64,000 nt of DNA, taken from contig DAIPXZ010000001.1 of assembly GCA_036782995.1 (NCBI GenBank), forward strand, positions 1 to 64,000, in the 5' to 3' direction. How positions within the stretch are numbered: position 1 is the first letter of the stretch; each line of letters opens with the position of its first letter. Source of the DNA: Bacillota bacterium. Its GTDB lineage: Bacteria > Bacillota > Clostridia > Saccharofermentanales > Saccharofermentanaceae. A model generated the notes under the pieces. That model was not told where the DNA came from. It did not search any database and saw only the letters and a program-made list of their open reading frames with translations. Positions 1 to 64,000 of this stretch are shown piece by piece. The position numbers were made by a program, and so were the translations under genes.

Positions 1-899
1 TCGAGATCAACATAGATATGCTCGTTGACATTGAGTTTGGACAATAAGCATACTGTTTCGACATGTGTCTCTAAAGGTAGGGAATTTTTATCAACGCTAT
101 CTTTAGGGTTAATATCAACTGTATCATAGCGTTTACCCTCAATATTAAGTGGTATCTTGAACTGGATTCTACGAACCCAGCGACCATCTTTTTGCTTCTC
201 TGGGAACAAATCAACTCTTTCTATTATGCTATTCATAATCTCTTTTTCGACTTCATCCGACATATCATCAGCACCAATACTATCAAGGATACAATCCAAA
301 ATATCACTATAACTAGCAATAGATGCTTGCTTATTTTTCGCATTGTCAATCAGTATGGAGTTTTGTACAAGATTCTCATTTACAGCTTTAATATCAGCAT
401 ACTGTGTTTTCAAAACACTCTGCAAATCATCGTACAAATCGTCATATGCTTCATCATCAGCGTCCAATGCATTAATTTTTGATAATAATTTTTTCTTCTT
501 TGTTTCTAATTTTCGTAAATCATTTGTTAATCTGTCTTCTGTTTCCAGCAAGCCCGATAAATCAACACCTGAACCAACGCTCTTTAATACGTTTGCTCTA
601 AAGTCCGAATCCTTTAGAACCCACTTCACAATGGCTTCTACTTCTCTATCGACAATATCCTGTCTAATATGCTTTGAAAAGTTACACTCTGTACCTGTCT
701 GATTCTTACTATTCTTGCATAAATAATACCACATATCTGTGTAAAACTCACCACTACCATCTTTCTTCTCTTTGCGATTGACTACACCATACATACTACC
801 GCCACACCGCGGGCATTTCGTCAATCCAGATAAGATAGGGGGCACTAAATGCTCCTTGTGCTTTTTTCTTACATAAATTGTATTGGCATTAGGCTTCAT
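1..899 (-). pseudogene. Large serine recombinase remnant. Only the C-terminal zinc-ribbon/coiled-coil part is present, the catalytic N-terminal domains are missing, and the 3' end runs off the left edge
   Basis: I translated the minus frame myself and it is open from ATG 899 to position 1: MKPNANTIYVRKKHKEHLVPPILSGLTKCPRCGGSMYGVVNRKEKKDGSGEFYTDMWYYLCKNSKNQTGTECNFSKHIRQDIVDREVEAIVKW...RKLETKKKKLLSKINALDADDEAYDDLYDDLQSVLK... A LSGLxKCxxCG zinc ribbon followed by a coiled coil is the C-terminal architecture of large serine recombinases. Here the ribbon starts at about aa 27, so roughly 250 aa of resolvase/recombinase domain are absent. There is no SD before the ATG and an in-frame TAG lies 15 codons upstream. 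The segment is visibly AT-richer (about 35% GC in the lines I counted) than the rest of the window. Confidence 0.6.
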
Positions 900-936
900 A
901 CATACGTTTGGAATCGCGGCAGTAGCAAATCTTTTC

Positions 937-1719
937 TTATTCGCCTACCAGCCAAGCTTTCACAATCTCGCCATCGCCGTCACCCATGAATGGGTGCTCG
1001 CTTGCCTCCGAAATCGTAAGCTGGCAACCGAATCGATTCGCAAATTCTGTAATCACCTCGCGAGACTGGAACGTATCTTTTCCACCATAAAGGATGGTAG
1101 TCGGGTGCGGCCATTTCGTGATGGGATGGGCAAGAACATACTGAAAATAGTCCCAGCGAAGCGCATCAATCGGCGTGTCAATTTCTTTTTCTTGACGGAG
1201 ACGCTCCTCGGTAACATCATTCCACATAAACATTTGCCGAATCATATACTCCATATCCACAATCGGCGACTGGAAAAAGCATTGCTCAAAAGCTCTGTCC
1301 GCATATGTATTCAGGCTGAAATAGGCACCAAGGCTACAAGCGTATAAGGACACATGCGTCCAACGCGCGAAGGCGAAATTGGCAATCACATCGAGATCTG
1401 TAATGCCATTCCACACGTCACAACGCCGCTCGTGGTCATCAGCGCGTTCGCCATGCTCCGGCAGGTCAAAGCTCAGCGTTTGATAACCCTTCTCTTCCAT
1501 TATCTCTGCGAAAAAAGCAGCATATTCTTTGCGTGACATTTTGCCATGCACATGGATAAATACCTTGTCGGACGGTGCGCCCCAGATTATGGCTGGAATT
1601 CCGGCAATCGCAATTTTTTCTTGTTTCATAAAAACACCATCTCTATTTTGATTGTTCAGCTGACACTCTGTCCCGGGGCTGTGATTCTTGATTTCAGCGT
1701 AGGGCAATGCTTTTTTCAT
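937..1719 (-). CDS. alpha/beta-fold hydrolase
   Basis: 260-aa ORF with VFIHVHGKMSRKE and a nucleophile-elbow-like YACSLGAYF. Size and pattern fit alpha/beta hydrolases. The internal Met (MKQEKIAIAG, start 1629) may be the real start. Confidence 0.65.
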   Translation of the reverse strand: MKKALPYAEIKNHSPGTECQLNNQNRDGVFMKQEKIAIAGIPAIIWGAPSDKVFIHVHGKMSRKEYAAFFAEIMEEKGYQTLSFDLPEHGERADDHERRCDVWNGITDLDVIANFAFARWTHVSLYACSLGAYFSLNTYADRAFEQCFFQSPIVDMEYMIRQMFMWNDVTEERLRQEKEIDTPIDALRWDYFQYVLAHPITKWPHPTTILYGGKDTFQSREVITEFANRFGCQLTISEASEHPFMGDGDGEIVKAWLVGE

Positions 1720-1889
1720 TATAGCACCATGCCGCCTCGACGCGATTATTCACACGAATCACAGTATAACAGCCGCACTTCTTCCCTGTTCTTTATTGCT
1801 TTTTCTTTGCAAAGCACCGCTTCGACTGATGCTATCTCTCAATTTCTGGGGTAAAATAGTAGCGTATTGATTTTGGGAGGTACTTAACT

Positions 1890-2327
1890 ATGAAAATGGA
1901 AGCATTAAAAAGTGAAATGATTACCGCAATGAAGGCTCATGATAAAGAACGAAAAGAATCGATTTCTTGCTTGATTGCTGCGATTAAGAAGGTCGCCATC
2001 GACGAAGGTCTTCGCGACGATATTCCGGAAGAAATGGTAGATACTGTCCTTCTTAAGGAAGTAAAACGCATGAAGGAGCAAGTAGATAGCTGCCCGGATG
2101 CGAGAACAGATTTGAAAGCGGAATATGAGGCGCGATACAAGATTTTCCTCGAGTTCGTTCCAAAGATGATGTCGCAAGATGAAATCGAGGCCTATTTAAA
2201 GGAAAACTTTGCCGAGGTAGTTGCTTCTAAAAACAAGGGTAACATCATGAAAAGTGTCATGGGCGCTTTGAAGGGCAAGGCGGACGGTAAGGACATTAAT
2301 GCTGTCGTTGCGAAGCTTTGCCAATAA
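1890..2327 (+). CDS. GatB/YqeY domain-containing protein
   Basis: 145 aa. MKMEALKSEMITAMKAHDKERKESISCLIAAIKK...GKADGKDINAVVAKL matches the YqeY-type small protein pattern. A GGGAGG SD lies upstream. Confidence 0.8.
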   Translation: MKMEALKSEMITAMKAHDKERKESISCLIAAIKKVAIDEGLRDDIPEEMVDTVLLKEVKRMKEQVDSCPDARTDLKAEYEARYKIFLEFVPKMMSQDEIEAYLKENFAEVVASKNKGNIMKSVMGALKGKADGKDINAVVAKLCQ

Positions 2328-2422
2328 AAACAGTCTTTTTAAGGCGGTAAAATAGTCGAGCTCTCGCATATTTTGCCAATAAGGTCGGATACTTCGATTT
2401 CGATGGAGAGAAAGTAAATGAT

Positions 2423-3241
2423 ATGAAAAACATCATTGCCATGAATTGCATTTGCGCCGATATCTTTGTCGCGAGCGGAGAAATCCGTCCAGGCGGCGAA
2501 GCCTTGAATTTCGCGGCAAATGCCTGCCATTACCCGCATCTACATGTCGGTGTCATCAGCGCCATCGGCGACGATGACTGTGGCAAGACCATTCTCGAAT
2601 CGATGGAACACCTGCCCATTGACCGCGCAGGATTACATGTTTTCGAAGGCAAAACCACTGCGAGCAACCGCACCTATCTTACAAAAACCGGCGACCGCTA
2701 TTATCTTCCCGACTCTTGGAATGGCGGTGTTTATCAGTCCTACGCACTCTCTGACGAGGATTACGCACTTATGGCAAATGCCCATATTGTCCACGTCAAC
2801 CACCGTTCTCCGGTGCTTGAGGATATTCTTCGCGAAAAATCCCGTAGTCACTTTGGCTTATCTATCGATTGCAATACGGATCGTAATGTAACCAAGCTCT
2901 CTCGACTCGCCTCGATGGCAGATTATTTCTTCATCAGTGCCGATGACGAGTTTTTGCAAACCTTACGTAGCTGGTCTCTTCAGTATTCGGGTATTTTTGT
3001 CGGAACGCTTGCCGAGCGCGGCAGTATTGCATATAAAAATGGGCTCGTATACCGAGCCGCGGCGATTCCGGCAGAAACGATAGTGGATACAACCGGTTGC
3101 GGTGACTCCTATCAAGCAGGCTTCATCGGCGCCTACACTCGCCCGTCGTCAGAAGGCGGCGGAGATATCCTTGAGGCGATGAAAGAAGGTTCGCGAGTTG
3201 CATCGCAAACCCTGACACACTTTGGTGGTTTCAGCTGGTAA
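2423..3241 (+). CDS. PfkB-family sugar kinase (fructoselysine/ketohexose kinase-like)
   Basis: 272 aa. The C-terminal DTTGCGDSYQAGFIGAY is the PfkB signature (DTxGxGD). An N-terminal GGEALN motif is also present. Confidence 0.75.
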   Translation: MKNIIAMNCICADIFVASGEIRPGGEALNFAANACHYPHLHVGVISAIGDDDCGKTILESMEHLPIDRAGLHVFEGKTTASNRTYLTKTGDRYYLPDSWNGGVYQSYALSDEDYALMANAHIVHVNHRSPVLEDILREKSRSHFGLSIDCNTDRNVTKLSRLASMADYFFISADDEFLQTLRSWSLQYSGIFVGTLAERGSIAYKNGLVYRAAAIPAETIVDTTGCGDSYQAGFIGAYTRPSSEGGGDILEAMKEGSRVASQTLTHFGGFSW

Positions 3242-3284
3242 TGTTTGGCAGATCAAGAACTGCAATCTGCAATCCATATGTATA

Positions 3285-3479
3285 TTAGATTTCCTGTGCC
3301 TCAAACCCTATATCTGCGAGTTCTTCAATGGCGGCCGACGCTTGTGCGGCACTTCCATTAATCGTGACCGTCGATTGCTCCAATGAGACAACATAATCCA
3401 GCCCCATGTCTGACAGACAATTCGACACTCTTTCCACGCATTTTTCACAAGTCATATTGGCTATCTTTAAATGTTTCAT
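3285..3479 (-). CDS. heavy-metal-associated (HMA) domain protein, CopZ-like metallochaperone
   Basis: 64 aa. MKHLKIANMTCEKCVERV carries the MxCxxC metal-binding motif, and the size fits a ferredoxin-like fold. Confidence 0.7.
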   Translation of the reverse strand: MKHLKIANMTCEKCVERVSNCLSDMGLDYVVSLEQSTVTINGSAAQASAAIEELADIGFEAQEI

Positions 3480-3496
3480 ATTGCCACCCCTTTAAC

Positions 3497-3525
3497 AAAA
3501 TACCGCGAATTCGCAAATTATTCAA
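3497..3525 (-). promoter_or_regulatory. candidate promoter TTGAAT-17-TATTTT with the 10-bp palindrome GCGAATTCGC (3505-3514) in the spacer
   Basis: Read on the minus strand directly upstream of the HMA gene. Hexamer spacing counted as 17 nt. The palindrome is perfect. Confidence 0.25.
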
Positions 3526-3597
3526 TGCGATTGCGTTACTTATCAAACAGCAAACGGCGAGTAAGGTCTTCTCACCCGCCGTTTCTGCTGTTCTTCG

Positions 3598-4182
3598 TTA
3601 ATTGTTTGTATACTTACTTTTTCTGCTCACTACAAGCAAAACAGCAGCACAGGTCAGCACCGAAATTGCAAGCCATGGGATGATGTTACTACTATCGCCC
3701 GTGGCAGGAATGTCCGCAGCAGCTGCTGTAACTTCAGCTGCCGTTATTGTAAATGGTGTATCAACGAAACCATCCGTGTAAAGAATGCGCAAAGTATGCG
3801 TCCCTACTGCGAGTGTATTAAGATAATCTGCATGAAGTGTAATGCTCGTGCTTCCCTCTACCTCTGTTTTGTCGAATTTATCTGCAGCAACAGCGACACC
3901 ATCAAGCATTATGCCCGTGAACTTGCTAAGCTCACCATTTACTTTAATAACCCAAGTGGTGTCTGTGTTCATCTGATGTTTGCCGTATGCACCTGCGAGA
4001 AGTAAGTAGCAATAATCCGAAAGTGTAACATCAGCATCTGTAATGTTGCTAGATGCCAAAGTGACTAAGCCGATTCCCGTATTATAGGACTCAGAGGAAA
4101 CATAGATGGTGTATTCGCCGGATTCTGTATCAAATGATGCAGGGAAGGAATAAACACCATTTGCATTCGTTTTTGTAGTCAT
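3598..4182 (-). pseudogene. C-terminal fragment of a cell-wall-anchored surface protein (IPATG sorting signal), with no signal peptide
   Basis: The ORF ends ...AADIPATGDSSNIIPWLAISVLTCAAVLLVVSRKSKYTNN, which is an LPxTG-like motif followed by a hydrophobic helix and a basic tail. The body looks like beta-rich adhesin repeats (TNANGVYSFPA...). The in-frame extension upstream (to a TAA near 4320) has no signal peptide or good start, and a terminator hairpin sits just upstream. Confidence 0.45.
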
Positions 4183-4343
4183 CGCATCAATATCGATTAC
4201 ATCCAGGGCTTCCTTTACGCACGACCCATGCCGATTGAAGCTTTTGTGCTTTTCTTGAAGGAGAAGATGTAGTCCCTGGCATGAACGGCATCGCGTAAAG
4301 TGCAGTAACAGATACTCATATTGTTAATGCTATTATGACCATG

Positions 4344-4383
4344 AAAAACCCTATTCGACGCCAAATCGAATAGGGCTTTTGTT
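4344..4383. terminator. bidirectional rho-independent terminator
   Basis: AAAAA-CCCTATTCGA-cgccaaa-TCGAATAGGG-CTTTTGTT. The stem is a perfect 10 bp (4349-4375) flanked by an A-run and a T-run. It lies downstream of eutH and the small ORF on the minus strand. Confidence 0.65.
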
Positions 4384-4440
4384 ACTATGTGATGTAATAA
4401 AATTGCACTTCGCGATAGTTTTGCTGTCCACTGATGGTTA

Positions 4441-4608
4441 TCAAGATTTCTCCGGTTTCTGTTCCGCACTCTTGGCTTTCGTTTCAGATTCATCCGACTT
4501 TTTTTGAATGGCTTTGATTTTAGGTAAGATTTTCGGCGCGATAATCATCGCAGCAGCCACAGCAAAGATTCCAGCGACCAATTTTGCCACGATTACCGGA
4601 AAGACCAT
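4441..4608 (-). CDS. hypothetical small membrane protein (55 aa)
   Basis: Not in the ORF track because it is under 60 aa. MVFPVIVAKLVAGIFAVAAAMIIAPKILPKIKAIQKKSDESETKAKSAEQKPEKS is one hydrophobic helix plus a charged tail. It starts 3 nt after the eutH stop. The SD is weak or too close. Confidence 0.3.
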   Translation of the reverse strand: MVFPVIVAKLVAGIFAVAAAMIIAPKILPKIKAIQKKSDESETKAKSAEQKPEKS

Positions 4609-4611
4609 TTC

Positions 4612-5721
4612 CTAACTGGTTCTGGCGACAAAGCCAAGGTGGTCTCCGAAAACAAAAGCTGCGGATACACCAAATGCGATACTGAGCAATTTACCTTTGT
4701 CAGACATTGATTTCACCATACTGAACATCGGAACGGAATTGGCTAAATTGGCTATCATTCCCGAGCAAGCGACATCGTCTACGCCAAGCTTTTTACCGGC
4801 TTTATTCAGAGGCTTCTTGAATGCCTTTGTTATCCATTTTGCCATTGGATAAGCACCCATCAAGATAATACCGATTTGACCACAAACCAATAAAGCCTCA
4901 TCCAAATTCGTCATTCCTGTACTCTCGTTGACGGTAGACATAACACCAAAAACAGGCAAGAATATTCCGGTTATCTGCTGAACCACCGCAATTGCGGTCA
5001 ACATTGTGCCGACAATGCAGACGCCGGTACCAAAAATGTTGAAGCCTTTTATCATTGCTGTTGGTATGAACCATAACCCAAGACAGAGCAAGGCAGCAAA
5101 GATTATTACCGGGATAAGATTAATCAATATTGTGACAAAACTAATCGTATACAAAGTGATATTCATGAGTAAGCCGCCTGCGATACAGCCGAAAGGAACA
5201 CCTACCAGGCCTGCCAAAACACCGGCTGCCAGATATGGCCTGTCCTTTTTCTCGAGAATGCCCAATGCGACAGGAATTGTAAAAGTGATTGTTTGCCCCA
5301 TAACCGTTCCGAGAATCAAGCCCGAAAACATGGTCATCGTTTCATTTTTCGCCATACTTTGCGCCAAAGCATATCCACCCATATCACTGGATAAAAGAGT
5401 CGTCGCAAACATGGAGGGATCGGCACCAACAAGTGTGAAAATCGGAGTAATTATTGGCCCTAACAGCATGGAAAAAATAGGTGCGGCGGCGTATATACCA
5501 ATAAGTGCAAGACCAATCGGCCCAATGGCATTAAATCCATTATCAAATTCTTGACCGTAGCCTCTCTTGTTTCCTCGTATTTTATCGATTGCACCGATAA
5601 GCAAGAAAACCATCATTATCAGCATAATAATGGAGTTGATTGAGATGTTTTCACCAAACAGCTTCAGAGAATCAATAAAATTGTTGTTTTTTATCGTGCC
5701 AACCAGTTCACTAAAATCCAT
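4612..5721 (-). CDS. eutH: ethanolamine utilization protein EutH-family permease
   Basis: Resembles Salmonella EutH by eye along its length (GADPSMFATTLLSSDMGGYALA, IPVALGILEKKDRPYLAAGVLAGLVGVPFGCIAGG, AFGVSAAFVFGDHLGF). I moved the start to ATG 5721 (MDFSELV), which is preceded by AGGAG. Confidence 0.9.
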   Translation of the reverse strand: MDFSELVGTIKNNNFIDSLKLFGENISINSIIMLIMMVFLLIGAIDKIRGNKRGYGQEFDNGFNAIGPIGLALIGIYAAAPIFSMLLGPIITPIFTLVGADPSMFATTLLSSDMGGYALAQSMAKNETMTMFSGLILGTVMGQTITFTIPVALGILEKKDRPYLAAGVLAGLVGVPFGCIAGGLLMNITLYTISFVTILINLIPVIIFAALLCLGLWFIPTAMIKGFNIFGTGVCIVGTMLTAIAVVQQITGIFLPVFGVMSTVNESTGMTNLDEALLVCGQIGIILMGAYPMAKWITKAFKKPLNKAGKKLGVDDVACSGMIANLANSVPMFSMVKSMSDKGKLLSIAFGVSAAFVFGDHLGFVARTS

Positions 5722-6051
5722 CTTGTCACTCCTATAATGCATATATTGTGCTGTAAATCTGTTATACAGATATTTATTCATTGAATAGTGAGTTTATGTA
5801 ATGAATGATTCTGATTGTTGCAGGAGTTGCACCGAGTTTGCACACAGACAGCTTTCGTCTGTTGATGCATGTAGAAAAATACGACCTTCAATGGTTAATG
5901 AATACGGAAAATATCGCGAGCTACTTTTCGTGCTCGGCATTGAATTTGTTAAGTACTTTTAATATATCATAATATAAATTATTCTACAAGGAATTTACTT
6001 TTGCGTTCTTCGCATTACTTCTCATTTGCTAAAAGAATTCTTCAACGCAAA

Positions 6052-8217
6052 TTAACTGTGCGACACATAGCCACCATACACATCATCCATGCTCACGGGC
6101 TCTCCCGTTTTGAGCAAATCCAGTAGCCATTGGCCGTCATCGCCTTCACTTAGAAGGAATCCGTAATAGGCAATATAGGGTGCGCGATAAATCAGATATT
6201 GTCCACAAGTGCCGACAAGCTCAAATGGCTCGGCAATGTAGGTCGGAATCGTTGCGTATGCGTCTTCGGTCGTAATCATTACGACTTCGCCTTGATAATC
6301 TGATGCATTGTAGTATCGTAAGGTGTCGCCCCATAGGGGAGCACCGGCAAAGCCATCATTTACCGTCCGATATGTACGAGTTTCGTCAATCACGCGCAAG
6401 TTGCGAGCAAGCACGAGGTTTTCATCACCGACCACATAGACCATCGGGGTATCATATTGGTCAACGATGTCAGCAAGAATCTCCAGCTCCTCTACGTTGG
6501 TGTGATTGCGGCAGAGAGAATAATAGGAAATGCCGTTCGAACAAATGATACCGAGTATGACGCACAATATGATGGTTTTAGAGAAGAGGCGGTCTTTCGG
6601 CAAGTCTTCGATGTATTGTCCGACAAGCAGGAGCATGCCCATGAAGATAAAAATCACGTAACGCGTCTCGAACACTTCCGACCCATATGTTGTATACGAA
6701 AAAAGTAAGATCGCTATATTGGAGAGAATGAGAATAATCATGGAAAAGAGTGGCGTATCGACATCTTCTGCTTTAAGGTGTTTCTTTGTCGCGATGATGC
6801 TTGCAACGAGAATGAATAGACCGACGGCAAAGAAAACACAATATGCGATTCCTTTCAGTGAAATAATCGATATGTCCGTAGTACTTGGGAACATGGATGT
6901 GATGTCAAAGTATCCGAATAGCAGACCTTTAGCATTGCTTACGACTTCGGTTTTGGCTATCCATGCGATACTGGTATCGCGACTTTCGACGTGAAAAAAG
7001 CGAGCGGCTATGACTTTGCCTACTACTATCATGATACCCGTAATGGCAATGAACCATGTTTCGCGACAGAATACGGATTTGATATCATTTTTAACGAATG
7101 CACGTATTACGATATAGAGTGCAAATGGCGCGACAGTCATGATGAGCATAAATAATCCCGTGGAAAGGCCTGTCAGAAACGAAAGAACAAGACAAATAGC
7201 TGCCCATGGGAGTATTTCACGCATTTTTGCTTTGCGCGCCAGACGGGTCACGACTAAGGCGAATGCCAAAAGGAGTATGACACGATAGCTGTACGAGGCC
7301 ATGAATCCATATACCATGGCAAAATAATTCAATGCATTGTTGGTGTCGAAGGTCGTAAAATAAGGCGTTATGATGAGCGCGATTGTAAGAAGACGTGAAG
7401 ATAGCTGCCACTTCATTTCGCGTGTGAGTCCGGCAACGGCGGCAACAATAATTCCGGTCGTTAAAATGTTGCATAGACCATATGCCGTGAATACGTCACC
7501 AATCGCTCCATAGACGAGCCATGCCATAACGACAGAAGAATCCATTCCGAGGCCGGTCTGATAGGACCAATCATTCGGGAAAAGAGTCTTTTGGTTCCAT
7601 AATTCCTTAACAAAGAGATAGCATGACGATGCATCGAAGCCCAAATGGTTTCGAAGCATGGTGAGATTTACGAATACAATGAGAGCGAGTTCGATTCCGA
7701 CGACGCATAGGAGTACGATGTCGATTGGTTTTAGCTTTTGACGCAGGGTTTGTTCTGCGGCTGTCGTCGCGTTTTCTTTGCGCTTAAATGCCCAGAATTT
7801 ATTGAGCAAGAAGTTCATCGGGATGGTAATCACGAGGTTAATCAACGGCGCAATAAGGTCGGAGATATGGAGACATTCGACCCACACGAACAAAAGCACT
7901 GTGCTGAGAATGAATGTGAAGCCATAGGACGTAAATGATTTGGCATACGCCGTGATGTGTTCTTTGAAGGTTTTCTTTTGGCCGTCTGAAAAGATGAATC
8001 GGCTGTTCCAAATATAGGCATTGGTGACGCTAATCACAAAGCCTAAGATATTGCCGATTTGGTAATGCCAGCCGAATGCGAGGACGCATAAATAGTAGAT
8101 GCCTTGTGAAATCAACGTATTCGAAACACCAACCAAACCGAACTTGATGAATTGCATCAAGGGCTTGATCTTTGGGTGGTTCATAATTTGCGATAACCAG
8201 TTTGTCATTTTACTCAT
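6052..8217 (-). CDS. GtrA-like domain fused to a large polytopic membrane protein (putative GT-C-type terminal glycosyltransferase)
   Basis: 721 aa. The N-terminal ~150 aa are GtrA-like (FIKFGLVGVSNTLISQGIYY...NFLLNKFWAFKRK). They are followed by many hydrophobic helices and a ~130-aa soluble C-terminus. The start overlaps the rfbH stop (ATGA at 8214-8217). Confidence 0.65.
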   Translation of the reverse strand: MSKMTNWLSQIMNHPKIKPLMQFIKFGLVGVSNTLISQGIYYLCVLAFGWHYQIGNILGFVISVTNAYIWNSRFIFSDGQKKTFKEHITAYAKSFTSYGFTFILSTVLLFVWVECLHISDLIAPLINLVITIPMNFLLNKFWAFKRKENATTAAEQTLRQKLKPIDIVLLCVVGIELALIVFVNLTMLRNHLGFDASSCYLFVKELWNQKTLFPNDWSYQTGLGMDSSVVMAWLVYGAIGDVFTAYGLCNILTTGIIVAAVAGLTREMKWQLSSRLLTIALIITPYFTTFDTNNALNYFAMVYGFMASYSYRVILLLAFALVVTRLARKAKMREILPWAAICLVLSFLTGLSTGLFMLIMTVAPFALYIVIRAFVKNDIKSVFCRETWFIAITGIMIVVGKVIAARFFHVESRDTSIAWIAKTEVVSNAKGLLFGYFDITSMFPSTTDISIISLKGIAYCVFFAVGLFILVASIIATKKHLKAEDVDTPLFSMIILILSNIAILLFSYTTYGSEVFETRYVIFIFMGMLLLVGQYIEDLPKDRLFSKTIILCVILGIICSNGISYYSLCRNHTNVEELEILADIVDQYDTPMVYVVGDENLVLARNLRVIDETRTYRTVNDGFAGAPLWGDTLRYYNASDYQGEVVMITTEDAYATIPTYIAEPFELVGTCGQYLIYRAPYIAYYGFLLSEGDDGQWLLDLLKTGEPVSMDDVYGGYVSHS

Positions 8218-9551
8218 GAAATGGCCTCAATAATGGTTTGCGCCATGTAATCAATCATGGCGTCCGTCATGCCCGGATAGACTCCGACCCAGAAGGTGTC
8301 ATTCATGATTTGGTCAGTGACAGAAAGGTCGCCGACGACGCGATAGCCTTCGCCGCTCTTTCTCATCTCGTCAAAGCAAGGGTGACGGGTGAGGTTGCCG
8401 GCAAACAGCATTCTTGTCTGTACGCCCTTCTTTTCTACGTATTGGACGACTTCATTTCTCGAAACGCCCGGTTTGCAAGTAATCAGGAATCCGAACCAGC
8501 TCGGGTCGGCGTTTTCAGCAGCAACCGGCAGAATGAGCTTATCTTCGTAAGGAAGGAGCGCCGCCTTTAGGCGTTTGAAGTTCTCTTTTCTCTTCTCGAC
8601 AAAGGTCGGGAATTTCTGAAGCTGTGCGCATCCGATTGCCGCCTGCATATCAGTGGCTTTGAGGTTATATCCAAAATGAGAATAGACATACTTGTGGTCG
8701 TAACCAAGCGGCAGCTCACCGTATTGCTTGTCAAAGCGATGGCCGCAAAGATTATCCATACCAGACGGGCATACGCAATCACGGCCCCAGTCACGCATGG
8801 AGCGGGCAATCTTATTGAGAAGCGGATCATTAGTGTATACGGCACCGCCCTCACCCATAGTCATGTGATGCGGCGGGTAGAAGCTCGATGTGCCGATATC
8901 ACCGATGGTTCCTGTGAAATATTCTTTTCCGTCGAGCGTGTACTTAGAGCCTAAGGCGTCGCAGTTGTCTTCGACGAGGAAGAGGTTATGCTTTACACAG
9001 AAAGCCTTGACGGAAGCAAGGTCAAACGGATTGCCGAGTGTGTGAGCAATCATGACGGCCTTTGTTTTCGGAGAAAGGGCCTTCTCGAGCATTTCAACAT
9101 CGATATTATATTGCGGAATGGTAAGGTCAACGAATACCGGAATTGCACCATATTGAATCATTGGTGTAACGGTTGTCGGGAAGCCGGCAGCCACTGTGAT
9201 TACTTCGTCACCGCGCTTTACAGCACGTTCGCCGAGAAGCGGCGAGGTCAAGGTCATGAATGCAATAAGGTTCGCAGAGGAACCGGAATTTACCAGCGAG
9301 CAGTACTTGATGCCAAGATAGTTGGCGAGTTTCTTTTCAAATTCATCGGTATAGCGACCGGATGTGAGCCAGAATTCGAGCGAAGAATCGACAAGATTGA
9401 GCATTTCGTCGCTGTTATATACTCGGGAAGCATACGGAATGCGGTTCCCCGGAGTAAAGGGCGGTTTTTGATTGTGATAAGTATCACAGTACTCCTTCAC
9501 CATCTCGAGAATGGATTCTTTTGCTTGTTGTTCTGACATGTTTTCAAACAT
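8214..9551 (-). CDS. rfbH: CDP-4-keto-6-deoxy-D-glucose 3-dehydrase (E1), RfbH/DdhC, DegT/DnrJ/EryC1 family
   Basis: 445 aa. IPYASRVYNSDEMLNLVDSSLEFWLTSGRYTDEFEKKLANYLG...SLVNSGSSANL...VEDNCDALGSKY is the RfbH pattern. Confidence 0.9.
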   Translation of the reverse strand: MFENMSEQQAKESILEMVKEYCDTYHNQKPPFTPGNRIPYASRVYNSDEMLNLVDSSLEFWLTSGRYTDEFEKKLANYLGIKYCSLVNSGSSANLIAFMTLTSPLLGERAVKRGDEVITVAAGFPTTVTPMIQYGAIPVFVDLTIPQYNIDVEMLEKALSPKTKAVMIAHTLGNPFDLASVKAFCVKHNLFLVEDNCDALGSKYTLDGKEYFTGTIGDIGTSSFYPPHHMTMGEGGAVYTNDPLLNKIARSMRDWGRDCVCPSGMDNLCGHRFDKQYGELPLGYDHKYVYSHFGYNLKATDMQAAIGCAQLQKFPTFVEKRKENFKRLKAALLPYEDKLILPVAAENADPSWFGFLITCKPGVSRNEVVQYVEKKGVQTRMLFAGNLTRHPCFDEMRKSGEGYRVVGDLSVTDQIMNDTFWVGVYPGMTDAMIDYMAQTIIEAIS

Positions 9552-10626
9552 GGTTATTCTCCTCCCAATCGGCGGTAAATGCCGAAATTTGTTGATTCAT
9601 TATTTCATTGACGGATTGACCGTCACGATAGACCTTTGCCCATTCGACAGAAGCCGATACAGCCTCGTTAATATGCCATGTTGGCTTCCAGCCGAAAGTC
9701 TTCTTAATCTTTGAGCAATCGAGCTTCAGGAAGTTCGCCTCATGCGGGCCGCCCACAAATTGGTTCTCCCATGTCATGCCCTCGCCCCACGCGTCGCAGA
9801 ACAGATTGACCAAATCGCCGGTTGTGACACAATCGCAATCGTCTGGTCCTACATTATAGTAGTCGGCAAAAGACTTATCTTCATACTGTTTCTTTGCAAT
9901 GAGCAAATAGGTAAAAAGCGGCTCGAGGACATGCTGATATGGCCTTGTCGAATGTGGATTACGCACGACGATGGCATGCTTTGCCAAGGCAGCGCGGATA
10001 GAGTCCGGGATGATGCGGTCGACGGCAAAATCACCGCCGCCAATGACATTACCTGCACGTGCCGTCGAAATCGCAACGTCACGATCGGCAAAAAAAGACA
10101 ATTTGTAGCTATGTGTGACGAGCTCCGAACAGGATTTACTGTTCGAATACGGATCAAATCCGTCGAGCGGGTCAATTTCACGATAGCCCCATTCCCATTC
10201 GTTGTTATGGTAGACCTTATCCGTCGTAACATTCAAAAAGGACTGCACCGTATCGCTCATACGAACACATTCCAAAATATTGACCGTGCCCATGACGTTC
10301 ACTTCGTATGTATATGCGGGGCGAACGTAAGAGTCACGAACAATCGGCTGTGCCGCCATGTGAATGACGATTTCCGGTTTTGCCGCCTGAAAAGCCTTTG
10401 AAAGAGCATCTGTATCGCGGATATCTCCGATGACAGAAGTCATTTTTTCATCAAGCTCGAGCATGCTAAATAAAGACGGCTCCGTCGGCGGATTCAGTGA
10501 ATATCCGGTCAATTCGGCGCCTGCGTCGACCAATATCTTCGAGAGCCACGCGCCCTTAAATCCGGTGTGTCCAGTCAGGAACACTCTTTTCCCTCTGTAA
10601 AAATCCAGCATTACCATGTTTTCCAT
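9544..10626 (-). CDS. rfbG: CDP-glucose 4,6-dehydratase
   Basis: FYRGKRVFLTGHTGFKGAWLSKIL...NVTTDKVY... The start is ambiguous (ATG 10626 or 10617) and either choice overlaps the rfbF 3' end. Confidence 0.9.
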   Translation of the reverse strand: MENMVMLDFYRGKRVFLTGHTGFKGAWLSKILVDAGAELTGYSLNPPTEPSLFSMLELDEKMTSVIGDIRDTDALSKAFQAAKPEIVIHMAAQPIVRDSYVRPAYTYEVNVMGTVNILECVRMSDTVQSFLNVTTDKVYHNNEWEWGYREIDPLDGFDPYSNSKSCSELVTHSYKLSFFADRDVAISTARAGNVIGGGDFAVDRIIPDSIRAALAKHAIVVRNPHSTRPYQHVLEPLFTYLLIAKKQYEDKSFADYYNVGPDDCDCVTTGDLVNLFCDAWGEGMTWENQFVGGPHEANFLKLDCSKIKKTFGWKPTWHINEAVSASVEWAKVYRDGQSVNEIMNQQISAFTADWEENNHV

Positions 10627-11384
10627 GGGGCATTTCCGGATGCCCACATTTCCTCCAGTTCCATTTTATCGCGCTGTGTATCCATGCACTTCCAGAAGCC
10701 TTTATGCTTAAAGGCGTCCAATTGACCTTCCTTGGCCAGCTTTTCGAGCGGAGCTTTCTCGAAAACCGTCTTGTCGCCTTCGATATAATCGAAAACCTTC
10801 GGCTCGAGAATCATGTAGCCGCCGTTGATTAAGCTGCCATCCGCTTCGGATTTCTCACGGAATGATTGAATACATGCATTGCTCGCGATATCCAAAACAC
10901 CAAAACGCTGGCCGACGCTAACCGCCGTCAACGTAGCAATATGATTGTTTTTCTTATGAAATGCGATTAATTTTTCGATATTTACATCGGAAACACCGTC
11001 ACCATATGTCAAAAGAAACGGCTCTTCGCCGATATAGCGAGAGATTCTCTTGATTCGACCGCCGGTCATAGTATTGAGGCCGGTGTCCACGACGGTTACG
11101 CGCCACGGTTCGGCAAAGTTCGAATGGATTTCCATTTTATTCTCTGCGGTAAAATCGAAAGTGATATCCGAACGGTGGAGATAATAGTCAGCGAAAAACT
11201 CCTTAATCACGTGCTGTTTGTATCCACAGCAAATGATAAATTCATTAATGCCGTAATTCGATATGGTCTTCATGACATGCCATAACATCGGCATGCCTCC
11301 GATTTCGATCATAGGCTTCGGCTTCAAGTGGCTTTCTTCGGAGATACGTGTTCCGAACCCGCCTGCTAATATGACTGCCTTCAT
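10611..11384 (-). CDS. rfbF: glucose-1-phosphate cytidylyltransferase
   Basis: MKAVILAGGFGTRISEESHLKPKPMIEIGGMPMLWHVMK... gives 257 aa from ATG 11384, which is preceded by GAGGTGAAGG. The upstream 27 codons of the track ORF are not homologous. Confidence 0.9.
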   Translation of the reverse strand: MKAVILAGGFGTRISEESHLKPKPMIEIGGMPMLWHVMKTISNYGINEFIICCGYKQHVIKEFFADYYLHRSDITFDFTAENKMEIHSNFAEPWRVTVVDTGLNTMTGGRIKRISRYIGEEPFLLTYGDGVSDVNIEKLIAFHKKNNHIATLTAVSVGQRFGVLDIASNACIQSFREKSEADGSLINGGYMILEPKVFDYIEGDKTVFEKAPLEKLAKEGQLDAFKHKGFWKCMDTQRDKMELEEMWASGNAPWKTW

Positions 11385-11492
11385 GTCCTTCACCTCGTTC
11401 TTTTCGCACTTCACAGCTATGAAAATGCAAGTGCTTCTATTCGTAAAATCCCGAAAATCGGGCATTTACCACCAGTGTGAACCATCTCACGT

Positions 11493-11522
11493 ATTATACG
11501 AGCATATGGTTTCGATTGTCAA
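11493..11522 (-). promoter_or_regulatory. near-consensus sigma-A-type promoter TTGACA-18-TATAAT overlapping the GT2 stop codon
   Basis: Minus strand reads ...GAAAATTGACAatcgaaaccatatgctcgTATAATacg. The -35 is at 11517-11522 and the -10 at 11493-11498. A small hairpin CCCGA-ttt-TCGGG plus ATTTT follows in the 134-nt gap before rfbF. Confidence 0.45.
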
Positions 11523-12691
11523 TTTTCCCCGACAGAATCTTTACTTTCCTTGCTGTCCTTGTCTTTCTTGTCGGCAGATTTTTTCGTTGTTTTCTTTGTG
11601 CTCTTTGGCTTCTCGGGTTTGGATTGCTCCTCTTCTTTATCCGTCTTCACGGCCTTGGTTTTTCTGACCTTGGTCGGTTCTTTTGCCAAAAGGTTGGTTT
11701 TCAATGGTGCCACGATTGCTTCTGCTTTCGCTTCAATCTCCGCAGACACGGTTTGCTTATCAAAGTTGATTCGTTCTTCTTCGATGACAAGCGGACGTTT
11801 CATCATACGGTTATTAATGGCAAGAATGTACTCGCCGAGGAAGCCGATGAAAAAGATTTGAACAGAGCCTAAGATAATAACGGCCAATAGAATCGGCAGG
11901 TTACCCGCCGGGAATGAATTCCACATACAAAGCTTCAAAATGAAGTATACAAGACCGGCTACGAGGCTCAAGGCGGCACATAGTGCACCGGCGATGGTCG
12001 CGATGCGAAGACCGACCTTGGTATACGATGTTATCGAGAGCATAGCCGCATCATAGAGTCGATAGAAGTTATTAGAGCTCTTTCCGCGTTCGCGTTTCGG
12101 CTGATCATAAGGAATGTCCTTGCGTTTCCAGCCCATCTCGGCAACAATACCGCGCAAGAACGGGGTTGGGTCATCGAGGCGACGCAGCACATCAATAAAC
12201 TCCTTATCGTAAAGGCCGGAGCCTGTGAAATGTTCAATTTGTTCGACGTCAGAAAGCTTCTTGATTAGCTTATAGTAGCAGGTGCGAAGGAAACGGAGAA
12301 TTTTGTTTTCGTGACTCGTCGTCTTAATTCCGATGACGATTTTATAGCCATTTTCCCACTCGCGCACGTATTTAACGATATTTTCAATCGGGTCTTGGAA
12401 ATCGCAAACCATAGTAACCGTGCAATCACCTGTCGTTTGCAAAAGGCCGTAGTATGGCGAATTGAATTGTCCGAAGTTGCGGACGTTAAAGATTGTCTTG
12501 ATATGTGGATTTTTATGGCAGATTTCACGAAGTAAAGTGCGTGAGCTATCTTTCGAATCGTTATCAATAAAGATGAGCTCCCAATCGTAGTTTGCCAGCT
12601 CGTTGGAAAAAAGATTCGTTATCGCTTCACTCATCGGAATGATATTTAATTCCTCGTTATAACACGGAATTAAAATGCTGATTTTCTTCAT
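11519..12691 (-). CDS. family-2 glycosyltransferase, polyprenyl-phosphate glycosyltransferase type (GtrB/CsbB/ArnC-like)
   Basis: MKKISILIPCYNEELNI...IFIDNDSKDSS...DFQDP. There are two C-terminal TM helices (LRIATIAGALCAALSLVAGLVYFI, LPILLAVIILGSVQIFFIGFLGEYI), then a ~85-aa Lys/Glu-rich tail. Confidence 0.85.
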   Translation of the reverse strand: MKKISILIPCYNEELNIIPMSEAITNLFSNELANYDWELIFIDNDSKDSSRTLLREICHKNPHIKTIFNVRNFGQFNSPYYGLLQTTGDCTVTMVCDFQDPIENIVKYVREWENGYKIVIGIKTTSHENKILRFLRTCYYKLIKKLSDVEQIEHFTGSGLYDKEFIDVLRRLDDPTPFLRGIVAEMGWKRKDIPYDQPKRERGKSSNNFYRLYDAAMLSITSYTKVGLRIATIAGALCAALSLVAGLVYFILKLCMWNSFPAGNLPILLAVIILGSVQIFFIGFLGEYILAINNRMMKRPLVIEEERINFDKQTVSAEIEAKAEAIVAPLKTNLLAKEPTKVRKTKAVKTDKEEEQSKPEKPKSTKKTTKKSADKKDKDSKESKDSVGEN

Positions 12692-12701
12692 AACTGTATC
12701 C

Positions 12702-13619
12702 TCACTTCTCTGTCTTAATCCACTCTAGCGTTTGTTTGATACCTTCTTCAAAGGATGTTTGCGGTGTGAAACCAGTATCGGCAGTCAGCGTATCAATATC
12801 GGCACACAGGTACATGACTTGTTTGTCATAATAGGGCACTTCGCCAAAACCAATGTCCGCTTGTGGTGCGGTCAAATCCCGTATTGTCGTGATATAGTCT
12901 CGAAGCGGCTGCACTCGCCCTCCACCCAATGCATAAACGGCGCCGTCCGGAGCCTTTTCGCAAGCAAGCATAAAGGCACGTGCCGCGTCATCGCAGTATA
13001 AATAGTCCCACATCTGCTCGCCCTTGGTGTATGTCGGGCGTTCCCCTGCGAGAAGCTGACGGATACCAGACATCACCATCGTATGCTCACCGTCATGTGG
13101 CCCGTATACGCTCAATATACGCATCCAGATATGACGAATATGCAAAGCATTACATTCCACTCGTGTCATCTGTCCTGCGCACAGTTTCGCAATACCATAT
13201 CCCGTCTCCGGAAAAGTCGGCGTGTCAGGGGCAAGCTTCGTGCCATCCGGTACTCGACCGTACTCCGCCTGACTTCCCGCGCCAATAAAAACTTCACATC
13301 CGATACGTGAAGCCAATCGAACCGCTTCGACTGCCGCACGCGCATTATCGAGCTGCAGGGGCATATCATTGCGTGCGTCACCATGTGTGCCGCCCCATGC
13401 CAAATGGAAGAAAGCATCGTATTTTTTGTCCGTATGAAAAGACGAAAATGCGCTCATTTCCACCGCCTCGGTGGTCACCAAGGGATGTTTCGGAATGCCG
13501 GCATTGCGGGTAGAAGATGGGTTCGTTAAAACCAATACCTCAACCTCATTTCGAATCAGTTCGCGAATAATCGCGAGCCCAATCATGCCTGTCGCTCCGG
13601 TAATAACCGCTCTTTTCAT
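12702..13619 (-). CDS. NAD-dependent epimerase/dehydratase-family SDR (candidate sugar 4-ketoreductase)
   Basis: MKRAVITGATGMIGLAIIREL has the Rossmann GxxGxxG. A YxxxK-type motif sits in GYGIAKLCAG. 305 aa. Confidence 0.8.
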   Translation of the reverse strand: MKRAVITGATGMIGLAIIRELIRNEVEVLVLTNPSSTRNAGIPKHPLVTTEAVEMSAFSSFHTDKKYDAFFHLAWGGTHGDARNDMPLQLDNARAAVEAVRLASRIGCEVFIGAGSQAEYGRVPDGTKLAPDTPTFPETGYGIAKLCAGQMTRVECNALHIRHIWMRILSVYGPHDGEHTMVMSGIRQLLAGERPTYTKGEQMWDYLYCDDAARAFMLACEKAPDGAVYALGGGRVQPLRDYITTIRDLTAPQADIGFGEVPYYDKQVMYLCADIDTLTADTGFTPQTSFEEGIKQTLEWIKTEK

Positions 13620-13622
13620 GAA

Positions 13623-15455
13623 TCAGTTTGTCTCCAATCGTTTTGCTGCTTCATATTCTTCTCGCTCGAGGAACGGGAACATGTCATCGAGTGATGGTGA
13701 TACGATTTTGCCGTCCGGAAGCACCTTCGAAGAGAGCTTCGGCGAGAAATTCTGCTTCGGGTCAACAACGACTTCACAGAAGATTGGGCCTTCTGTTGAC
13801 AAGAGCTTCTCGGTAATCTCCTTTACGTCGTCCAAATTGTCGAGACGGACAAACGGAATATCATAGGCCGCGGCGAGCTTTTCGGGTGACGGGAACGTAA
13901 GCCCCGAGCCCACACCAATGCCCAAAAGCGGCGGTTGGAAGAAGTTCGTCTGTGTTTGACGGATGGAATGATATCCCTCGTTATTTAAGTAGACGATTTT
14001 TATGTTCATTTTGTTGCATCCAACGGTCGCCAATTCCTGCAAATTCATTTGGAAGCTGCCGTCTCCATCGATGCAAATGACGCGCTTGCCTTTATTCGCC
14101 ACAGCGGCGCCAATGGCGGCCGGAAAACCGTAACCCATGGCGGCGCAGCCAGAGTTCGTGTAAAGGCGTTGATGTTCTTTTACTACGGCGGATTGGAAGG
14201 TCATGACGCAGGCGCTGCCATTACCGCAAATCACGGTCTCATCGTCGGACCAGAGCTTACTGAATTCCGTGACAAAAGCGTATGGATTCATCGGTTGTTT
14301 AACCGCATAGTATTCCGGCATGGTGGCAGGATATTGAAGGAAAACTTTTCTTGCGTGGTCGAGCCAAGCCTTATGATCAGCGTTCTTCGCCGCGCCGATT
14401 GCATAGGTATTCGTCGATTTTTCAAGCGCACGAAGCAGTGAAGGAATCACATCGCCGCAATTTGCATGAATCGGCATATCTGGTGTGACGGTCGGTTTCT
14501 TGAGCTCGTTCTCGTCGATATCAACGACAATTTTGAAGGCATCCTTCGCAAAATCACGATAGTTATAGCTGATGATTCGGATGTTCATACGGCATCCAAG
14601 AACAAGTAACAAATCGCAGCCCTGAACGACAAAGTTTCCACCACGAACACCAATGGTACCCGGACGGCCGCAAAAGCAAGGATTTGCATCTGCTATCAAA
14701 TCGTTGGAGTTCCATGCAGTGACAACCGGAATGCTAAGCTGCGAAACCAGTTTGCTTAATTCCTCGCGCATCCCGGAGAGGTGAACTCCCGTGCCAACGA
14801 GGATACACGGCTTCTTGGCCATAGCAATTTTGGAAAGAATCTCAGGTGTGAGGTTCTCATCATATGTTGGATTGAGTGGTGTATCCAGTTCGTCAGGAGA
14901 GAACCCTGCGAGCTCATCGGTTTCAACAATCGCCGCTTGGATATCGAGTGGGATATCCAGCCATACCGGACCCGGGCGGCCGTTTGTAGCAAGATAGAAT
15001 GCTTTTTCCAAATGATAACGAATGGACGTCGGTTCGGTAATCATAACCGCGTATTTCGTCATATTCTTTACGGAGTCGACAATATTGAATTCTTGGTCGC
15101 CGAGCTGACGAAGCGGAACCGGAGTCGACCATATTGTCGTTTCCCTTTTCACTTGGCCGGAAAGGACAAACATCGGGATAGAATCAAGCCATCCGCCCAT
15201 GACGCCCGTGATGGCGTTCGTCCCGCCGGGGCCGCTCGTTACGCAAAGCGAAGCCATTTTTCCAGTCATACGTGCATAGCTTTCCGCCGCAATGGCCGAT
15301 GCCTGCTCATGGTGGTTATAGATGGTATGAAGTCCGGGATGATGGCCAAGCGCATCGTTCAGGTGCATGGCACCGCCGCCTGTGACGGTGAAGTTGTCTT
15401 CGATTCCTTGCGCAACAAGAAAATCCGCAATGAGATGGGCAATTTTTTGTTTCAT
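13623..15455 (-). CDS. thiamine-diphosphate-dependent enzyme, acetolactate-synthase-like (YerE-like candidate)
   Basis: 610 aa. HHEQASAIAAESYARMTGKMASLCVTSGPGGTNAITGV and GDGSFQMNLQELATV...NNEGY (ThDP-binding GDG...NN motif). Confidence 0.85.
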   Translation of the reverse strand: MKQKIAHLIADFLVAQGIEDNFTVTGGGAMHLNDALGHHPGLHTIYNHHEQASAIAAESYARMTGKMASLCVTSGPGGTNAITGVMGGWLDSIPMFVLSGQVKRETTIWSTPVPLRQLGDQEFNIVDSVKNMTKYAVMITEPTSIRYHLEKAFYLATNGRPGPVWLDIPLDIQAAIVETDELAGFSPDELDTPLNPTYDENLTPEILSKIAMAKKPCILVGTGVHLSGMREELSKLVSQLSIPVVTAWNSNDLIADANPCFCGRPGTIGVRGGNFVVQGCDLLLVLGCRMNIRIISYNYRDFAKDAFKIVVDIDENELKKPTVTPDMPIHANCGDVIPSLLRALEKSTNTYAIGAAKNADHKAWLDHARKVFLQYPATMPEYYAVKQPMNPYAFVTEFSKLWSDDETVICGNGSACVMTFQSAVVKEHQRLYTNSGCAAMGYGFPAAIGAAVANKGKRVICIDGDGSFQMNLQELATVGCNKMNIKIVYLNNEGYHSIRQTQTNFFQPPLLGIGVGSGLTFPSPEKLAAAYDIPFVRLDNLDDVKEITEKLLSTEGPIFCEVVVDPKQNFSPKLSSKVLPDGKIVSPSLDDMFPFLEREEYEAAKRLETN

Positions 15456-15492
15456 AAGTCTTCTCTCCAGTGTATGAAATGCGTATTGACGC

Positions 15493-17103
15493 TTATTCGA
15501 CGAGGTCTTTCTCGTAATATGATTCGGTCACAAAAGTAATGTCCAGACCGTTTCTTACTCGAGCGAGACTCTTCTTCGTATCTTCATTAATCTCGATGGC
15601 CTTCGTCTTACTGAAGCTGTGTGCCATGTTGGGATTGACATAATCTGGTGTTTCCGCCGTCGTATATCCATCAAAGCCCGCAAGTGCGATGCTGTTTACA
15701 CCGATTTTTGACGAAAGCTTCAAAAGCATAATCAGCGGATTATCTACAATCATGGCATCTTCGTCAAGAAGACTGCTGTAATTTAAGGTGTAATCGAAAT
15801 CACCAAGTGCACGTGTGACATTACTCGTCGCAATCGTGCGAATCGAATCCGGAATCATGGAGAGCTGTGATGACAATTGAACATAGCGTTTCGCATTGCT
15901 CATGACGATATAGTCGACACAATAGCTCTTCGGGAGAAAGTTCACGGCAATTACTACCGGGTGATTGGCCTCGATATAGGCATTAACCCGATCTTTATCA
16001 TCAATGACACGATTGCCCGGCCCCAAGAGCAGGATATTCTTTCCGGAAAGCTTGCGTGTCAGGCGTTCGATGGCCTTGCCGTCGTCGCATTCATTTTTTT
16101 GGTAATTAACATAAAGCTCCTCGGCGTATTTCTGATCGTAAAGAAGCTTCTTGTCAGGCGTAATGGAGTCCAGGATTGCATTGATGTCCTTCACGGATAG
16201 CTTCTTTTTGTTTGTTAAATAGGAAACGTAATTCGGGTGGCAGTCATTCGATGCCGAGAGGAAAAACTTAAAGCTGTATCCCCACGGTGTCTTCTTATAG
16301 AAATCAAGCATCGTTACGTCGATGGCCTCGAGTAACTGACTCTTCACGTATTTCTTGCCGCAATAATCATTCATGTAGGTAGCAAGGAGCTCAATTGGCG
16401 CATTGCCGGCGCTCTTGCCCATGCCATAGAGAGTGCCGTCAATTAACAGAGTACGGTCGACTTCATTTTGAAGAAGCTCAATGCAATTTGCAAAAGCGAG
16501 CTGAAAATTGTTGTGGGAGTGATATCCGATGGCTACCGACGGCTTCAATTTCGCATCTGCCATCTGGAAATAATGTTGGAGCTTCTCTTTATGGAGAAGG
16601 CCGTATGTGTCTACCAATGAAAAAGCAAATGGTTCGAGGTCATTTACGAGCCCCATCAGTTCATCAAAATCTTCATCACTATATGCCGTGATGGACACCG
16701 CTTGCGAAAAAACTTGGTATCCCAACGCCTTAAGCTGCTTACAGTATGCAATCGCATCGTGCATGATTTCTTTCTTAAAAATCACGCGAATACCATCAAG
16801 GAAGCAGTCTTTGCAAGGCATAATATTCGAAATATCACATGTGCCGTAGTCAATCATACCGACAACCATCGTGTTGCCCTTATTCAAATGACCATAGATT
16901 TTATTCACCGACAAGGTGTCCGGCATAATGCTACGGTTAATATCGAATTCACGACGGTCATCAAGGAAACCGACTTCGATGACCTCAAGATTGGCTCCAA
17001 TGATACGCTCGAAAATATTGACCATATTGTTGTTGCCAAATGCCCAATCGTTGACGTAACCGCCATCACGCAACGTGCAATCAAGAAGTATTTTATTGCC
17101 CAT
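15493..17103 (-). CDS. DRE-TIM (HMGL-like) aldolase domain fused to a C-terminal DUF115/MAF-like domain
   Basis: 536 aa. The N-terminal LDCTLRDGGYVNDWAFG...GYHSHNNFQLAF is the HMGL-like metallolyase pattern. The C-terminal ~230 aa (ILLLGPGNRV...VMSNAKRY...IALAGFDGY) resemble DUF115-type domains. That second call is from memory and needs an HMM check. Confidence 0.6.
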   Translation of the reverse strand: MGNKILLDCTLRDGGYVNDWAFGNNNMVNIFERIIGANLEVIEVGFLDDRREFDINRSIMPDTLSVNKIYGHLNKGNTMVVGMIDYGTCDISNIMPCKDCFLDGIRVIFKKEIMHDAIAYCKQLKALGYQVFSQAVSITAYSDEDFDELMGLVNDLEPFAFSLVDTYGLLHKEKLQHYFQMADAKLKPSVAIGYHSHNNFQLAFANCIELLQNEVDRTLLIDGTLYGMGKSAGNAPIELLATYMNDYCGKKYVKSQLLEAIDVTMLDFYKKTPWGYSFKFFLSASNDCHPNYVSYLTNKKKLSVKDINAILDSITPDKKLLYDQKYAEELYVNYQKNECDDGKAIERLTRKLSGKNILLLGPGNRVIDDKDRVNAYIEANHPVVIAVNFLPKSYCVDYIVMSNAKRYVQLSSQLSMIPDSIRTIATSNVTRALGDFDYTLNYSSLLDEDAMIVDNPLIMLLKLSSKIGVNSIALAGFDGYTTAETPDYVNPNMAHSFSKTKAIEINEDTKKSLARVRNGLDITFVTESYYEKDLVE

Positions 17104-17149
17104 ATCTACACCCCGTTATTCGGTAATTCATTCGTTACATACTGCTAAA

Positions 17150-17178
17150 ATTGTACAACAGATTTGTATATTATCCAA
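17150..17178 (-). promoter_or_regulatory. candidate promoter TTGGAT-17-TACAAT for the glycan operon
   Basis: Minus strand reads gtgTTGGATaatatacaaatctgttgTACAATttt, about 45 nt upstream of ATG 17103. Confidence 0.4.
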
Positions 17179-17289
17179 CACAAAAAACGAGGTGATACGT
17201 CGCATTTTGCCGTTGTATCTTTCAATAAATTTGGCACATTTCACATAGAGACACGGACAGGAAATGCTTTTCTCGCGCGGAGAATAATA

Positions 17290-18270
17290 TCACTTCTTCG
17301 TTTTCTCCTGCTTGGCTTCAGGGTTTCGTTCTCCTTGTAGGAGTTTTGTCGTTGAAAATACTCGAACCGCGTCCCAAAGCTCTCTTCGCCTTGTCGATTG
17401 TAAATGTGGGAATGCACGCAGGAAACGCTTCTGTTCTTTTCCGAGTGCGGCGTATAGTGTGCGCAACCGGCCCTCAAGGGATGCTCTCTGTTCTTCGTCG
17501 TCTGATTTATTCCGGATTTCATCAAGATACTCCTTGGCTTCTTCAATTCGAAGCTTCGCCCCATCGATTCGTTGCCTTGTTCCTTCGGAAAGAGCGTCTT
17601 TCTGATCCTTCATCGCCGCCACAAGAACATCTTGCTTCTCCTTCACGGTTTCCTTCGTCTTTTCCGCCTTGGCAAGTACGGTCAATGTGCGATCAGCAAC
17701 ACCCGCTCCGATTTTGTCGGAAACGTTGTGTAGTGCCGTCGCCACTTCCTGAATTTGCGCAATACGACGATTCATCTTGACGACTGCCAATACTGTCGCG
17801 ATGAGGTCTGCGAGGAAAACGGCACCAAAACCGCTGTTAATAATCCATAGCACGTATTCCGGAAGCGGGTTCACAGCTGCATTGATAATCGGATGTACGA
17901 CGTCGACAACGAGGACACATGCGAGACCCCAAAGAATGGAAAACGAAAGGCAAATATATCCGCCAAGATTGAACTTTTTATCGGAGTAATCCCACCATGT
18001 TTGGTGAAACAGCTTCTTCATTAGGAACCCCCCAACGAGCTCGACCGACGTGGTTAATAAACAAGATACGAGGAAAAGTAATGCCAGATTATCCTTGAAA
18101 GGATTAATTACAAGAAGAACAAGATTGACACCAAATCCGTAAATCGGGCAAACCGGTCCGAACAAGAATCCACGGTTCACGAATTTGCCTTCTTCCAAAG
18201 CCGCATAAGCAACCTCGGTGCACCAGCCGATAAAAGCGTAAACAAAAAAGAATAGTACAAACTTCGCCAT
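17290..18270 (-). CDS. membrane protein (CmpB-like / putative ABC-transporter type IV family) with a charged coiled-coil C-terminus
   Basis: The N-terminus MAKFVLFFFVYAFIGWCTEVAY...GPVCPIYGFG has 4-5 TM helices. The C-terminal ~150 aa are rich in E/K/R heptad-like sequence. The family assignment is from memory. Confidence 0.5.
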   Translation of the reverse strand: MAKFVLFFFVYAFIGWCTEVAYAALEEGKFVNRGFLFGPVCPIYGFGVNLVLLVINPFKDNLALLFLVSCLLTTSVELVGGFLMKKLFHQTWWDYSDKKFNLGGYICLSFSILWGLACVLVVDVVHPIINAAVNPLPEYVLWIINSGFGAVFLADLIATVLAVVKMNRRIAQIQEVATALHNVSDKIGAGVADRTLTVLAKAEKTKETVKEKQDVLVAAMKDQKDALSEGTRQRIDGAKLRIEEAKEYLDEIRNKSDDEEQRASLEGRLRTLYAALGKEQKRFLRAFPHLQSTRRRELWDAVRVFSTTKLLQGERNPEAKQEKTKK

Positions 18271-18353
18271 CGTTTCTCTCCCTAATCATTATTTATTCAT
18301 TATATCGCATGATTCATGGTAAAATACACGCATGAATCAAGGAGGGGAAATTC

Positions 18354-19025
18354 ATGTATCGTATTTTTGTTGTAGAGGATGATGAAATCATCGCAAAATC
18401 ATTGGCATCTCATTTGGAGAAATGGAATTACGAAGTCATTTTAGTAAATGATTTTTCTAAAGTAGCTGAGGAATTCGTTGCCGCAGAGCCACATTTGGTG
18501 CTCCTTGATATCGTCCTTCCCTTTTTTAATGGTTTTCATTGGTGCACTCAGATACGCCAAATCTCAGATTTACCCATTCTTTTTCTCTCGTCGGCATCGG
18601 ACAACATGAACATGGTTATGTCGATGAATATGGGCGCTGACGATTTTGTTGCGAAGCCCTTTGATTTGAACGTCCTAACGGCAAAGATTCAGGCACTTTT
18701 ACGCCGCTCCTATTCGGTTACACAAACGATGAATGTCATCTCTCATGGTGGCCTTCTCCTGAATCTCTTAGACAATACGCTTGAGTCTAACGGGCAGAAA
18801 ACTGACCTTACCAAGAACGAATTTAAGATTTTGCAAACGCTTCTCGAACAAGCCGGTCGGATTGTATCTCGCGAAGTATTGATGGAGCGCCTCTGGGAAA
18901 GTGACAGCTTCGTCGACGACAATACGTTGACCGTCAATATGACACGCCTTCGCAAAAAACTACGTGAAATCGGGCTTCCCGATTTCGTCAGCACAAAGAA
19001 AGGACTCGGATATATCATTGACTGA
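18354..19025 (+). CDS. OmpR-family response regulator (BceR-like)
   Basis: MYRIFVVEDDEIIA...LVLLDIVLP (receiver domain) and a C-terminal winged helix ...LTVNMTRLRKKL...GLGYIID. Confidence 0.9.
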   Translation: MYRIFVVEDDEIIAKSLASHLEKWNYEVILVNDFSKVAEEFVAAEPHLVLLDIVLPFFNGFHWCTQIRQISDLPILFLSSASDNMNMVMSMNMGADDFVAKPFDLNVLTAKIQALLRRSYSVTQTMNVISHGGLLLNLLDNTLESNGQKTDLTKNEFKILQTLLEQAGRIVSREVLMERLWESDSFVDDNTLTVNMTRLRKKLREIGLPDFVSTKKGLGYIID

Positions 19026-20058
19026 ACACGACACGAAAAAAGCAAAGAAAAGGACGATTCTCTCGTACCTTCTACGTCTGATATGGGCCGACAAGTATTC
19101 GTTGACCTGTGCTTTAATTTGTAGTGTCATCTGCATTTTCGTAATGCTCCTTTATGGTGTCTATTGGGAAGTCATCGCTTATACAATGCTCCTTTGCTTC
19201 ACTTCTGTCCTTGCATTCCTCATTCTTCGCTTTATTCGTCTATGGAATAAACATAATGATTTGCAAAGACTTCTTCTAAACATCGACGCCTTGCTCGGCG
19301 AATTACCGCGTTCTTTTTCTCCACTGGAAGATGATTATCAAGAACTACTTGTTGCGCTCAATCAAGCAAGAAGCCGTTCCGCGACTGATTTTCACACTGC
19401 ACAACAAGAGATGAGCGATTACTACTCCATGTGGGCGCATCAAATAAAGACCCCCATTGCCGCAATGTCATTGATGCTACAAGACATGGAAGACGGCACC
19501 GCCAACAAAAATGAGTTGGTAGCACAGCTCTTTTCCATCGAGCAATATGTAGATATGGTCATGCATTATGTGCGAATGGATTCGATTCATTCCGATTTAG
19601 CCTTTGCTTATTTCCCCATCGATAAAGTAATTAAAGCAGTGGTAAAGAAACATGCGAGGTCCTTTATCTATCGGAAAATCGCTCTTGATTACGAAAAGCC
19701 TGACGACCGCGTGTTATCCGACGAGAAATGGCTGGGATTCGTGATTGACCAGGTGCTTTCAAACGCGCTGAAATACACAAAAACGGGTAAAATCCGCATC
19801 TATATGAATGATTCAATGACTTTGGTGATTGAAGACACCGGCATCGGTATTCGCCCCGAAGATTTACCCCGCGTATTCGAACGTGGATATACTGGGTTTA
19901 ACGGTCGAGCGAATAGTAAATCCAGTGGCATCGGACTCTTCCTCTGCAAAGAAATCATGAAACGCTTGGGACACTCCATCACTATTGAATCAACGTTGAA
20001 CCAAGGAACAAAGGTTTTCTTGCACCTTTCCCGTAAAGAGCTAAATGTCAGTGACTAA
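19018..20058 (+). CDS. intramembrane-sensing histidine kinase (BceS-like)
   Basis: Two TM helices are separated by only about 3 residues (…LLYGVYWEVIAYTML…). H-box SMWAHQIKTPI. ATPase motifs DTGIGI and GIGLFL. The probable TTG start at 19018 overlaps the RR stop. The track ORF begins at an upstream in-frame ATG (18964) inside the RR gene. Confidence 0.8.
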   Translation: MTEHDTKKAKKRTILSYLLRLIWADKYSLTCALICSVICIFVMLLYGVYWEVIAYTMLLCFTSVLAFLILRFIRLWNKHNDLQRLLLNIDALLGELPRSFSPLEDDYQELLVALNQARSRSATDFHTAQQEMSDYYSMWAHQIKTPIAAMSLMLQDMEDGTANKNELVAQLFSIEQYVDMVMHYVRMDSIHSDLAFAYFPIDKVIKAVVKKHARSFIYRKIALDYEKPDDRVLSDEKWLGFVIDQVLSNALKYTKTGKIRIYMNDSMTLVIEDTGIGIRPEDLPRVFERGYTGFNGRANSKSSGIGLFLCKEIMKRLGHSITIESTLNQGTKVFLHLSRKELNVSD

Positions 20059-20093
20059 ATAAAAAACACATTTGAAAAATAAGGATTGTTTTT

Positions 20094-21488
20094 ATGAAGA
20101 ACAAAGAACTATACAAAATTGCTTTGGCCCTCGCCGTGCCGATGATGATTCAAAATGCTATCACTAATATGGTTGGTATGGTCGACAGCATCATGGTCGG
20201 AAGCCTTGGCACCGAAGCCATCACCGCTGTCTCCATTATCGGACAGCTTATTTTCGTCTTTAATCTCGGCATCTTCGGTTGCCTCTCCGGCCCCGGTATT
20301 TTCGGCGCACAATACTTTGGCAAGGGCGACCTCGAAAATGTCCGCAACACTTTCCGATTGAAGCTTTGGCTCTCCACACTCGTGGTTTTACTCGGCACGC
20401 TCGTTTTTATTTTCGGTGGAGACTTTCTCATTGCCCGGTATTTGCGAGGAGAGGCCGCCGACGTCGATTTGTCACTAACCGTTTCCATGGCCAAGGATTA
20501 CCTCGCGATTATGCTCTTCTCATTTCTGCCCTTTGCGTACACACAAGTATACGCAGGTACTCTACGCGAAACAGGAAGCTCCATTCCCGCCATGGCAGCA
20601 GGAATCGTCTCTGTCGTGACAGATATTGTTCTCAATTATTTGTTCATCTTCGGAAAATTCGGATGCCCACAGCTTGGTGTCCGTGGTGCCGCACTCGCGA
20701 CGGTCATTGCTCGTGTCGTCGAGTTTGTCGTGCTCGTCTCTTGGGTGCATTGGAACAAACATCGCTATGAGGTCATTCGCGGTATCTATCGTACCGTCCT
20801 TTTGCCCATTAAGCTCGCTCTCACTATCGTAAAAAATGGCTTGCCAATATTTCTAAACGAATTTATGTGGGCGGCAGGAATCGCAGTCATGACGCAATGC
20901 TATTCCATCCGTGGCATGGATATCGTTCCGGGGCTCAATATTGCCAATGTTTTAATGAATTTGTTTAATGTCGTTTTTATCGCCATGGGAAATGCCGTCG
21001 GTATTCTTTCGGGGCAACGTCTCGGTGCCTCAGAATTCGATCGTGCGAAAAAAGATGCCTTTGCACTCGCCCGATTCACCGGCCTGCTTTGCCTCGGATT
21101 AACAGTCATCTTATTGGGTTTATCCCAGTTCTTCCCGAACCTATACCACACATCAGATCAGGTGCGTCATCACGCGACACTTTTTATCATGATTCAAGCT
21201 GCTTTTTTACCCGTTCAGGGCATACTCAACGCCCTCTATTTCACCATTCGTTCTGGCGGTAAAACCATGATTACATTCTTGTTCGACAGTGTTTATTCCT
21301 GGGTAATTACTGTGCCGATTGCATTTCTTCTTTCCAATTTTACCGGGATATCCATCTTCATCATCTTCACCATCATCCAATGCTGTGATGTGATAAAGCT
21401 CTTGGTCGGCTGGTACCTCGTAAAAAAAGGCGTTTGGATTGTAAACATCGCTAATGCAAAAGGAAGCTCGGAGTCTGCTTCTACTTAA
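20094..21488 (+). CDS. MATE-family efflux transporter
   Basis: 464 aa, 12-TM pattern. The N-terminus LALAVPMMIQNAITNMVGMVDSIMVGSLG is typical of MATE. Confidence 0.9.
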   Translation: MKNKELYKIALALAVPMMIQNAITNMVGMVDSIMVGSLGTEAITAVSIIGQLIFVFNLGIFGCLSGPGIFGAQYFGKGDLENVRNTFRLKLWLSTLVVLLGTLVFIFGGDFLIARYLRGEAADVDLSLTVSMAKDYLAIMLFSFLPFAYTQVYAGTLRETGSSIPAMAAGIVSVVTDIVLNYLFIFGKFGCPQLGVRGAALATVIARVVEFVVLVSWVHWNKHRYEVIRGIYRTVLLPIKLALTIVKNGLPIFLNEFMWAAGIAVMTQCYSIRGMDIVPGLNIANVLMNLFNVVFIAMGNAVGILSGQRLGASEFDRAKKDAFALARFTGLLCLGLTVILLGLSQFFPNLYHTSDQVRHHATLFIMIQAAFLPVQGILNALYFTIRSGGKTMITFLFDSVYSWVITVPIAFLLSNFTGISIFIIFTIIQCCDVIKLLVGWYLVKKGVWIVNIANAKGSSESAST

Positions 21489-22635
21489 CCTTCGGAGGCA
21501 ATTTCAAAGAGGGAATCTTTGGCAATGCCAGACCCTTTTTTCTGTGTTCCTTTAAATTCAGATAGACCAAAATACGAATCGTGTCGATGATGTTTTCCTT
21601 CGTTTTGGCGTCAATTGATTTTGTCGCTTCGAGGATAGAATTCGCCTTATCACGCCACGTATCAGAGATTTCAAACACATTCTCCGTTCTGCTCGCTTGG
21701 ACAATATGGTAAATCGTATCGGCCACCGCGCGGCGTTTTTCGTCAGAAAGCGTCGCCACCCATGCATTCACCGTATTTACACGAATCTCCGCCTGCGGCG
21801 ATACCTCAGACGCATAGATGAAATCCGTCGCACCAACATACCAGGTAAACGGATCGTGTTGCGAAAGCCACATCGAAGTGCTCTCTACGATTTTGTGATT
21901 CGTCGGTATCTCCAAAAGCTGGCCAACCAATGAGGCCTTCGGAATATAATGCTCCACCTTATCACGAATTGGCTCGTATTCGGGAAGCTCGTGTATCGGA
22001 ATCTTGTACCCCGGACCATCAAAAGAATAGACCTTTTCAATTCGTTTCTGCACATCAAGTGGTGCATATGTTGCTGCGTACATCGCGCAATTTCCGCCCT
22101 TTGAATGTCCACCAACGAGAAGCTTTATTTTTTTCGGAAGATGTTTTGCCGCGTCCAAAAGATATGACAGTGCGTCTGCCTGGCAACCGACAGGAAACAT
22201 CGCCGCCATGTTAAAGTCTTCCTTCCATCCAACGAAGGTTCCGTTCGTTCCGCGATACGAAATATATGCCATCTCGTCGTCGATATTGCATGTCACGGCC
22301 GCAAATTGCTCTTCTTTCCCCAGGTCTTCAATCTCATGAAACCGCGTTAATTCAATCAATGAAAACCGTTGGCTTACTCGAATCGCTTCATAAAGCAGAA
22401 AACACTCGTCCGGAGAGGCAATTCTTTCAATTAGCGGAATCGCCGCCTCTTTCGCGGGCAACTCCCTGATGAGAATCTTTGAAGGACAAGGAGACCCTTT
22501 CCTGAGATAGTCCCCAATCACGAGCTCCCAATGGAAATAGCTGATATGAGATAGAATTACAGCATCCACCGAATTAAACGGTAACTCTTCAAAGGTACGT
22601 TGTTCTTCTTCGGCATATTGGATAATACTTCGCAT
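21481..22635 (-). CDS. DUF2974/Mbeg1-like alpha/beta (lipase-fold) protein
   Basis: LLVGGHSKGGNCAMYAA nucleophile elbow. I moved the start to ATG 22635, behind GGAGGG. Confidence 0.6.
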   Translation of the reverse strand: MRSIIQYAEEEQRTFEELPFNSVDAVILSHISYFHWELVIGDYLRKGSPCPSKILIRELPAKEAAIPLIERIASPDECFLLYEAIRVSQRFSLIELTRFHEIEDLGKEEQFAAVTCNIDDEMAYISYRGTNGTFVGWKEDFNMAAMFPVGCQADALSYLLDAAKHLPKKIKLLVGGHSKGGNCAMYAATYAPLDVQKRIEKVYSFDGPGYKIPIHELPEYEPIRDKVEHYIPKASLVGQLLEIPTNHKIVESTSMWLSQHDPFTWYVGATDFIYASEVSPQAEIRVNTVNAWVATLSDEKRRAVADTIYHIVQASRTENVFEISDTWRDKANSILEATKSIDAKTKENIIDTIRILVYLNLKEHRKKGLALPKIPSLKLPPKVK

Positions 22636-22750
22636 CGTGAATCCCTCCACACATCATAAACACTAGAAGTGGTATTAATTTGCAAAATAATTTTACCATA
22701 TTCTCGCCATCATTTTTACGCATTCAATCATTTATCTTATGAATGGTATC

Positions 22751-22795
22751 TCAAACAACAAATAAACAGACCCTGCCATTTCTGGCAAGGTCTGT
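22751..22795 (-). terminator. rho-independent terminator after the bceB-like gene
   Basis: ACAGACC-CTGCCA-tttc-TGGCA-a-GGTCTGT (22766-22795), followed on the minus strand by TTATTTGTTGTTTGA. Confidence 0.6.
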
Positions 22796-22831
22796 TCAGT
22801 AAAGAGAGAATCATTACGTAAATTGGTTTAG

Positions 22832-24814
22832 TTATTTTTCAACGATGCGATAGTATGTTCTCGATGTAATGGCATAAACCAAAGCATAGAGCATAGCAAA
22901 AACCACAATCGTTCCCAAAAGACAGCGAATAAATAGCGCAGTATCAGTCAGGTTTAATAAAGCCAAAAGCTTCACAATGACAGGGTAAGCAAAGGTGATA
23001 TGAACACATGCAGTTGCCAGCGGCAAGAAGAAAACAATCAAAACCTGATTAAGAATCGTCTTTTTGACTTCTCCCTTATCCATACCGACACTTTGTAAGA
23101 TGTGAAATCTTTCTTTATCTTCATAACCTTCTGACAATTGTTTATAGTAAATGATCATAACGGTTGCCATGAGGAATAAGAGTCCGAGGAAGATGCCGAT
23201 AAAGAAGAGGCTACCATATATGGCGAAAAATTCTGAACGGCTTCCCTCTCTTGAGTTAACCCAAGCTCCGGATTCTGTGACCAATAAAGCATCATCTAGC
23301 TCTTCACTGAATGCAAGCTGCTCTTCCTCTGTCAAATCCACATAATCAAAGCTAATCTCATACTGAAAAGGAGCTGTTTCTGTGGTATATGGTCCTCCCT
23401 CAAGGTCATCTAATTCGAGCATTTTGAGCAATTGCTCATCGTCTTTCACGACGCAAACATACGTATCCACCACTGTACGGTCGTCACGGAAAATGGTCAT
23501 ATAATCAACATCCCCAACAATATCGTACAGATAATCGGCGATATGTACATCGTCTTCCTTAAACGAGCCGGCAACCTGGGAAAAAAGCACTTCATCATCT
23601 GCCAATGACACATCATTGCCCGTGCAATGGTTATAGTCATCCTGCGTAAAAATGCATATGCTGCAGTAATTTGTGCTACTGTCGCCTACGGAATCCGTTG
23701 TGAATTGATTGCCGCCCATATAGCCGGTCAAAGAAACGGAAGCCAATTCGATTCTATTTTCAACAGCAACTTCCTTTTCCTCAATGAAGGAATCTACACA
23801 CTCTAGTATTCTATCTCTGGCCTCATGATCTGCCTGAAAAGTATATATCTCCATTTCATATGGATAGATTTGTTTGAGCATGCCATCCATACCGATAAAC
23901 ATAGAGACCGTCGTGGAAAGCGTAACAAGAACGGCAGTAGACAGAATGCAAATGTTGGCAAGTCCGACAGCATTTTGCTTCATACGATAAAGCATGCCGG
24001 AAACATTAGTAAAATGATTTGACTTATAGTAGAACGATTTCCAATTGCGAAGCATTTTGATAAAAGCGATTGACCCAGCGGTAAATGTCGCATAGGTACC
24101 GACCATAACAAAGAGTACAGCAACGAAGAACATCGGTAACGAATTGAGCGGCGTCTTTACGTTTAGTGAAATAAAGTAACCAATACCTAGCGAGACGACA
24201 CCGATAATGGCGAGAAGCCATTTGGTTTTCGGTTCTTTTTCACCCACATTTCCACCACGCAAAAGCTCGACCGGTGATGAGATGGAGACCGTGCGAACGG
24301 TAGTGAGGAAGCTTGCAAAGAAGATTGCTGCAAACATTGCCACGGTAATCAAAATTGATTTGAAATCGAGGGAGAAGCCAAAGTTGATTTTATACCTTAT
24401 CACTCGAAAAAGAATCAAATAAAGAAGCTTCGATAAAAGCACGCCCGCCAGAATACCGGCGCCAATATTAATTCCCGACACAATCAAAGACTCTTGGAAT
24501 ACAAGACGCAACAAATGGCGTTTCCCCATGCCCAAAATATTCAAAAGTCCGAATTCTTTCTTTCTGCGTTTCACAAGAAAACTATTTGTGTAAAACAGAA
24601 ATATGCTGCAAAATAATCCGATTACGATGGTTCCAAACATCAACATAAGCTTAACACTGCTGCCTGCTGGTGCATCCATTACATCCGGGTTCTGTGCGAG
24701 CGAAATCATGTTAAAGAACATGGCAATTGACCCAATAGATGTCAACATATAAGGAAGGTAGGTCTGACGATTGTTCTTGATATTCGTCAGTGCTAAACGC
24801 GTGTACAAGCTCAT
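22832..24814 (-). CDS. BceB-type ABC transporter permease (FtsX-like, 10 TM with a large extracellular domain)
   Basis: 660 aa. MSLYTRLALTNIKNNRQTYLPYMLT. A central ~200-aa soluble domain sits between TM blocks. The start overlaps the ATPase gene stop. Confidence 0.85.
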   Translation of the reverse strand: MSLYTRLALTNIKNNRQTYLPYMLTSIGSIAMFFNMISLAQNPDVMDAPAGSSVKLMLMFGTIVIGLFCSIFLFYTNSFLVKRRKKEFGLLNILGMGKRHLLRLVFQESLIVSGINIGAGILAGVLLSKLLYLILFRVIRYKINFGFSLDFKSILITVAMFAAIFFASFLTTVRTVSISSPVELLRGGNVGEKEPKTKWLLAIIGVVSLGIGYFISLNVKTPLNSLPMFFVAVLFVMVGTYATFTAGSIAFIKMLRNWKSFYYKSNHFTNVSGMLYRMKQNAVGLANICILSTAVLVTLSTTVSMFIGMDGMLKQIYPYEMEIYTFQADHEARDRILECVDSFIEEKEVAVENRIELASVSLTGYMGGNQFTTDSVGDSSTNYCSICIFTQDDYNHCTGNDVSLADDEVLFSQVAGSFKEDDVHIADYLYDIVGDVDYMTIFRDDRTVVDTYVCVVKDDEQLLKMLELDDLEGGPYTTETAPFQYEISFDYVDLTEEEQLAFSEELDDALLVTESGAWVNSREGSRSEFFAIYGSLFFIGIFLGLLFLMATVMIIYYKQLSEGYEDKERFHILQSVGMDKGEVKKTILNQVLIVFFLPLATACVHITFAYPVIVKLLALLNLTDTALFIRCLLGTIVVFAMLYALVYAITSRTYYRIVEK

Positions 24815-25575
24815 GCTGTTTCACCCCCAGACATCATTGCCGTAAGTGTTTCAGAAATCTTAGCATAAAGCTCCGAATTGCTCATGTTACCGCGATACAA
24901 CTGATGGAAAACAGACCCGTCTTTGATGAAAAGCACGCGCTTTGCATGGCTGGCCGCCTTCGTTGAGTGTGTAACCATAAGAATGGTTTGTCCCTTGTCA
25001 TTGATTTCAGAAAATTGAGAAAGCAAGCTATCCGTCGACTTCGAGTCCAATGCACCCGTCGGCTCATCCGCCAAAATAATCCTCGGATTCGTAATCAAGG
25101 CTCTTGCCACAGCTGTTCTTTGCTTTTGACCGCCAGAAATTTCATATGGATATTTCTTTAACAGATTTTGTATTCCAAGAAGCTCCGCAATCGGCTCCAT
25201 CTTTTTCTTCATTTCAGTATGTTTTTCGCCCGAAAGTACTAAAGGCAAATAAATGTTATCGGCAATATTGAGCGTATCTAAAAGATTGAAATCCTGGAAC
25301 ACGAAGCCCAAGTTATTTCGACGGAAAGCGGCAAGTTCTTTTTCCTTAATGGAAGCAAAGCTCTTTCCCATCAACTTCACCTCACCGGTGGTCGGCTTAT
25401 CAAGAGAAGCCAGGATATTCAATAGAGTCGTTTTACCCGATCCGGATTCACCCATTATCGCTACGTATTCGCCTTCTTCTACAGAAAAAGTTACATCGCG
25501 AAGTGCCTGCACCTGGTTTGCACCAAAGCGCGTCGTATAAATTTTTGATAGTTGATTAACCTCTAAAAGTGCCAT
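24811..25575 (-). CDS. BceA-type ABC transporter ATP-binding protein
   Basis: MALLEVNQLSKIY...GESGSGKTT (Walker A), LSGGQKQR (signature), ILADEPTGALD (Walker B). Start at 25575, behind AGGAGGAA. Confidence 0.9.
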   Translation of the reverse strand: MALLEVNQLSKIYTTRFGANQVQALRDVTFSVEEGEYVAIMGESGSGKTTLLNILASLDKPTTGEVKLMGKSFASIKEKELAAFRRNNLGFVFQDFNLLDTLNIADNIYLPLVLSGEKHTEMKKKMEPIAELLGIQNLLKKYPYEISGGQKQRTAVARALITNPRIILADEPTGALDSKSTDSLLSQFSEINDKGQTILMVTHSTKAASHAKRVLFIKDGSVFHQLYRGNMSNSELYAKISETLTAMMSGGETA

Positions 25576-25682
25576 GTAATGATTCCTCCTTTGGAATGTC
25601 GTATTTCTTTTCTTTACGCTACAAGAATACGATATGAGGGAGGTGGTAACCATCGCTTTACCTTACAAATCGCGCGACTAAT

Positions 25683-25698
25683 CTTACAATATTGTAAG
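25683..25698. promoter_or_regulatory. perfect 16-bp palindrome CTTACAATATTGTAAG, a candidate BceR-type response-regulator box
   Basis: Located 108-123 nt upstream of the bceA-like ATG. The half-sites TTACA-N4-TGTAA fit the TNACA-N4-TGTAA architecture I recall for BceR-like regulators. Confidence 0.5.
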
Positions 25699-25777
25699 GT
25701 TTCTCCTCTTACGTTTATCTACAATACGTTCGCGCGAGTTGTCTTCCTACGCATACATGGCATTCATCTAAACACGC

Positions 25778-25807
25778 AAAAAAGCCGCACATTTCCCCTA
25801 ATGCGGC
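25778..25807 (-). terminator. rho-independent terminator after the lipoprotein gene
   Basis: GCCGCA-12 nt-TGCGGC (25784-25807), followed on the minus strand by TTTTTT. Confidence 0.55.
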
Positions 25808-25851
25808 CTCTGCTCCATAAACACAAACTCTCCGGAGGAAGAGCGGATGGA

Positions 25852-26502
25852 CTATATTGTTCCAATGATATCTTGCATTCCCCCAACATCAATGGAAAAA
25901 GCAATAATCAAGATGTTTGTTTCGTAATCACACTCGAGAACCATGGGAAAAAGGGAATCATTCACAATTAGCTCCATGCCATTCTCATCACTATTATCCT
26001 CGATATCGCTTGCATCATAGCAGTCGAAGATAAATGACTGTGCGTGATATTCAGCGCCCACCTTGCGGTCCTCATCTGTCGGGAATCGGACAACGTAGTA
26101 GTACTGAGAAGAATCCGAGACACTGGTTGCAACAAAGCCTTCACTCATATCAAAACCTAATGTGTCAGCGGTAGTAGAATTTCCTAAATCTTCAACGATA
26201 AAGTCCTCACTTTCGAGTAAATCTTTTATCGATTCCATCTCCAATGAGTAAACCTTCTCATTCGGATCATTGGTCGGCTCTGTCTCGCTAGGATCAATCG
26301 TTTCTATCGTGAAACTCGGCTCCTCTGTTTCAGTAGCCCGTTGGCGTTTCGTCGTCTCCTCGACAGTAGTCTCTATCGTGGTTTCTCTTCTTTCTCTTCT
26401 ACTACTTGAACCTTCGTCTTCATCGTCGCGCCTTACATTACAGCCTGACAAAATCACTGACGTAATCAGTATTCCGGAAAGTAGTAGCATTTCTTTTTTC
26501 AT
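25852..26502 (-). CDS. lipoprotein of unknown function
   Basis: MKKEMLLLSGILITSVILSGC has a signal peptide and lipobox, followed by an acidic Ser/Thr/Glu-rich linker and a ~130-aa domain. Confidence 0.6.
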   Translation of the reverse strand: MKKEMLLLSGILITSVILSGCNVRRDDEDEGSSSRRERRETTIETTVEETTKRQRATETEEPSFTIETIDPSETEPTNDPNEKVYSLEMESIKDLLESEDFIVEDLGNSTTADTLGFDMSEGFVATSVSDSSQYYYVVRFPTDEDRKVGAEYHAQSFIFDCYDASDIEDNSDENGMELIVNDSLFPMVLECDYETNILIIAFSIDVGGMQDIIGTI

Positions 26503-26667
26503 TTCGTTTGTCCCCCCTGTTTCTGGATTCATGATACAAGATAGTAAATGTCAATTCTGTAAATACGAAAATAATTTCACCCGTGTCCGTTGCATTTTGT
26601 TCACAAATTCATTTCGAACATGCAAGGCCCGCTTTGACAGCTTCAATGAATCGTATCTACACACTGC

Positions 26668-26701
26668 AAAAAGAGGCCGCCACGATACTCGTGACAGCCC
26701 C
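26668..26701 (-). terminator. rho-independent terminator after the flotillin gene
   Basis: On the minus strand, GGGGCTGTCACG-agtat-CGTGGCGGCCTC (12 bp including 3 G-U pairs) followed by TTTTT. Confidence 0.5.
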
Positions 26702-26764
26702 TTAATGTTATTTATAGAAGAGTAAGGTAATGATGGTATTTGTAAGTTACATAGATGCGACGAT

Positions 26765-28240
26765 TTATGCTTTCGTAACGGTAGCTGCAGATGATGTTTC
26801 CGCAATCGCTTCGCCAGCTCCCGCCAAATCAGCGGCATCGGCAACATTTTTCGCATTTACAGCAGAAGTATCCATCTTCTTTCCTAAGTAATCAGGAAGC
26901 TGCATACCTGCCATCTCAAAGATTTCATTCATCGGAGGCACGCTCTTCATAAGTCCGGATACAAAGTTCGCTGTGGAGCTTTTGCCGTCGCCATTGCTTC
27001 CTGCGCCGCTGTCCCAAACAGTAACCTTGTCGATCTTCAAGTCGCGGATTGCTTCGACCTGAATCTTCATCAAGGCCTCCATCTTATCGGCGAGCATGAG
27101 CATCATAGCATCTTTCGCATTGCCACCAGCAGCATCGACAATTTTCTCGAAACCAGCAGCTTGCTTGGTCAAAATCTCTTGCATACCACGAGCTTCTGCT
27201 TCCATCTTTGCATAGATAGCACTTGCTTCACCAACGGCTTGACGGCGAATTCTTTCACCTTCTGCTTCAGCAGCAAGCTCGATTTCACGTTTCTGAATCT
27301 CTGCCTTTACGATAACATCAGCTTCGAGTGTTGCTTTCTCACGAGCAGAACGAGAAAGCTCAGCTTCTTTTTCTGCAAGATATGCTTCTTCGAGGGCTTT
27401 AGCGGCTTGTACCTTTTCTGCAGCGATTGCGATACGCATCGACTCAGCAGCCTTCTCACGACGAAGCGCTTCGGATTGTGCAACTTCAATCTTCGCAGTG
27501 TTTTCACCTTGGATTGCGAGAGAGTTCGCAGATGCAACCTCGATACGCTGATCCTTCTGAGCAATCGCTTCACCAATAGAACCGTCGCGCTCTTTTTCAG
27601 CAACGTTCTTCTTCGCATCGTTGATTGCTTTTGCGGCAGCTTCTTTACCAAGAGCGGAGATATATCCGGATTCATCACTGATATCAGTAACGTTAACGTT
27701 AATCAAGCGAAGACCGATTTTCTTCAATTCTGTTTCCACGTTGCGGGAAACTGCTTCGAGGAACTTATCACGGTCGGTGTTGATTTCTTCGATGTCCATC
27801 GTTGCAATAACCAAACGAAGCTGACCGAAAATAATATCCTTCGCAAGGTCCTGAATGTCAACTAAATGAAGTCCGAGAAGACGCTCAGCTGCGTTTTGCA
27901 TAACGCCTTGTTCTGTCGAAATACCGACGGTAAAAATCGAAGGTACGTCAATACGAATGTTCTGACGAGAAAGAGCGCTCTTTAAGTCAACCGAGATAGA
28001 AATTGGTGTCAAATCGAGATAAGCATAAGATTGTATAATCGGCCATACAAAAGATGCACCACCATGAATACAACGAGAAGATCTTGTCGATCCATCCGTA
28101 TTTTTACCGACTTTACCATAGATGACCATGATGCGGTCAGAAGGGCACTTTCTAAAACGAGAAAGGAAAATCAGTAAGCAGGTAAATGCCAACACAGCAA
28201 CAATGATAAGAACAACGAGTACTTCAAAATCAAATGGCAT
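26765..28240 (-). CDS. flotillin-family (SPFH/band-7) protein, FloT/YuaG-like
   Basis: 491 aa. It has an N-terminal TM, an SPFH domain, then a long Ala/Glu-rich coiled-coil region (EAAAKAINDAKKNVAEKE...AEKEAELSRSAREKATLEADV...). Confidence 0.9.
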   Translation of the reverse strand: MPFDFEVLVVLIIVAVLAFTCLLIFLSRFRKCPSDRIMVIYGKVGKNTDGSTRSSRCIHGGASFVWPIIQSYAYLDLTPISISVDLKSALSRQNIRIDVPSIFTVGISTEQGVMQNAAERLLGLHLVDIQDLAKDIIFGQLRLVIATMDIEEINTDRDKFLEAVSRNVETELKKIGLRLINVNVTDISDESGYISALGKEAAAKAINDAKKNVAEKERDGSIGEAIAQKDQRIEVASANSLAIQGENTAKIEVAQSEALRREKAAESMRIAIAAEKVQAAKALEEAYLAEKEAELSRSAREKATLEADVIVKAEIQKREIELAAEAEGERIRRQAVGEASAIYAKMEAEARGMQEILTKQAAGFEKIVDAAGGNAKDAMMLMLADKMEALMKIQVEAIRDLKIDKVTVWDSGAGSNGDGKSSTANFVSGLMKSVPPMNEIFEMAGMQLPDYLGKKMDTSAVNAKNVADAADLAGAGEAIAETSSAATVTKA

Positions 28241-28256
28241 AGTATAATCCTCCTAT

Positions 28257-29252
28257 TTATTGTTTGGTTACGATCAGAGTATTACCACGTGTAATTCCAA
28301 TTACAGTGACAGATGCTCCGGTCGGAATCAACTGTTTATCATCAGTAACCGCATCAAATTCAGTTATTTGTTCTTGAACGGTTACCATGATTTTTCCAGA
28401 ACGCTCACGTGAAGCGGGAATCGGCAGATATGTTTCTCCGCTCTTTCTGAGCGCATACCGTATGTCCATCGTTCCGTCGTCCTGAAGCTTCAGCATCCCC
28501 CACATTGCCAAAGCCATTAAAAACATTGCAGCAAATCCACATATGAAAGCGAGGAAGGATGCCACAATAATGGGCAGACCCGCATGAATAAATATTAACC
28601 CTGTCCATCCGAAGATGCAAGCAAAGGCGATAATCCCCTGCATGGTAAAAAGGCGAAGCCCTGTACCATGTGTCTTGTCTGCAAGGTCGTGATAGACATT
28701 GTCTTGCGGCAGATGCGAGTCATCGATTCCAGCATCCTGTGGAAGTGAATGTGTCATATGAATCGTATCTATATAGATATCGCCAGGTAATGCGCCGGGG
28801 TGTAAAACCTCGACTGGGATATGCCCCCCGAGATCCCCATGCAGGTCCCCTTGAATATCTCCGAAATGTCCGTCAATATTCCCTGCATGAGAATCACCGA
28901 AGTATGCGTCACCCAATTGGGTATTCCCCAAATGAGCGTCTCCCATGGGAGTGTCTCCCATGTGACTTCCGAAGTCCCCCAAATGGCCATCACTAAGGTT
29001 CGTATCCCCTAAGTGAGTCCCCCCCATATGACTCCCGAAATCACCGGAATGACCCCCACCAAAATGAGCATCACCGGCGTGACCGCCTAGGTCAACATCG
29101 TGTCCGCCAAAATCCGGACCCGAATGTGCCGCACCTAAAATGAGTAGAATAGTTTCAAAAAACAGTAGCACTGCACCGACTATACCGATGCACGCATAGA
29201 TTTGTTCTACCAGCTCCATGCTTTCGAACCAATTAATGAACCATGCAAACAT
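28257..29252 (-). CDS. NfeD-like membrane protein with a ~155-aa His/Gly/Asp-rich insert
   Basis: The C-terminal OB-like segment GKIMVTVQEQITEFDAVTDDKQLIPTGASVTVIGITRGNTLIV and its position directly upstream of flotillin match NfeD/YuaF logic. The low-complexity insert spans aa 42-196. Confidence 0.7.
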   Translation of the reverse strand: MFAWFINWFESMELVEQIYACIGIVGAVLLFFETILLILGAAHSGPDFGGHDVDLGGHAGDAHFGGGHSGDFGSHMGGTHLGDTNLSDGHLGDFGSHMGDTPMGDAHLGNTQLGDAYFGDSHAGNIDGHFGDIQGDLHGDLGGHIPVEVLHPGALPGDIYIDTIHMTHSLPQDAGIDDSHLPQDNVYHDLADKTHGTGLRLFTMQGIIAFACIFGWTGLIFIHAGLPIIVASFLAFICGFAAMFLMALAMWGMLKLQDDGTMDIRYALRKSGETYLPIPASRERSGKIMVTVQEQITEFDAVTDDKQLIPTGASVTVIGITRGNTLIVTKQ

Positions 29253-29275
29253 AACTTTATCCTCCCCTTGCGAGA

Positions 29276-29797
29276 TCAGCTTAATAATAGCTTCTCAGCT
29301 TCATGCTTTAAAACAATAGATAAGTGAGCGACATAAAGAATGGTGAGAAGCTTTTCTGCCTGCACTTTGCTGGTTCTTGTGTAATCCAACGGTACAAAAT
29401 CGATGGACTCTTCTACGAACTCCGCAAGCTTTGTCTCACTTCGAATTGGATCCGATGGTGTAAGAGAAAGCAAATGGCAAAAGGCTTTGTATACGAGATC
29501 ATCTTGTCCCACATACCTCAAAAGCTCGAGGATTTGTTCCAATGCAAACACATCCTTGAAGTAATTGAGGAGGGCGAGTCGCACAAACCGACTTCGGTCA
29601 TATAGCTTCTTGACCGGAGAAGGAATGAATCCGCGTTTTACCCAATTCTGTACGGTGTGTGGTTCAACACCGATGAGCTGTGTAATCTGTCTTAACTGCA
29701 TCCCCTCTGATAAAAACATCGGCCCATAGATTAAATCAACATCAGCTAAGTGCGACTGATTGACTTCTATCGTGGTACCGGGTAATCGAAAGGTCAT
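29276..29797 (-). CDS. HTH DNA-binding protein (MerR-like/DUF1836-like)
   Basis: 173 aa. MQLRQITQLIGVEPHTVQNWVKRGFIPSPVKKLY is HTH-like. It is the first gene of the flotillin operon. Confidence 0.5.
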   Translation of the reverse strand: MTFRLPGTTIEVNQSHLADVDLIYGPMFLSEGMQLRQITQLIGVEPHTVQNWVKRGFIPSPVKKLYDRSRFVRLALLNYFKDVFALEQILELLRYVGQDDLVYKAFCHLLSLTPSDPIRSETKLAEFVEESIDFVPLDYTRTSKVQAEKLLTILYVAHLSIVLKHEAEKLLLS

Positions 29798-29997
29798 ATT
29801 GTGCGCCTCCTTTCCGTTCGATGGTTGAATTATATCAGACGGTCACTTGACTGTCAACAACGTTCGCGCGATTTTTTGGCATTGTTTTCTGTTCGGAATT
29901 GTGAATGCCTTTTCATCTATTTCCTGCCGCAAAAGAAAACAAATATGTATTAATGCATGGTAAAATGAATTCAACCTATGAATCGGAGGACACGATA

Positions 29998-30948
29998 ATG
30001 ACATGTACTTCATATTCATTTACTAGCGCTGATGGCGCTACTTCTATTCAATACTTTGTTTGGCCGCCAAAGTCTGCTGCGCGCGGTGTAATGCAAATCT
30101 CGCACGGTATGTGTGAATACATGGGACGATATGACGAGATGGCGGAATTTTTAAAACGAAAAGGTTTTGTTGTTTGCGGACTCGATCATTTGGGACATGG
30201 CGAATCGGTTGGTGAAAAGGATACATTCGGCTATTTTGGAAAGAAATATGGGCCGGATTTTCTCGTAGAGGATCAGGAAAAGCTACATCGTATTATGACT
30301 GACCTATACCCTGATGCGCCCTATATTATGTACGGACATTCGATGGGTTCATTTATCGCGCGACTTTGGTATGAAAAGTACGGTAACGATATTTCAGCCG
30401 TGATTTTCTCAGGCACAGCGACAGCTAATCCACTGGCAACGCCGCTTAAAGGCTTGGCACATCTTTCGATTCTTTTGCGTGGTGACAGAAAGCCAGCCGA
30501 CTTCATCGGGCGCACGATGTCGAAGGTATATACATCAAAGATTGAAAAGGTGCAAACCAACTCAGACTGGATTTCGCATGATTCGGACATAGTAAAGAAG
30601 TATGTGAATGATCCGTTTTGTAACTATACGTTTACGGATCGCGGGTATATTGACCTTTTCACAATGTTAGCGCGATGTAATCGCAAGAAGTGGTTTGCGA
30701 AGATTCCGAAGGATAAGCCGATGCTATTATTGTCGGGCACAGAAGATCCGGTCGGTGACTATGGCAAGGGCGTGATGATAGTAACGAAGAAGCTGCAAGA
30801 ATCAGGACAGAACCGCCTCATCATCGATCTTCGCTCGGGTATGCGTCACGAGCCACATAACGAGATAAATCGCAAGGTGATTTATCAACGACTTGAGGCT
30901 TTTCTGGTTGAAGTCGTGGAAAAGAACGGAAAAAAATCTGAAGTCTAA
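29998..30948 (+). CDS. alpha/beta hydrolase (lysophospholipase/monoacylglycerol-lipase-like)
   Basis: HGMCEY...GLDHLGHGES...MYGHSMGSFIA (GHSMG nucleophile elbow). Start at ATG 29998, behind GGAGG. Confidence 0.75.
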   Translation: MTCTSYSFTSADGATSIQYFVWPPKSAARGVMQISHGMCEYMGRYDEMAEFLKRKGFVVCGLDHLGHGESVGEKDTFGYFGKKYGPDFLVEDQEKLHRIMTDLYPDAPYIMYGHSMGSFIARLWYEKYGNDISAVIFSGTATANPLATPLKGLAHLSILLRGDRKPADFIGRTMSKVYTSKIEKVQTNSDWISHDSDIVKKYVNDPFCNYTFTDRGYIDLFTMLARCNRKKWFAKIPKDKPMLLLSGTEDPVGDYGKGVMIVTKKLQESGQNRLIIDLRSGMRHEPHNEINRKVIYQRLEAFLVEVVEKNGKKSEV

Positions 30949-30980
30949 GTATAACGAAAAGCACCGCAGCGTCGGTGCTT

Positions 30981-32531
30981 TTACAGTATCGGAGCAAACA
31001 GGCGGAGAATTTGGCGTGCGACACTCCACGTTGGGTTATAACGTAATTCTTCAGGAAGAAGCTCATCAGAGACATCAAGGATTTGCATGAAATCTTCTTT
31101 GACGGACGCAATAGAGGGCGTATCGAGAAGCCAGACACCACATTCAAAATGAAGATAGAGGCTGCGATAATCGAGGTTGACTGTACCTACTGTTGCGCAA
31201 CGATCATCAACGATGAAGGCTTTGCTGTGGATGAAGCCAGGTGTGTAGGTGTATATTTTGACCCCTGCGGTAACGAGATCACGGAAAGAGGAGCGCGAGG
31301 CCTGGTATATTATCCATTTGTCCCATTTTCCCGGTGTAACAATACGCACGTCTATCCCGCTTTTGGCGGCGAGACAAAGGGCTGAAATCATGGAGTCGTC
31401 GATAATGAGATATGGCGTACTAATGTAGATGTATTTTTGAGCGGTTGTAATCATATGCATGTAGACGTGTTCAGATACATGCTCTGAATCAATCGGGGAA
31501 TCACAATAGGGTTGCACGTAGCCTTGAGTAGCTGAAAGTGTCGGCGGAGCTTCGTTCTTCCACGGATAAAAATCATAATAGTTATCTGGCGCTTTCTGCG
31601 CGATTTGCCATATTTCAAGGAAAAAGAGTGTGAGCGACCAAGCCGCCTCACCACGAACCATAATGGCAGAATCCTTCCAGTAGCCATGCTTTTGTATGAC
31701 GTTGATATATTCGTCAGAGAGATTGATACCGCCCGTGAACGCGCATTTCCCGTCGATTGCCGTGATTTTTCGGTGGTCACGGTTGTTTTGAATGGTCGTC
31801 ACAAAGGGCGAAAACGGGTTGAAGATGATACACTTTATTCCTTTGTCCTGCATATTCTGACGAAAGTGTTTTGGCAAGGTTAAAAAACAGCCAACATCGT
31901 CATATATGATACGAACTTCGATGCCCTGCGCGGCTTTGCGTTCGAGAATATCAATAATCGCATCCCACATAACGCCATTTTCGATGATAAAGTATTCCAT
32001 GAAAATGTATTTCTCCGCTTTTTCGAGTTCCTCCAAGAGGCGCGGAAAGAAGACTTCTCCCGGAGTAAGAAATTCGGTCTCTGTATTGGAATATACGGGA
32101 AAGCCCTCCTGCATGTCGAGATAGCGCATGTTGACCGTATAGGAAGGAGCATCATGTCGTGCACGAAGATGAGCGGTTTTTACCGATGGTGGCAATCGAA
32201 AGAGAGGGCGTACCTCTGCTTCGACACGTGCCGATGCGCGCACATATGATTTTGTCGTTCGTTGGTTGTTAAAGAAGATGTACATGACACCGCCGATTGT
32301 CGGCATAAGCAAAACAAGAAAAACCCAAATGAGCTTATACCCGCCCTTGTCTTTTTTACTGACAACATAGAGCGCGACGAGCAAGCTTAAGAGACGAAAC
32401 AGCAATGAGATGATACCGGAATAGCTGCCACCAATTAAAATGAGAACCACAAGAACCCCGATTTCCAATAGAATCAGAAAGCAGAAAAATATGCGACGTA
32501 AGATAAATGAAGGAAACAAGTGATTTCTCAT
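30981..32531 (-). CDS. cls: cardiolipin synthase
   Basis: Two N-terminal TM helices and two PLD HKD motifs (HRKITAIDG and HSKAFIVDD). 516 aa. Confidence 0.9.
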   Translation of the reverse strand: MRNHLFPSFILRRIFFCFLILLEIGVLVVLILIGGSYSGIISLLFRLLSLLVALYVVSKKDKGGYKLIWVFLVLLMPTIGGVMYIFFNNQRTTKSYVRASARVEAEVRPLFRLPPSVKTAHLRARHDAPSYTVNMRYLDMQEGFPVYSNTETEFLTPGEVFFPRLLEELEKAEKYIFMEYFIIENGVMWDAIIDILERKAAQGIEVRIIYDDVGCFLTLPKHFRQNMQDKGIKCIIFNPFSPFVTTIQNNRDHRKITAIDGKCAFTGGINLSDEYINVIQKHGYWKDSAIMVRGEAAWSLTLFFLEIWQIAQKAPDNYYDFYPWKNEAPPTLSATQGYVQPYCDSPIDSEHVSEHVYMHMITTAQKYIYISTPYLIIDDSMISALCLAAKSGIDVRIVTPGKWDKWIIYQASRSSFRDLVTAGVKIYTYTPGFIHSKAFIVDDRCATVGTVNLDYRSLYLHFECGVWLLDTPSIASVKEDFMQILDVSDELLPEELRYNPTWSVARQILRLFAPIL

Positions 32532-32539
32532 TTTAAATG

Positions 32540-34159
32540 CTATTCATTATCCTCCGAATCGTCGCCTTCATCCTCAAAGGTATCACAAAGGAGCGACGGC
32601 GTGCTGAAGTAGTATCCTTGGAGATAGTCCGCACCTAAGCTGGTGCAAATCTCGGCAAGCTTGCGATTCTCGATGCCTTCCGCAACGACTTCAATCGCGG
32701 AGCTCTTCGCAAAATCGATGATGCTCTTCACGAGAGCGAGACCGCTTTCTGTTGTGACTTTACTAATCAGCGAGCGATCAATCTTGATTATATCAATTGG
32801 GAGATCCGTTACTAATCCATAGTTTGCCATGCCAGCTCCGAAACCGTCGATAACAATGGAAACACCGTGGTTACGAAGAAATTGTAGGTTTTCACGGGTT
32901 TGGTGTAAATCCGAAGCGAAGTTGCCGCGCAATTCGACCAAGACCTTCGCCGGGTCAACATTAGCTTCTTTGAGCGTCCGAATAAACTCCATGATGTTTT
33001 TTTCGTTAATGTCTTCTGCCGTCAGATTGATTGAAATCGGAAGGTCTTTGTATTGTGGTAGCTTCGAATACTCGATAAGACGCTTGGTCATGAAAATAGT
33101 AAGGTCGTGAATAACGGCAGTTTGTTCGATGACAGGAACGAATTCATCTGCCATCATACGAGTACCGTCTTTTCGTACCCATTTCGCTAACAATTCGATG
33201 CCGCCAACTTCATATGTGCCGCCGCGATGAACGGTCTGGTAAGCAGCTTGAATCGAGTTATTGCTCAATGCGTTCGGAAATTCGGATGCGATGCTGACGA
33301 TACCGCGATAGTAATCTTCCATACCAGGAGAGAAGCGGCAAATTCTTAATTCCTTCATAAAGGAATATCGCATAGCGACGTTGGAACGACTCATCAGTCT
33401 TTCCATGGTCTCCCCTTTTTCATGTGTTGCGAAGCCGCCGCGGAATGCGATGAACACCGGTACATTTTCGACATTAAGTGTCGTTTCATTTAGCTTTGAA
33501 AGTGTCACAATCAGGTCTTCGAGATTGTCTTTCTCGTTCGGATGACGTACAAGAACAGAAAATTCGAGTCCCGAATCATGGAAAATTTGCGCATGTGGAT
33601 ATGCTGTTAATGCCTTTTGTATTTCATTTGAAAAAGAAGCGATGATCTTATTATAGAATGTATATCCGAAAAATCCCTGTAGATCATTACCATCAACAAC
33701 GGACAATGTCACAAGAGAGACGGAACGGTCATCAAAGAGGATTTCTTGTTGTAATGCCTCATAATTTTTCAATCCAGTGAAACGATCAGTAGTTGCAAGA
33801 TTCATCATTTCGGCACTTCTTTTCCGGTTGTCGGTCGAGAAGGCAGATACGAGTAATGCAATAGCAATATAGATAAATACTCGAACACCCCACGCAAGAG
33901 AAAAGCTCCAAGAGGTCTGTTCGAGAACAATGGCCTCAATCGGTCCGACACCAACGCCGCAAATCAATGCAAATATGATACTGTTCGGTACAGAATACAG
34001 GCAGGACACAATCGCGATTAGAAGATACATAATATTGGCATATGCATTCGGTGTTCCGCCCGTCCGATATACGAGATAAACGACGGCCGCAGCCCCGATA
34101 TATGAAATCAGTATTGGAATGACCTTCATTAAACCATTTGTTGACTCATTCTTGCTCAT
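32540..34159 (-). CDS. membrane-anchored degenerate-GGDEF plus EAL domain protein (c-di-GMP phosphodiesterase candidate)
   Basis: N-terminal TM block. A GGDEF-like domain has SGLEF in place of GGDEF. The EAL domain has GIELLAKW, DGFG and ...EGIE motifs. Confidence 0.85.
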   Translation of the reverse strand: MSKNESTNGLMKVIPILISYIGAAAVVYLVYRTGGTPNAYANIMYLLIAIVSCLYSVPNSIIFALICGVGVGPIEAIVLEQTSWSFSLAWGVRVFIYIAIALLVSAFSTDNRKRSAEMMNLATTDRFTGLKNYEALQQEILFDDRSVSLVTLSVVDGNDLQGFFGYTFYNKIIASFSNEIQKALTAYPHAQIFHDSGLEFSVLVRHPNEKDNLEDLIVTLSKLNETTLNVENVPVFIAFRGGFATHEKGETMERLMSRSNVAMRYSFMKELRICRFSPGMEDYYRGIVSIASEFPNALSNNSIQAAYQTVHRGGTYEVGGIELLAKWVRKDGTRMMADEFVPVIEQTAVIHDLTIFMTKRLIEYSKLPQYKDLPISINLTAEDINEKNIMEFIRTLKEANVDPAKVLVELRGNFASDLHQTRENLQFLRNHGVSIVIDGFGAGMANYGLVTDLPIDIIKIDRSLISKVTTESGLALVKSIIDFAKSSAIEVVAEGIENRKLAEICTSLGADYLQGYYFSTPSLLCDTFEDEGDDSEDNE

Positions 34160-34313
34160 GTCCGCCTCTTTTCTGAATCAATTATCGATTCGTGAAATAA
34201 AGAACTGGTTTAATATGTGTAACCTTTTTGAAAAAAGAAAACTTACTTTAATGACCTCTCCATCTTATCAAAAATAATTTGTAAAGTCATCACGGTTTTG
34301 TGAACTGTCCATA

Positions 34314-34493
34314 CTATTTTTGTTTCCTTGCCATGCGAATCAAGAGAATCATTACAACAAGTAGTCCGATTGCCGCCAAACAAACACCGACGATCATGGG
34401 TAGATTTGAACCACGATCGCCGGTTATTGGTAGAAAATGTAGATTTATCATAATATCACCTGCTTTGCATTCTGTGAATAATACTATCCTCAT
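34314..34493 (-). CDS. mini-ORF (59 aa, or 45 aa from ATG 34451) that is essentially an isolated sortase sorting signal
   Basis: Not in the ORF track because it is under 60 aa. MRIVLFTECKAGDIMINLHFLPITGDRGSNLPMIVGVCLAAIGLLVVMILLIRMARKQK contains LPITG, a hydrophobic helix and a basic tail. AGGTGA lies 4-5 nt before the internal ATG. Confidence 0.3.
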   Translation of the reverse strand: MRIVLFTECKAGDIMINLHFLPITGDRGSNLPMIVGVCLAAIGLLVVMILLIRMARKQK

Positions 34494-34537
34494 TTCTATT
34501 ATGCACTGAATTGCAGGTTTGTCACAGACACAATAGC

Positions 34538-35722
34538 TTATGCGTTAATGCGTTTCTGCTTTGTGATAACCAGAGATAATGTGAAGAGGACTACAGCGAA
34601 TCCAAGCTGAATGCCGATGCATAGGATAATTTTTGATAGAGCATCACCGGAGAGGCTCGTAGCTTCTTTTACTAGGTTAATGGCACGTACATACCAATAC
34701 ACAGGCATGAAACTCGCTATGGTTTTGACCGAAGTTGCTAAGTATGTCTGATCAACGAAAACACCACTTATAAAGCAGAGGCCGAGGGAAGCAGCGTTTG
34801 ACACAAAGGTCATAAGGTTCTCATTACGAATTAATGCACTGATAAGCAAACCGAGTGAGAGGCAAACAATATAGAATACCAATGCATTGATGATCAACAT
34901 CCAAATACGAGGATTACTCATGTCGTCAAACATTGAGCTGGCACATATCGCGATTAATCCGAGGAAGATAAGGCCCAAGAAGGTCAGGCTGCCGACGAAA
35001 ATAAGGAAAGTCATCTTCGCGTTCTTGATGGGAGCGCAACGGATACGAGCTGCAGTCATTTGCGAGCGGAAAGCTTTGAAGATGGTATAGGTTCCGAGGA
35101 TGCAAATGCCGAGTGCAGCATAGGCAAAGAACGTAAAATGTCGAGATGCGTTTTCAAACGAAACACTTACATCAGATCCCTTCCAACTCGTTTCTACCGA
35201 TGATGAGATATCATTCTTTACATTTTCGGCGATGGCGCGGATTTGTTCATCACTTTGTACGCCATCTTCGCCCGTCGTTCCAATATAGATTCGGCTGATT
35301 TCGAAATACTTGTTGAGCTGCATTTCGATTTGCTGTTCGATGGAAGCCTGTTTGCTGCAGACACGTTTGATGGTTAATTCATGAGTATTACTTACAAAGT
35401 CGTCACCGAAGCCTTCCGGAATCACCAAAAGTAGATACTGTTCCCCCGAGCTTACAGCGTCCTCGGCAATTTCTTCGTCAGCATAATCCGTATTCACATT
35501 ATGAATCGTTTTCAAGTAGTCCAGAAAAGAGTCAGAGAATGCGTTACCCTCATCTTGATTGATGACTATAATGTCTTGTCTAATACTCATGAACTCTTTC
35601 GTCATGGTTTGTGATTCCTTTTGCGCCATAGAAAAGAAGAAAAACATAAACACTCCGATATATATGGCAAGAACCGGCCAATTACGAGCAATGACTTTGC
35701 AGACGTTTTTTATGATATGCAT
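34538..35722 (-). CDS. ABC-2-type transporter permease
   Basis: 394 aa. One N-terminal TM, a ~150-aa extracytoplasmic domain and 5 C-terminal TM helices, which is the typical ABC-2 (YhaP/NatB-like) topology. Confidence 0.75.
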   Translation of the reverse strand: MHIIKNVCKVIARNWPVLAIYIGVFMFFFFSMAQKESQTMTKEFMSIRQDIIVINQDEGNAFSDSFLDYLKTIHNVNTDYADEEIAEDAVSSGEQYLLLVIPEGFGDDFVSNTHELTIKRVCSKQASIEQQIEMQLNKYFEISRIYIGTTGEDGVQSDEQIRAIAENVKNDISSSVETSWKGSDVSVSFENASRHFTFFAYAALGICILGTYTIFKAFRSQMTAARIRCAPIKNAKMTFLIFVGSLTFLGLIFLGLIAICASSMFDDMSNPRIWMLIINALVFYIVCLSLGLLISALIRNENLMTFVSNAASLGLCFISGVFVDQTYLATSVKTIASFMPVYWYVRAINLVKEATSLSGDALSKIILCIGIQLGFAVVLFTLSLVITKQKRINA

Positions 35723-35733
35723 AATTATCCTCC

Positions 35734-36885
35734 TTAAATCGCAAGCGAGCGGTAGCTTTGCTTACGAAGAATCAATGTGACAACGAGAAGCATGGCAATA
35801 ATACCGGCACTGAGAATCCCTATGTTCATCCAGTAACGAGTCATATCCCTCACGTAGTAGAGTGAATAGAAAGCATCTGCAATCAAATTGCCTGGGTTAA
35901 TGTATTGCATAATCGGGGCCTTTTGAATGACTTTGGTTTTCACTGCAGAATCCATAAGACCCGCCAAATAACTGCAAATCATAGAGAAGGCGAGAACCAC
36001 TGCAATTTTTCCGCTTAGATTTGTTTTCAAAATCACTCCGATAAAGGCGCCGAGCAGGACACCGAAAACAACCGACAAAAACGAGGCCAGAATTAATAGT
36101 GCGATGTTGCTTCCAAAGCTCACACCAAGCCCAAATTTTAAATATGCAATCAAGAGAAGAATCGTGATGAATTGTACAAGAACCGTAGAGGAAAGTGTCA
36201 CAACGACGAGCTTCCATTTGTTTACAGGAGCCATGGATTGGCGCGCTGCCAAAGTCGATTGATTTGCCTGCAATATGGCTATATCGCGCAAGCCGGCAAA
36301 GGAAGCATAGAGGCAGGACATCGCAAGAAGTGCATAATAGAAAACCACCACAATATCGGCAATAGGGCCATCAGGAGCCTTCGAATAAGTATACTCCTGC
36401 GAAGTTAATTCGCTGATTTTGGCCAAGCTTGCAGGATTTGTTGTTGCGATGTTTGTAATCGTCTTGTTCATTTGGTTATACCAATCAAAGAATTCACGAA
36501 TCATCGTTTGCGATACTCCGGCTTTGGTAAACTGCAATGTGATTTCACCCTTTTCATTGAGCATCATCAAACCTTCAATTTCTTCGTTGGCGAGTGCTTT
36601 TTCTGCATCTTCTTGCGCGTCAAAATATGTGGTTTCAAACATCGCGTCTTCGTTGTCCTCTTTCGATTGTTCTTCGATTTGCGATTTGAGGGTCGTGTTC
36701 TGTTCGTACTGCGCATTGTTCACCACACCGAGCTTCGCGCGCTCAAATCCATTCGAAACATTCGAAAGCGCAAGCGAAAAGAATGTCGCGAGCAAAAACG
36801 GGAAAGCTATAGTCCAGAAAATGACACCCTTGTCGCGTAATTGCCCTTTGAGTCGGTAACCAAAAATACGGATTGCGGTATTCAT
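35734..36885 (-). CDS. ABC-2-type transporter permease
   Basis: 383 aa with the same topology as its neighbour. The two look like paralogs. Confidence 0.75.
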   Translation of the reverse strand: MNTAIRIFGYRLKGQLRDKGVIFWTIAFPFLLATFFSLALSNVSNGFERAKLGVVNNAQYEQNTTLKSQIEEQSKEDNEDAMFETTYFDAQEDAEKALANEEIEGLMMLNEKGEITLQFTKAGVSQTMIREFFDWYNQMNKTITNIATTNPASLAKISELTSQEYTYSKAPDGPIADIVVVFYYALLAMSCLYASFAGLRDIAILQANQSTLAARQSMAPVNKWKLVVVTLSSTVLVQFITILLLIAYLKFGLGVSFGSNIALLILASFLSVVFGVLLGAFIGVILKTNLSGKIAVVLAFSMICSYLAGLMDSAVKTKVIQKAPIMQYINPGNLIADAFYSLYYVRDMTRYWMNIGILSAGIIAMLLVVTLILRKQSYRSLAI

Positions 36886-36900
36886 ATTATTGTCCTCCTC

Positions 36901-37839
36901 TTATGCGTCACGAAGTTCTTTTCCGGTTATCTCTAGGAACACGTCATTTAACGAAGGGCGCTCACCGAAAATGCGGCCCGTCTTTATATCCCGTTTGCCC
37001 AGCTCATCCAAAAGTTTCGACATCGCATTGGTTTCTTGCTTCGCTTTTACTACGAGCATGCCCTCTTTGATTTTTGCCGAAGAAACAAATTCCATCTCCT
37101 TGACCCACGGAAGAACATCCTCCGGATTCGAGAGAAGAAGCTCTATCGATATTTTTTCTCCGATTCTTACCATATCGATTAGCTCTTGCTTGGTGCCCTG
37201 CGCGATGATCTGACCGTTATCCATGATGGCAATTCGATTACAAAGGTGTTCTACTTCTTCCATGTAATGCGAAGTATAGATAATCGTCGCTCCACTCTTA
37301 TTTAAATTCTTAATTCCTTCTAGAATGTTATTTCGACTCTGCGGGTCAACGGCCACAGTTGGCTCATCAAAGAAGATAAGCTTCGGCTTATGGGCAATGC
37401 CGCATGCGATATTCAATCTGCGAAGAAGTCCACCGGAGAGCTTCTTCGGATAGAATTTGCGAAAATCATTGAGACCAACCATCTCAATTGCCTCGTCAAC
37501 CAGTGCTTTGCGTTCCTTATTGTCTTTGATATACAGTCCGCAGAAGAAATCGACATTTTCAAGCACGGTCAATTCATCAATAACGGCAACATTTTGCATC
37601 ACGACACCGATATCTCGTTTCGATGCATAGCTCGATGGAGTCATCGGTTTCCCAAAAATCTCAATTTCACCTTTATCGTACGCAAGAAGAGAAAGCATAC
37701 AATTAATCGCTGTCGTTTTTCCGGAGCCGTTCGGTCCTAATAGTCCGAATACTTCGCCTTCCTGAATGTCGAGGCTTAAGTGGTCCAATGCGATTAAGTC
37801 GCCATATCTTTTTACTAAATCTTTTACATGAATAATCAT
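36901..37839 (-). CDS. ABC transporter ATP-binding protein
   Basis: GPNGSGKTT (Walker A), LSGGLLRRL (signature), LIFFDEPT (Walker B), plus a C-terminal accessory domain. Confidence 0.9.
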   Translation of the reverse strand: MIIHVKDLVKRYGDLIALDHLSLDIQEGEVFGLLGPNGSGKTTAINCMLSLLAYDKGEIEIFGKPMTPSSYASKRDIGVVMQNVAVIDELTVLENVDFFCGLYIKDNKERKALVDEAIEMVGLNDFRKFYPKKLSGGLLRRLNIACGIAHKPKLIFFDEPTVAVDPQSRNNILEGIKNLNKSGATIIYTSHYMEEVEHLCNRIAIMDNGQIIAQGTKQELIDMVRIGEKISIELLLSNPEDVLPWVKEMEFVSSAKIKEGMLVVKAKQETNAMSKLLDELGKRDIKTGRIFGERPSLNDVFLEITGKELRDA

Positions 37840-38093
37840 AATGTTGCCCTGCCCTTCCTTTTTCTATGGTGTCATTCTACCGAATGACCGAATACGACAA
37901 TAGTGATATTCTTCCTCTTCGATTGTGAGAAATGTCATGGTTTTCATTTTTTCCGTTGCATGACACTTTCCACATAACGTGGCTCTAAACGCATAAAACA
38001 AGTTAGGTGCGAAGGATGGGCTTTGCTTTTTGGGAGAAAGGCCAGTAAACTATGGCGTGGAAAGAAAATGCTCGTTGGTAAGGAGTTTCGGAA

Positions 38094-38828
38094 ATGAAAC
38101 ATGGGAAATCCAGTCTTATACGATTAGTAAGCATCGTGGTCGCCACGTTGGTGCTGGTTACCACTATTCTTGCTATTGGGAGACATTGCATTGAATCATA
38201 TGCAAATCGTGTACCCGCCCTCACCGATGAAGCATTAGCAACAATTGATTTTTTAAAAGCCAAGAACCTCATGATTGTCGCACATCCGGATGACGAAACG
38301 CTCTGGGGTGGCGCACATCTCTATTCTCATGATTATTTGGTCGTTTGCCTGACTGGCGGACGAAACTCCGAGCGCGCAAAAGAATTTGCTTCAGTGATGG
38401 AGGCCGCAGATTGCCAATTCTTGCAATTGTCTTACCCCGATAAAGTATGCGGCTTACGAAGTAATTGGAAAGCCGTTAGGGAGCAAATGGAAGCGGATAT
38501 CCAGAAAATCGTTGAAGCCAATGATTGGGCACTCATCGTGACGCATAATGCGAAGGGTGAATATGGCCACCAGCACCACATCATGACCCACGATTCTGTA
38601 TGCAAAGTGTATTACGCGTCCGATTCGATGGCAGATCTTTATGTTTTCGGTGATTATTATTCGGCAAAAAAACTGGAAACGGCCGATAATCTGCCACAAG
38701 AAATCGATGATAGTCGTCTGTGTTTTAAGGAAGACCTTCTTTCCCATTACAGCTCGCAGGACAATACCGTGAAAAAGCTTTCGCATATGAATGTGTATGA
38801 GGATTGGACACTCATCGAGGACAGATAG
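38094..38828 (+). CDS. PIG-L/LmbE-family deacetylase with an N-terminal signal-anchor helix
   Basis: MKHGKSSLIRLVSIVVATLVLVTTILAI (positive N-terminus plus a TM helix), then MIVAHPDDETLWGG and HNAKGEYGHQHH, the PIG-L motifs. Confidence 0.85.
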   Translation: MKHGKSSLIRLVSIVVATLVLVTTILAIGRHCIESYANRVPALTDEALATIDFLKAKNLMIVAHPDDETLWGGAHLYSHDYLVVCLTGGRNSERAKEFASVMEAADCQFLQLSYPDKVCGLRSNWKAVREQMEADIQKIVEANDWALIVTHNAKGEYGHQHHIMTHDSVCKVYYASDSMADLYVFGDYYSAKKLETADNLPQEIDDSRLCFKEDLLSHYSSQDNTVKKLSHMNVYEDWTLIEDR

Positions 38829-38831
38829 TTT

Positions 38832-41426
38832 ATGATAAATAACCGTGTTTTACACAAGAAAGACTACTTCTATATACTCATCATCGAATTGATTTTATGT
38901 ATGTTCCTTTTGACGTTGGCATGTCTGGGATACAAATTTGGCTCAACCATAGATTGGAATAACCAGCATTGGGCTATCCCCGATTATTTCCGAATGCTTT
39001 TTTACGATACACACGACCTTTTTCCGGATTTCGCCGCAAATCTCGGCGCCGGGCAAAATATATACTATCTATCCTATTATGGACTTTTTAGTCCGATCAT
39101 TCTGGTATCGTTTCTGTTCCCCAATGTGCCGATGGTCTTGTATATAATCGTTGTTAGCATTCTCTCTCTTTACGTCGATGTTGCTTTATTCTACTATTGG
39201 GTCAAGCCAAAATTTGGAGCGGATAATGCGTTTCTAGTAACATTTCTCTTCATCTTTTCGACGTCCCTGATTTTTCACAGCCACCGACATATCATGTTCG
39301 TCAATTACATGCCGTTTTTGCTTCTCGCCCTCATCGGTGTAGAACGCTTTCGAGCAACAAAGAGTCGGGTGCTCCTGATTATTTCTTCCCTATGTATCAT
39401 TCTCTCGAGCTACTTTTTCTCTGTCGGCGCGCTTATCGCTATAGTGCTCTATTTTTGGTATCTCGAAATCCGGGAATCGGATCGTTTCATGACGAAAGAA
39501 ATGATAAAGAAGCTTCTTTCATTCCTGATTGCGCCGATTATTGCGATATTTATGGCTGGCATCCTATTGTTACCGACAGCGTTCGTCTTACTGAACGGTC
39601 GCGATCCGAGTGCCGGCGGCAGCACGACCGCATGGCTCCCCCTTCTTTTCAAACCAATTCTGGGAAATATCGTATATAACCCTTATTCAATCGGAACAAT
39701 GGGATTTGGCGTCATCGCTGTCATCATCGGTCTCCTTTCAAGGAAAAAGCACGTCTTTATGTTATCCGTATGCTTTTCACTCTTCTTCTGCTGTCCGATA
39801 TTCATTTACCTGTTGAACGGTACACTCTATCTCGATGCAAAAGTGTTGATTCCGTTTCTACCGATATTTATGTTGATTGTTGGTAACGCAATCGATAGCA
39901 TATTCCAAAAGAAAGTGTCACGTCTTTCTTTATTAATTGCCAGTCTCGCTTGCACTTGCTTATTCGGAACGTCCTGTCTTTTCGGCCAAGACATGAATTA
40001 TTACACCATCATCATGGTTTCTTTTCCAATCGATGTAATCATGATTCTCGCAGGTATTGCATTATATAACCGTATTGGAAAACGTCGGACACTCGTCATT
40101 CCATTGATTTCCTTTTGCTTGATTGCTTGTATATCCATCAATGCAAAAGAAAAATACGTACCAATGGTCTCGGAATATACTGATTATGATTCAACCATCA
40201 ATGATTATATCAATCAAACACTGAAAGACGATTCTTCTTTCTATCGCTTCGGCTCTATTATTAAGACACACGACACCGTAAATTTCGCCTATAACACCGA
40301 GATGTATCGTACGACCATCTATTCGTCGCTTCACAACCGTTATTTAAGCGACTTCTATTTCGATGAGCTCTATAACGAAAACCAATATCGGAATGCCGCC
40401 CTGATGACTGAATCACGTAATTATCTTTATAACATGTATATGGGGCAAAAATACTTGGTCGGGGTCGCAGGAAAGAAGATACCCGGGTACTCCGCCGTGA
40501 CAACTATTGGTTCGACAAGCCTTTTCATGACCAACTACGCCTTTCCTGTCGGATATGCCAGCGATAAAATCATGAGTGAAGCCGAGTTCAACACTCTAGA
40601 ATACCCTTATGACATCGAGGCATTGATGGAATACACCATTGTCGACACGCCCTATTTTGACAGCGGATTCTCATCGGAAATCACTGCAATGACACTGTCT
40701 TCGGTCCCGGAATTAGTCGAACAATTACCTGTTAAGAAGCTGTCAGAAGATGATTATGTTGTCTCATCTGAAACAAGTATCCGCTTTAATTATGACTTGC
40801 CGGAGCCGTTGACTCAAAGCGTCGTGCTCCTTCGTTTCAACGTAAACAACGTCATCAACGAAGGAAAATCACCGACCGTCAAGATTTCCATCAATGGCAC
40901 CACCAACAAATTAACAAACGCCGACGGAAAATATTTCAACGGAAACAACAGCTTCGAGTACGTCTTTATTGCCGGTAAAACACCTATGAAGAACTTCCGA
41001 ATTCGCGTATCCGAAGGTGCCTACCAAATTTCCGATATTCAAGTTTATGTCATGCCACTTGCAAATATTCGGGAAATATCAAACGACCTGGATGCCTATA
41101 ACATCGACCGCGAGACCACACAAGGCAACATTTATTCCGGCACGATTGATGTTACGAAGGATGGATATTTCGTCATGTCTGTCCCCTATGACGAGGGATT
41201 CGATATCATCATTGACGGTCAATCCGTCCCTGTCGAAAGAGTCGATAAAGATTTCATCGGCGCAAAAATCGAGGCAGGACACCACACCATACGTATCGAA
41301 TTCCATGCGCCTCTCAAACGGGAAGGCACCATCCTTTCCGCCATCGGGACGTCCATGTTTCTCGTAGTGATTGGATGTGAAATTGCTCGCTCCCTACGTC
41401 GGGAACGAGCAATCAAAAAGAAATAA
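38832..41426 (+). CDS. YfhO-family polytopic membrane protein (putative glycosyltransferase)
   Basis: 864 aa with about 13 TM helices followed by a ~420-aa extracytoplasmic domain and a final TM, which is YfhO-like architecture. It starts 3 nt after the PIG-L stop. Confidence 0.75.
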   Translation: MINNRVLHKKDYFYILIIELILCMFLLTLACLGYKFGSTIDWNNQHWAIPDYFRMLFYDTHDLFPDFAANLGAGQNIYYLSYYGLFSPIILVSFLFPNVPMVLYIIVVSILSLYVDVALFYYWVKPKFGADNAFLVTFLFIFSTSLIFHSHRHIMFVNYMPFLLLALIGVERFRATKSRVLLIISSLCIILSSYFFSVGALIAIVLYFWYLEIRESDRFMTKEMIKKLLSFLIAPIIAIFMAGILLLPTAFVLLNGRDPSAGGSTTAWLPLLFKPILGNIVYNPYSIGTMGFGVIAVIIGLLSRKKHVFMLSVCFSLFFCCPIFIYLLNGTLYLDAKVLIPFLPIFMLIVGNAIDSIFQKKVSRLSLLIASLACTCLFGTSCLFGQDMNYYTIIMVSFPIDVIMILAGIALYNRIGKRRTLVIPLISFCLIACISINAKEKYVPMVSEYTDYDSTINDYINQTLKDDSSFYRFGSIIKTHDTVNFAYNTEMYRTTIYSSLHNRYLSDFYFDELYNENQYRNAALMTESRNYLYNMYMGQKYLVGVAGKKIPGYSAVTTIGSTSLFMTNYAFPVGYASDKIMSEAEFNTLEYPYDIEALMEYTIVDTPYFDSGFSSEITAMTLSSVPELVEQLPVKKLSEDDYVVSSETSIRFNYDLPEPLTQSVVLLRFNVNNVINEGKSPTVKISINGTTNKLTNADGKYFNGNNSFEYVFIAGKTPMKNFRIRVSEGAYQISDIQVYVMPLANIREISNDLDAYNIDRETTQGNIYSGTIDVTKDGYFVMSVPYDEGFDIIIDGQSVPVERVDKDFIGAKIEAGHHTIRIEFHAPLKREGTILSAIGTSMFLVVIGCEIARSLRRERAIKKK

Positions 41427-41450
41427 AACCAAATTTTTGTTTTTTCAGAA

Positions 41451-42509
41451 TCAGGCAACCTGATGTACATATTCCTCACTGGTTGCGATGACCTCACAAT
41501 TGTTCACGTAATCCAATATCTCAATGCTAAAAGATATGGTTTCCAGATCTTCCTGTTCAATCCCGAGAGCTTCCAGACTGTCCGCCATGACAAACAAGTA
41601 CGTGTAGCCATTTGTACCACCCAAAATCGTTTGCGCGTAGACGCTAAAATCATCATTTCCGTTTATTTTGACACTGTCACAATATGTCATGAAAATATCA
41701 TCACTATCGTTCATGCAGTAAATTTCGATACAATATAGATCCTGACTCCATTCGCCTTCACCAACAATTACTGAGAATCCATTTTCATCGTAGATTGTAG
41801 TTCCAATGGCCGAAAAACTATAATCCTTATCATCATAACCATCTGTAATAACGGAAGCTGTCTCATTCCCAATCAAGCCGTATGAATACGCATCTAAGAC
41901 TTCGATATACAACAATACTTCTCCGACTGTATTAATACTTGTGATGTCATTATCCTCTATTGATAAGTAAACATAATCCTGTACGGTTTCACCCGCAGGA
42001 ACCGTAACGTTGGATTCGTTCGTCGTCATTATGCCGTTTGCTGCGACGCCTGCTATATCGAAGACGATATCAGTATCACTTTGATTCGTTACTTCATAAT
42101 CAAGAACATCCATCCCATATGCCGATTCTGCTGTTGTATAGGAAAGAGCCGTGGCTGTCACTCCATCTGCGTCATAAATCACTTGTTCTTCGATATTCAC
42201 AGGTGTGCGTGGTTCACGCATTACAAATTCATCATCTTCACGCGGAATCGATGTCGTCGGGTCATCCGTCTCTTCCGGTACTATTGATTTTTCCGGTGTT
42301 TCTGGTTCTGTTGGTTCTTGATTTCTGTTCTCTTCGGACTCTTCGTCCTCGTCGTCTTCGTCATCTTCCTCAGCGTTGTCACGATCACTGGTTTTCTCGT
42401 CAGAATCCTCATCCTTGGAATAACTATTCGATTTACAGGCAACACTCATTGCTGCAATCATGGATATGCAAATTACTACACATAATCCCTTTAAAAGATA
42501 CTTTTTCAT
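41451..42509 (-). CDS. lipoprotein of unknown function with an acidic linker
   Basis: MKKYLLKGLCVVICISMIAAMSVAC (lipobox), an Asp/Glu-rich ~70-aa linker, then beta-rich domains. Confidence 0.6.
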   Translation of the reverse strand: MKKYLLKGLCVVICISMIAAMSVACKSNSYSKDEDSDEKTSDRDNAEEDDEDDEDEESEENRNQEPTEPETPEKSIVPEETDDPTTSIPREDDEFVMREPRTPVNIEEQVIYDADGVTATALSYTTAESAYGMDVLDYEVTNQSDTDIVFDIAGVAANGIMTTNESNVTVPAGETVQDYVYLSIEDNDITSINTVGEVLLYIEVLDAYSYGLIGNETASVITDGYDDKDYSFSAIGTTIYDENGFSVIVGEGEWSQDLYCIEIYCMNDSDDIFMTYCDSVKINGNDDFSVYAQTILGGTNGYTYLFVMADSLEALGIEQEDLETISFSIEILDYVNNCEVIATSEEYVHQVA

Positions 42510-42620
42510 TTTTGTTTCCTCCGTTCAGGTATACATTTATTTCGTAACCCCATACGCATCATAGCAAAAGATTTATGAATGCTCTGTAAACGCCACATAT
42601 GCGAGGTATTTCATTTGTGA

Positions 42621-42659
42621 ACAAATAATAAAGGCATCGGTACACTTCGTACCGATGCC
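42621..42659 (-). terminator. rho-independent terminator
   Basis: GGCATCGGTAC-acttc-GTACCGATGCC is a perfect 11-bp stem (42633-42659), followed on the minus strand by TTTATTATTTGT. Confidence 0.7.
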
Positions 42660-42684
42660 CTTCACAACCAAGGAAAAAATATCA

Positions 42685-43665
42685 TTAATTTTTCACGGTC
42701 ATATATTCTGCGCAAAAATTAGCGATTTCAATAACCACAGATTCCATGTAGGTGCGGTTGAGAGGATAATCCTCAGGCAAATTACTCGCATAAGACAAAA
42801 TCACCAATGTCACTGTATAGATTCCGACTGAAGAAAAATGCGTTCCACCACGCCTAAAGTACGGGCTGGCCGAGAGAAGAGCTTCCGTCTCTGCGCACTT
42901 ATCGATAATCGCTTCCGGCGTATCTGGCAGTAATGTCATGAACGCAAGTAAGTAATTCATATAGCTAAAGGATTTCACGCAATTCTTCTTTTGCATTTCT
43001 GAAATGAGTGCGAGGTAGAAATCACAAGCCTCCTGCGGTGTGCGATTTGGTAAAAGCGACAGCATGCAGCATGTCTCCTTCAATGAAATAGAAGGCATGA
43101 ATCGCGTTTTCAAAATCTCATAGCACATATCCATACGGTCCGCACATTGATTTGTTATAGACATATCAGAAAAGTAAAGCATTGCTGCTAAAAACGGATC
43201 TTCAAGATAGGCTAGGAAGCGGTGGTTCTTATTTATGGTGGAAATCATCTTAATAATCTCTTTCGCCGTCGCTTCATATTGGTTCTGCTCAGTAAAAATT
43301 GTCATCAAACGTGCTGCTCTTGCATTACGCATTTTCTTTCCCAGTGCATCAGAAAGATATGTTTCCGCTAAAAACATCAACGCCAGCTGCTCAACTGGTT
43401 CCGACGATTGTGCCGCCAAAGCTATCGTCGACAGACCTGAATACTGTCTGAAAGGTGAGCCCCACGTAGAGCGACGCTTTAATTCCTTCTTTAACATCTT
43501 CAGACGTTCTGTATCGATATGACCACGTCCACCTAAAAACTGCAGAGCACACACTGGAATAGCGTAATCTTTCTTTTTAGCAATACCGTATAATTCCGGA
43601 ATGCGAGTGATGAATTCTTCGACCTTATTCTCAATTTCTGTTCTCATTTGAATGCCCTTTTTCAC
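42685..43665 (-). CDS. hypothetical all-helical soluble protein (possibly DUF4003-like)
   Basis: A 326-aa ORF with coding-like composition and its own terminator. I recognise no catalytic motif. The family guess is from weak memory only. Confidence 0.45.
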   Translation of the reverse strand: MKKGIQMRTEIENKVEEFITRIPELYGIAKKKDYAIPVCALQFLGGRGHIDTERLKMLKKELKRRSTWGSPFRQYSGLSTIALAAQSSEPVEQLALMFLAETYLSDALGKKMRNARAARLMTIFTEQNQYEATAKEIIKMISTINKNHRFLAYLEDPFLAAMLYFSDMSITNQCADRMDMCYEILKTRFMPSISLKETCCMLSLLPNRTPQEACDFYLALISEMQKKNCVKSFSYMNYLLAFMTLLPDTPEAIIDKCAETEALLSASPYFRRGGTHFSSVGIYTVTLVILSYASNLPEDYPLNRTYMESVVIEIANFCAEYMTVKN

Positions 43666-43912
43666 CTATATTCTGTATTACTATTCTTAATTCCGTGGTT
43701 TCTTTCGCCTTGGGTTTTGCGCAGGCTGTAAAAGCACAGTCAGCAATTATCACACCAAAAGCAAAGTTACTATTCTTTTCAAGATTGCACCTTCATAATT
43801 CGAAATGACTATACATGTTGTAAAAGATTTTTGCAAGATGATAGCCATATCCTATTTTGTGAATTTAGTTTACAATCTAACTTAAGCTATACCAAAGGAG
43901 GATTACGTCGTC

Positions 43913-45094
43913 ATGTCTGTTTTGATTGATAAGGGCATGCTCGTCATATGTTGCGTCGCGGTTCTTTTCTCCAGCGACATAAATCCTTACTGCGTGATTT
44001 ATTTATTGATCGCATTTGCGCTTTCTTTAGCAGTTACATATATATCCTCGCGGACATTCACAGTTGCCGTATCTATTGCTTACGGCATTCTCTCTCTCTT
44101 CTTTCCGCCGCTTTGCTGTTTTTTCCCTCTATTCCTATATGATTTGATTGTCGTGAAATCGCCGTGGCCGAGTTTGCTTTTTCTTTTTTCGCTGGTCAAT
44201 GCAACTTGGTTAATAGACGACTTGTCTTTACTTCATTTATTCCTCGTGTGCGGATTATGTGGTGTGGCTGGTCTTTTGTCCGTTCGCACTACGGAGGCTC
44301 GCCGAAAAACCACAGAATTGAATTCTTTGCGTGATGGCCTCACATCCGAGCAACGAACGCTAAAAAAAGCGAATCACGAACTTATGGATAAGCAAGATTA
44401 CGAAGTGCATGTCGCCATATTAGGCGAGCGCAATCGTATTTCCCGTGAGTTACATGACAGTATCGGTCACGTGCTTACTCGTTCAATTCTCCAAGCCGGA
44501 GCACTCTCTGCTGTGGCAAACCGTCTTTCTCACGAAGAGAGTTCAGAAAAAGAGACCGCAAACAATACCGAAGAGCTTTCCGAGAAAGCCCAGAATGTGC
44601 AAGCCTTGCAGGATGGCATCACCGCCTTACAAGCATCTCTTTCAGACGGTATGACACAGATTCGAGAGAGCATACACAATTTACATGAGGACTCCATGGA
44701 TATGAAAACCGAGCTTGAAGCCGTCCTTCGTGGATTTACGCAATGTCCGGTCGAGCTCACTGTCGCCACAACGACTTTGCCGCCGAAAAATATTCGTTTC
44801 GCCATGATATCCATTGTTAAAGAATGCATGTCCAATGTAACCAAACATGCCCCCGACGCGACACAGGTCACAGTCACTTTACGTGAGCATCCGGTTATGT
44901 GGCAATTGATTATTGAAGATAATGGAGAAGCCGTACGCGGTAAAGATCTCCAATCGTTACTAATTTCGCAATCTGCCGGTATCGGAATCACGAGTATTCG
45001 TGCGCGTGTGGAAGAATTACATGGTCGTTCTGCCATCTCGACAGAAGACGGCTTCTGTCTTCACATCACTTTCCCCAAGGAGGACAACAAATGA
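43913..45094 (+). CDS. HisKA_3-type sensor histidine kinase (DesK/LiaS-like)
   Basis: Polytopic N-terminus, H-box ERNRISRELHDSIGHVL and a C-terminal HATPase domain (DNGEA...GIGITSI). Confidence 0.85.
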   Translation: MSVLIDKGMLVICCVAVLFSSDINPYCVIYLLIAFALSLAVTYISSRTFTVAVSIAYGILSLFFPPLCCFFPLFLYDLIVVKSPWPSLLFLFSLVNATWLIDDLSLLHLFLVCGLCGVAGLLSVRTTEARRKTTELNSLRDGLTSEQRTLKKANHELMDKQDYEVHVAILGERNRISRELHDSIGHVLTRSILQAGALSAVANRLSHEESSEKETANNTEELSEKAQNVQALQDGITALQASLSDGMTQIRESIHNLHEDSMDMKTELEAVLRGFTQCPVELTVATTTLPPKNIRFAMISIVKECMSNVTKHAPDATQVTVTLREHPVMWQLIIEDNGEAVRGKDLQSLLISQSAGIGITSIRARVEELHGRSAISTEDGFCLHITFPKEDNK

Positions 45095-45774
45095 AAACAC
45101 GCTTAATCATTATCGATGATGATCGTTTTATCGTATCCGCACTTACGACCATACTCTCCGCCGACACGGCCATCGAGGTCGTTGCAACCGGCAATGATGG
45201 AAGCGAGGCGTTAACGCTCTGGCGGGCTCATCAACCAGACGTATTACTCATGGATATCCGTATGCCGGGAACAGATGGATTACAAGGCGCAGCCGAGGTG
45301 ATTACAGCATTTCCGGAAGCGAAAATTCTTTTCCTCACGACCTTCTCAGACGATGAATATATCGTTAAAGCATTACGCATCGGTGCACGTGGCTATTTAC
45401 TCAAAGAGAAGTTCGAATCCATTGCCCCCGCGATTTCCGCGGTGCGTGCGGGACAAAGCGTTTTCGGCGAAGAGATTATCTCCCGTATCACCTTCCCTGT
45501 CACCTCACTTTACGATGATCAGCCGGAAAAAGGCGGTGACGTCGCCACAGTTGGATCAAAATCCATTCCGACTGATGACCCTCTTTATGCATGTCTCACG
45601 CCGAGAGAAGTGAACATTTTGGAAGCAATCAGCGCCGGATTAAGCAATAAAGAGATTGCCGAGCAACTGTTCTTAAGTGAAGGAACCGTACGTAACAGTA
45701 TCACATCCATGCTCGACAAACTCGAGCTCAAAAGCCGAACGCAGCTTGCCATTTACTATCTGAAACGACAATAA
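45091..45774 (+). CDS. LuxR/NarL-family response regulator
   Basis: Receiver domain (LIIIDDDRF...VLLMDIRMPG) plus a C-terminal LuxR HTH (LTPREVNILEAISAGLSNKEIAEQLFLSEGTVRN). ATGA overlap with the kinase gene. Confidence 0.9.
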   Translation: MKTRLIIIDDDRFIVSALTTILSADTAIEVVATGNDGSEALTLWRAHQPDVLLMDIRMPGTDGLQGAAEVITAFPEAKILFLTTFSDDEYIVKALRIGARGYLLKEKFESIAPAISAVRAGQSVFGEEIISRITFPVTSLYDDQPEKGGDVATVGSKSIPTDDPLYACLTPREVNILEAISAGLSNKEIAEQLFLSEGTVRNSITSMLDKLELKSRTQLAIYYLKRQ

Positions 45775-45825
45775 GGCTTTCCAGATTAGTTGTGTTACGG
45801 CACACTGAACAAGCGAAAATATTCG

Positions 45826-47289
45826 TTAATCCATTACGGAATCAATGGCTTTTTTTATCTTCTTTATCTGTCTGCGGCCGAAAAACTTCATGTAATTGTA
45901 CGCTTTTCGTGTCCTGCCCTTCACATCGTTACGGAGCTCCGCCCCTTTAGAACGTAAATTAAGAACGTCGATGGCATCGAAAATATCTTCCGTCTCCGGT
46001 GAAATAAAGGCGTTATCCGATTCCGGACGACGCATGACCAATTTCGTGTAGCGTAATTTTCGTGGCTTAGGAATCTGACGCAAAGTGACTTTTCTCGATT
46101 CTTTTTCCAGAATATACCGGTCAATTGCACTCTTGTATGCATCTTCAACGCGCGATGCAAAGGTTTCCGACGAGAATGTTGCAACCGATTCCTTAGCATG
46201 TTCGCGATATCGCTTCAATGCATCTTCGTCGCTGAATAATTCTTCCATAATGGATGGAATGTCAGCTTCGTCGTCGAATAATCGCGAATTCTCTCCGTCA
46301 TGGAAAAGGACGTTTCCTGCGTCGTCGCGGCGAGCAACTACAGGTAGTCCCGCTGCCATTGCTTCATAATATGTGAGCCCCTGAGTCTCTGATGTGGAGC
46401 AAGAGATAAAAACATCTCCGAGCTGATAGTACTTACCTATCTCGGAATAAGGCGCCGAGCCCGCGAAAATGACATACGGAGTCGCATGCACGCTTGCAGC
46501 CAATTCTTTCAGTTCTTGAAGAGCCGGGCCATCACCAATGATGAGGAGGCGAGCTTCCGGAATCTTCTCCACAACAAACGGCATCTCTTCGACGATCATG
46601 TCTATGCTTTTCTCTTTCGCTATACGACCTAGGCTCAAGATGACCTTGTGCGAAGGTAACAGTCCATACTTACTTCGAAGAGTCGTAATCTCCGCATCTG
46701 CATACTTTTCACGTCGGAATGGCGAAAGATCTATTCCTGAAGGAATGACAAAAATCGGCTTCTGAACGCCATACGATTCGAGTGAATTCTTGACCTTTTC
46801 AGTCGGTACAATCAGCGCCGTAGGCAAATTACAGAATCGGCGGCTATACCACTCCGCCATTTCCGGTGTAATAATCTTCGTTACCTTGCCATTAAGAATG
46901 TAATGCGTATAATCAGCAAGCATCGTGTGATAGGTGTGAATAATCGGGAGATGCAATGTCGTCGCCGAAGAAAGTCCGACGAAGCCCATGGAAAACTCCG
47001 TCTGCGTGTGAATAATATCAATTCTCAATCGCTTTAATATCTGCATTAAACGTACCGAATATGGCATTGTCGTTCGATAAGGGCGAACCAATACCATCGG
47101 AATTGACGGAATGCGATAGACTGCCGGATTCTTGTTAACTTTCCGAATCGCGGTAGAAGATTTTTCCGATGTTGCAAAAATATAGACGCGGTGACCGCGT
47201 TTTTGCAAGGCCATCGCCAAAGTGTAAATCGATGATGTGACACCATTAATATCGGGGAAATAAGTATCTGTGATGATTGCGATATTCAT
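45826..47289 (-). CDS. family-4 glycosyltransferase (diacylglycerol glycosyltransferase-like) with a basic C-terminal extension
   Basis: MNIAIITDTYFPDINGVTSS... and the GT4 E-x7-E region (STSETQGLTYYEAMAAGLPVV). Confidence 0.8.
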   Translation of the reverse strand: MNIAIITDTYFPDINGVTSSIYTLAMALQKRGHRVYIFATSEKSSTAIRKVNKNPAVYRIPSIPMVLVRPYRTTMPYSVRLMQILKRLRIDIIHTQTEFSMGFVGLSSATTLHLPIIHTYHTMLADYTHYILNGKVTKIITPEMAEWYSRRFCNLPTALIVPTEKVKNSLESYGVQKPIFVIPSGIDLSPFRREKYADAEITTLRSKYGLLPSHKVILSLGRIAKEKSIDMIVEEMPFVVEKIPEARLLIIGDGPALQELKELAASVHATPYVIFAGSAPYSEIGKYYQLGDVFISCSTSETQGLTYYEAMAAGLPVVARRDDAGNVLFHDGENSRLFDDEADIPSIMEELFSDEDALKRYREHAKESVATFSSETFASRVEDAYKSAIDRYILEKESRKVTLRQIPKPRKLRYTKLVMRRPESDNAFISPETEDIFDAIDVLNLRSKGAELRNDVKGRTRKAYNYMKFFGRRQIKKIKKAIDSVMD

Positions 47290-47524
47290 TCGCTAAACCT
47301 CCTTCAATTCATCCCCTTTCCAAGCTTCCTGTATTATACCATGATGCTCCAATAAAAAGTGATTATCCTGTCACTTTGTTATTCTTGCCTATGATTGTAT
47401 GGCAAATAAAAGAACGACTTAAATCTGATAGAAAAGACAGTTTTCTGCTATTCGCTATTTTTATCATTTGTTATACTGCTTGTATAAGATACAATCTATT
47501 TCTCATTGTTAGGAGGATAAGCGA

Positions 47525-48889
47525 ATGCCTTTTTCAAAGAATTTTATGTGGGGCGTTGCCTCTGCCGCATTTCAGCTCGAGGGAGCCTGGAATGAAGATG
47601 GTAAGGGGGCTTCGATCTGGGACACCTATCCACATGGCTATGACAACGTCGTAAAGTATAACGAGACAGCCGATGTCGCATGTGACCACTATCATCACAT
47701 GAAAGAAGATGTCGCCTTGTTGAAAGAAATGGGCGTGAAGAATTATCGATTCTCCATTTCCTGGCCGAGAATTTTGCCAAACGGCACAGGCGAGGTGAAT
47801 CCGAAGGGAATCGCATTCTACTCCGACTTAATTGACGAATTACTGAAAAACGACATTCAGCCGCTTGTTACGATTTTTCATTGGGATTTTCCACAAGCAC
47901 TTTACGATCGCGGTGGCTGGCTGAATCCCGATGTCGCAGAATGGTTTTCCGAATACACACGTGTTCTGGTTGATGCATTTTCCGATCGAGTCACTTATTG
48001 GATGACGATTAACGAACCGCAAATATTTGTCGGATCGGGTTACAAGATGGGGATGCATGCCCCATTCCTAAAGCTTCACGATCGAGATGTCGGAATCATT
48101 TCCAAAAACGTTTTGTTGGCACACGGTCGAGCTGTCCAAACGATTCGCGCATTTGCAAAGAAGAAACCGATGGTTTCTTTCGCGATAACCGGTCCGACAT
48201 TCGAACCGCTTTCCAATTCTCCCGAAGATATCGAGAGTGCACGCGAAATGTCTTTTGCGCTTCGTAAAGAGAATTACACTTTATCGAATTCATGGTGGGC
48301 CGATCCGATGATCCTCGGACATTTCCCACAGCAAGCATATGATGAGCTCGGCGATGCTATGCCGGTCATCTCCGCCGACGAATGGAAGATAATTACGGCT
48401 CCATTGGATTTTTACGGCACAAATATCTATAACCGCATCCCCCGTTTCGATAATGCCGGTTTTCATAACAAAGGCTTCGAGGGATTTGCGCGCACGGCAA
48501 ACCGTTGGGAAGTCACCCCGGATGTTCTCTATTGGTCGCCGAAGTTCCTTTATGAGCGCTATCACCTACCGATAATGATTACTGAGAACGGAATGGCAAA
48601 TTGCGATTGGGTACACTTGGACGGTACGGTCCCGGATGATGCAAGAATCGATTATACCACTCGTTATCTTCGTTCCTTTCATCGTGCTGAAGAAGAGGGA
48701 ATTCCACTTGTCGGATATATGCACTGGTCCTTTATGGATAATTTTGAATGGGCAGAGGGATACGATATGCGTTTCGGTCTTGTCCATGTTGATTATCAAA
48801 CACAAAAGCGCACGCTGAAAAAATCTGCCTATTGGTATAAGGATGTCATGGCGACGAACGGCGATCGTGCATTACTACATGATAACTAA
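47525..48889 (+). CDS. GH1 beta-glucosidase / 6-phospho-beta-glucosidase
   Basis: FMWGVASAAFQLEGAWNEDGKG, the acid/base region TINEPQ, and the nucleophile in ITENGMA. Confidence 0.9.
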   Translation: MPFSKNFMWGVASAAFQLEGAWNEDGKGASIWDTYPHGYDNVVKYNETADVACDHYHHMKEDVALLKEMGVKNYRFSISWPRILPNGTGEVNPKGIAFYSDLIDELLKNDIQPLVTIFHWDFPQALYDRGGWLNPDVAEWFSEYTRVLVDAFSDRVTYWMTINEPQIFVGSGYKMGMHAPFLKLHDRDVGIISKNVLLAHGRAVQTIRAFAKKKPMVSFAITGPTFEPLSNSPEDIESAREMSFALRKENYTLSNSWWADPMILGHFPQQAYDELGDAMPVISADEWKIITAPLDFYGTNIYNRIPRFDNAGFHNKGFEGFARTANRWEVTPDVLYWSPKFLYERYHLPIMITENGMANCDWVHLDGTVPDDARIDYTTRYLRSFHRAEEEGIPLVGYMHWSFMDNFEWAEGYDMRFGLVHVDYQTQKRTLKKSAYWYKDVMATNGDRALLHDN

Positions 48890-48965
48890 GTTCTTCCATT
48901 CATACTGGCTATCGTTTACGTGACATTCTAGGACGATTATGTTGCCTATAATGCAGTAAATAAAG

Positions 48966-49041
48966 AGCAAAAGCATGAGAACCTTAGGTTAGCTTCTCCT
49001 CCAAGAGAATCGCCTGCTTCCTGGGTTCACGTGCTTTTGCT
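48966..49041. terminator. long imperfect inverted repeat between convergent genes (probable bidirectional terminator)
   Basis: The arms AGCAAAAGCATGAGAACC and GGTTCACGTGCTTTTGCT pair over 18 positions (1 mismatch, 1 G-U) around a 40-nt interior. T-rich tracts follow on both strands. Confidence 0.4.
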
Positions 49042-49067
49042 TTATTCTTTGCTTTTTTATGTAAATG

Positions 49068-50534
49068 TTACAACACCGGCTTTTCGAGTGCATTCTCCAA
49101 TGCATCGATGATGATCTCGATGGTTTTTACGCGGGCATAAAGCTTATCATTGCCTTCAATAATATGCCAGGGCGCATATTCCGTCGATGTTTTCTGTAGC
49201 ATATCATTGACGGCCTCTTCGTATGCATCCCATTTCTCGCGGTTACGCCAATCTTCGTCTGTGATCTTCCATTGCTTTTCAGGTGTTTCTTGGCGTTCGT
49301 TGAAACGAGCAAGCTGGACGTCTTTATCAATTTGAAGCCAAAATTTTATCACGATTGTGCCTTCCGATGCCAACTGATATTCAAATTCATTCATTTCACG
49401 GTAGGCGCGTTTCCATTCCTTTTGATCGCAAAAGCCTTCTATGCGTTCTACCATAACACGCCCGTACCACGTACGGTCAAAAAGTGCTATATGCCCGGTT
49501 TTCGGCATTTTCTCCCAGAAACGCCATAAATAATGGCGATTCTTTTCTGGTGGGGTCGGCGATGCAACAGGATTTACTTCATATCCGCGTGCATCGAGTG
49601 CTTGCGTCACGCGTTTTATGGCACCACCCTTCCCTGCTGCGTCCCATCCTTCAAAAAGCAAGACGACGGGGATGTGGCGGGCGTAGATGTGATTATGAAG
49701 CTCACGCAGACGTTTCTGATCCTTTTTCAGACGCTCCTCGTAGTCTTCGCGGGGTAGCGCAAGAGATAGGTCAACCTCGTGTAGAAGCGGCATAGATATC
49801 GGCTTCGGGAGTTTCGGTACATATTTTGCAACCGCTTTCTTGTCGATTCCGTTGTGCAAACGATCGGAGATGGCGTCGATTAAATAGCGAAGTGCGTAGA
49901 ATTCACTGATAAGTGGTTTTTTCGCTTCGATAACATGCCATGGAGCAAAAGGCGAATCCGTCTTTTCCATTATTTCTTGGTAAGCCGCCTTAACTTCGCA
50001 ATAGTTCTTCGCTTCCCATGCATCATGCTCTGAAACCCGCCATGCGGTTGCTTGGTCAGCGAGCAGGCGATTGAGTCTGCATTTCTGTTCATCTTCATCG
50101 ATATTCAGGAAGATTTTCACTAAAAGATATCCGTTTTCAGTCAATGACCGCTCAAATTGCTTAACAAATTCGATACGACGCTTATATGTATCTGACGTGA
50201 TGCTTCGTTCCAAATTTGAAGTAGCTAGAATTGACGGCCATCCGCTATCTAGGAACGTGAACTTTCCTTGTTCAGGAATGGTTCGAAAATAGCGATAAAG
50301 AAAGTGTCTTCTCGTTTCTTCCGGACTCGGACGATCCATAGAACAGACGCGATAAAAGCGCGGATCGATACAAGTAATTAAGCGATTAATCAATGAACCC
50401 TTGCCCGATGCGGCAAAGCCTTCCACGAGAACAAATACTGAAATCCCCGCCTTTTTGATTTCCTGTTGTAGAGTAAGGAGTTCTCCTTGCATTTCTGAAA
50501 TTTCTGCCTTCATCTGCTTTTTTTCTTCACGCAT
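49068..50534 (-). CDS. tandem-domain PPK2-family polyphosphate:nucleotide phosphotransferase
   Basis: Two PPK2 repeats, each with a P-loop-like motif (VLVEGFAASGKGS and LLFEGWDAAGKGG). Start at ATG 50534, behind AAGGAGG. It overlaps the upstream gene stop (ATGCGTGA). Confidence 0.85.
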   Translation of the reverse strand: MREEKKQMKAEISEMQGELLTLQQEIKKAGISVFVLVEGFAASGKGSLINRLITCIDPRFYRVCSMDRPSPEETRRHFLYRYFRTIPEQGKFTFLDSGWPSILATSNLERSITSDTYKRRIEFVKQFERSLTENGYLLVKIFLNIDEDEQKCRLNRLLADQATAWRVSEHDAWEAKNYCEVKAAYQEIMEKTDSPFAPWHVIEAKKPLISEFYALRYLIDAISDRLHNGIDKKAVAKYVPKLPKPISMPLLHEVDLSLALPREDYEERLKKDQKRLRELHNHIYARHIPVVLLFEGWDAAGKGGAIKRVTQALDARGYEVNPVASPTPPEKNRHYLWRFWEKMPKTGHIALFDRTWYGRVMVERIEGFCDQKEWKRAYREMNEFEYQLASEGTIVIKFWLQIDKDVQLARFNERQETPEKQWKITDEDWRNREKWDAYEEAVNDMLQKTSTEYAPWHIIEGNDKLYARVKTIEIIIDALENALEKPVL

Positions 50535-51678
50535 ACGATTGTACCTCCTTGTACTTCTCATCGACTCGATTCATTAATTCGAGTTCATCAAGGATTTCCC
50601 CTTGATATGGGTACGTATTCCTCATGCTCTCGAATTGTTCACGTATGTTTTGGGCGTCATTCGTATTATTGTCCTCGAGTAACGCCTTCGCATATTGATA
50701 GCGCAAAACGGTAGGATTTTCCTTCATCTTCTGAATGAAGTCCATTGTTGTTTTTGATAAAAAAGAGTTCCGTTCATCTTTGGGCTGTTCGGTAAGCAAT
50801 GAAAGGTAGGTTAACTCCATATCGATAAAGGCACCTATTATTCCGCTTCTTGGTATCTCCGTATGATTATGAAGCCACTTTAGTTTTTCATAAGCTTCAT
50901 CTAATCGACCATTGATGATGTAATAGCAACAACTGTTTACGTATTGCGTGGTAATTATTGCTGTCGTCATCTCTTTTTCCGTAGGAAAAAAGTAATTGGC
51001 TTCGTCTATATCTTTCATGCGAGCATCTTCAGCGTATTCCGCAAGTGTAATCATCTGTGTGTAGAATACACGAATCATCAATGGGTTACGTTTACAGGCC
51101 AAGATATTCGCTCCGTCGTTATTCAACATTTTGCCGGAAAACGGAATGCCATTTATTACGGCAGGAATCAACGCCATTGCCGCAGCAGTGATAAAAAACG
51201 CACGGCTAATCGGTGCAATCGGCAAGAGACAGAGTCCGCCAAATATACCGGCACACAACATGTTCATGAGCACTCCGCCGAGTTGATAAAGATTAATCGG
51301 ATTTTTTCCGTTCTCTTGATATAGCGGTGGTTTCATTAAGCATTGACCCGCCGTTCCGGTAAGCTTATATTTCTTGATCGCGAGCTTTCCATTCTTCTTT
51401 ATCCAAACAGTATTGTATACTCGGAAGCTTATAAAAGAATATCCGGAAATCAAGCCCGCAAACAAGTGTCCTAGTTCATGGAGAACAAGTTGAATATTAT
51501 ACAAAACAATGCTGACCATACAAAAGACAAGCGTAACCAAGAAACCATGTGTTCCAATAGAATTCGGATATGCCCCCTTTATGATCGCATTGATTATCAT
51601 CATCGAGCCAAAGTAGATGATTACCAATATTGTGCATATAAGAAAACAATTCACTGCATTGATTTTCTTTGATTCCAT
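50527..51678 (-). CDS. M50/site-2-protease-like polytopic membrane protein with a helical soluble C-terminal domain
   Basis: HELGH at aa 67-71 sits at the end of a TM helix, and a later NNDGANIL resembles the second M50 motif. It has 4-5 TM helices and then ~170 aa of helical, TPR-like sequence. Confidence 0.55.
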   Translation of the reverse strand: MESKKINAVNCFLICTILVIIYFGSMMIINAIIKGAYPNSIGTHGFLVTLVFCMVSIVLYNIQLVLHELGHLFAGLISGYSFISFRVYNTVWIKKNGKLAIKKYKLTGTAGQCLMKPPLYQENGKNPINLYQLGGVLMNMLCAGIFGGLCLLPIAPISRAFFITAAAMALIPAVINGIPFSGKMLNNDGANILACKRNPLMIRVFYTQMITLAEYAEDARMKDIDEANYFFPTEKEMTTAIITTQYVNSCCYYIINGRLDEAYEKLKWLHNHTEIPRSGIIGAFIDMELTYLSLLTEQPKDERNSFLSKTTMDFIQKMKENPTVLRYQYAKALLEDNNTNDAQNIREQFESMRNTYPYQGEILDELELMNRVDEKYKEVQSYA

Positions 51679-51714
51679 AAATACTCCTTATTGCACAAGT
51701 CTCGAACTTGTAGC

Positions 51715-53187
51715 TTATTCGGAAGACGCATCGGAGGTCGTTTTTTTGAACGGGGAGGGTCCTTCACTGTCAAATTCGGGAATATCCTCCAATCCGATTT
51801 CCAACGCAACGTCCATCGCCGATTTTGCCGGAGCTTTAGGGATATTGCTTCCAAGACTACGATCCGTTGCCGGGAAGAAGCCGGAGCCTCTTCCGAGCTG
51901 TTGACTACGTGCTTGATCAATGGATAGATAGATTTCCGAATGCTTTTCGGGGAGAGGTACAGGGGCACTCGGAATGTTGACTTGCCTTTCCAAGGCAAAT
52001 TTATCACTGTCAACACCATGATACGCTTCTTCAACATTTTTTTGATTTACAACAACCTTGGCTGGCGCAACACGTACATTTCTTTCCATGCGAATCAGAA
52101 CCTTGTCCACAGCATTTTCATTCATCGCTATATCGATTAATGCAGACGAGTTCGGAATGTCGAGGTATGCACGGCATTCCGAAGGACGATAGATGGGGCG
52201 TGAAGACGCAATCCTTCCGTTAACCGCATTCATCAGCCAATGGAATGGCTTTCCCTTCACAGTAGTTTTTATCTGCCAATAAGGGAAGTAGGTTAAGATG
52301 CCAAGGCTTTCCTCGTATTTCGACTGGTCGACATAGGACACAACCGCCGATTCTTTTTCTTCCTCACTAACCCAGATGCCGCGCACCCACAGCTTGATAT
52401 GGGCAATTAAATCATCCATGATTTCCTGACCCGACCGGTTAGGCATGACGAAAATAGCGTTATTCTTATCGACCGAATCAAAGTCTTTGCTCATCGAAAA
52501 GGAATATGGGCCAATATCATCAAACGAATCGTTACTGATATAGTCCGAAGCAGGGATTGGGATGTCGTTAAAGCGGAATTGTCCTCCGACATTTCGATCG
52601 ACATAATAACCATCTGTCGAAGACATCGGACGCATAATAGCCGTGTTCTCGACTCTCTTTTGGTTATCATTTTTGTACGTTGTAGGTACTTTTTCAGCCA
52701 AATTCTTGGTGACAATCGCACTGGTAAATGCTTCATAATCAAAGATATAAACAGGCAAGTACGTTTTCACCATCATTTCAGCGAGCTTGGTGTATTTTCC
52801 GGAAAGAAAGAACTTTTCCTTCATGGATTTTTCAAAAGCTTCCTTCGCTTCGTTCGCATCGACGTAAAATGGTACGATTTGTTGAGCCTTGGGAAAAGGG
52901 TGTTGTTTATTGTCGACCTTCGGCACTCTTTCTTTTCCGCAAACAATACAGGTCGAACGGGCGGAAGATAAATCCGTTTCCGAAAACATTATCGTCTTAC
53001 ATTGAGGACACTCATAAGAATAATAATCTCGCAACGCGCTGTATTCCGGGAAATAAAAACCACCGTCTACCTTTTCCACTTGATTCTCTGGCAAAAGCGG
53101 CGTATGACAAAACACGCATTCGTATTTATCGTGCGTGTTTGTAATAACATTAGCATGACATTTGGGGCATGCAAACGCAATATCCAT
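51715..53187 (-). CDS. double zinc-ribbon protein, uncharacterised family (short paralog, 490 aa)
   Basis: MDIAFACPKC...KYECVFCHT is the first 4-Cys ribbon and YECPQC...CIVCG the second. It shares blocks with the upstream gene. AGGAG SD. No TM or signal peptide. Confidence 0.7.
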   Translation of the reverse strand: MDIAFACPKCHANVITNTHDKYECVFCHTPLLPENQVEKVDGGFYFPEYSALRDYYSYECPQCKTIMFSETDLSSARSTCIVCGKERVPKVDNKQHPFPKAQQIVPFYVDANEAKEAFEKSMKEKFFLSGKYTKLAEMMVKTYLPVYIFDYEAFTSAIVTKNLAEKVPTTYKNDNQKRVENTAIMRPMSSTDGYYVDRNVGGQFRFNDIPIPASDYISNDSFDDIGPYSFSMSKDFDSVDKNNAIFVMPNRSGQEIMDDLIAHIKLWVRGIWVSEEEKESAVVSYVDQSKYEESLGILTYFPYWQIKTTVKGKPFHWLMNAVNGRIASSRPIYRPSECRAYLDIPNSSALIDIAMNENAVDKVLIRMERNVRVAPAKVVVNQKNVEEAYHGVDSDKFALERQVNIPSAPVPLPEKHSEIYLSIDQARSQQLGRGSGFFPATDRSLGSNIPKAPAKSAMDVALEIGLEDIPEFDSEGPSPFKKTTSDASSE

Positions 53188-53256
53188 AACAATTCACTCC
53201 TATCATTCAGACGGTAAGGATGAAAAGTCTTCGTTTGAGAATGCTCGAAAGAATGA

Positions 53257-56200
53257 TTATCTTTCCCGTCTTATCGGTTTCTTGGCAAATGGGCTTGGTC
53301 CATTCGGATCAAACTTCGGAATATCGCTTAACGAACGACGAGCCGCCGCTTCCTCTTCAACGATTCCTTTGCGAATTGGATCCATTCCGCCATATGCTAG
53401 CGATGGGATCGGTCGTTCGCCGCCGTATCTTGGTAATCCTTCATCCTCAGGCGGTCGTGTACCCGTGGCGACCGGTTGTGCTGTTTCTTGCAAAGTTGTT
53501 CCTGTCGGATGTTCTGTCAAATTGCTCTCTTCTACTGTTCTGCTACCAGGACGCAGCATCACCGCAGCCATGTTTGTATTCTCCACATTGATGGTCGATT
53601 CTTTTACCGAAAATGCCGGCAGAACTTCTTCGTCCTGTTCGCGATTGCTTTCTTCGACGTCAGCCGTATGAATGGTCATCGGTACCGAGCGTGTATACTC
53701 AACCGGTTCTTCAACGGGCTGTTCCGCCTTTGGAGCAAATACGGGCGCATCCTCACTTGATGCTTTGAAAGCCGCTTGGACATTGGCCTGACGTGCCGCT
53801 TCTTCTAATGCGCGTCTCTCGCGATATGTGCGTGGACGATCGCTCGAGAATGTAATTGGAGAAGATTCATCCTCGGTGCCACGAACAGAAGTATTTACTG
53901 TTTCATCGAGCGTCGTATTCGGACGTAATGCTGAACCCGGACGTGTTGCGGCCGGTTCATTTGCGGAGGACGAAGAAGTCGATGGCTGTTTATCTTCGTC
54001 AATCGTTAACTCTTCCTTCTGATGTAATGGCATTTCTCCACCGCGGCTTGTTGCTGAATGATCGGCAGCAGCAAGAACACTATTGTTTCTCGGTTTTTCA
54101 ACATTAATTACGATATCTTGTGGCTTTGCAAAACGAGGTTTCGTATCTTCTGGTTCAGGCAATCCCGTTGATGGTGATGCCCATGTCGGAATCGGTCGAT
54201 CACTACGAATTGAACGCTCCCAAATCGGTACGGACTTCGAAGAATTCTCTTCTTGGCTTCTATGTCCACGCATGGCAGGACCACTAGTTGCTTGTGCCGC
54301 CGTCGTTGACGCTTGCGTTTCTTCCTGTGATACGCTTCTGCGCGATGCAAAAGGAGAAATCGAATCTTCCGGTCTTCCCCATGTCGGAGGCGGCGTAATT
54401 GCAGATGAAAGAGGACTACGGCTTACGGAAGACGTATCCGTTTTTGGAGTCGAAGGTGCATTGGTTGCTACCGTCGGACGGCTCGTCGTGGAATCACTAC
54501 GCGTTGACGTTCCAGGACGAGAAGCTGCCCCCGGTCGCGTCGCAGCAACGGATTCACGTGATGTCGTCGGTTCTGATGCCGAAGTCGCTTGCACTGGAGC
54601 TTTATGTTGTAATGTCGAATCTTGTGATGCCGGCACAGACATATTCGGGCGTGGCGGACGCTTTATCTGTCCGTTTTGACCAACAGTTGTAGCGGACGCA
54701 CTTGTTTTTTTTGCCCAGTCGGGTGTCTCTCCCGCTGGCATTTCACCCCAAATTGGTTTGCGTGGCATATGAATTGAATCATCTTCTGATGGTGTTGAAA
54801 CAGAACGAGCCATTTGCGCAAGCGGAGATGGTTCACGCGGAGCAAGAGGCTTCGAAACAGGCTTCGGTGTTGGCAAGACATCTTCGTCTTTCTCAACCAT
54901 AGGAAGTGGCATGTGCTTTTCTTCTTCGATAATCGGAGCCTTCTTCTCCATGAAAGAAAGAGAAAGGTGTTGCTCTTCCTTTTCAAACGTATCAGCGCCG
55001 ACAGGTGTCACTTCTTCCTTCATCGGGAGTGGTTGTGATGTTGTTTTCGGTGTCGTGGCTTTCTTGGCCTGCAAAACGATATCATCCGCTTTCTCAACCG
55101 CCGATTTAGTCTTACGTGACTTATCGGGTACGATATCATCCGCAGATTCAACGATGCCCTTCTTGGTAGTCGACTTTAATGAATCATCGGTATCATTGTC
55201 TGCACGTGATACAGTAGTCGTCGCGTTTTTCTCTTCCGTACTCGGTTGTTCCATCGCGGCTTCACGACGCTTCAGCTCTCTAAGTGCGCTGAGTGGCAAG
55301 GAATTGATTGTCTCGGCATCCAAATCAGCAAGAGTCAAGCCATCCAGATTCATCAATGGAGATGCTATTTGCGTAGACTGTACATCCGACATATTCGAAA
55401 TATATGCGGACTCCCACGCTGGATGGTTTTGTTCCATAGTCTTCGACGAGGAAAGAGTCGATGCCGGAGCTTGAACGGCTTCGATTGGTTGCTCTTCTTC
55501 ACCATTCACCTTCGCCTTCATGCTGGATACTTTCTTTTCCGGAACATGTGCACCAAATGCGTTCACGCTTGCGTCTTGCGGGCGATCCCATACCGGTACC
55601 TGTGTTTCTTTTTTCTCGATGGCAGGCTTCTTTGTTCGAACGGTACGATTGCTGTTTGGAACAGCGACCTCCGTCGGCTTCGAGTTCTTCGCCCACGCCG
55701 GTGCTTCCACTGCAGCTTTCATCTCGCCCGGATTTTCCTTGGCTGCTGCTTTAATGGCAGCTGGTCGAGTAATCGGTTCCAGTTTCTTTTTCTGAGGCAT
55801 CTTCGTTAAATCGCTAATATTGGTCACAATCGGAATATCAAGAAGTGGCGCACCCTCTGGGCGATTTGCCGCTTCAGCACGACGTTTTTCCATTGCCTCA
55901 GCGCGTTTCTTCGCCTCTTCATCTGCCTTAATGTCTGCCTCCGTTGCGGTGTGAACCATCAACTGCGCATCAAAATCATCCGGCTTCTTTGGTTTTCTTG
56001 TTTTCGGCTTCTCAAAGAAGGAGTAATCAAGAATTTCGTGCGCTGGATTATATAGATCGAACTCAAAGTGTGTGTCCTTCAATGCCGTACAGCGGTCCAT
56101 ATTGGCATATTCGTGATATCCGGTCTTGTCATTTTGTGATGCGACCTTCGCCATCGGAATATTTGCCTCGACGACACCGTTTTGAGCATTCATGGCATAG

Positions 56201-57183
56201 TGGAACTCTCTTCCTAAGTATTCGCCTCGCATAGCCCAAATCGGTAAGAGGACAAGTTCTCCGATACCAAGTGGATAATCGGTCTTATCAGAATAGAAGG
56301 AAATATCGTATTGCACAGAATGTGCGTCATATATCATTTGACGGGTCCATTTCTTGATGCGCCCCATGAACTCTTGCATCATTGAAATCGCATCTTTATA
56401 TGTCGCTACGACCGGAACATCACCCAATGCCGTTGTCGTAACCGGGACCATCTTAGAAAAATCATATGGTTGAATGTTGCGAACCGTATTGTCAGGTAAA
56501 CATCCAGTCGCGTCAAAAGGTACGCCCATCCATGATAAAACACCACCTGTGATTCTTTCGGTCGGTAGTTCCTGCGTCTCTTTGACACCGCGAAGGCTAT
56601 TATTAATCTTTTTAAAAGAAGAACGAAGCGGCATCATCAGCTCTTTTAATTGTTCCGGAGCCGCCGTGTCCAAGATTGATTGCGTAGGAATATGCTTCAA
56701 CATTGCGGTGAGTCGCACGTTCGCTAATACTTCGTAGTTAAATATCCAACACGGAACATAGACCTTCTTTAGAAGGGCCTTGTTCTCATCAGTTACCAGT
56801 GCACGTCCGACAGCCGAGTTATTTCGACAGTATTCTTCAAAAACGCTTTCCGCTTTTTGTCGATTGTAGGAAAACAGAATCATTCGACGTGGCATCGCCC
56901 CTAGCGCCGGGCCCTTATCCGTAAGCTTCGAAACACCACAAAGTGGGCAATCCATCTTTTGACCATCTGCTACTCTTGCGAATACCTGACCACCGCATTC
57001 TTCACAGGTAAATGAATGATAAGCCTTTTCGTCCCATGCTTCACTAACGTAATATCCGCCTTCCAATTCAAGAACTTCATCTGCCGGTGTTAAATCGGTA
57101 TGGCAAAAACAGCAACGATATTTCTTCGACTCATCAAAAATCAAATCCGCCGAGCAATTCGGACAATGAAATGCTATATCCAT
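53257..57183 (-). CDS. double zinc-ribbon protein, uncharacterised family (long paralog, 1308 aa, with a ~915-aa disordered C-terminal region)
   Basis: The start is set at MDIAFHCPNC (ATG 57183) by homology with the paralog and an upstream AGGAGG. The two ribbons are CPNC...CCFC and CEEC...CPLC. From about aa 421 of the track ORF the sequence is low-complexity and rich in P/S/T/A/E/K. Confidence 0.7.
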   Translation of the reverse strand: MDIAFHCPNCSADLIFDESKKYRCCFCHTDLTPADEVLELEGGYYVSEAWDEKAYHSFTCEECGGQVFARVADGQKMDCPLCGVSKLTDKGPALGAMPRRMILFSYNRQKAESVFEEYCRNNSAVGRALVTDENKALLKKVYVPCWIFNYEVLANVRLTAMLKHIPTQSILDTAAPEQLKELMMPLRSSFKKINNSLRGVKETQELPTERITGGVLSWMGVPFDATGCLPDNTVRNIQPYDFSKMVPVTTTALGDVPVVATYKDAISMMQEFMGRIKKWTRQMIYDAHSVQYDISFYSDKTDYPLGIGELVLLPIWAMRGEYLGREFHYAMNAQNGVVEANIPMAKVASQNDKTGYHEYANMDRCTALKDTHFEFDLYNPAHEILDYSFFEKPKTRKPKKPDDFDAQLMVHTATEADIKADEEAKKRAEAMEKRRAEAANRPEGAPLLDIPIVTNISDLTKMPQKKKLEPITRPAAIKAAAKENPGEMKAAVEAPAWAKNSKPTEVAVPNSNRTVRTKKPAIEKKETQVPVWDRPQDASVNAFGAHVPEKKVSSMKAKVNGEEEQPIEAVQAPASTLSSSKTMEQNHPAWESAYISNMSDVQSTQIASPLMNLDGLTLADLDAETINSLPLSALRELKRREAAMEQPSTEEKNATTTVSRADNDTDDSLKSTTKKGIVESADDIVPDKSRKTKSAVEKADDIVLQAKKATTPKTTSQPLPMKEEVTPVGADTFEKEEQHLSLSFMEKKAPIIEEEKHMPLPMVEKDEDVLPTPKPVSKPLAPREPSPLAQMARSVSTPSEDDSIHMPRKPIWGEMPAGETPDWAKKTSASATTVGQNGQIKRPPRPNMSVPASQDSTLQHKAPVQATSASEPTTSRESVAATRPGAASRPGTSTRSDSTTSRPTVATNAPSTPKTDTSSVSRSPLSSAITPPPTWGRPEDSISPFASRRSVSQEETQASTTAAQATSGPAMRGHRSQEENSSKSVPIWERSIRSDRPIPTWASPSTGLPEPEDTKPRFAKPQDIVINVEKPRNNSVLAAADHSATSRGGEMPLHQKEELTIDEDKQPSTSSSSANEPAATRPGSALRPNTTLDETVNTSVRGTEDESSPITFSSDRPRTYRERRALEEAARQANVQAAFKASSEDAPVFAPKAEQPVEEPVEYTRSVPMTIHTADVEESNREQDEEVLPAFSVKESTINVENTNMAAVMLRPGSRTVEESNLTEHPTGTTLQETAQPVATGTRPPEDEGLPRYGGERPIPSLAYGGMDPIRKGIVEEEAAARRSLSDIPKFDPNGPSPFAKKPIRRER

Positions 57184-57275
57184 GTTGGGTTTATCCCTCC
57201 TGTCGCGAAAGCGTGATCGCCTTACTGAGGCCTTCGCTAACGATATCTCTACTAGAGCAATTATAGTCAAACTAT

Positions 57276-57304
57276 AATATAAAGGGTGAACGGATTATTG
57301 TCAA
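57276..57304 (-). promoter_or_regulatory. near-consensus promoter TTGACA-17-TATATT upstream of the zinc-ribbon operon
   Basis: Minus strand reads aataaTTGACAataatccgttcaccctTTATATTatag. The -35 is at 57299-57304 and the -10 at 57276-57281, about 90 nt before ATG 57183. Confidence 0.45.
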
Positions 57305-57340
57305 TTATTTTTTGTTATTTACGAGTGCTGTAAAGTGTCA

Positions 57341-58270
57341 TTAAACAAAAATAATCGAACAAAAGAATATCATTATTGGCAACGTTATCACCATCAAAAG
57401 CATGCTTTGCACGACCGAGCGCGCCGCGAATTTCGGTGCGCAATTGTATTTTTCGGAAAAGATAACGTTCATCGAGCCACATGGCAAAGCACACATCAAC
57501 ACAATGACAGCGGCTGTAGTTGGCATAATCGGAACAAGGCGATACAGAATAAACATGGCAAGAAGAGCTAGTCCCGGAATGATAACCAATCGCATTAACG
57601 AAGTCACGTATGCTTTCACGTCACTTATCACCTTGAGAAATGGCAAGGTCGCGATAGACGAGCCGATGATAATCATGGAAAGCGGAATTGTCATTGCCCC
57701 AATATCGGCAACTGGGTCGACAATGATTTCCGGCAAACGGAAAGGCGAGATGAATAGTGCAATCGCCGCGACCGATGCAATCGTCACCGGGTTTAGAATC
57801 AATTGACGAAGCTCGCCCTTCTTCCCACTGACAAGATGAATACCATAGGTGTACATAAATAAGTTATATACCATATTAAATATTACGGCGAGTAATAAGC
57901 CTCTTTCTCCGTAAAGTGCATACATCAAAGGAAATCCGACAAATCCTGTGTTCGCAAAAACCGTCATCGTCACAAAGATGCGCTTCTCGTCGTCTTCAAG
58001 CGGGAGCTTCTTGCTTAATTTCCGCATGAGTACCAATGTCACGGCGTAATAACACATTGCAGCCGCACCCGTCGCCAGCATAGCCTTGACGAGCTCAATA
58101 GAATAATCATAATTTGCAGAAGAAATAATGCTGAATGGCAAGATTGCCTTTAAAAGCAATTCGGAAAGACCTTTTTGAATTCTCTCGTCAATCACGCGAA
58201 ATTTGCGAAGACAAATACCAAGTGACACCATGATAGCAAGTTTAACAATCACATATAGCAAAGCGGTCAT
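57341..58270 (-). CDS. AEC (auxin efflux carrier) family transporter
   Basis: 309 aa, about 10 TM helices in a two-repeat organisation typical of AEC permeases. Confidence 0.8.
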   Translation of the reverse strand: MTALLYVIVKLAIMVSLGICLRKFRVIDERIQKGLSELLLKAILPFSIISSANYDYSIELVKAMLATGAAAMCYYAVTLVLMRKLSKKLPLEDDEKRIFVTMTVFANTGFVGFPLMYALYGERGLLLAVIFNMVYNLFMYTYGIHLVSGKKGELRQLILNPVTIASVAAIALFISPFRLPEIIVDPVADIGAMTIPLSMIIIGSSIATLPFLKVISDVKAYVTSLMRLVIIPGLALLAMFILYRLVPIMPTTAAVIVLMCALPCGSMNVIFSEKYNCAPKFAARSVVQSMLLMVITLPIMIFFCSIIFV

Positions 58271-58345
58271 GAAAAAACTCCTTTTTCGGCTTCATTCGTC
58301 TCGGCACATACAGTCGATTATTTCGGTCGTTCCTGCCAATCGTTC

Positions 58346-59857
58346 TTATTGATCGGCCCACTTACCAGAACGTGCCACCGCGCGATTCCAAAGGTCGATG
58401 AGACGATTTTTCTCGGTCGCCTTCATATTCGGCACGAAAAGCTTATCACATGTCCTCAAGTGCCGCAATTCATCTGTCCCTTGCCAATATCCACAAGAAA
58501 TTCCGGCCATATAGGCAGCTCCTTGAGCAGTTGTTTCACGCTCACGAGGACGATCTACGGGCACATCTAGAATATCCGCCTGAAATTGCATCAAAAACGC
58601 ACTGACACTCGCGCCACCATCCACACGAAGTGAAGTAACGGCGAAGCCGGAATCTTTTTTCATAAGCTCGATGAGATCATACACTTGGTACGCAATCGCT
58701 TCAAGGCATGCACGTGCAATATGCGCTTTTCCTGTACCGCGTGTTAATCCGACAATCGTTCCGCGTGCATACATATCCCAATAAGGTGCACCAAGGCCGG
58801 AAAAGGCCGGTACCAGATACACACCAGCATTATCTTCGACCGATTCGGCAAGCGTATCACATTCCGAAGCACGCGAAATCATCTGCATTTCGTCTCTTAG
58901 CCATTGAATTGTGGAGCCACCATTAAAAACACTGCCTTCAAGAGCGTAGGTGGTTTTCCCGTTTAGTGTCCAAGCGGCTGACGTAAGAAGGCCGTTTTCG
59001 GAGGAAACGATATTCTCACCTGTATTCATGAGGCAAAAGCAACCCGTTCCATACGTGTTTTTCAGATCGCCGGGGTCAAGTGCCATTTGCCCGAAAAGCG
59101 CGGCAGGCTGATCGCCAATAACCGCACAAATACCAACACCGGCAAGACTTTCAATGCCAATAATGCCTTCCGTTACTGTGCCAAAATCAGAAGCCGACGG
59201 CTGCGCCTCCGGAAGCAGGTTCATCGGGATACCAAAAAGCGCACATAGCTCCGCATCCCACGATAATGTATGTATATTAAAGAGCATTGTACGAGAAGCA
59301 TTGGAATAATCGGTTGCATGTGATTTGCCACCGGTTAATCGATATATGAGCCAGGCGTCCACGTTACCGAACATTAACTCCCCTGCATCGGCCATGAGCC
59401 GTGCCCCTGGCACTTCATCGAGAATCCATTTTATCTTTGAAGCAGAAAAATAAGCGTCCATAACCAGGCCGGTCTTGGCCTTAACCTCTGCCTCTCGCCC
59501 TTCTTTTTTGAGCGTTTCGCATAGCGATGCCGTACGACGGCACTGCCAAACAATCGCGGGATAAATTGGTTTCCCGGTTTTCGCAGACCACACAATAGTC
59601 GTTTCTCTTTGGTTTGTTATGCCAATGCCAGCCACGTCGTGTCCCGTAATTCCGGCGGCGCCAAGTGCGCGATCGATAGCGGTGATGGTCGTGACCCACA
59701 AATCGTCGGGATCATGCTCGACCCAGCCCGGCTTCGGATAATGCTGGGCAAATGACTCCTGCCCGACACCGACAGCCTCGCCTTGGTGATTGAAAATGAT
59801 GCATCGTGAGCTTGTTGTTCCCTGATCAATGGCCAAAATAAACTTTTCCATGGTCAC
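58346..59857 (-). CDS. glpK: glycerol kinase
   Basis: FILAIDQGTTSSRCIIF...GITNQRETTIVW...GALFGQ...EGSVF. Full-length FGGY kinase with the GlpK pattern. Confidence 0.95.
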   Translation of the reverse strand: MTMEKFILAIDQGTTSSRCIIFNHQGEAVGVGQESFAQHYPKPGWVEHDPDDLWVTTITAIDRALGAAGITGHDVAGIGITNQRETTIVWSAKTGKPIYPAIVWQCRRTASLCETLKKEGREAEVKAKTGLVMDAYFSASKIKWILDEVPGARLMADAGELMFGNVDAWLIYRLTGGKSHATDYSNASRTMLFNIHTLSWDAELCALFGIPMNLLPEAQPSASDFGTVTEGIIGIESLAGVGICAVIGDQPAALFGQMALDPGDLKNTYGTGCFCLMNTGENIVSSENGLLTSAAWTLNGKTTYALEGSVFNGGSTIQWLRDEMQMISRASECDTLAESVEDNAGVYLVPAFSGLGAPYWDMYARGTIVGLTRGTGKAHIARACLEAIAYQVYDLIELMKKDSGFAVTSLRVDGGASVSAFLMQFQADILDVPVDRPRERETTAQGAAYMAGISCGYWQGTDELRHLRTCDKLFVPNMKATEKNRLIDLWNRAVARSGKWADQ

Positions 59858-59895
59858 CTCGTCTCTGCTTCCGCGTCCGGATTCTTCGAGATTGT

Positions 59896-61404
59896 TTACT
59901 GCTGACAGCGCTTATAAATCGTATTCAATTCTTTTAACCATGCAATATTGATTTGTTTGAGTCCTTCCGTTCCAAAACGCACTCGCCAGTTACCTGTTGG
60001 TGTACCCGGTGTATTCATGCGCGTATCCGCACCGTACCCAAGTAAATCCTGCACCGGTACTACGGCAAGTGACGCGGCACTACTCCACACCGATGTAATC
60101 AACGCATGCAGGCTCAATCCTGAAGGTCCACCCTCGCCCCAATTTTTTCCGTCGAATCGGCAATATTTCAAAGCAAAGTTTCGGTCTGTTTCGGACGCTT
60201 CCCAAAGCCATCCCAGAATGGTGTTGTTATCGTGTGTCCCCGTGTAGGCCACGCAATTTTTCGGATAGTTATGTGGTAGATGTTTACTATCATCATATGG
60301 ATTGAATCCAAATTGCAAGACTCGCATGGTCGCAAATCCGGTCTCTTCGAGAAAGGCTTCCAGTTCCGGTGTCATTTCACCTAAGTCTTCGGCAAAAATC
60401 GGCGCGTCCTTGAAAACTTCACCAATTTTGTTGAAAAGCTTCATACCCGGGCCTTGCTTCCATTCGCCTTCTCGTGCTGTTTTTGCATCGGCAGGAATCG
60501 AATAGTAGGATGAAAATGCGCGGAAATGATCAATTCGGAGAAGGTCGTAATGTAGGAAGTTTTGTTTCAAACGTGCAATCCACCATGAATAGCCCGTTCT
60601 CTCATGTTCATCCCAGTCATAAATCGGATTGCCCCAGAGCTGACCATCTTTGGCAAAATAATCCGGCGGTACACCGGCAACTTGCGAGAAACGACCCTTT
60701 TCGTCCGTCAGGAAAAGGGAACGATTCGCCCATACATCGCTGCTGTCTGCCGACACATATATCGGGATGTCACCGATGATTTTGATACCTATATCGTTGA
60801 TTTCGCGTTTCAGCTCCGTCCATTGCGTATAAAAGACGTATTGAATGAAGCAATAGAACCAAAATAGGTCACGGTGGCGCTCTTCAAAAATTGCGAGAGC
60901 ATCTTCATCGTGTGCGGAAAGAAAAGAATCGGACCAATCCCACCATGCCTTGTCACCCTCTGTGGACTTTATGGCTTGATAGAGTGCGACATCCTTTAGC
61001 CATGGATTAGCTCCGGCAAATTCGTAAACACAGATGAATTTCTTTTCATCGAGTCGAGAGTATGCCTGACGTAGCATGGTCATTCGATTTTCGCGAACAA
61101 ATGCGTAATCGACCGCGTACGGCGAACCGGAATAGCGGCACGCATCCTTTTCCTCACAGGAAAGAAGACCCGCTTCGAAAAGCTGTCTCGGATCAATAAG
61201 TAAGGGGCTGCCTGCAAATGCCGAATCACTCTGATAAGGTGAATCTCCCGAGCCTGGGTTGGTGAAAGGCAATACCTGCCAGTATGTAAATCCCGCTTCT
61301 TTCAGTATTTTTGCAAATCCGACAGCTTCGTCTCCGAATCCGCCAATACCGTATTCACCAGGCAATGATGTAATGTGCATTAGGCATCCTGAACTTCTTT
61401 TCAT
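59896..61404 (-). CDS. malQ: 4-alpha-glucanotransferase (amylomaltase, GH77)
   Basis: MKRSSGCLMHITSLPGEYGIGGFG...RIDHFRAF...VAYTGTHDN. Start at ATG 61404, behind GGGAGGAA. Confidence 0.9.
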   Translation of the reverse strand: MKRSSGCLMHITSLPGEYGIGGFGDEAVGFAKILKEAGFTYWQVLPFTNPGSGDSPYQSDSAFAGSPLLIDPRQLFEAGLLSCEEKDACRYSGSPYAVDYAFVRENRMTMLRQAYSRLDEKKFICVYEFAGANPWLKDVALYQAIKSTEGDKAWWDWSDSFLSAHDEDALAIFEERHRDLFWFYCFIQYVFYTQWTELKREINDIGIKIIGDIPIYVSADSSDVWANRSLFLTDEKGRFSQVAGVPPDYFAKDGQLWGNPIYDWDEHERTGYSWWIARLKQNFLHYDLLRIDHFRAFSSYYSIPADAKTAREGEWKQGPGMKLFNKIGEVFKDAPIFAEDLGEMTPELEAFLEETGFATMRVLQFGFNPYDDSKHLPHNYPKNCVAYTGTHDNNTILGWLWEASETDRNFALKYCRFDGKNWGEGGPSGLSLHALITSVWSSAASLAVVPVQDLLGYGADTRMNTPGTPTGNWRVRFGTEGLKQINIAWLKELNTIYKRCQQ

Positions 61405-61411
61405 GAAATTA

Positions 61412-62383
61412 TTATTCCTCCCGATTTCGAACATAGACTAGTTTGATTTGTGGATTTTTATCATTTGTACGGTGCTCATATTCGACCCAGTCGAGAGATT
61501 GTACCATTTTGGACATTTTTGCGAACCCGTAGTTTCTGGAATCAAATGACGGGCTCTTCTTATTGATGAGGTTACCGACATCTCCCAAGAAGGCCCAGCC
61601 CTCTTCATCTGCCAGATCAGCGATTGAAGAAGCAATCAATTCAATCGTCGCTTCGTCAATTTTGAGAATGGAACGTTCCTCATCTTTGACGATAAAGCCT
61701 GTCGAGGATTCTCTTTCGGCGATATCGGATGTATTCTCTTTATCGTCTTTGTCCTTTTTCGTCTTGCGTGACGTCTTTAATGAGCGTTTGGTCGCTTTTA
61801 CGGCATTCTTTCCCACTGTAGCTTCTGATTTAGCAGAAACAGAATCGTTCGTGGATTGCTTCACTTCAGTTTTATCAACGTCTTTGCTCTTCACGGTCTT
61901 CATCAACAGACCGAGACGTCCCGGCACAGGGCTTTTGCGCGTGTGCGTTTCCAGAATCTCAAGGAAAATGAAGCGATCACAAGCGGCAACGAAAGCCGTC
62001 GGCGTTTTCTTTTCACCAATACCATATACTATTTTTCCTGCTTCACGAAGGCGTGTCGCGAGTCGCGTGAAGTCGCTGTCGCTCGAAACAAGGCAGAAGC
62101 CATCGACCTTTTCCGTATACAATATATCCATTGCATCAATGATGAGTGTCGAGTCCGTCGCATTCTTTCCCGTCGTATAACCAAATTGCTGTACAGGCGA
62201 AATAGCGTGATCCAAAAGGACCGTTTTCCATGGGCCAAGCTGGGGTTTTGTCCAGTCTCCGTATATTCTTTTGATTGTAGGATTGCCATATCGAGCGATT
62301 TCAAGCATCATGGGTTTGATGTAATTCGCGGAGATATTGTCCGCGTCAATCAAAACTGCCAGACGCACGTCTTTTCCGGCCAT
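61412..62383 (-). CDS. NYN (LabA-like) domain protein with a C-terminal OST-HTH/LOTUS domain
   Basis: VRLAVLIDADNISANYI...KNATDSTLIIDAMD...LVSSDSDFTRLATRLREAGK (NYN), a Lys-rich linker, then WAFLGDVGNLINKKSPSFDSRNYGFAKMSKMV (LOTUS-like). Start at ATG 62383, behind GAGGAAGG. Confidence 0.8.
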   Translation of the reverse strand: MAGKDVRLAVLIDADNISANYIKPMMLEIARYGNPTIKRIYGDWTKPQLGPWKTVLLDHAISPVQQFGYTTGKNATDSTLIIDAMDILYTEKVDGFCLVSSDSDFTRLATRLREAGKIVYGIGEKKTPTAFVAACDRFIFLEILETHTRKSPVPGRLGLLMKTVKSKDVDKTEVKQSTNDSVSAKSEATVGKNAVKATKRSLKTSRKTKKDKDDKENTSDIAERESSTGFIVKDEERSILKIDEATIELIASSIADLADEEGWAFLGDVGNLINKKSPSFDSRNYGFAKMSKMVQSLDWVEYEHRTNDKNPQIKLVYVRNREE

Positions 62384-62522
62384 AATTCCTTCCTCTCTTC
62401 TTGCCATAATCAATACTAGGCTGATATAATAGGCAAGTTGCGCGAGTATTGTTTTGCGCCACATTTAATTATAACGTAATTTAGTTTTCTTGCCCACACC
62501 GATAACGAAAGAGGCCTGACTC

Positions 62523-64000
62523 ATGAGTGAACAAATCCATTCCGAAATCAACCGTCGCCGCACCTTTGCCATTATTTCACACCCGGATGCCGGTAAAACA
62601 ACTATGACGGAGAAGCTTCTTCTCTACGGTGGTGCGATTCATATGGCCGGCTCAGTTAAGGCCCGTAAGGCCTCGAAACACGCCACATCAGACTGGATGG
62701 AGATTGAAAAGCAACGTGGTATTTCTGTGACCTCGTCGGTTATGCAATTTAACTATGACGGATATTGCATCAACATTTTGGATACACCCGGTCACCAAGA
62801 TTTCTCTGAGGATACGTATCGTACGCTTTGCGCCGCCGATGCGGCCGTCATGCTTCTCGATGGCGCGAAGGGTGTCGAAGCACAAACCATTAAGCTCTTT
62901 ACGGTATGCCGCAAGCGTGGCATCCCGATTTTCACCTTTATCAATAAGATGGACCGTGCTGCAAAGAATCCTTTCGATCTCATCGACGAACTCGAGAAGG
63001 TGTTAGGTATCCGTTCCACTCCGATTAACTGGCCGATTGGCACAGATGGTGATTTTCAAGGCGTCTACATGCGCGAGACTCAAGAAGTCGAACTTTTCGA
63101 CAGCGAGACAAAGGATCACGGCGCATCGATGGTTAAGGCAATCAACGCCGGTGTAAATGACGAGGCCGCACTCCGAAAGATTTTGAGTGCTTCTCATTAC
63201 GAAACACTGAAAAACGATATTGAATTGCTCGACATGGCAGGCGATCCTTTCGATCTGGAAAAGATTTTGCGAGGCGAATTAACCCCTGTGTTTTTTGGGT
63301 CCGCCATCACGAACTTCGGCGTGGAGCCTTTTCTCAAGAAATTCCTCGCCATTGCTCCTGCCCCACAGCCGCATAATACGACAATTGGAAATATTGAGCC
63401 GACGGAAAACTTTTTCTCCGGTTTTATCTTCAAGGTGCAAGCCAATATGGACCCGAATCATCGTGACCGTATGTCATTCCTTCGCATTTGCTCAGGCAAA
63501 TTCGAAAAAGGGATGACCGTGAAGCAGGTTCGTACCGGGAAAAAGGTCACTCTTGCTCAGCCACAGCAATTTATGGCACAGGATCGTACAATTGTCGACG
63601 ATGCATATGCCGGTGACATTATTGGTCTATTCGACCCAGGCATTTTCCGTCTTGGCGACACGCTTTCCGCTGGGCCGAAGGATTTCACCTTTGATCCAAT
63701 ACCAGTCTTCCCTCCGGAAAATTTTGCGCGTGTACAGCCGAAGGATTCCATGAAGCGCAAGCAGTTCCTGAAGGGCATTGAACAGCTCTCCGAAGAAGGT
63801 GCGGTACAGCTCTATAAGCAACCAGATATTGGTACAGAAACCTATATCATGGGTGTCGTCGGTGTTCTTCAATTTGAAGTATTGGAACACCGACTGAAAT
63901 CAGAATATGGTGTCGACATCATTCGCACCAATCTGAATTATCGTCATGCACGCTGGTGTAAGGCAGAAAGTCCCGACATTTCTATTGATTTTTCGAAGCT
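62523..64000 (+). CDS. prfC: peptide chain release factor 3 (3' end beyond the window)
   Basis: My translation from ATG 62523 reads MSEQIHSEINRRRTFAIISHPDAGKTTMTEKLLLYGGAI...DTPGHQDFSEDTYR. This is a translational GTPase with the RF3 N-terminus. The frame is open to the window edge. Confidence 0.9.
   Translation, partial: MSEQIHSEINRRRTFAIISHPDAGKTTMTEKLLLYGGAIHMAGSVKARKASKHATSDWMEIEKQRGISVTSSVMQFNYDGYCINILDTPGHQDFSEDTYRTLCAADAAVMLLDGAKGVEAQTIKLFTVCRKRGIPIFTFINKMDRAAKNPFDLIDELEKVLGIRSTPINWPIGTDGDFQGVYMRETQEVELFDSETKDHGASMVKAINAGVNDEAALRKILSASHYETLKNDIELLDMAGDPFDLEKILRGELTPVFFGSAITNFGVEPFLKKFLAIAPAPQPHNTTIGNIEPTENFFSGFIFKVQANMDPNHRDRMSFLRICSGKFEKGMTVKQVRTGKKVTLAQPQQFMAQDRTIVDDAYAGDIIGLFDPGIFRLGDTLSAGPKDFTFDPIPVFPPENFARVQPKDSMKRKQFLKGIEQLSEEGAVQLYKQPDIGTETYIMGVVGVLQFEVLEHRLKSEYGVDIIRTNLNYRHARWCKAESPDISIDFSK

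Follow-up and report, generated by a model that had tools for sequence, protein, structure and literature searches.

To our knowledge, bacteria rarely have disordered regions that are both very long and conserved, and we know of only a handful of cases of bacterial linear-motif biology, RNase E, FtsZ, SSB and McdB among them. The RNase E scaffold, the FtsZ linker with its C-terminal peptide and the SSB tail share a common plan, in which a folded head is followed by a variable linker and by short partner-recruiting peptides, and the terminal peptide of these disordered hubs is acidic and aromatic. McdB, a bacterial disordered adaptor that positions carboxysomes, has an invariant Trp in its C-terminal motif that mediates cargo association and influences condensates (PMC11321042). 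In the disordered region of GW182/TNRC6, isolated Trp residues with small flanks insert into hydrophobic pockets of Argonaute, pairs of Trp about 10 residues apart are bivalent, and several such modules are multivalent (bioRxiv 10.1101/2025.10.18.683247). A literature search for P-x-W motifs or tail-anchored zinc-ribbon proteins in bacteria returned nothing relevant.

The stretch analysed here (the window) comprises 64,000 nucleotides of contig DAIPXZ010000001.1, from a member of the Saccharofermentanaceae, and contains two adjacent paralogous genes, the longer of which encodes a predicted disordered tail with conserved Trp motifs. The gene pair, its flanking signals and the main divisions of the long protein are as follows:

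53257..57183, reverse strand: coding sequence of the long paralog, 1308 aa, with two zinc ribbons, an α+β core and a disordered tail of ~917 aa
51715..53187, reverse strand: short paralog, 490 aa, with the same N-domain as the long one (25% identity, E=3e-38)
57196-57201, reverse strand: AGGAGG, candidate ribosome-binding site of the long gene, by consensus match only
57276..57304, reverse strand: promoter-like site TTGACA-17-TATATT upstream of the long gene, by consensus matches only (11/12)
56134..57183, reverse strand: folded N-terminal domain, aa 1-~350, CxxC...CxxC zinc ribbons and then an α+β core ending in MNAQNG
53260..56010, reverse strand: disordered tail, aa 392-1308 (917 aa), from AF2, FoldIndex and column conservation

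The open reading frame of the long paralog spans 53257..57270 (reverse strand) and is longer than the coding sequence; its real start is the ATG at 57183, as AGGAGG lies upstream and the ortholog N-termini read MEIAFHC. The same architecture was found in 30 protein clusters of 1294-1458 aa and, by an alignment-based scan of a genome collection, at 25 genomic loci; the genome-collection scan with a single protein as query gave zero matches. Carriers of the long paralog are uncultured MAGs throughout, and the ortholog set used below (n=42) derives from Clostridia MAGs of herbivore guts that carry the label Saccharofermentanaceae or Oscillospiraceae. We also considered a Gram-positive surface protein whose P/T-rich region spans the wall, and rejected it: the sequence begins with a Cys4 zinc ribbon in place of the hydrophobic leader of a signal peptide, and it contains neither LPxTG nor a TM segment. 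The best reading is that the long paralog is cytoplasmic.

Two pairs of Cys knuckles, which define a zinc ribbon, are present twice in the head (C7/C10/C24/C27 and C60/C63/C79/C82), and these residues are invariant in 133 sequences. An earlier AF2 model made with 27 close orthologs had a mean pLDDT of 49; superfamily representatives were then added, and with the resulting 133-sequence alignment the head has a pLDDT of ~90 over aa 50-345. Searches of Pfam, NCBIfam, PDB sequences and PDB folds with the head gave no significant match. A PepSY-like α+β module was considered as a candidate for the core. The two paralogs and the HExxH protein beside them, scanned against Pfam, NCBIfam, PADLOC and PHROGs, yielded just sub-threshold zinc-ribbon noise, with the zinc-ribbon matches in Pfam and NCBIfam falling under the curated cut-offs, and a PDB search with an alignment profile found eS27-type zinc ribbons only (E>0.08). 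Homology of the head extends over a superfamily of 3632 representatives at E<=1e-3 (profile search) and 1515 at E<=1e-10 (hmmsearch, profile A2), with a signature of eight invariant Cys plus P144, P314 and N332. These are uncharacterised proteins of Bacillota with a double zinc ribbon, an α/β core and a C-terminal TM helix, which directly follows the core (after an NGQTG motif) in 137 of the 146 members examined. A typical member is 340-450 aa long and ends with the TM helix or, in some cases, with a TPM domain placed after it. Neither the long nor the short paralog has a hydrophobic segment behind the core; polar tails replace the TM helix in both, and W motifs are confined to the long one. 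In the long-short gene pair the superfamily-typical TM helix has been lost.

The tail had been described from its letters as low-complexity sequence with no hydrophobic core segments, and its composition, hydropathy and FoldIndex values all agree with that description. A, P, S, E, T and K are abundant in it, order-promoting residues make up only 20%, and it contains 124 K+R and 137 D+E; over its 917 aa it has 8 W, 12 F and 5 Y, an aromatic content of 2.7%. The top 21-residue Kyte-Doolittle window is <=0.65, and FoldIndex is <0 for 85% of the residues past aa 350. A folded tail would have spoken against the sequence-only reading, and AF2 (residues 1-1200) predicts an unfolded one, with a pLDDT <50 in 721 of ~830 tail residues, essentially all within aa 373-1200. 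The tail is thus predicted to be intrinsically disordered, the exceptions in the model being three isolated helices:

55867..55929, reverse strand: isolated charged helix, predicted, aa 419-439, AF2 pLDDT ~75
55252..55317, reverse strand: isolated helix, predicted, aa 623-644, AF2 pLDDT ~75
53761..53835, reverse strand: conserved predicted helix, aa ~1117-1141, PRTYRERRALEEAARQANV..., island mean conservation 0.88 (AF2 helix at 1120-1141, pLDDT ~84)

Mean column conservation is 0.51 in the tail vs 0.83 in the N-domain, and conserved islands cover 160 of 918 tail residues (17%).

Eight Trp residues lie in the tail (aa 392-1308), and the statement that every one of them sits in P-x-W is true of this protein (8/8): PAWAK 497, PVWDR 532, PAWES 590, PIWGE 812, PDWAK 823, PTWGR 935, PIWER 988 and PTWAS 1001. 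With a tail Pro content of 10.6%, the binomial P for 8/8 is 1.6e-8. The maximum number of P-x-W in 20,000 composition-preserving shuffles was 5, Pro stands at -2 in 8 of 209 Trp (3.8%) in 40 other ORFs of the window, and the folded N-domain has it for only one of its five Trp. Chance origin of the tail P-x-W is excluded by comparison with the shuffle maximum and the window background. A DNA-level cause of CCN-NNN-TGG was also ruled out, as orthologs use different synonymous Pro codons at the conserved sites; this variation shows that purifying selection acts on the tail motifs at the protein level. The P-x-W rule is looser outside the window protein, with Pro at -2 in 238 of 312 Trp (76%) of ortholog tails. 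The motifs and conserved islands, from the N-terminal end of the tail, are as follows:

55669..55701, reverse strand: motif 1, PAWAKNSKPTE (W497), clade consensus PSWAKAVTPPP
55582..55602, reverse strand: motif 2, QVPVWDR (W532), consensus NKPLWEK
55414..55422, reverse strand: PAW (W590), lineage-specific, W column 0.24
54811..54858, reverse strand: conserved Pro/Arg island VSKPLAPREPSPLAQM, consensus NNRPLAxRPPAPLAR
54706..54756, reverse strand: bipartite module A, PIWGEMPAGETPDWAKK (W812 and W823), consensus RWGEMPEAxETPSWAKP
54379..54387, reverse strand: PTW (W935), inside PTWGRPEDSISPF, lineage-specific extra, W column 0.14
54175..54231, reverse strand: bipartite module B, VPIWERSIRSDRPIPTWAS (W988 and W1001), consensus VPIWERVPETDGPxPAWG
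54085..54144, reverse strand: conserved island TKPRFAKPQDIVINVEKPRN, consensus ERPRLMKPKDQIIDVEKPRE, mean conservation 0.86

The Trp motifs are grouped in pairs, namely a loose pair (W497/W532) and two bipartite W...W modules with a spacing of 12-13 residues. In motif 1 both the Trp and the Pro at -2 are 100% conserved among the 42 orthologs (island mean 0.97), and motif 2 follows at a distance of 35-41 residues in every ortholog. Both Trp of module A are 100% conserved, with a spacing of 12 in 41/42 orthologs and 11 in the window protein; its W812 site reads xxRWGE in most orthologs, i.e. usually without Pro at -2. The VPIWER of module B is 93-100% conserved position by position, and the spacing is 13 in 40/42 orthologs. 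Module A matches the pattern W..ΦPE.{3,6}P.W, and the two tight pairs share W-x-x-Φ-P-E-x(3-6)-P-x-W, which had zero occurrences in 20,000 shuffles. Flanks are near-invariant (PSWAK, KP[LI]WE[KR], RWGEMPE..TPSWAKP, VPIWER and P.PAWG). Invariance covers the Trp and positions +1/+2, the Pro at -2 being variable. Linkers drift in both sequence and length, with lengths spanning 81-440 residues among orthologs. The Pro/Arg island is duplicated in most orthologs, and extra P-x-W or W..W modules occur in orthologs at non-aligned positions, including three extra W..W modules in one of them.

Orthologs without the motifs were the other outcome that would have spoken against the sequence-only reading, and none of the 42 bears it out: motif number and order are kept while the linkers drift, and six of the eight window Trp are 100% conserved. 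W590, W935 and the Pro at -2 do not share this conservation. Other short repeats that had been picked out, AATRPGAASRP / AATRPGSALRP at aa 880 and 1078 and ESADDIVP / EKADDIVL at aa 679 and 697, are present in the protein, but ATRPG occurs in only 8/42 orthologs and ADD[IVL]V in 1/42, and they were dropped as functional motifs because of this poor conservation.

A second type of motif ends both proteins:

53284..53328, reverse strand: C-terminal motif of the long paralog, SDIPKFDPNGPSPFA, clade consensus GLPDFDPDGPSPFK
51748-51783, reverse strand: C-terminal motif of the short paralog, IPEFDSEGPSPF, the same motif as in the long paralog

This motif, [LIM]P.[FY]D..GP.PF, is near-invariant throughout the long orthologs and is common to the two paralogs and to P0036, a distant two-TM relative whose topology places its C-terminal peptide on the cytoplasmic side. 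The tail of the short paralog is ~140 aa long, polar and Trp-free. In the short paralog the D-G-P-x-P-aromatic peptide occurs once, at the C-terminus. In 31/42 orthologs, module B and the C-terminal peptide each contain a D-G-P-x-P-(x)-aromatic core; the window protein's own module B is without the DGP core, and the likeness between W modules and C-terminal peptide is short. The long and short genes form a tandem pair in every related locus that reaches far enough to show the downstream gene, and a word-indexed search with the short paralog gave a self-match only.

In a metagenome scan for [FY]DPDGP[S/T]PF, C-terminal occurrences were limited to this family, and the matches inside unrelated ORFs look fortuitous. 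A profile of the concatenated tail islands, searched against 5.8 billion proteins, matched only C-terminal fragments of long orthologs. These two scans placed the tail motifs on no other proteins, and no partner was found that way. The locus neighbourhood has no division genes, ParA-like gene or BMC genes, and the window neighbourhood has no Argonaute. A downstream HExxH membrane protein and a PPK2 form an insertion unique to this genome and were for that reason excluded from the system.

On balance, we think that the long paralog works in the cytoplasm as a scaffold or adaptor, made up of a folded head and a disordered tail that acts as a string of Trp-centred linear motifs. Its head (two zinc ribbons and α+β core) would bear the ~900-residue tail, in which each motif would centre on one Trp, typically as P-x-W-[A/G/E]-[K/R], and which would end in the acidic aromatic-proline peptide. 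Each Trp would dock in a hydrophobic pocket on a folded partner, pairs of Trp at fixed spacing would bind bivalently (avidity), and multivalency would come from several modules combined. The short paralog is proposed to be the monovalent counterpart because it carries the C-terminal peptide only, through which it would engage the same hub. We infer that the tail motifs bind pockets of a putative partner, that this binding is multivalent, and that the sites addressed by the W modules are related to those of the C-terminal peptide. The scaffold model draws on the exclusion of chance, the six invariant Trp with their flanks, the fixed pair spacing, the shared pattern, protein-level selection, predicted disorder, the C-terminal peptide common to both paralogs and P0036, synteny, and the precedents of GW182/TNRC6 and McdB. 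Against it stand AF2, which gives no confident docking of the motifs on the protein's own head (pLDDT is barely >50 at W497 and W823-825), the Pro at -2, which is not universal, the two scans that placed the tail motifs on no other proteins and so gave no guilt-by-association clue, and the shortness of the likeness between W modules and C-terminal peptide. The proposal of a flexible scaffold that bears an array of short linear motifs is carried by the conserved motif islands amid drifting linkers and by a tail with no stable structure predicted (AF2, FoldIndex); it needs trimming by the two Trp sites and the listed repeats that are not conserved. A bolder and rather doubtful reading is that the long-short pair is a bacterial 'Trp-hook' system new to science, an independently evolved analogue of the GW182 type, in which the D-G-P-x-P-aromatic peptide was multiplied into W...W modules to give a multivalent, possibly condensate-forming organiser of a cytoplasmic or membrane-proximal machine in Saccharofermentanaceae.

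The same Trp (and Phe) might instead be aromatic stickers that drive homotypic or heterotypic phase separation and not dock stoichiometrically in pockets. A long, low-hydrophobicity, mixed-charge disordered region with sparse aromatics fits such a role, and the invariant Trp of McdB correlates with condensate formation (PMC11321042), but invariant flanks, a set order and an exact 12-13-residue spacing are not normally needed for it and the sticker density is low at 2.7% aromatic residues; we consider this account unlikely, and sticker behaviour is compatible with the scaffold model as a downstream effect of multivalency. Binding within the family, with the W modules and C-terminal peptide held by the protein's own head or that of the short paralog in auto-inhibition, head-to-tail or hetero-oligomeric assembly, is to our minds improbable too. 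It would explain a C-terminal peptide restricted to proteins with the head of this subfamily (long, short and P0036), the constant adjacency of the two paralogs and a confidently folded head domain, but the AF2 model (residues 1-1200) has no confident packing of tail motifs on the head, because tail pLDDT is below 50; this packing test is weak, as the C-terminal peptide lies outside the model and the tail alignment is shallow.

Trp favours membrane interfaces, and the absence of the superfamily TM helix (present after the core in 137/146 representatives, in neither paralog) would let Trp-Lys/Arg motifs substitute for it as interfacial anchors holding the protein at the cytoplasmic membrane face; K or R is common at +2 of Trp in the tails. 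We hold this to be very unlikely, given that several conserved Trp have acidic neighbours (WER, WEK, WGE), that there are only ~6 Trp per 900 residues and no amphipathic helix around them, and that lipid partitioning needs neither strict flanks nor fixed pair spacing; the short paralog likewise has no TM helix, yet has no tail Trp. The C-terminal peptide has also been weighed as a mimic of that of FtsZ, docking on an FtsA, SepF or EzrA-like receptor; this would give the pair a role in cell division, for which the W modules would bring in additional factors. A [DG][LI]P.[FY] core with basic residues behind it appears to suit this idea: D-[IL]-P-x-aromatic and then basic residues are seen in SDIPKF...KKPIRRER (long), EDIPEF...KK (short) and DLPDF...KPN(R) (orthologs), and we take DIPKF/DLPDF with K/R-rich ends to resemble the D-I-P-x-F-L-R peptide of FtsZ. 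Asp, however, always follows the aromatic F/Y, where FtsZ has Leu or Met, the conserved DP.GP.PF extension has no FtsZ counterpart, the head is a zinc-ribbon domain and not a tubulin fold/FtsZ GTPase domain, and division genes are absent nearby, and we consider this account very improbable.

The long-paralog family offers a clean natural example of free linkers set against six fixed Trp, their flanks, their order and two pair spacings, and the adjacent short paralog provides an internal 'one-motif' control. If the motifs dock in partner pockets, bacteria would have their own counterpart of the eukaryotic Trp-hook scaffolds, and the family would give the first functional handle on a zinc-ribbon membrane-protein superfamily of >3600 clusters that lacks a Pfam, NCBIfam or structure match. 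If they do not, it is still a well-defined uncharacterised family of uncultured rumen bacteria.

Among the described systems, McdB has one C-terminal Trp, partners the McdA ATPase and acts on microcompartments, whereas the long paralog has six conserved paired Trp, a zinc-ribbon head and no ParA-like or BMC genes nearby. Like RNase E, FtsZ and SSB, the long paralog combines a head, a variable linker and short conserved peptides with an acidic aromatic end, but its tail is far longer (~900 aa) and its Trp-centred motifs are dissimilar to their peptides. The tip of SSB is a free C-terminal ...IPF; in all long and short sequences the PF is followed by 1-9 more residues, and the K, KPN or KKPIRRER after the motif sets it apart from the SSB type. 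The likeness to GW182/TNRC6, a eukaryotic protein bound by W-pockets of Argonaute and CCR4-NOT, is one of analogy only, as the long paralog is bacterial and not homologous, has the flank P-x-W-[AGE]-[KR] and no GW/WG repeats, and has no Argonaute nearby and no link to any other known W-pocket protein; what the two have in common is invariant Trp amid drifting linkers, in the long paralog arranged as pairs 12-13 residues apart.

All eight tryptophans in the C-terminal tail of the long paralog lie in P-x-W motifs, in the pentamers listed by an earlier sequence-only reading, and the tail has the composition it described (A, P, S, E, T and K, with no hydrophobic segments). Proline makes up 10.6% of the tail, giving a chance of 1.6e-8 for eight of eight, and P-x-W never exceeded five in composition-preserving shuffles (n=20,000). 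Elsewhere, proline precedes tryptophan at position -2 in 8 of 209 cases (3.8%) in 40 other ORFs of the window and in one of five in the folded head of the long paralog. The AATRPG... and E.ADDIV. repeats noted in the same reading are present (nucleotide identity between copies 23/33 and 16/24, respectively) but are not conserved, with ATRPG found in 8 and ADD[IVL]V in 1 of 42 orthologs. The observation is confirmed, and of the features noted the P-x-W part alone proves meaningful.

The tail belongs to the first of two tandem genes:

57304..57276: near-consensus TTGACA-17-TATATT, 5' of the long gene
53257..57270, minus strand: long-paralog ORF, biological start ATG at 57183, with AGGAGG 12 nt 5' of it
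53260..56010: tract singled out from sequence alone, residues 392-1308 of the long paralog
51715..53187, minus strand: short paralog, 490 aa, directly 3' of the long gene

All orthologs begin with MEIAFHC at the position equivalent to ATG 57183, which together with the upstream AGGAGG sets the length of the long paralog at 1308 aa. The short paralog matches the long over residues 1-346 (25% identity, E=3e-38) and, in a second, separate alignment, over the last ~24 residues of the long. The tail-coding region at 54001-56000 has the highest GC (0.496) and strongest AT skew (-0.22) in the window, presumably a consequence of the amino-acid composition of the tail.

Searching 5.8 billion proteins gave 30 clusters of 1294-1458 aa, and GTDB species genomes yielded 25 loci; all these long-paralog relatives derive from Clostridia MAGs of herbivore gut or rumen, labeled Clostridiales, Oscillospiraceae, 'Mageeibacillus sp. 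UBA' and Ca. Scatonaster (placed in Saccharofermentanaceae). Mean column conservation in a 42-sequence alignment is 0.83 for the head vs 0.51 for the tail, where conserved islands hold 160 of 918 residues. W497, W532, W812, W823, W988 and W1001 are 100% conserved, with near-invariant flanks (PSWAKAVTPPP, NKP[LI]WE[KR], RWGEMPEAxETPSWAKP and VPIWERVPETDGPxPAWG). The array of motifs proposed in place of random low complexity is therefore conserved at six of its eight tryptophans; W590 and W935 are lineage-specific, and other orthologs have extra P-x-W of their own at other sites. Across all ortholog tails, proline occupies -2 in 238 of 312 tryptophans, followed by A, G or E at +1 and K or R at +2. 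Proline codons at the conserved sites differ synonymously between orthologs (CCG, CCA, CCT, CCC), so that selection is at the protein level.

Distances between the conserved tryptophans fall into two classes.

Spacing of conserved tail tryptophans in orthologs
W812-W823 (module A): 12 residues in 41/42 orthologs, 11 in the window protein
W988-W1001 (module B): 13 residues in 40/42 orthologs
W497-W532: 35-41 residues
Remaining intervals: 81 to 440 residues

Both tight pairs follow the pattern W-x-x-[MVIL]-P-E-x(3-6)-P-x-W, which had 0 occurrences in 20,000 shuffles. The ortholog P0011 (locus L003) carries three further bipartite W...W modules, WSRPAEGDGPAW, WNRPPEIEQPDW and WSRPSEHHAQQRNSW, and module copy number thus differs between species. 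Most orthologs carry two copies of a Pro/Arg-rich island, NNRPLAxRPPAPLAR (54811-54858, minus strand, in the window), and a third P[AS]LAR precedes the C-terminal peptide by ~35 residues, with an RP-repeat run nearby; these islands are a possible second motif class.

The disorder suggested for the tail agrees with both predictors used, neither of which has the region folded. AlphaFold2 applied to the head with 27 close orthologs gave a mean pLDDT of 49; a second prediction, on residues 1-1200 with a 133-sequence alignment (A3) including distant superfamily members, has residues ~50-345 folded (pLDDT around 90) and the tail below 50 almost throughout. The exceptions are isolated helices at 419-439, 623-644 and 1120-1141, the last of them conserved, and pLDDT is barely above 50 at W497 and W823-K825. 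The charge-hydropathy index is below 0 at 85% of positions past residue 350.

The head contains eight cysteines in two CxxC...CxxC ribbons, all invariant, and an α+β domain in which AlphaFold2 packs helices against long β-hairpins. Neither Pfam nor NCBIfam has a family for the head, and the PDB gave no match by sequence or, for the model, by Foldseek. In BFVD, the model (m17772e19eb16, 56134-57183) has a single significant structural match, the giant-virus (Yasminevirus) protein A0A5K0UBJ7, annotated 'DnaJ-like subfamily C member 3' (Foldseek E=6e-7, 322 aligned columns, 12% identity, low TM-score). From 1.84 billion representatives, a profile search recovered 3632 superfamily relatives at E<=1e-3, typically 340-450 aa; of 146 examined, 137 have a transmembrane helix directly after the conserved core end ...NGQTGK..G..P.S..K. 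Past this helix, some members add a TPM domain (PF04536) with a Gly-rich tail of GGGGSF type, and others long polar tails (P0038 and P0097 are the relatives noted for such extensions). Neither the long nor the short paralog has a transmembrane helix after the core, and both are soluble derivatives of a family that, among members examined, nearly always bears one.

Long orthologs end in a near-invariant peptide, [DG][LIM]P[DEK][FY]DP.GP[SN]PF, then basic residues. It also ends the short paralog of the window and all 21 short orthologs recovered, whose tails contain no tryptophan, and the distant relative P0036, where two hydrophobic segments precede it and so put it and the zinc-ribbon head on one (cytoplasmic) side. 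Compared across the same genomes (window vs L001-L025, the relatives' loci), the short paralog diverges much faster than the long head (25-29% vs 55-61% identity); its C-terminal peptide is almost invariant despite this. Of 42 long orthologs, 31 have a D-G-P-x-P-(x)-aromatic core both in module B (DGP[VI]PAW) and in the terminal peptide (DGPSPF), one such match occurring in about 2% of shuffles; module B of the window protein does not have it. This short shared core hints that the W modules and the terminal peptide may form one ligand class. A metagenome scan found no terminal peptide at protein C-termini outside the long/short family, and a profile (A4) of the conserved tail islands, joined end to end, hit nothing but C-terminal fragments of long orthologs. 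The tail motifs are private to the family at the search sensitivity used, and no partner can be inferred by association.

The gene order NYN/LOTUS, GH77, FGGY kinase, AEC transporter, long, short, GH1 (reverse) and GT4 is kept in essentially all loci, with the long-short tandem in every locus reaching far enough. The neighbors are carbohydrate-metabolism and transport genes and offer no functional clue; PADLOC and PHROGs scans found nothing. An NYN ribonuclease-like domain fused to OST-HTH/LOTUS (61412-62464, minus strand) is kept in all relatives, where it marks the edge of the block. Relatives have a ~363-aa gene with a GNAT-like C-terminus, in opposite orientation, between the AEC transporter and the long gene (L001 8764-9855, minus strand); the window does not, and ~157 bp separate the two genes. 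At 49068-51678 (minus strand), a 383-aa polytopic membrane protein with HELGH (HExxH), matching no family, overlaps the start of a two-domain PPK2. These two genes lie 3' of the short paralog in the window only, GH1 and GT4 following directly in relatives, and were rejected as part of the system because they are absent from all relatives.

Invariant single tryptophans with specific flanks, linkers that drift freely, a conserved order and two fixed pair spacings, all on a chain predicted to be disordered, lead us to consider it somewhat probable that the tail presents linear motifs docking into pockets of a folded partner. Paired tryptophans would allow bivalent binding, and several modules would add multivalency. 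Condensation through the tryptophans as aromatic stickers is compatible with such docking, but by itself leaves the invariant flanks and spacing unexplained. The W modules or terminal peptide could instead bind the family's own heads, in auto-inhibition or long-short assemblies; the restriction of the peptide to the family supports this, although AlphaFold2, a weak test, gave no confident docking.

Interfacial membrane anchoring by tryptophans in place of the lost transmembrane helix is disfavored by their acidic neighbors, their low density and the short paralog, whose tail has none. The terminal peptide, for its part, might mimic the FtsZ tail, whose D-[IL]-P-x-[FY] core it matches; however, Asp follows the aromatic residue, and FtsZ has nothing corresponding to the DP.GP.PF extension.

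The family is a solid and clearly bounded lead; its confinement to uncultured bacteria limits how readily it can be tested for now. Disordered scaffolds with linear motifs are already known as a kind of feature; what sets this one apart from described families is the combination of motif class, size of the disordered region in a bacterium, paired tryptophans, adjoining monovalent paralog and uncharacterized head. If the proposed pocket docking holds, the tail would resemble GW182/TNRC6, which engages tryptophan pockets of Argonaute in a comparable way (bioRxiv 10.1101/2025.10.18.683247). A precedent in bacteria is McdB, a disordered adaptor with an essential tryptophan (PMC11321042).
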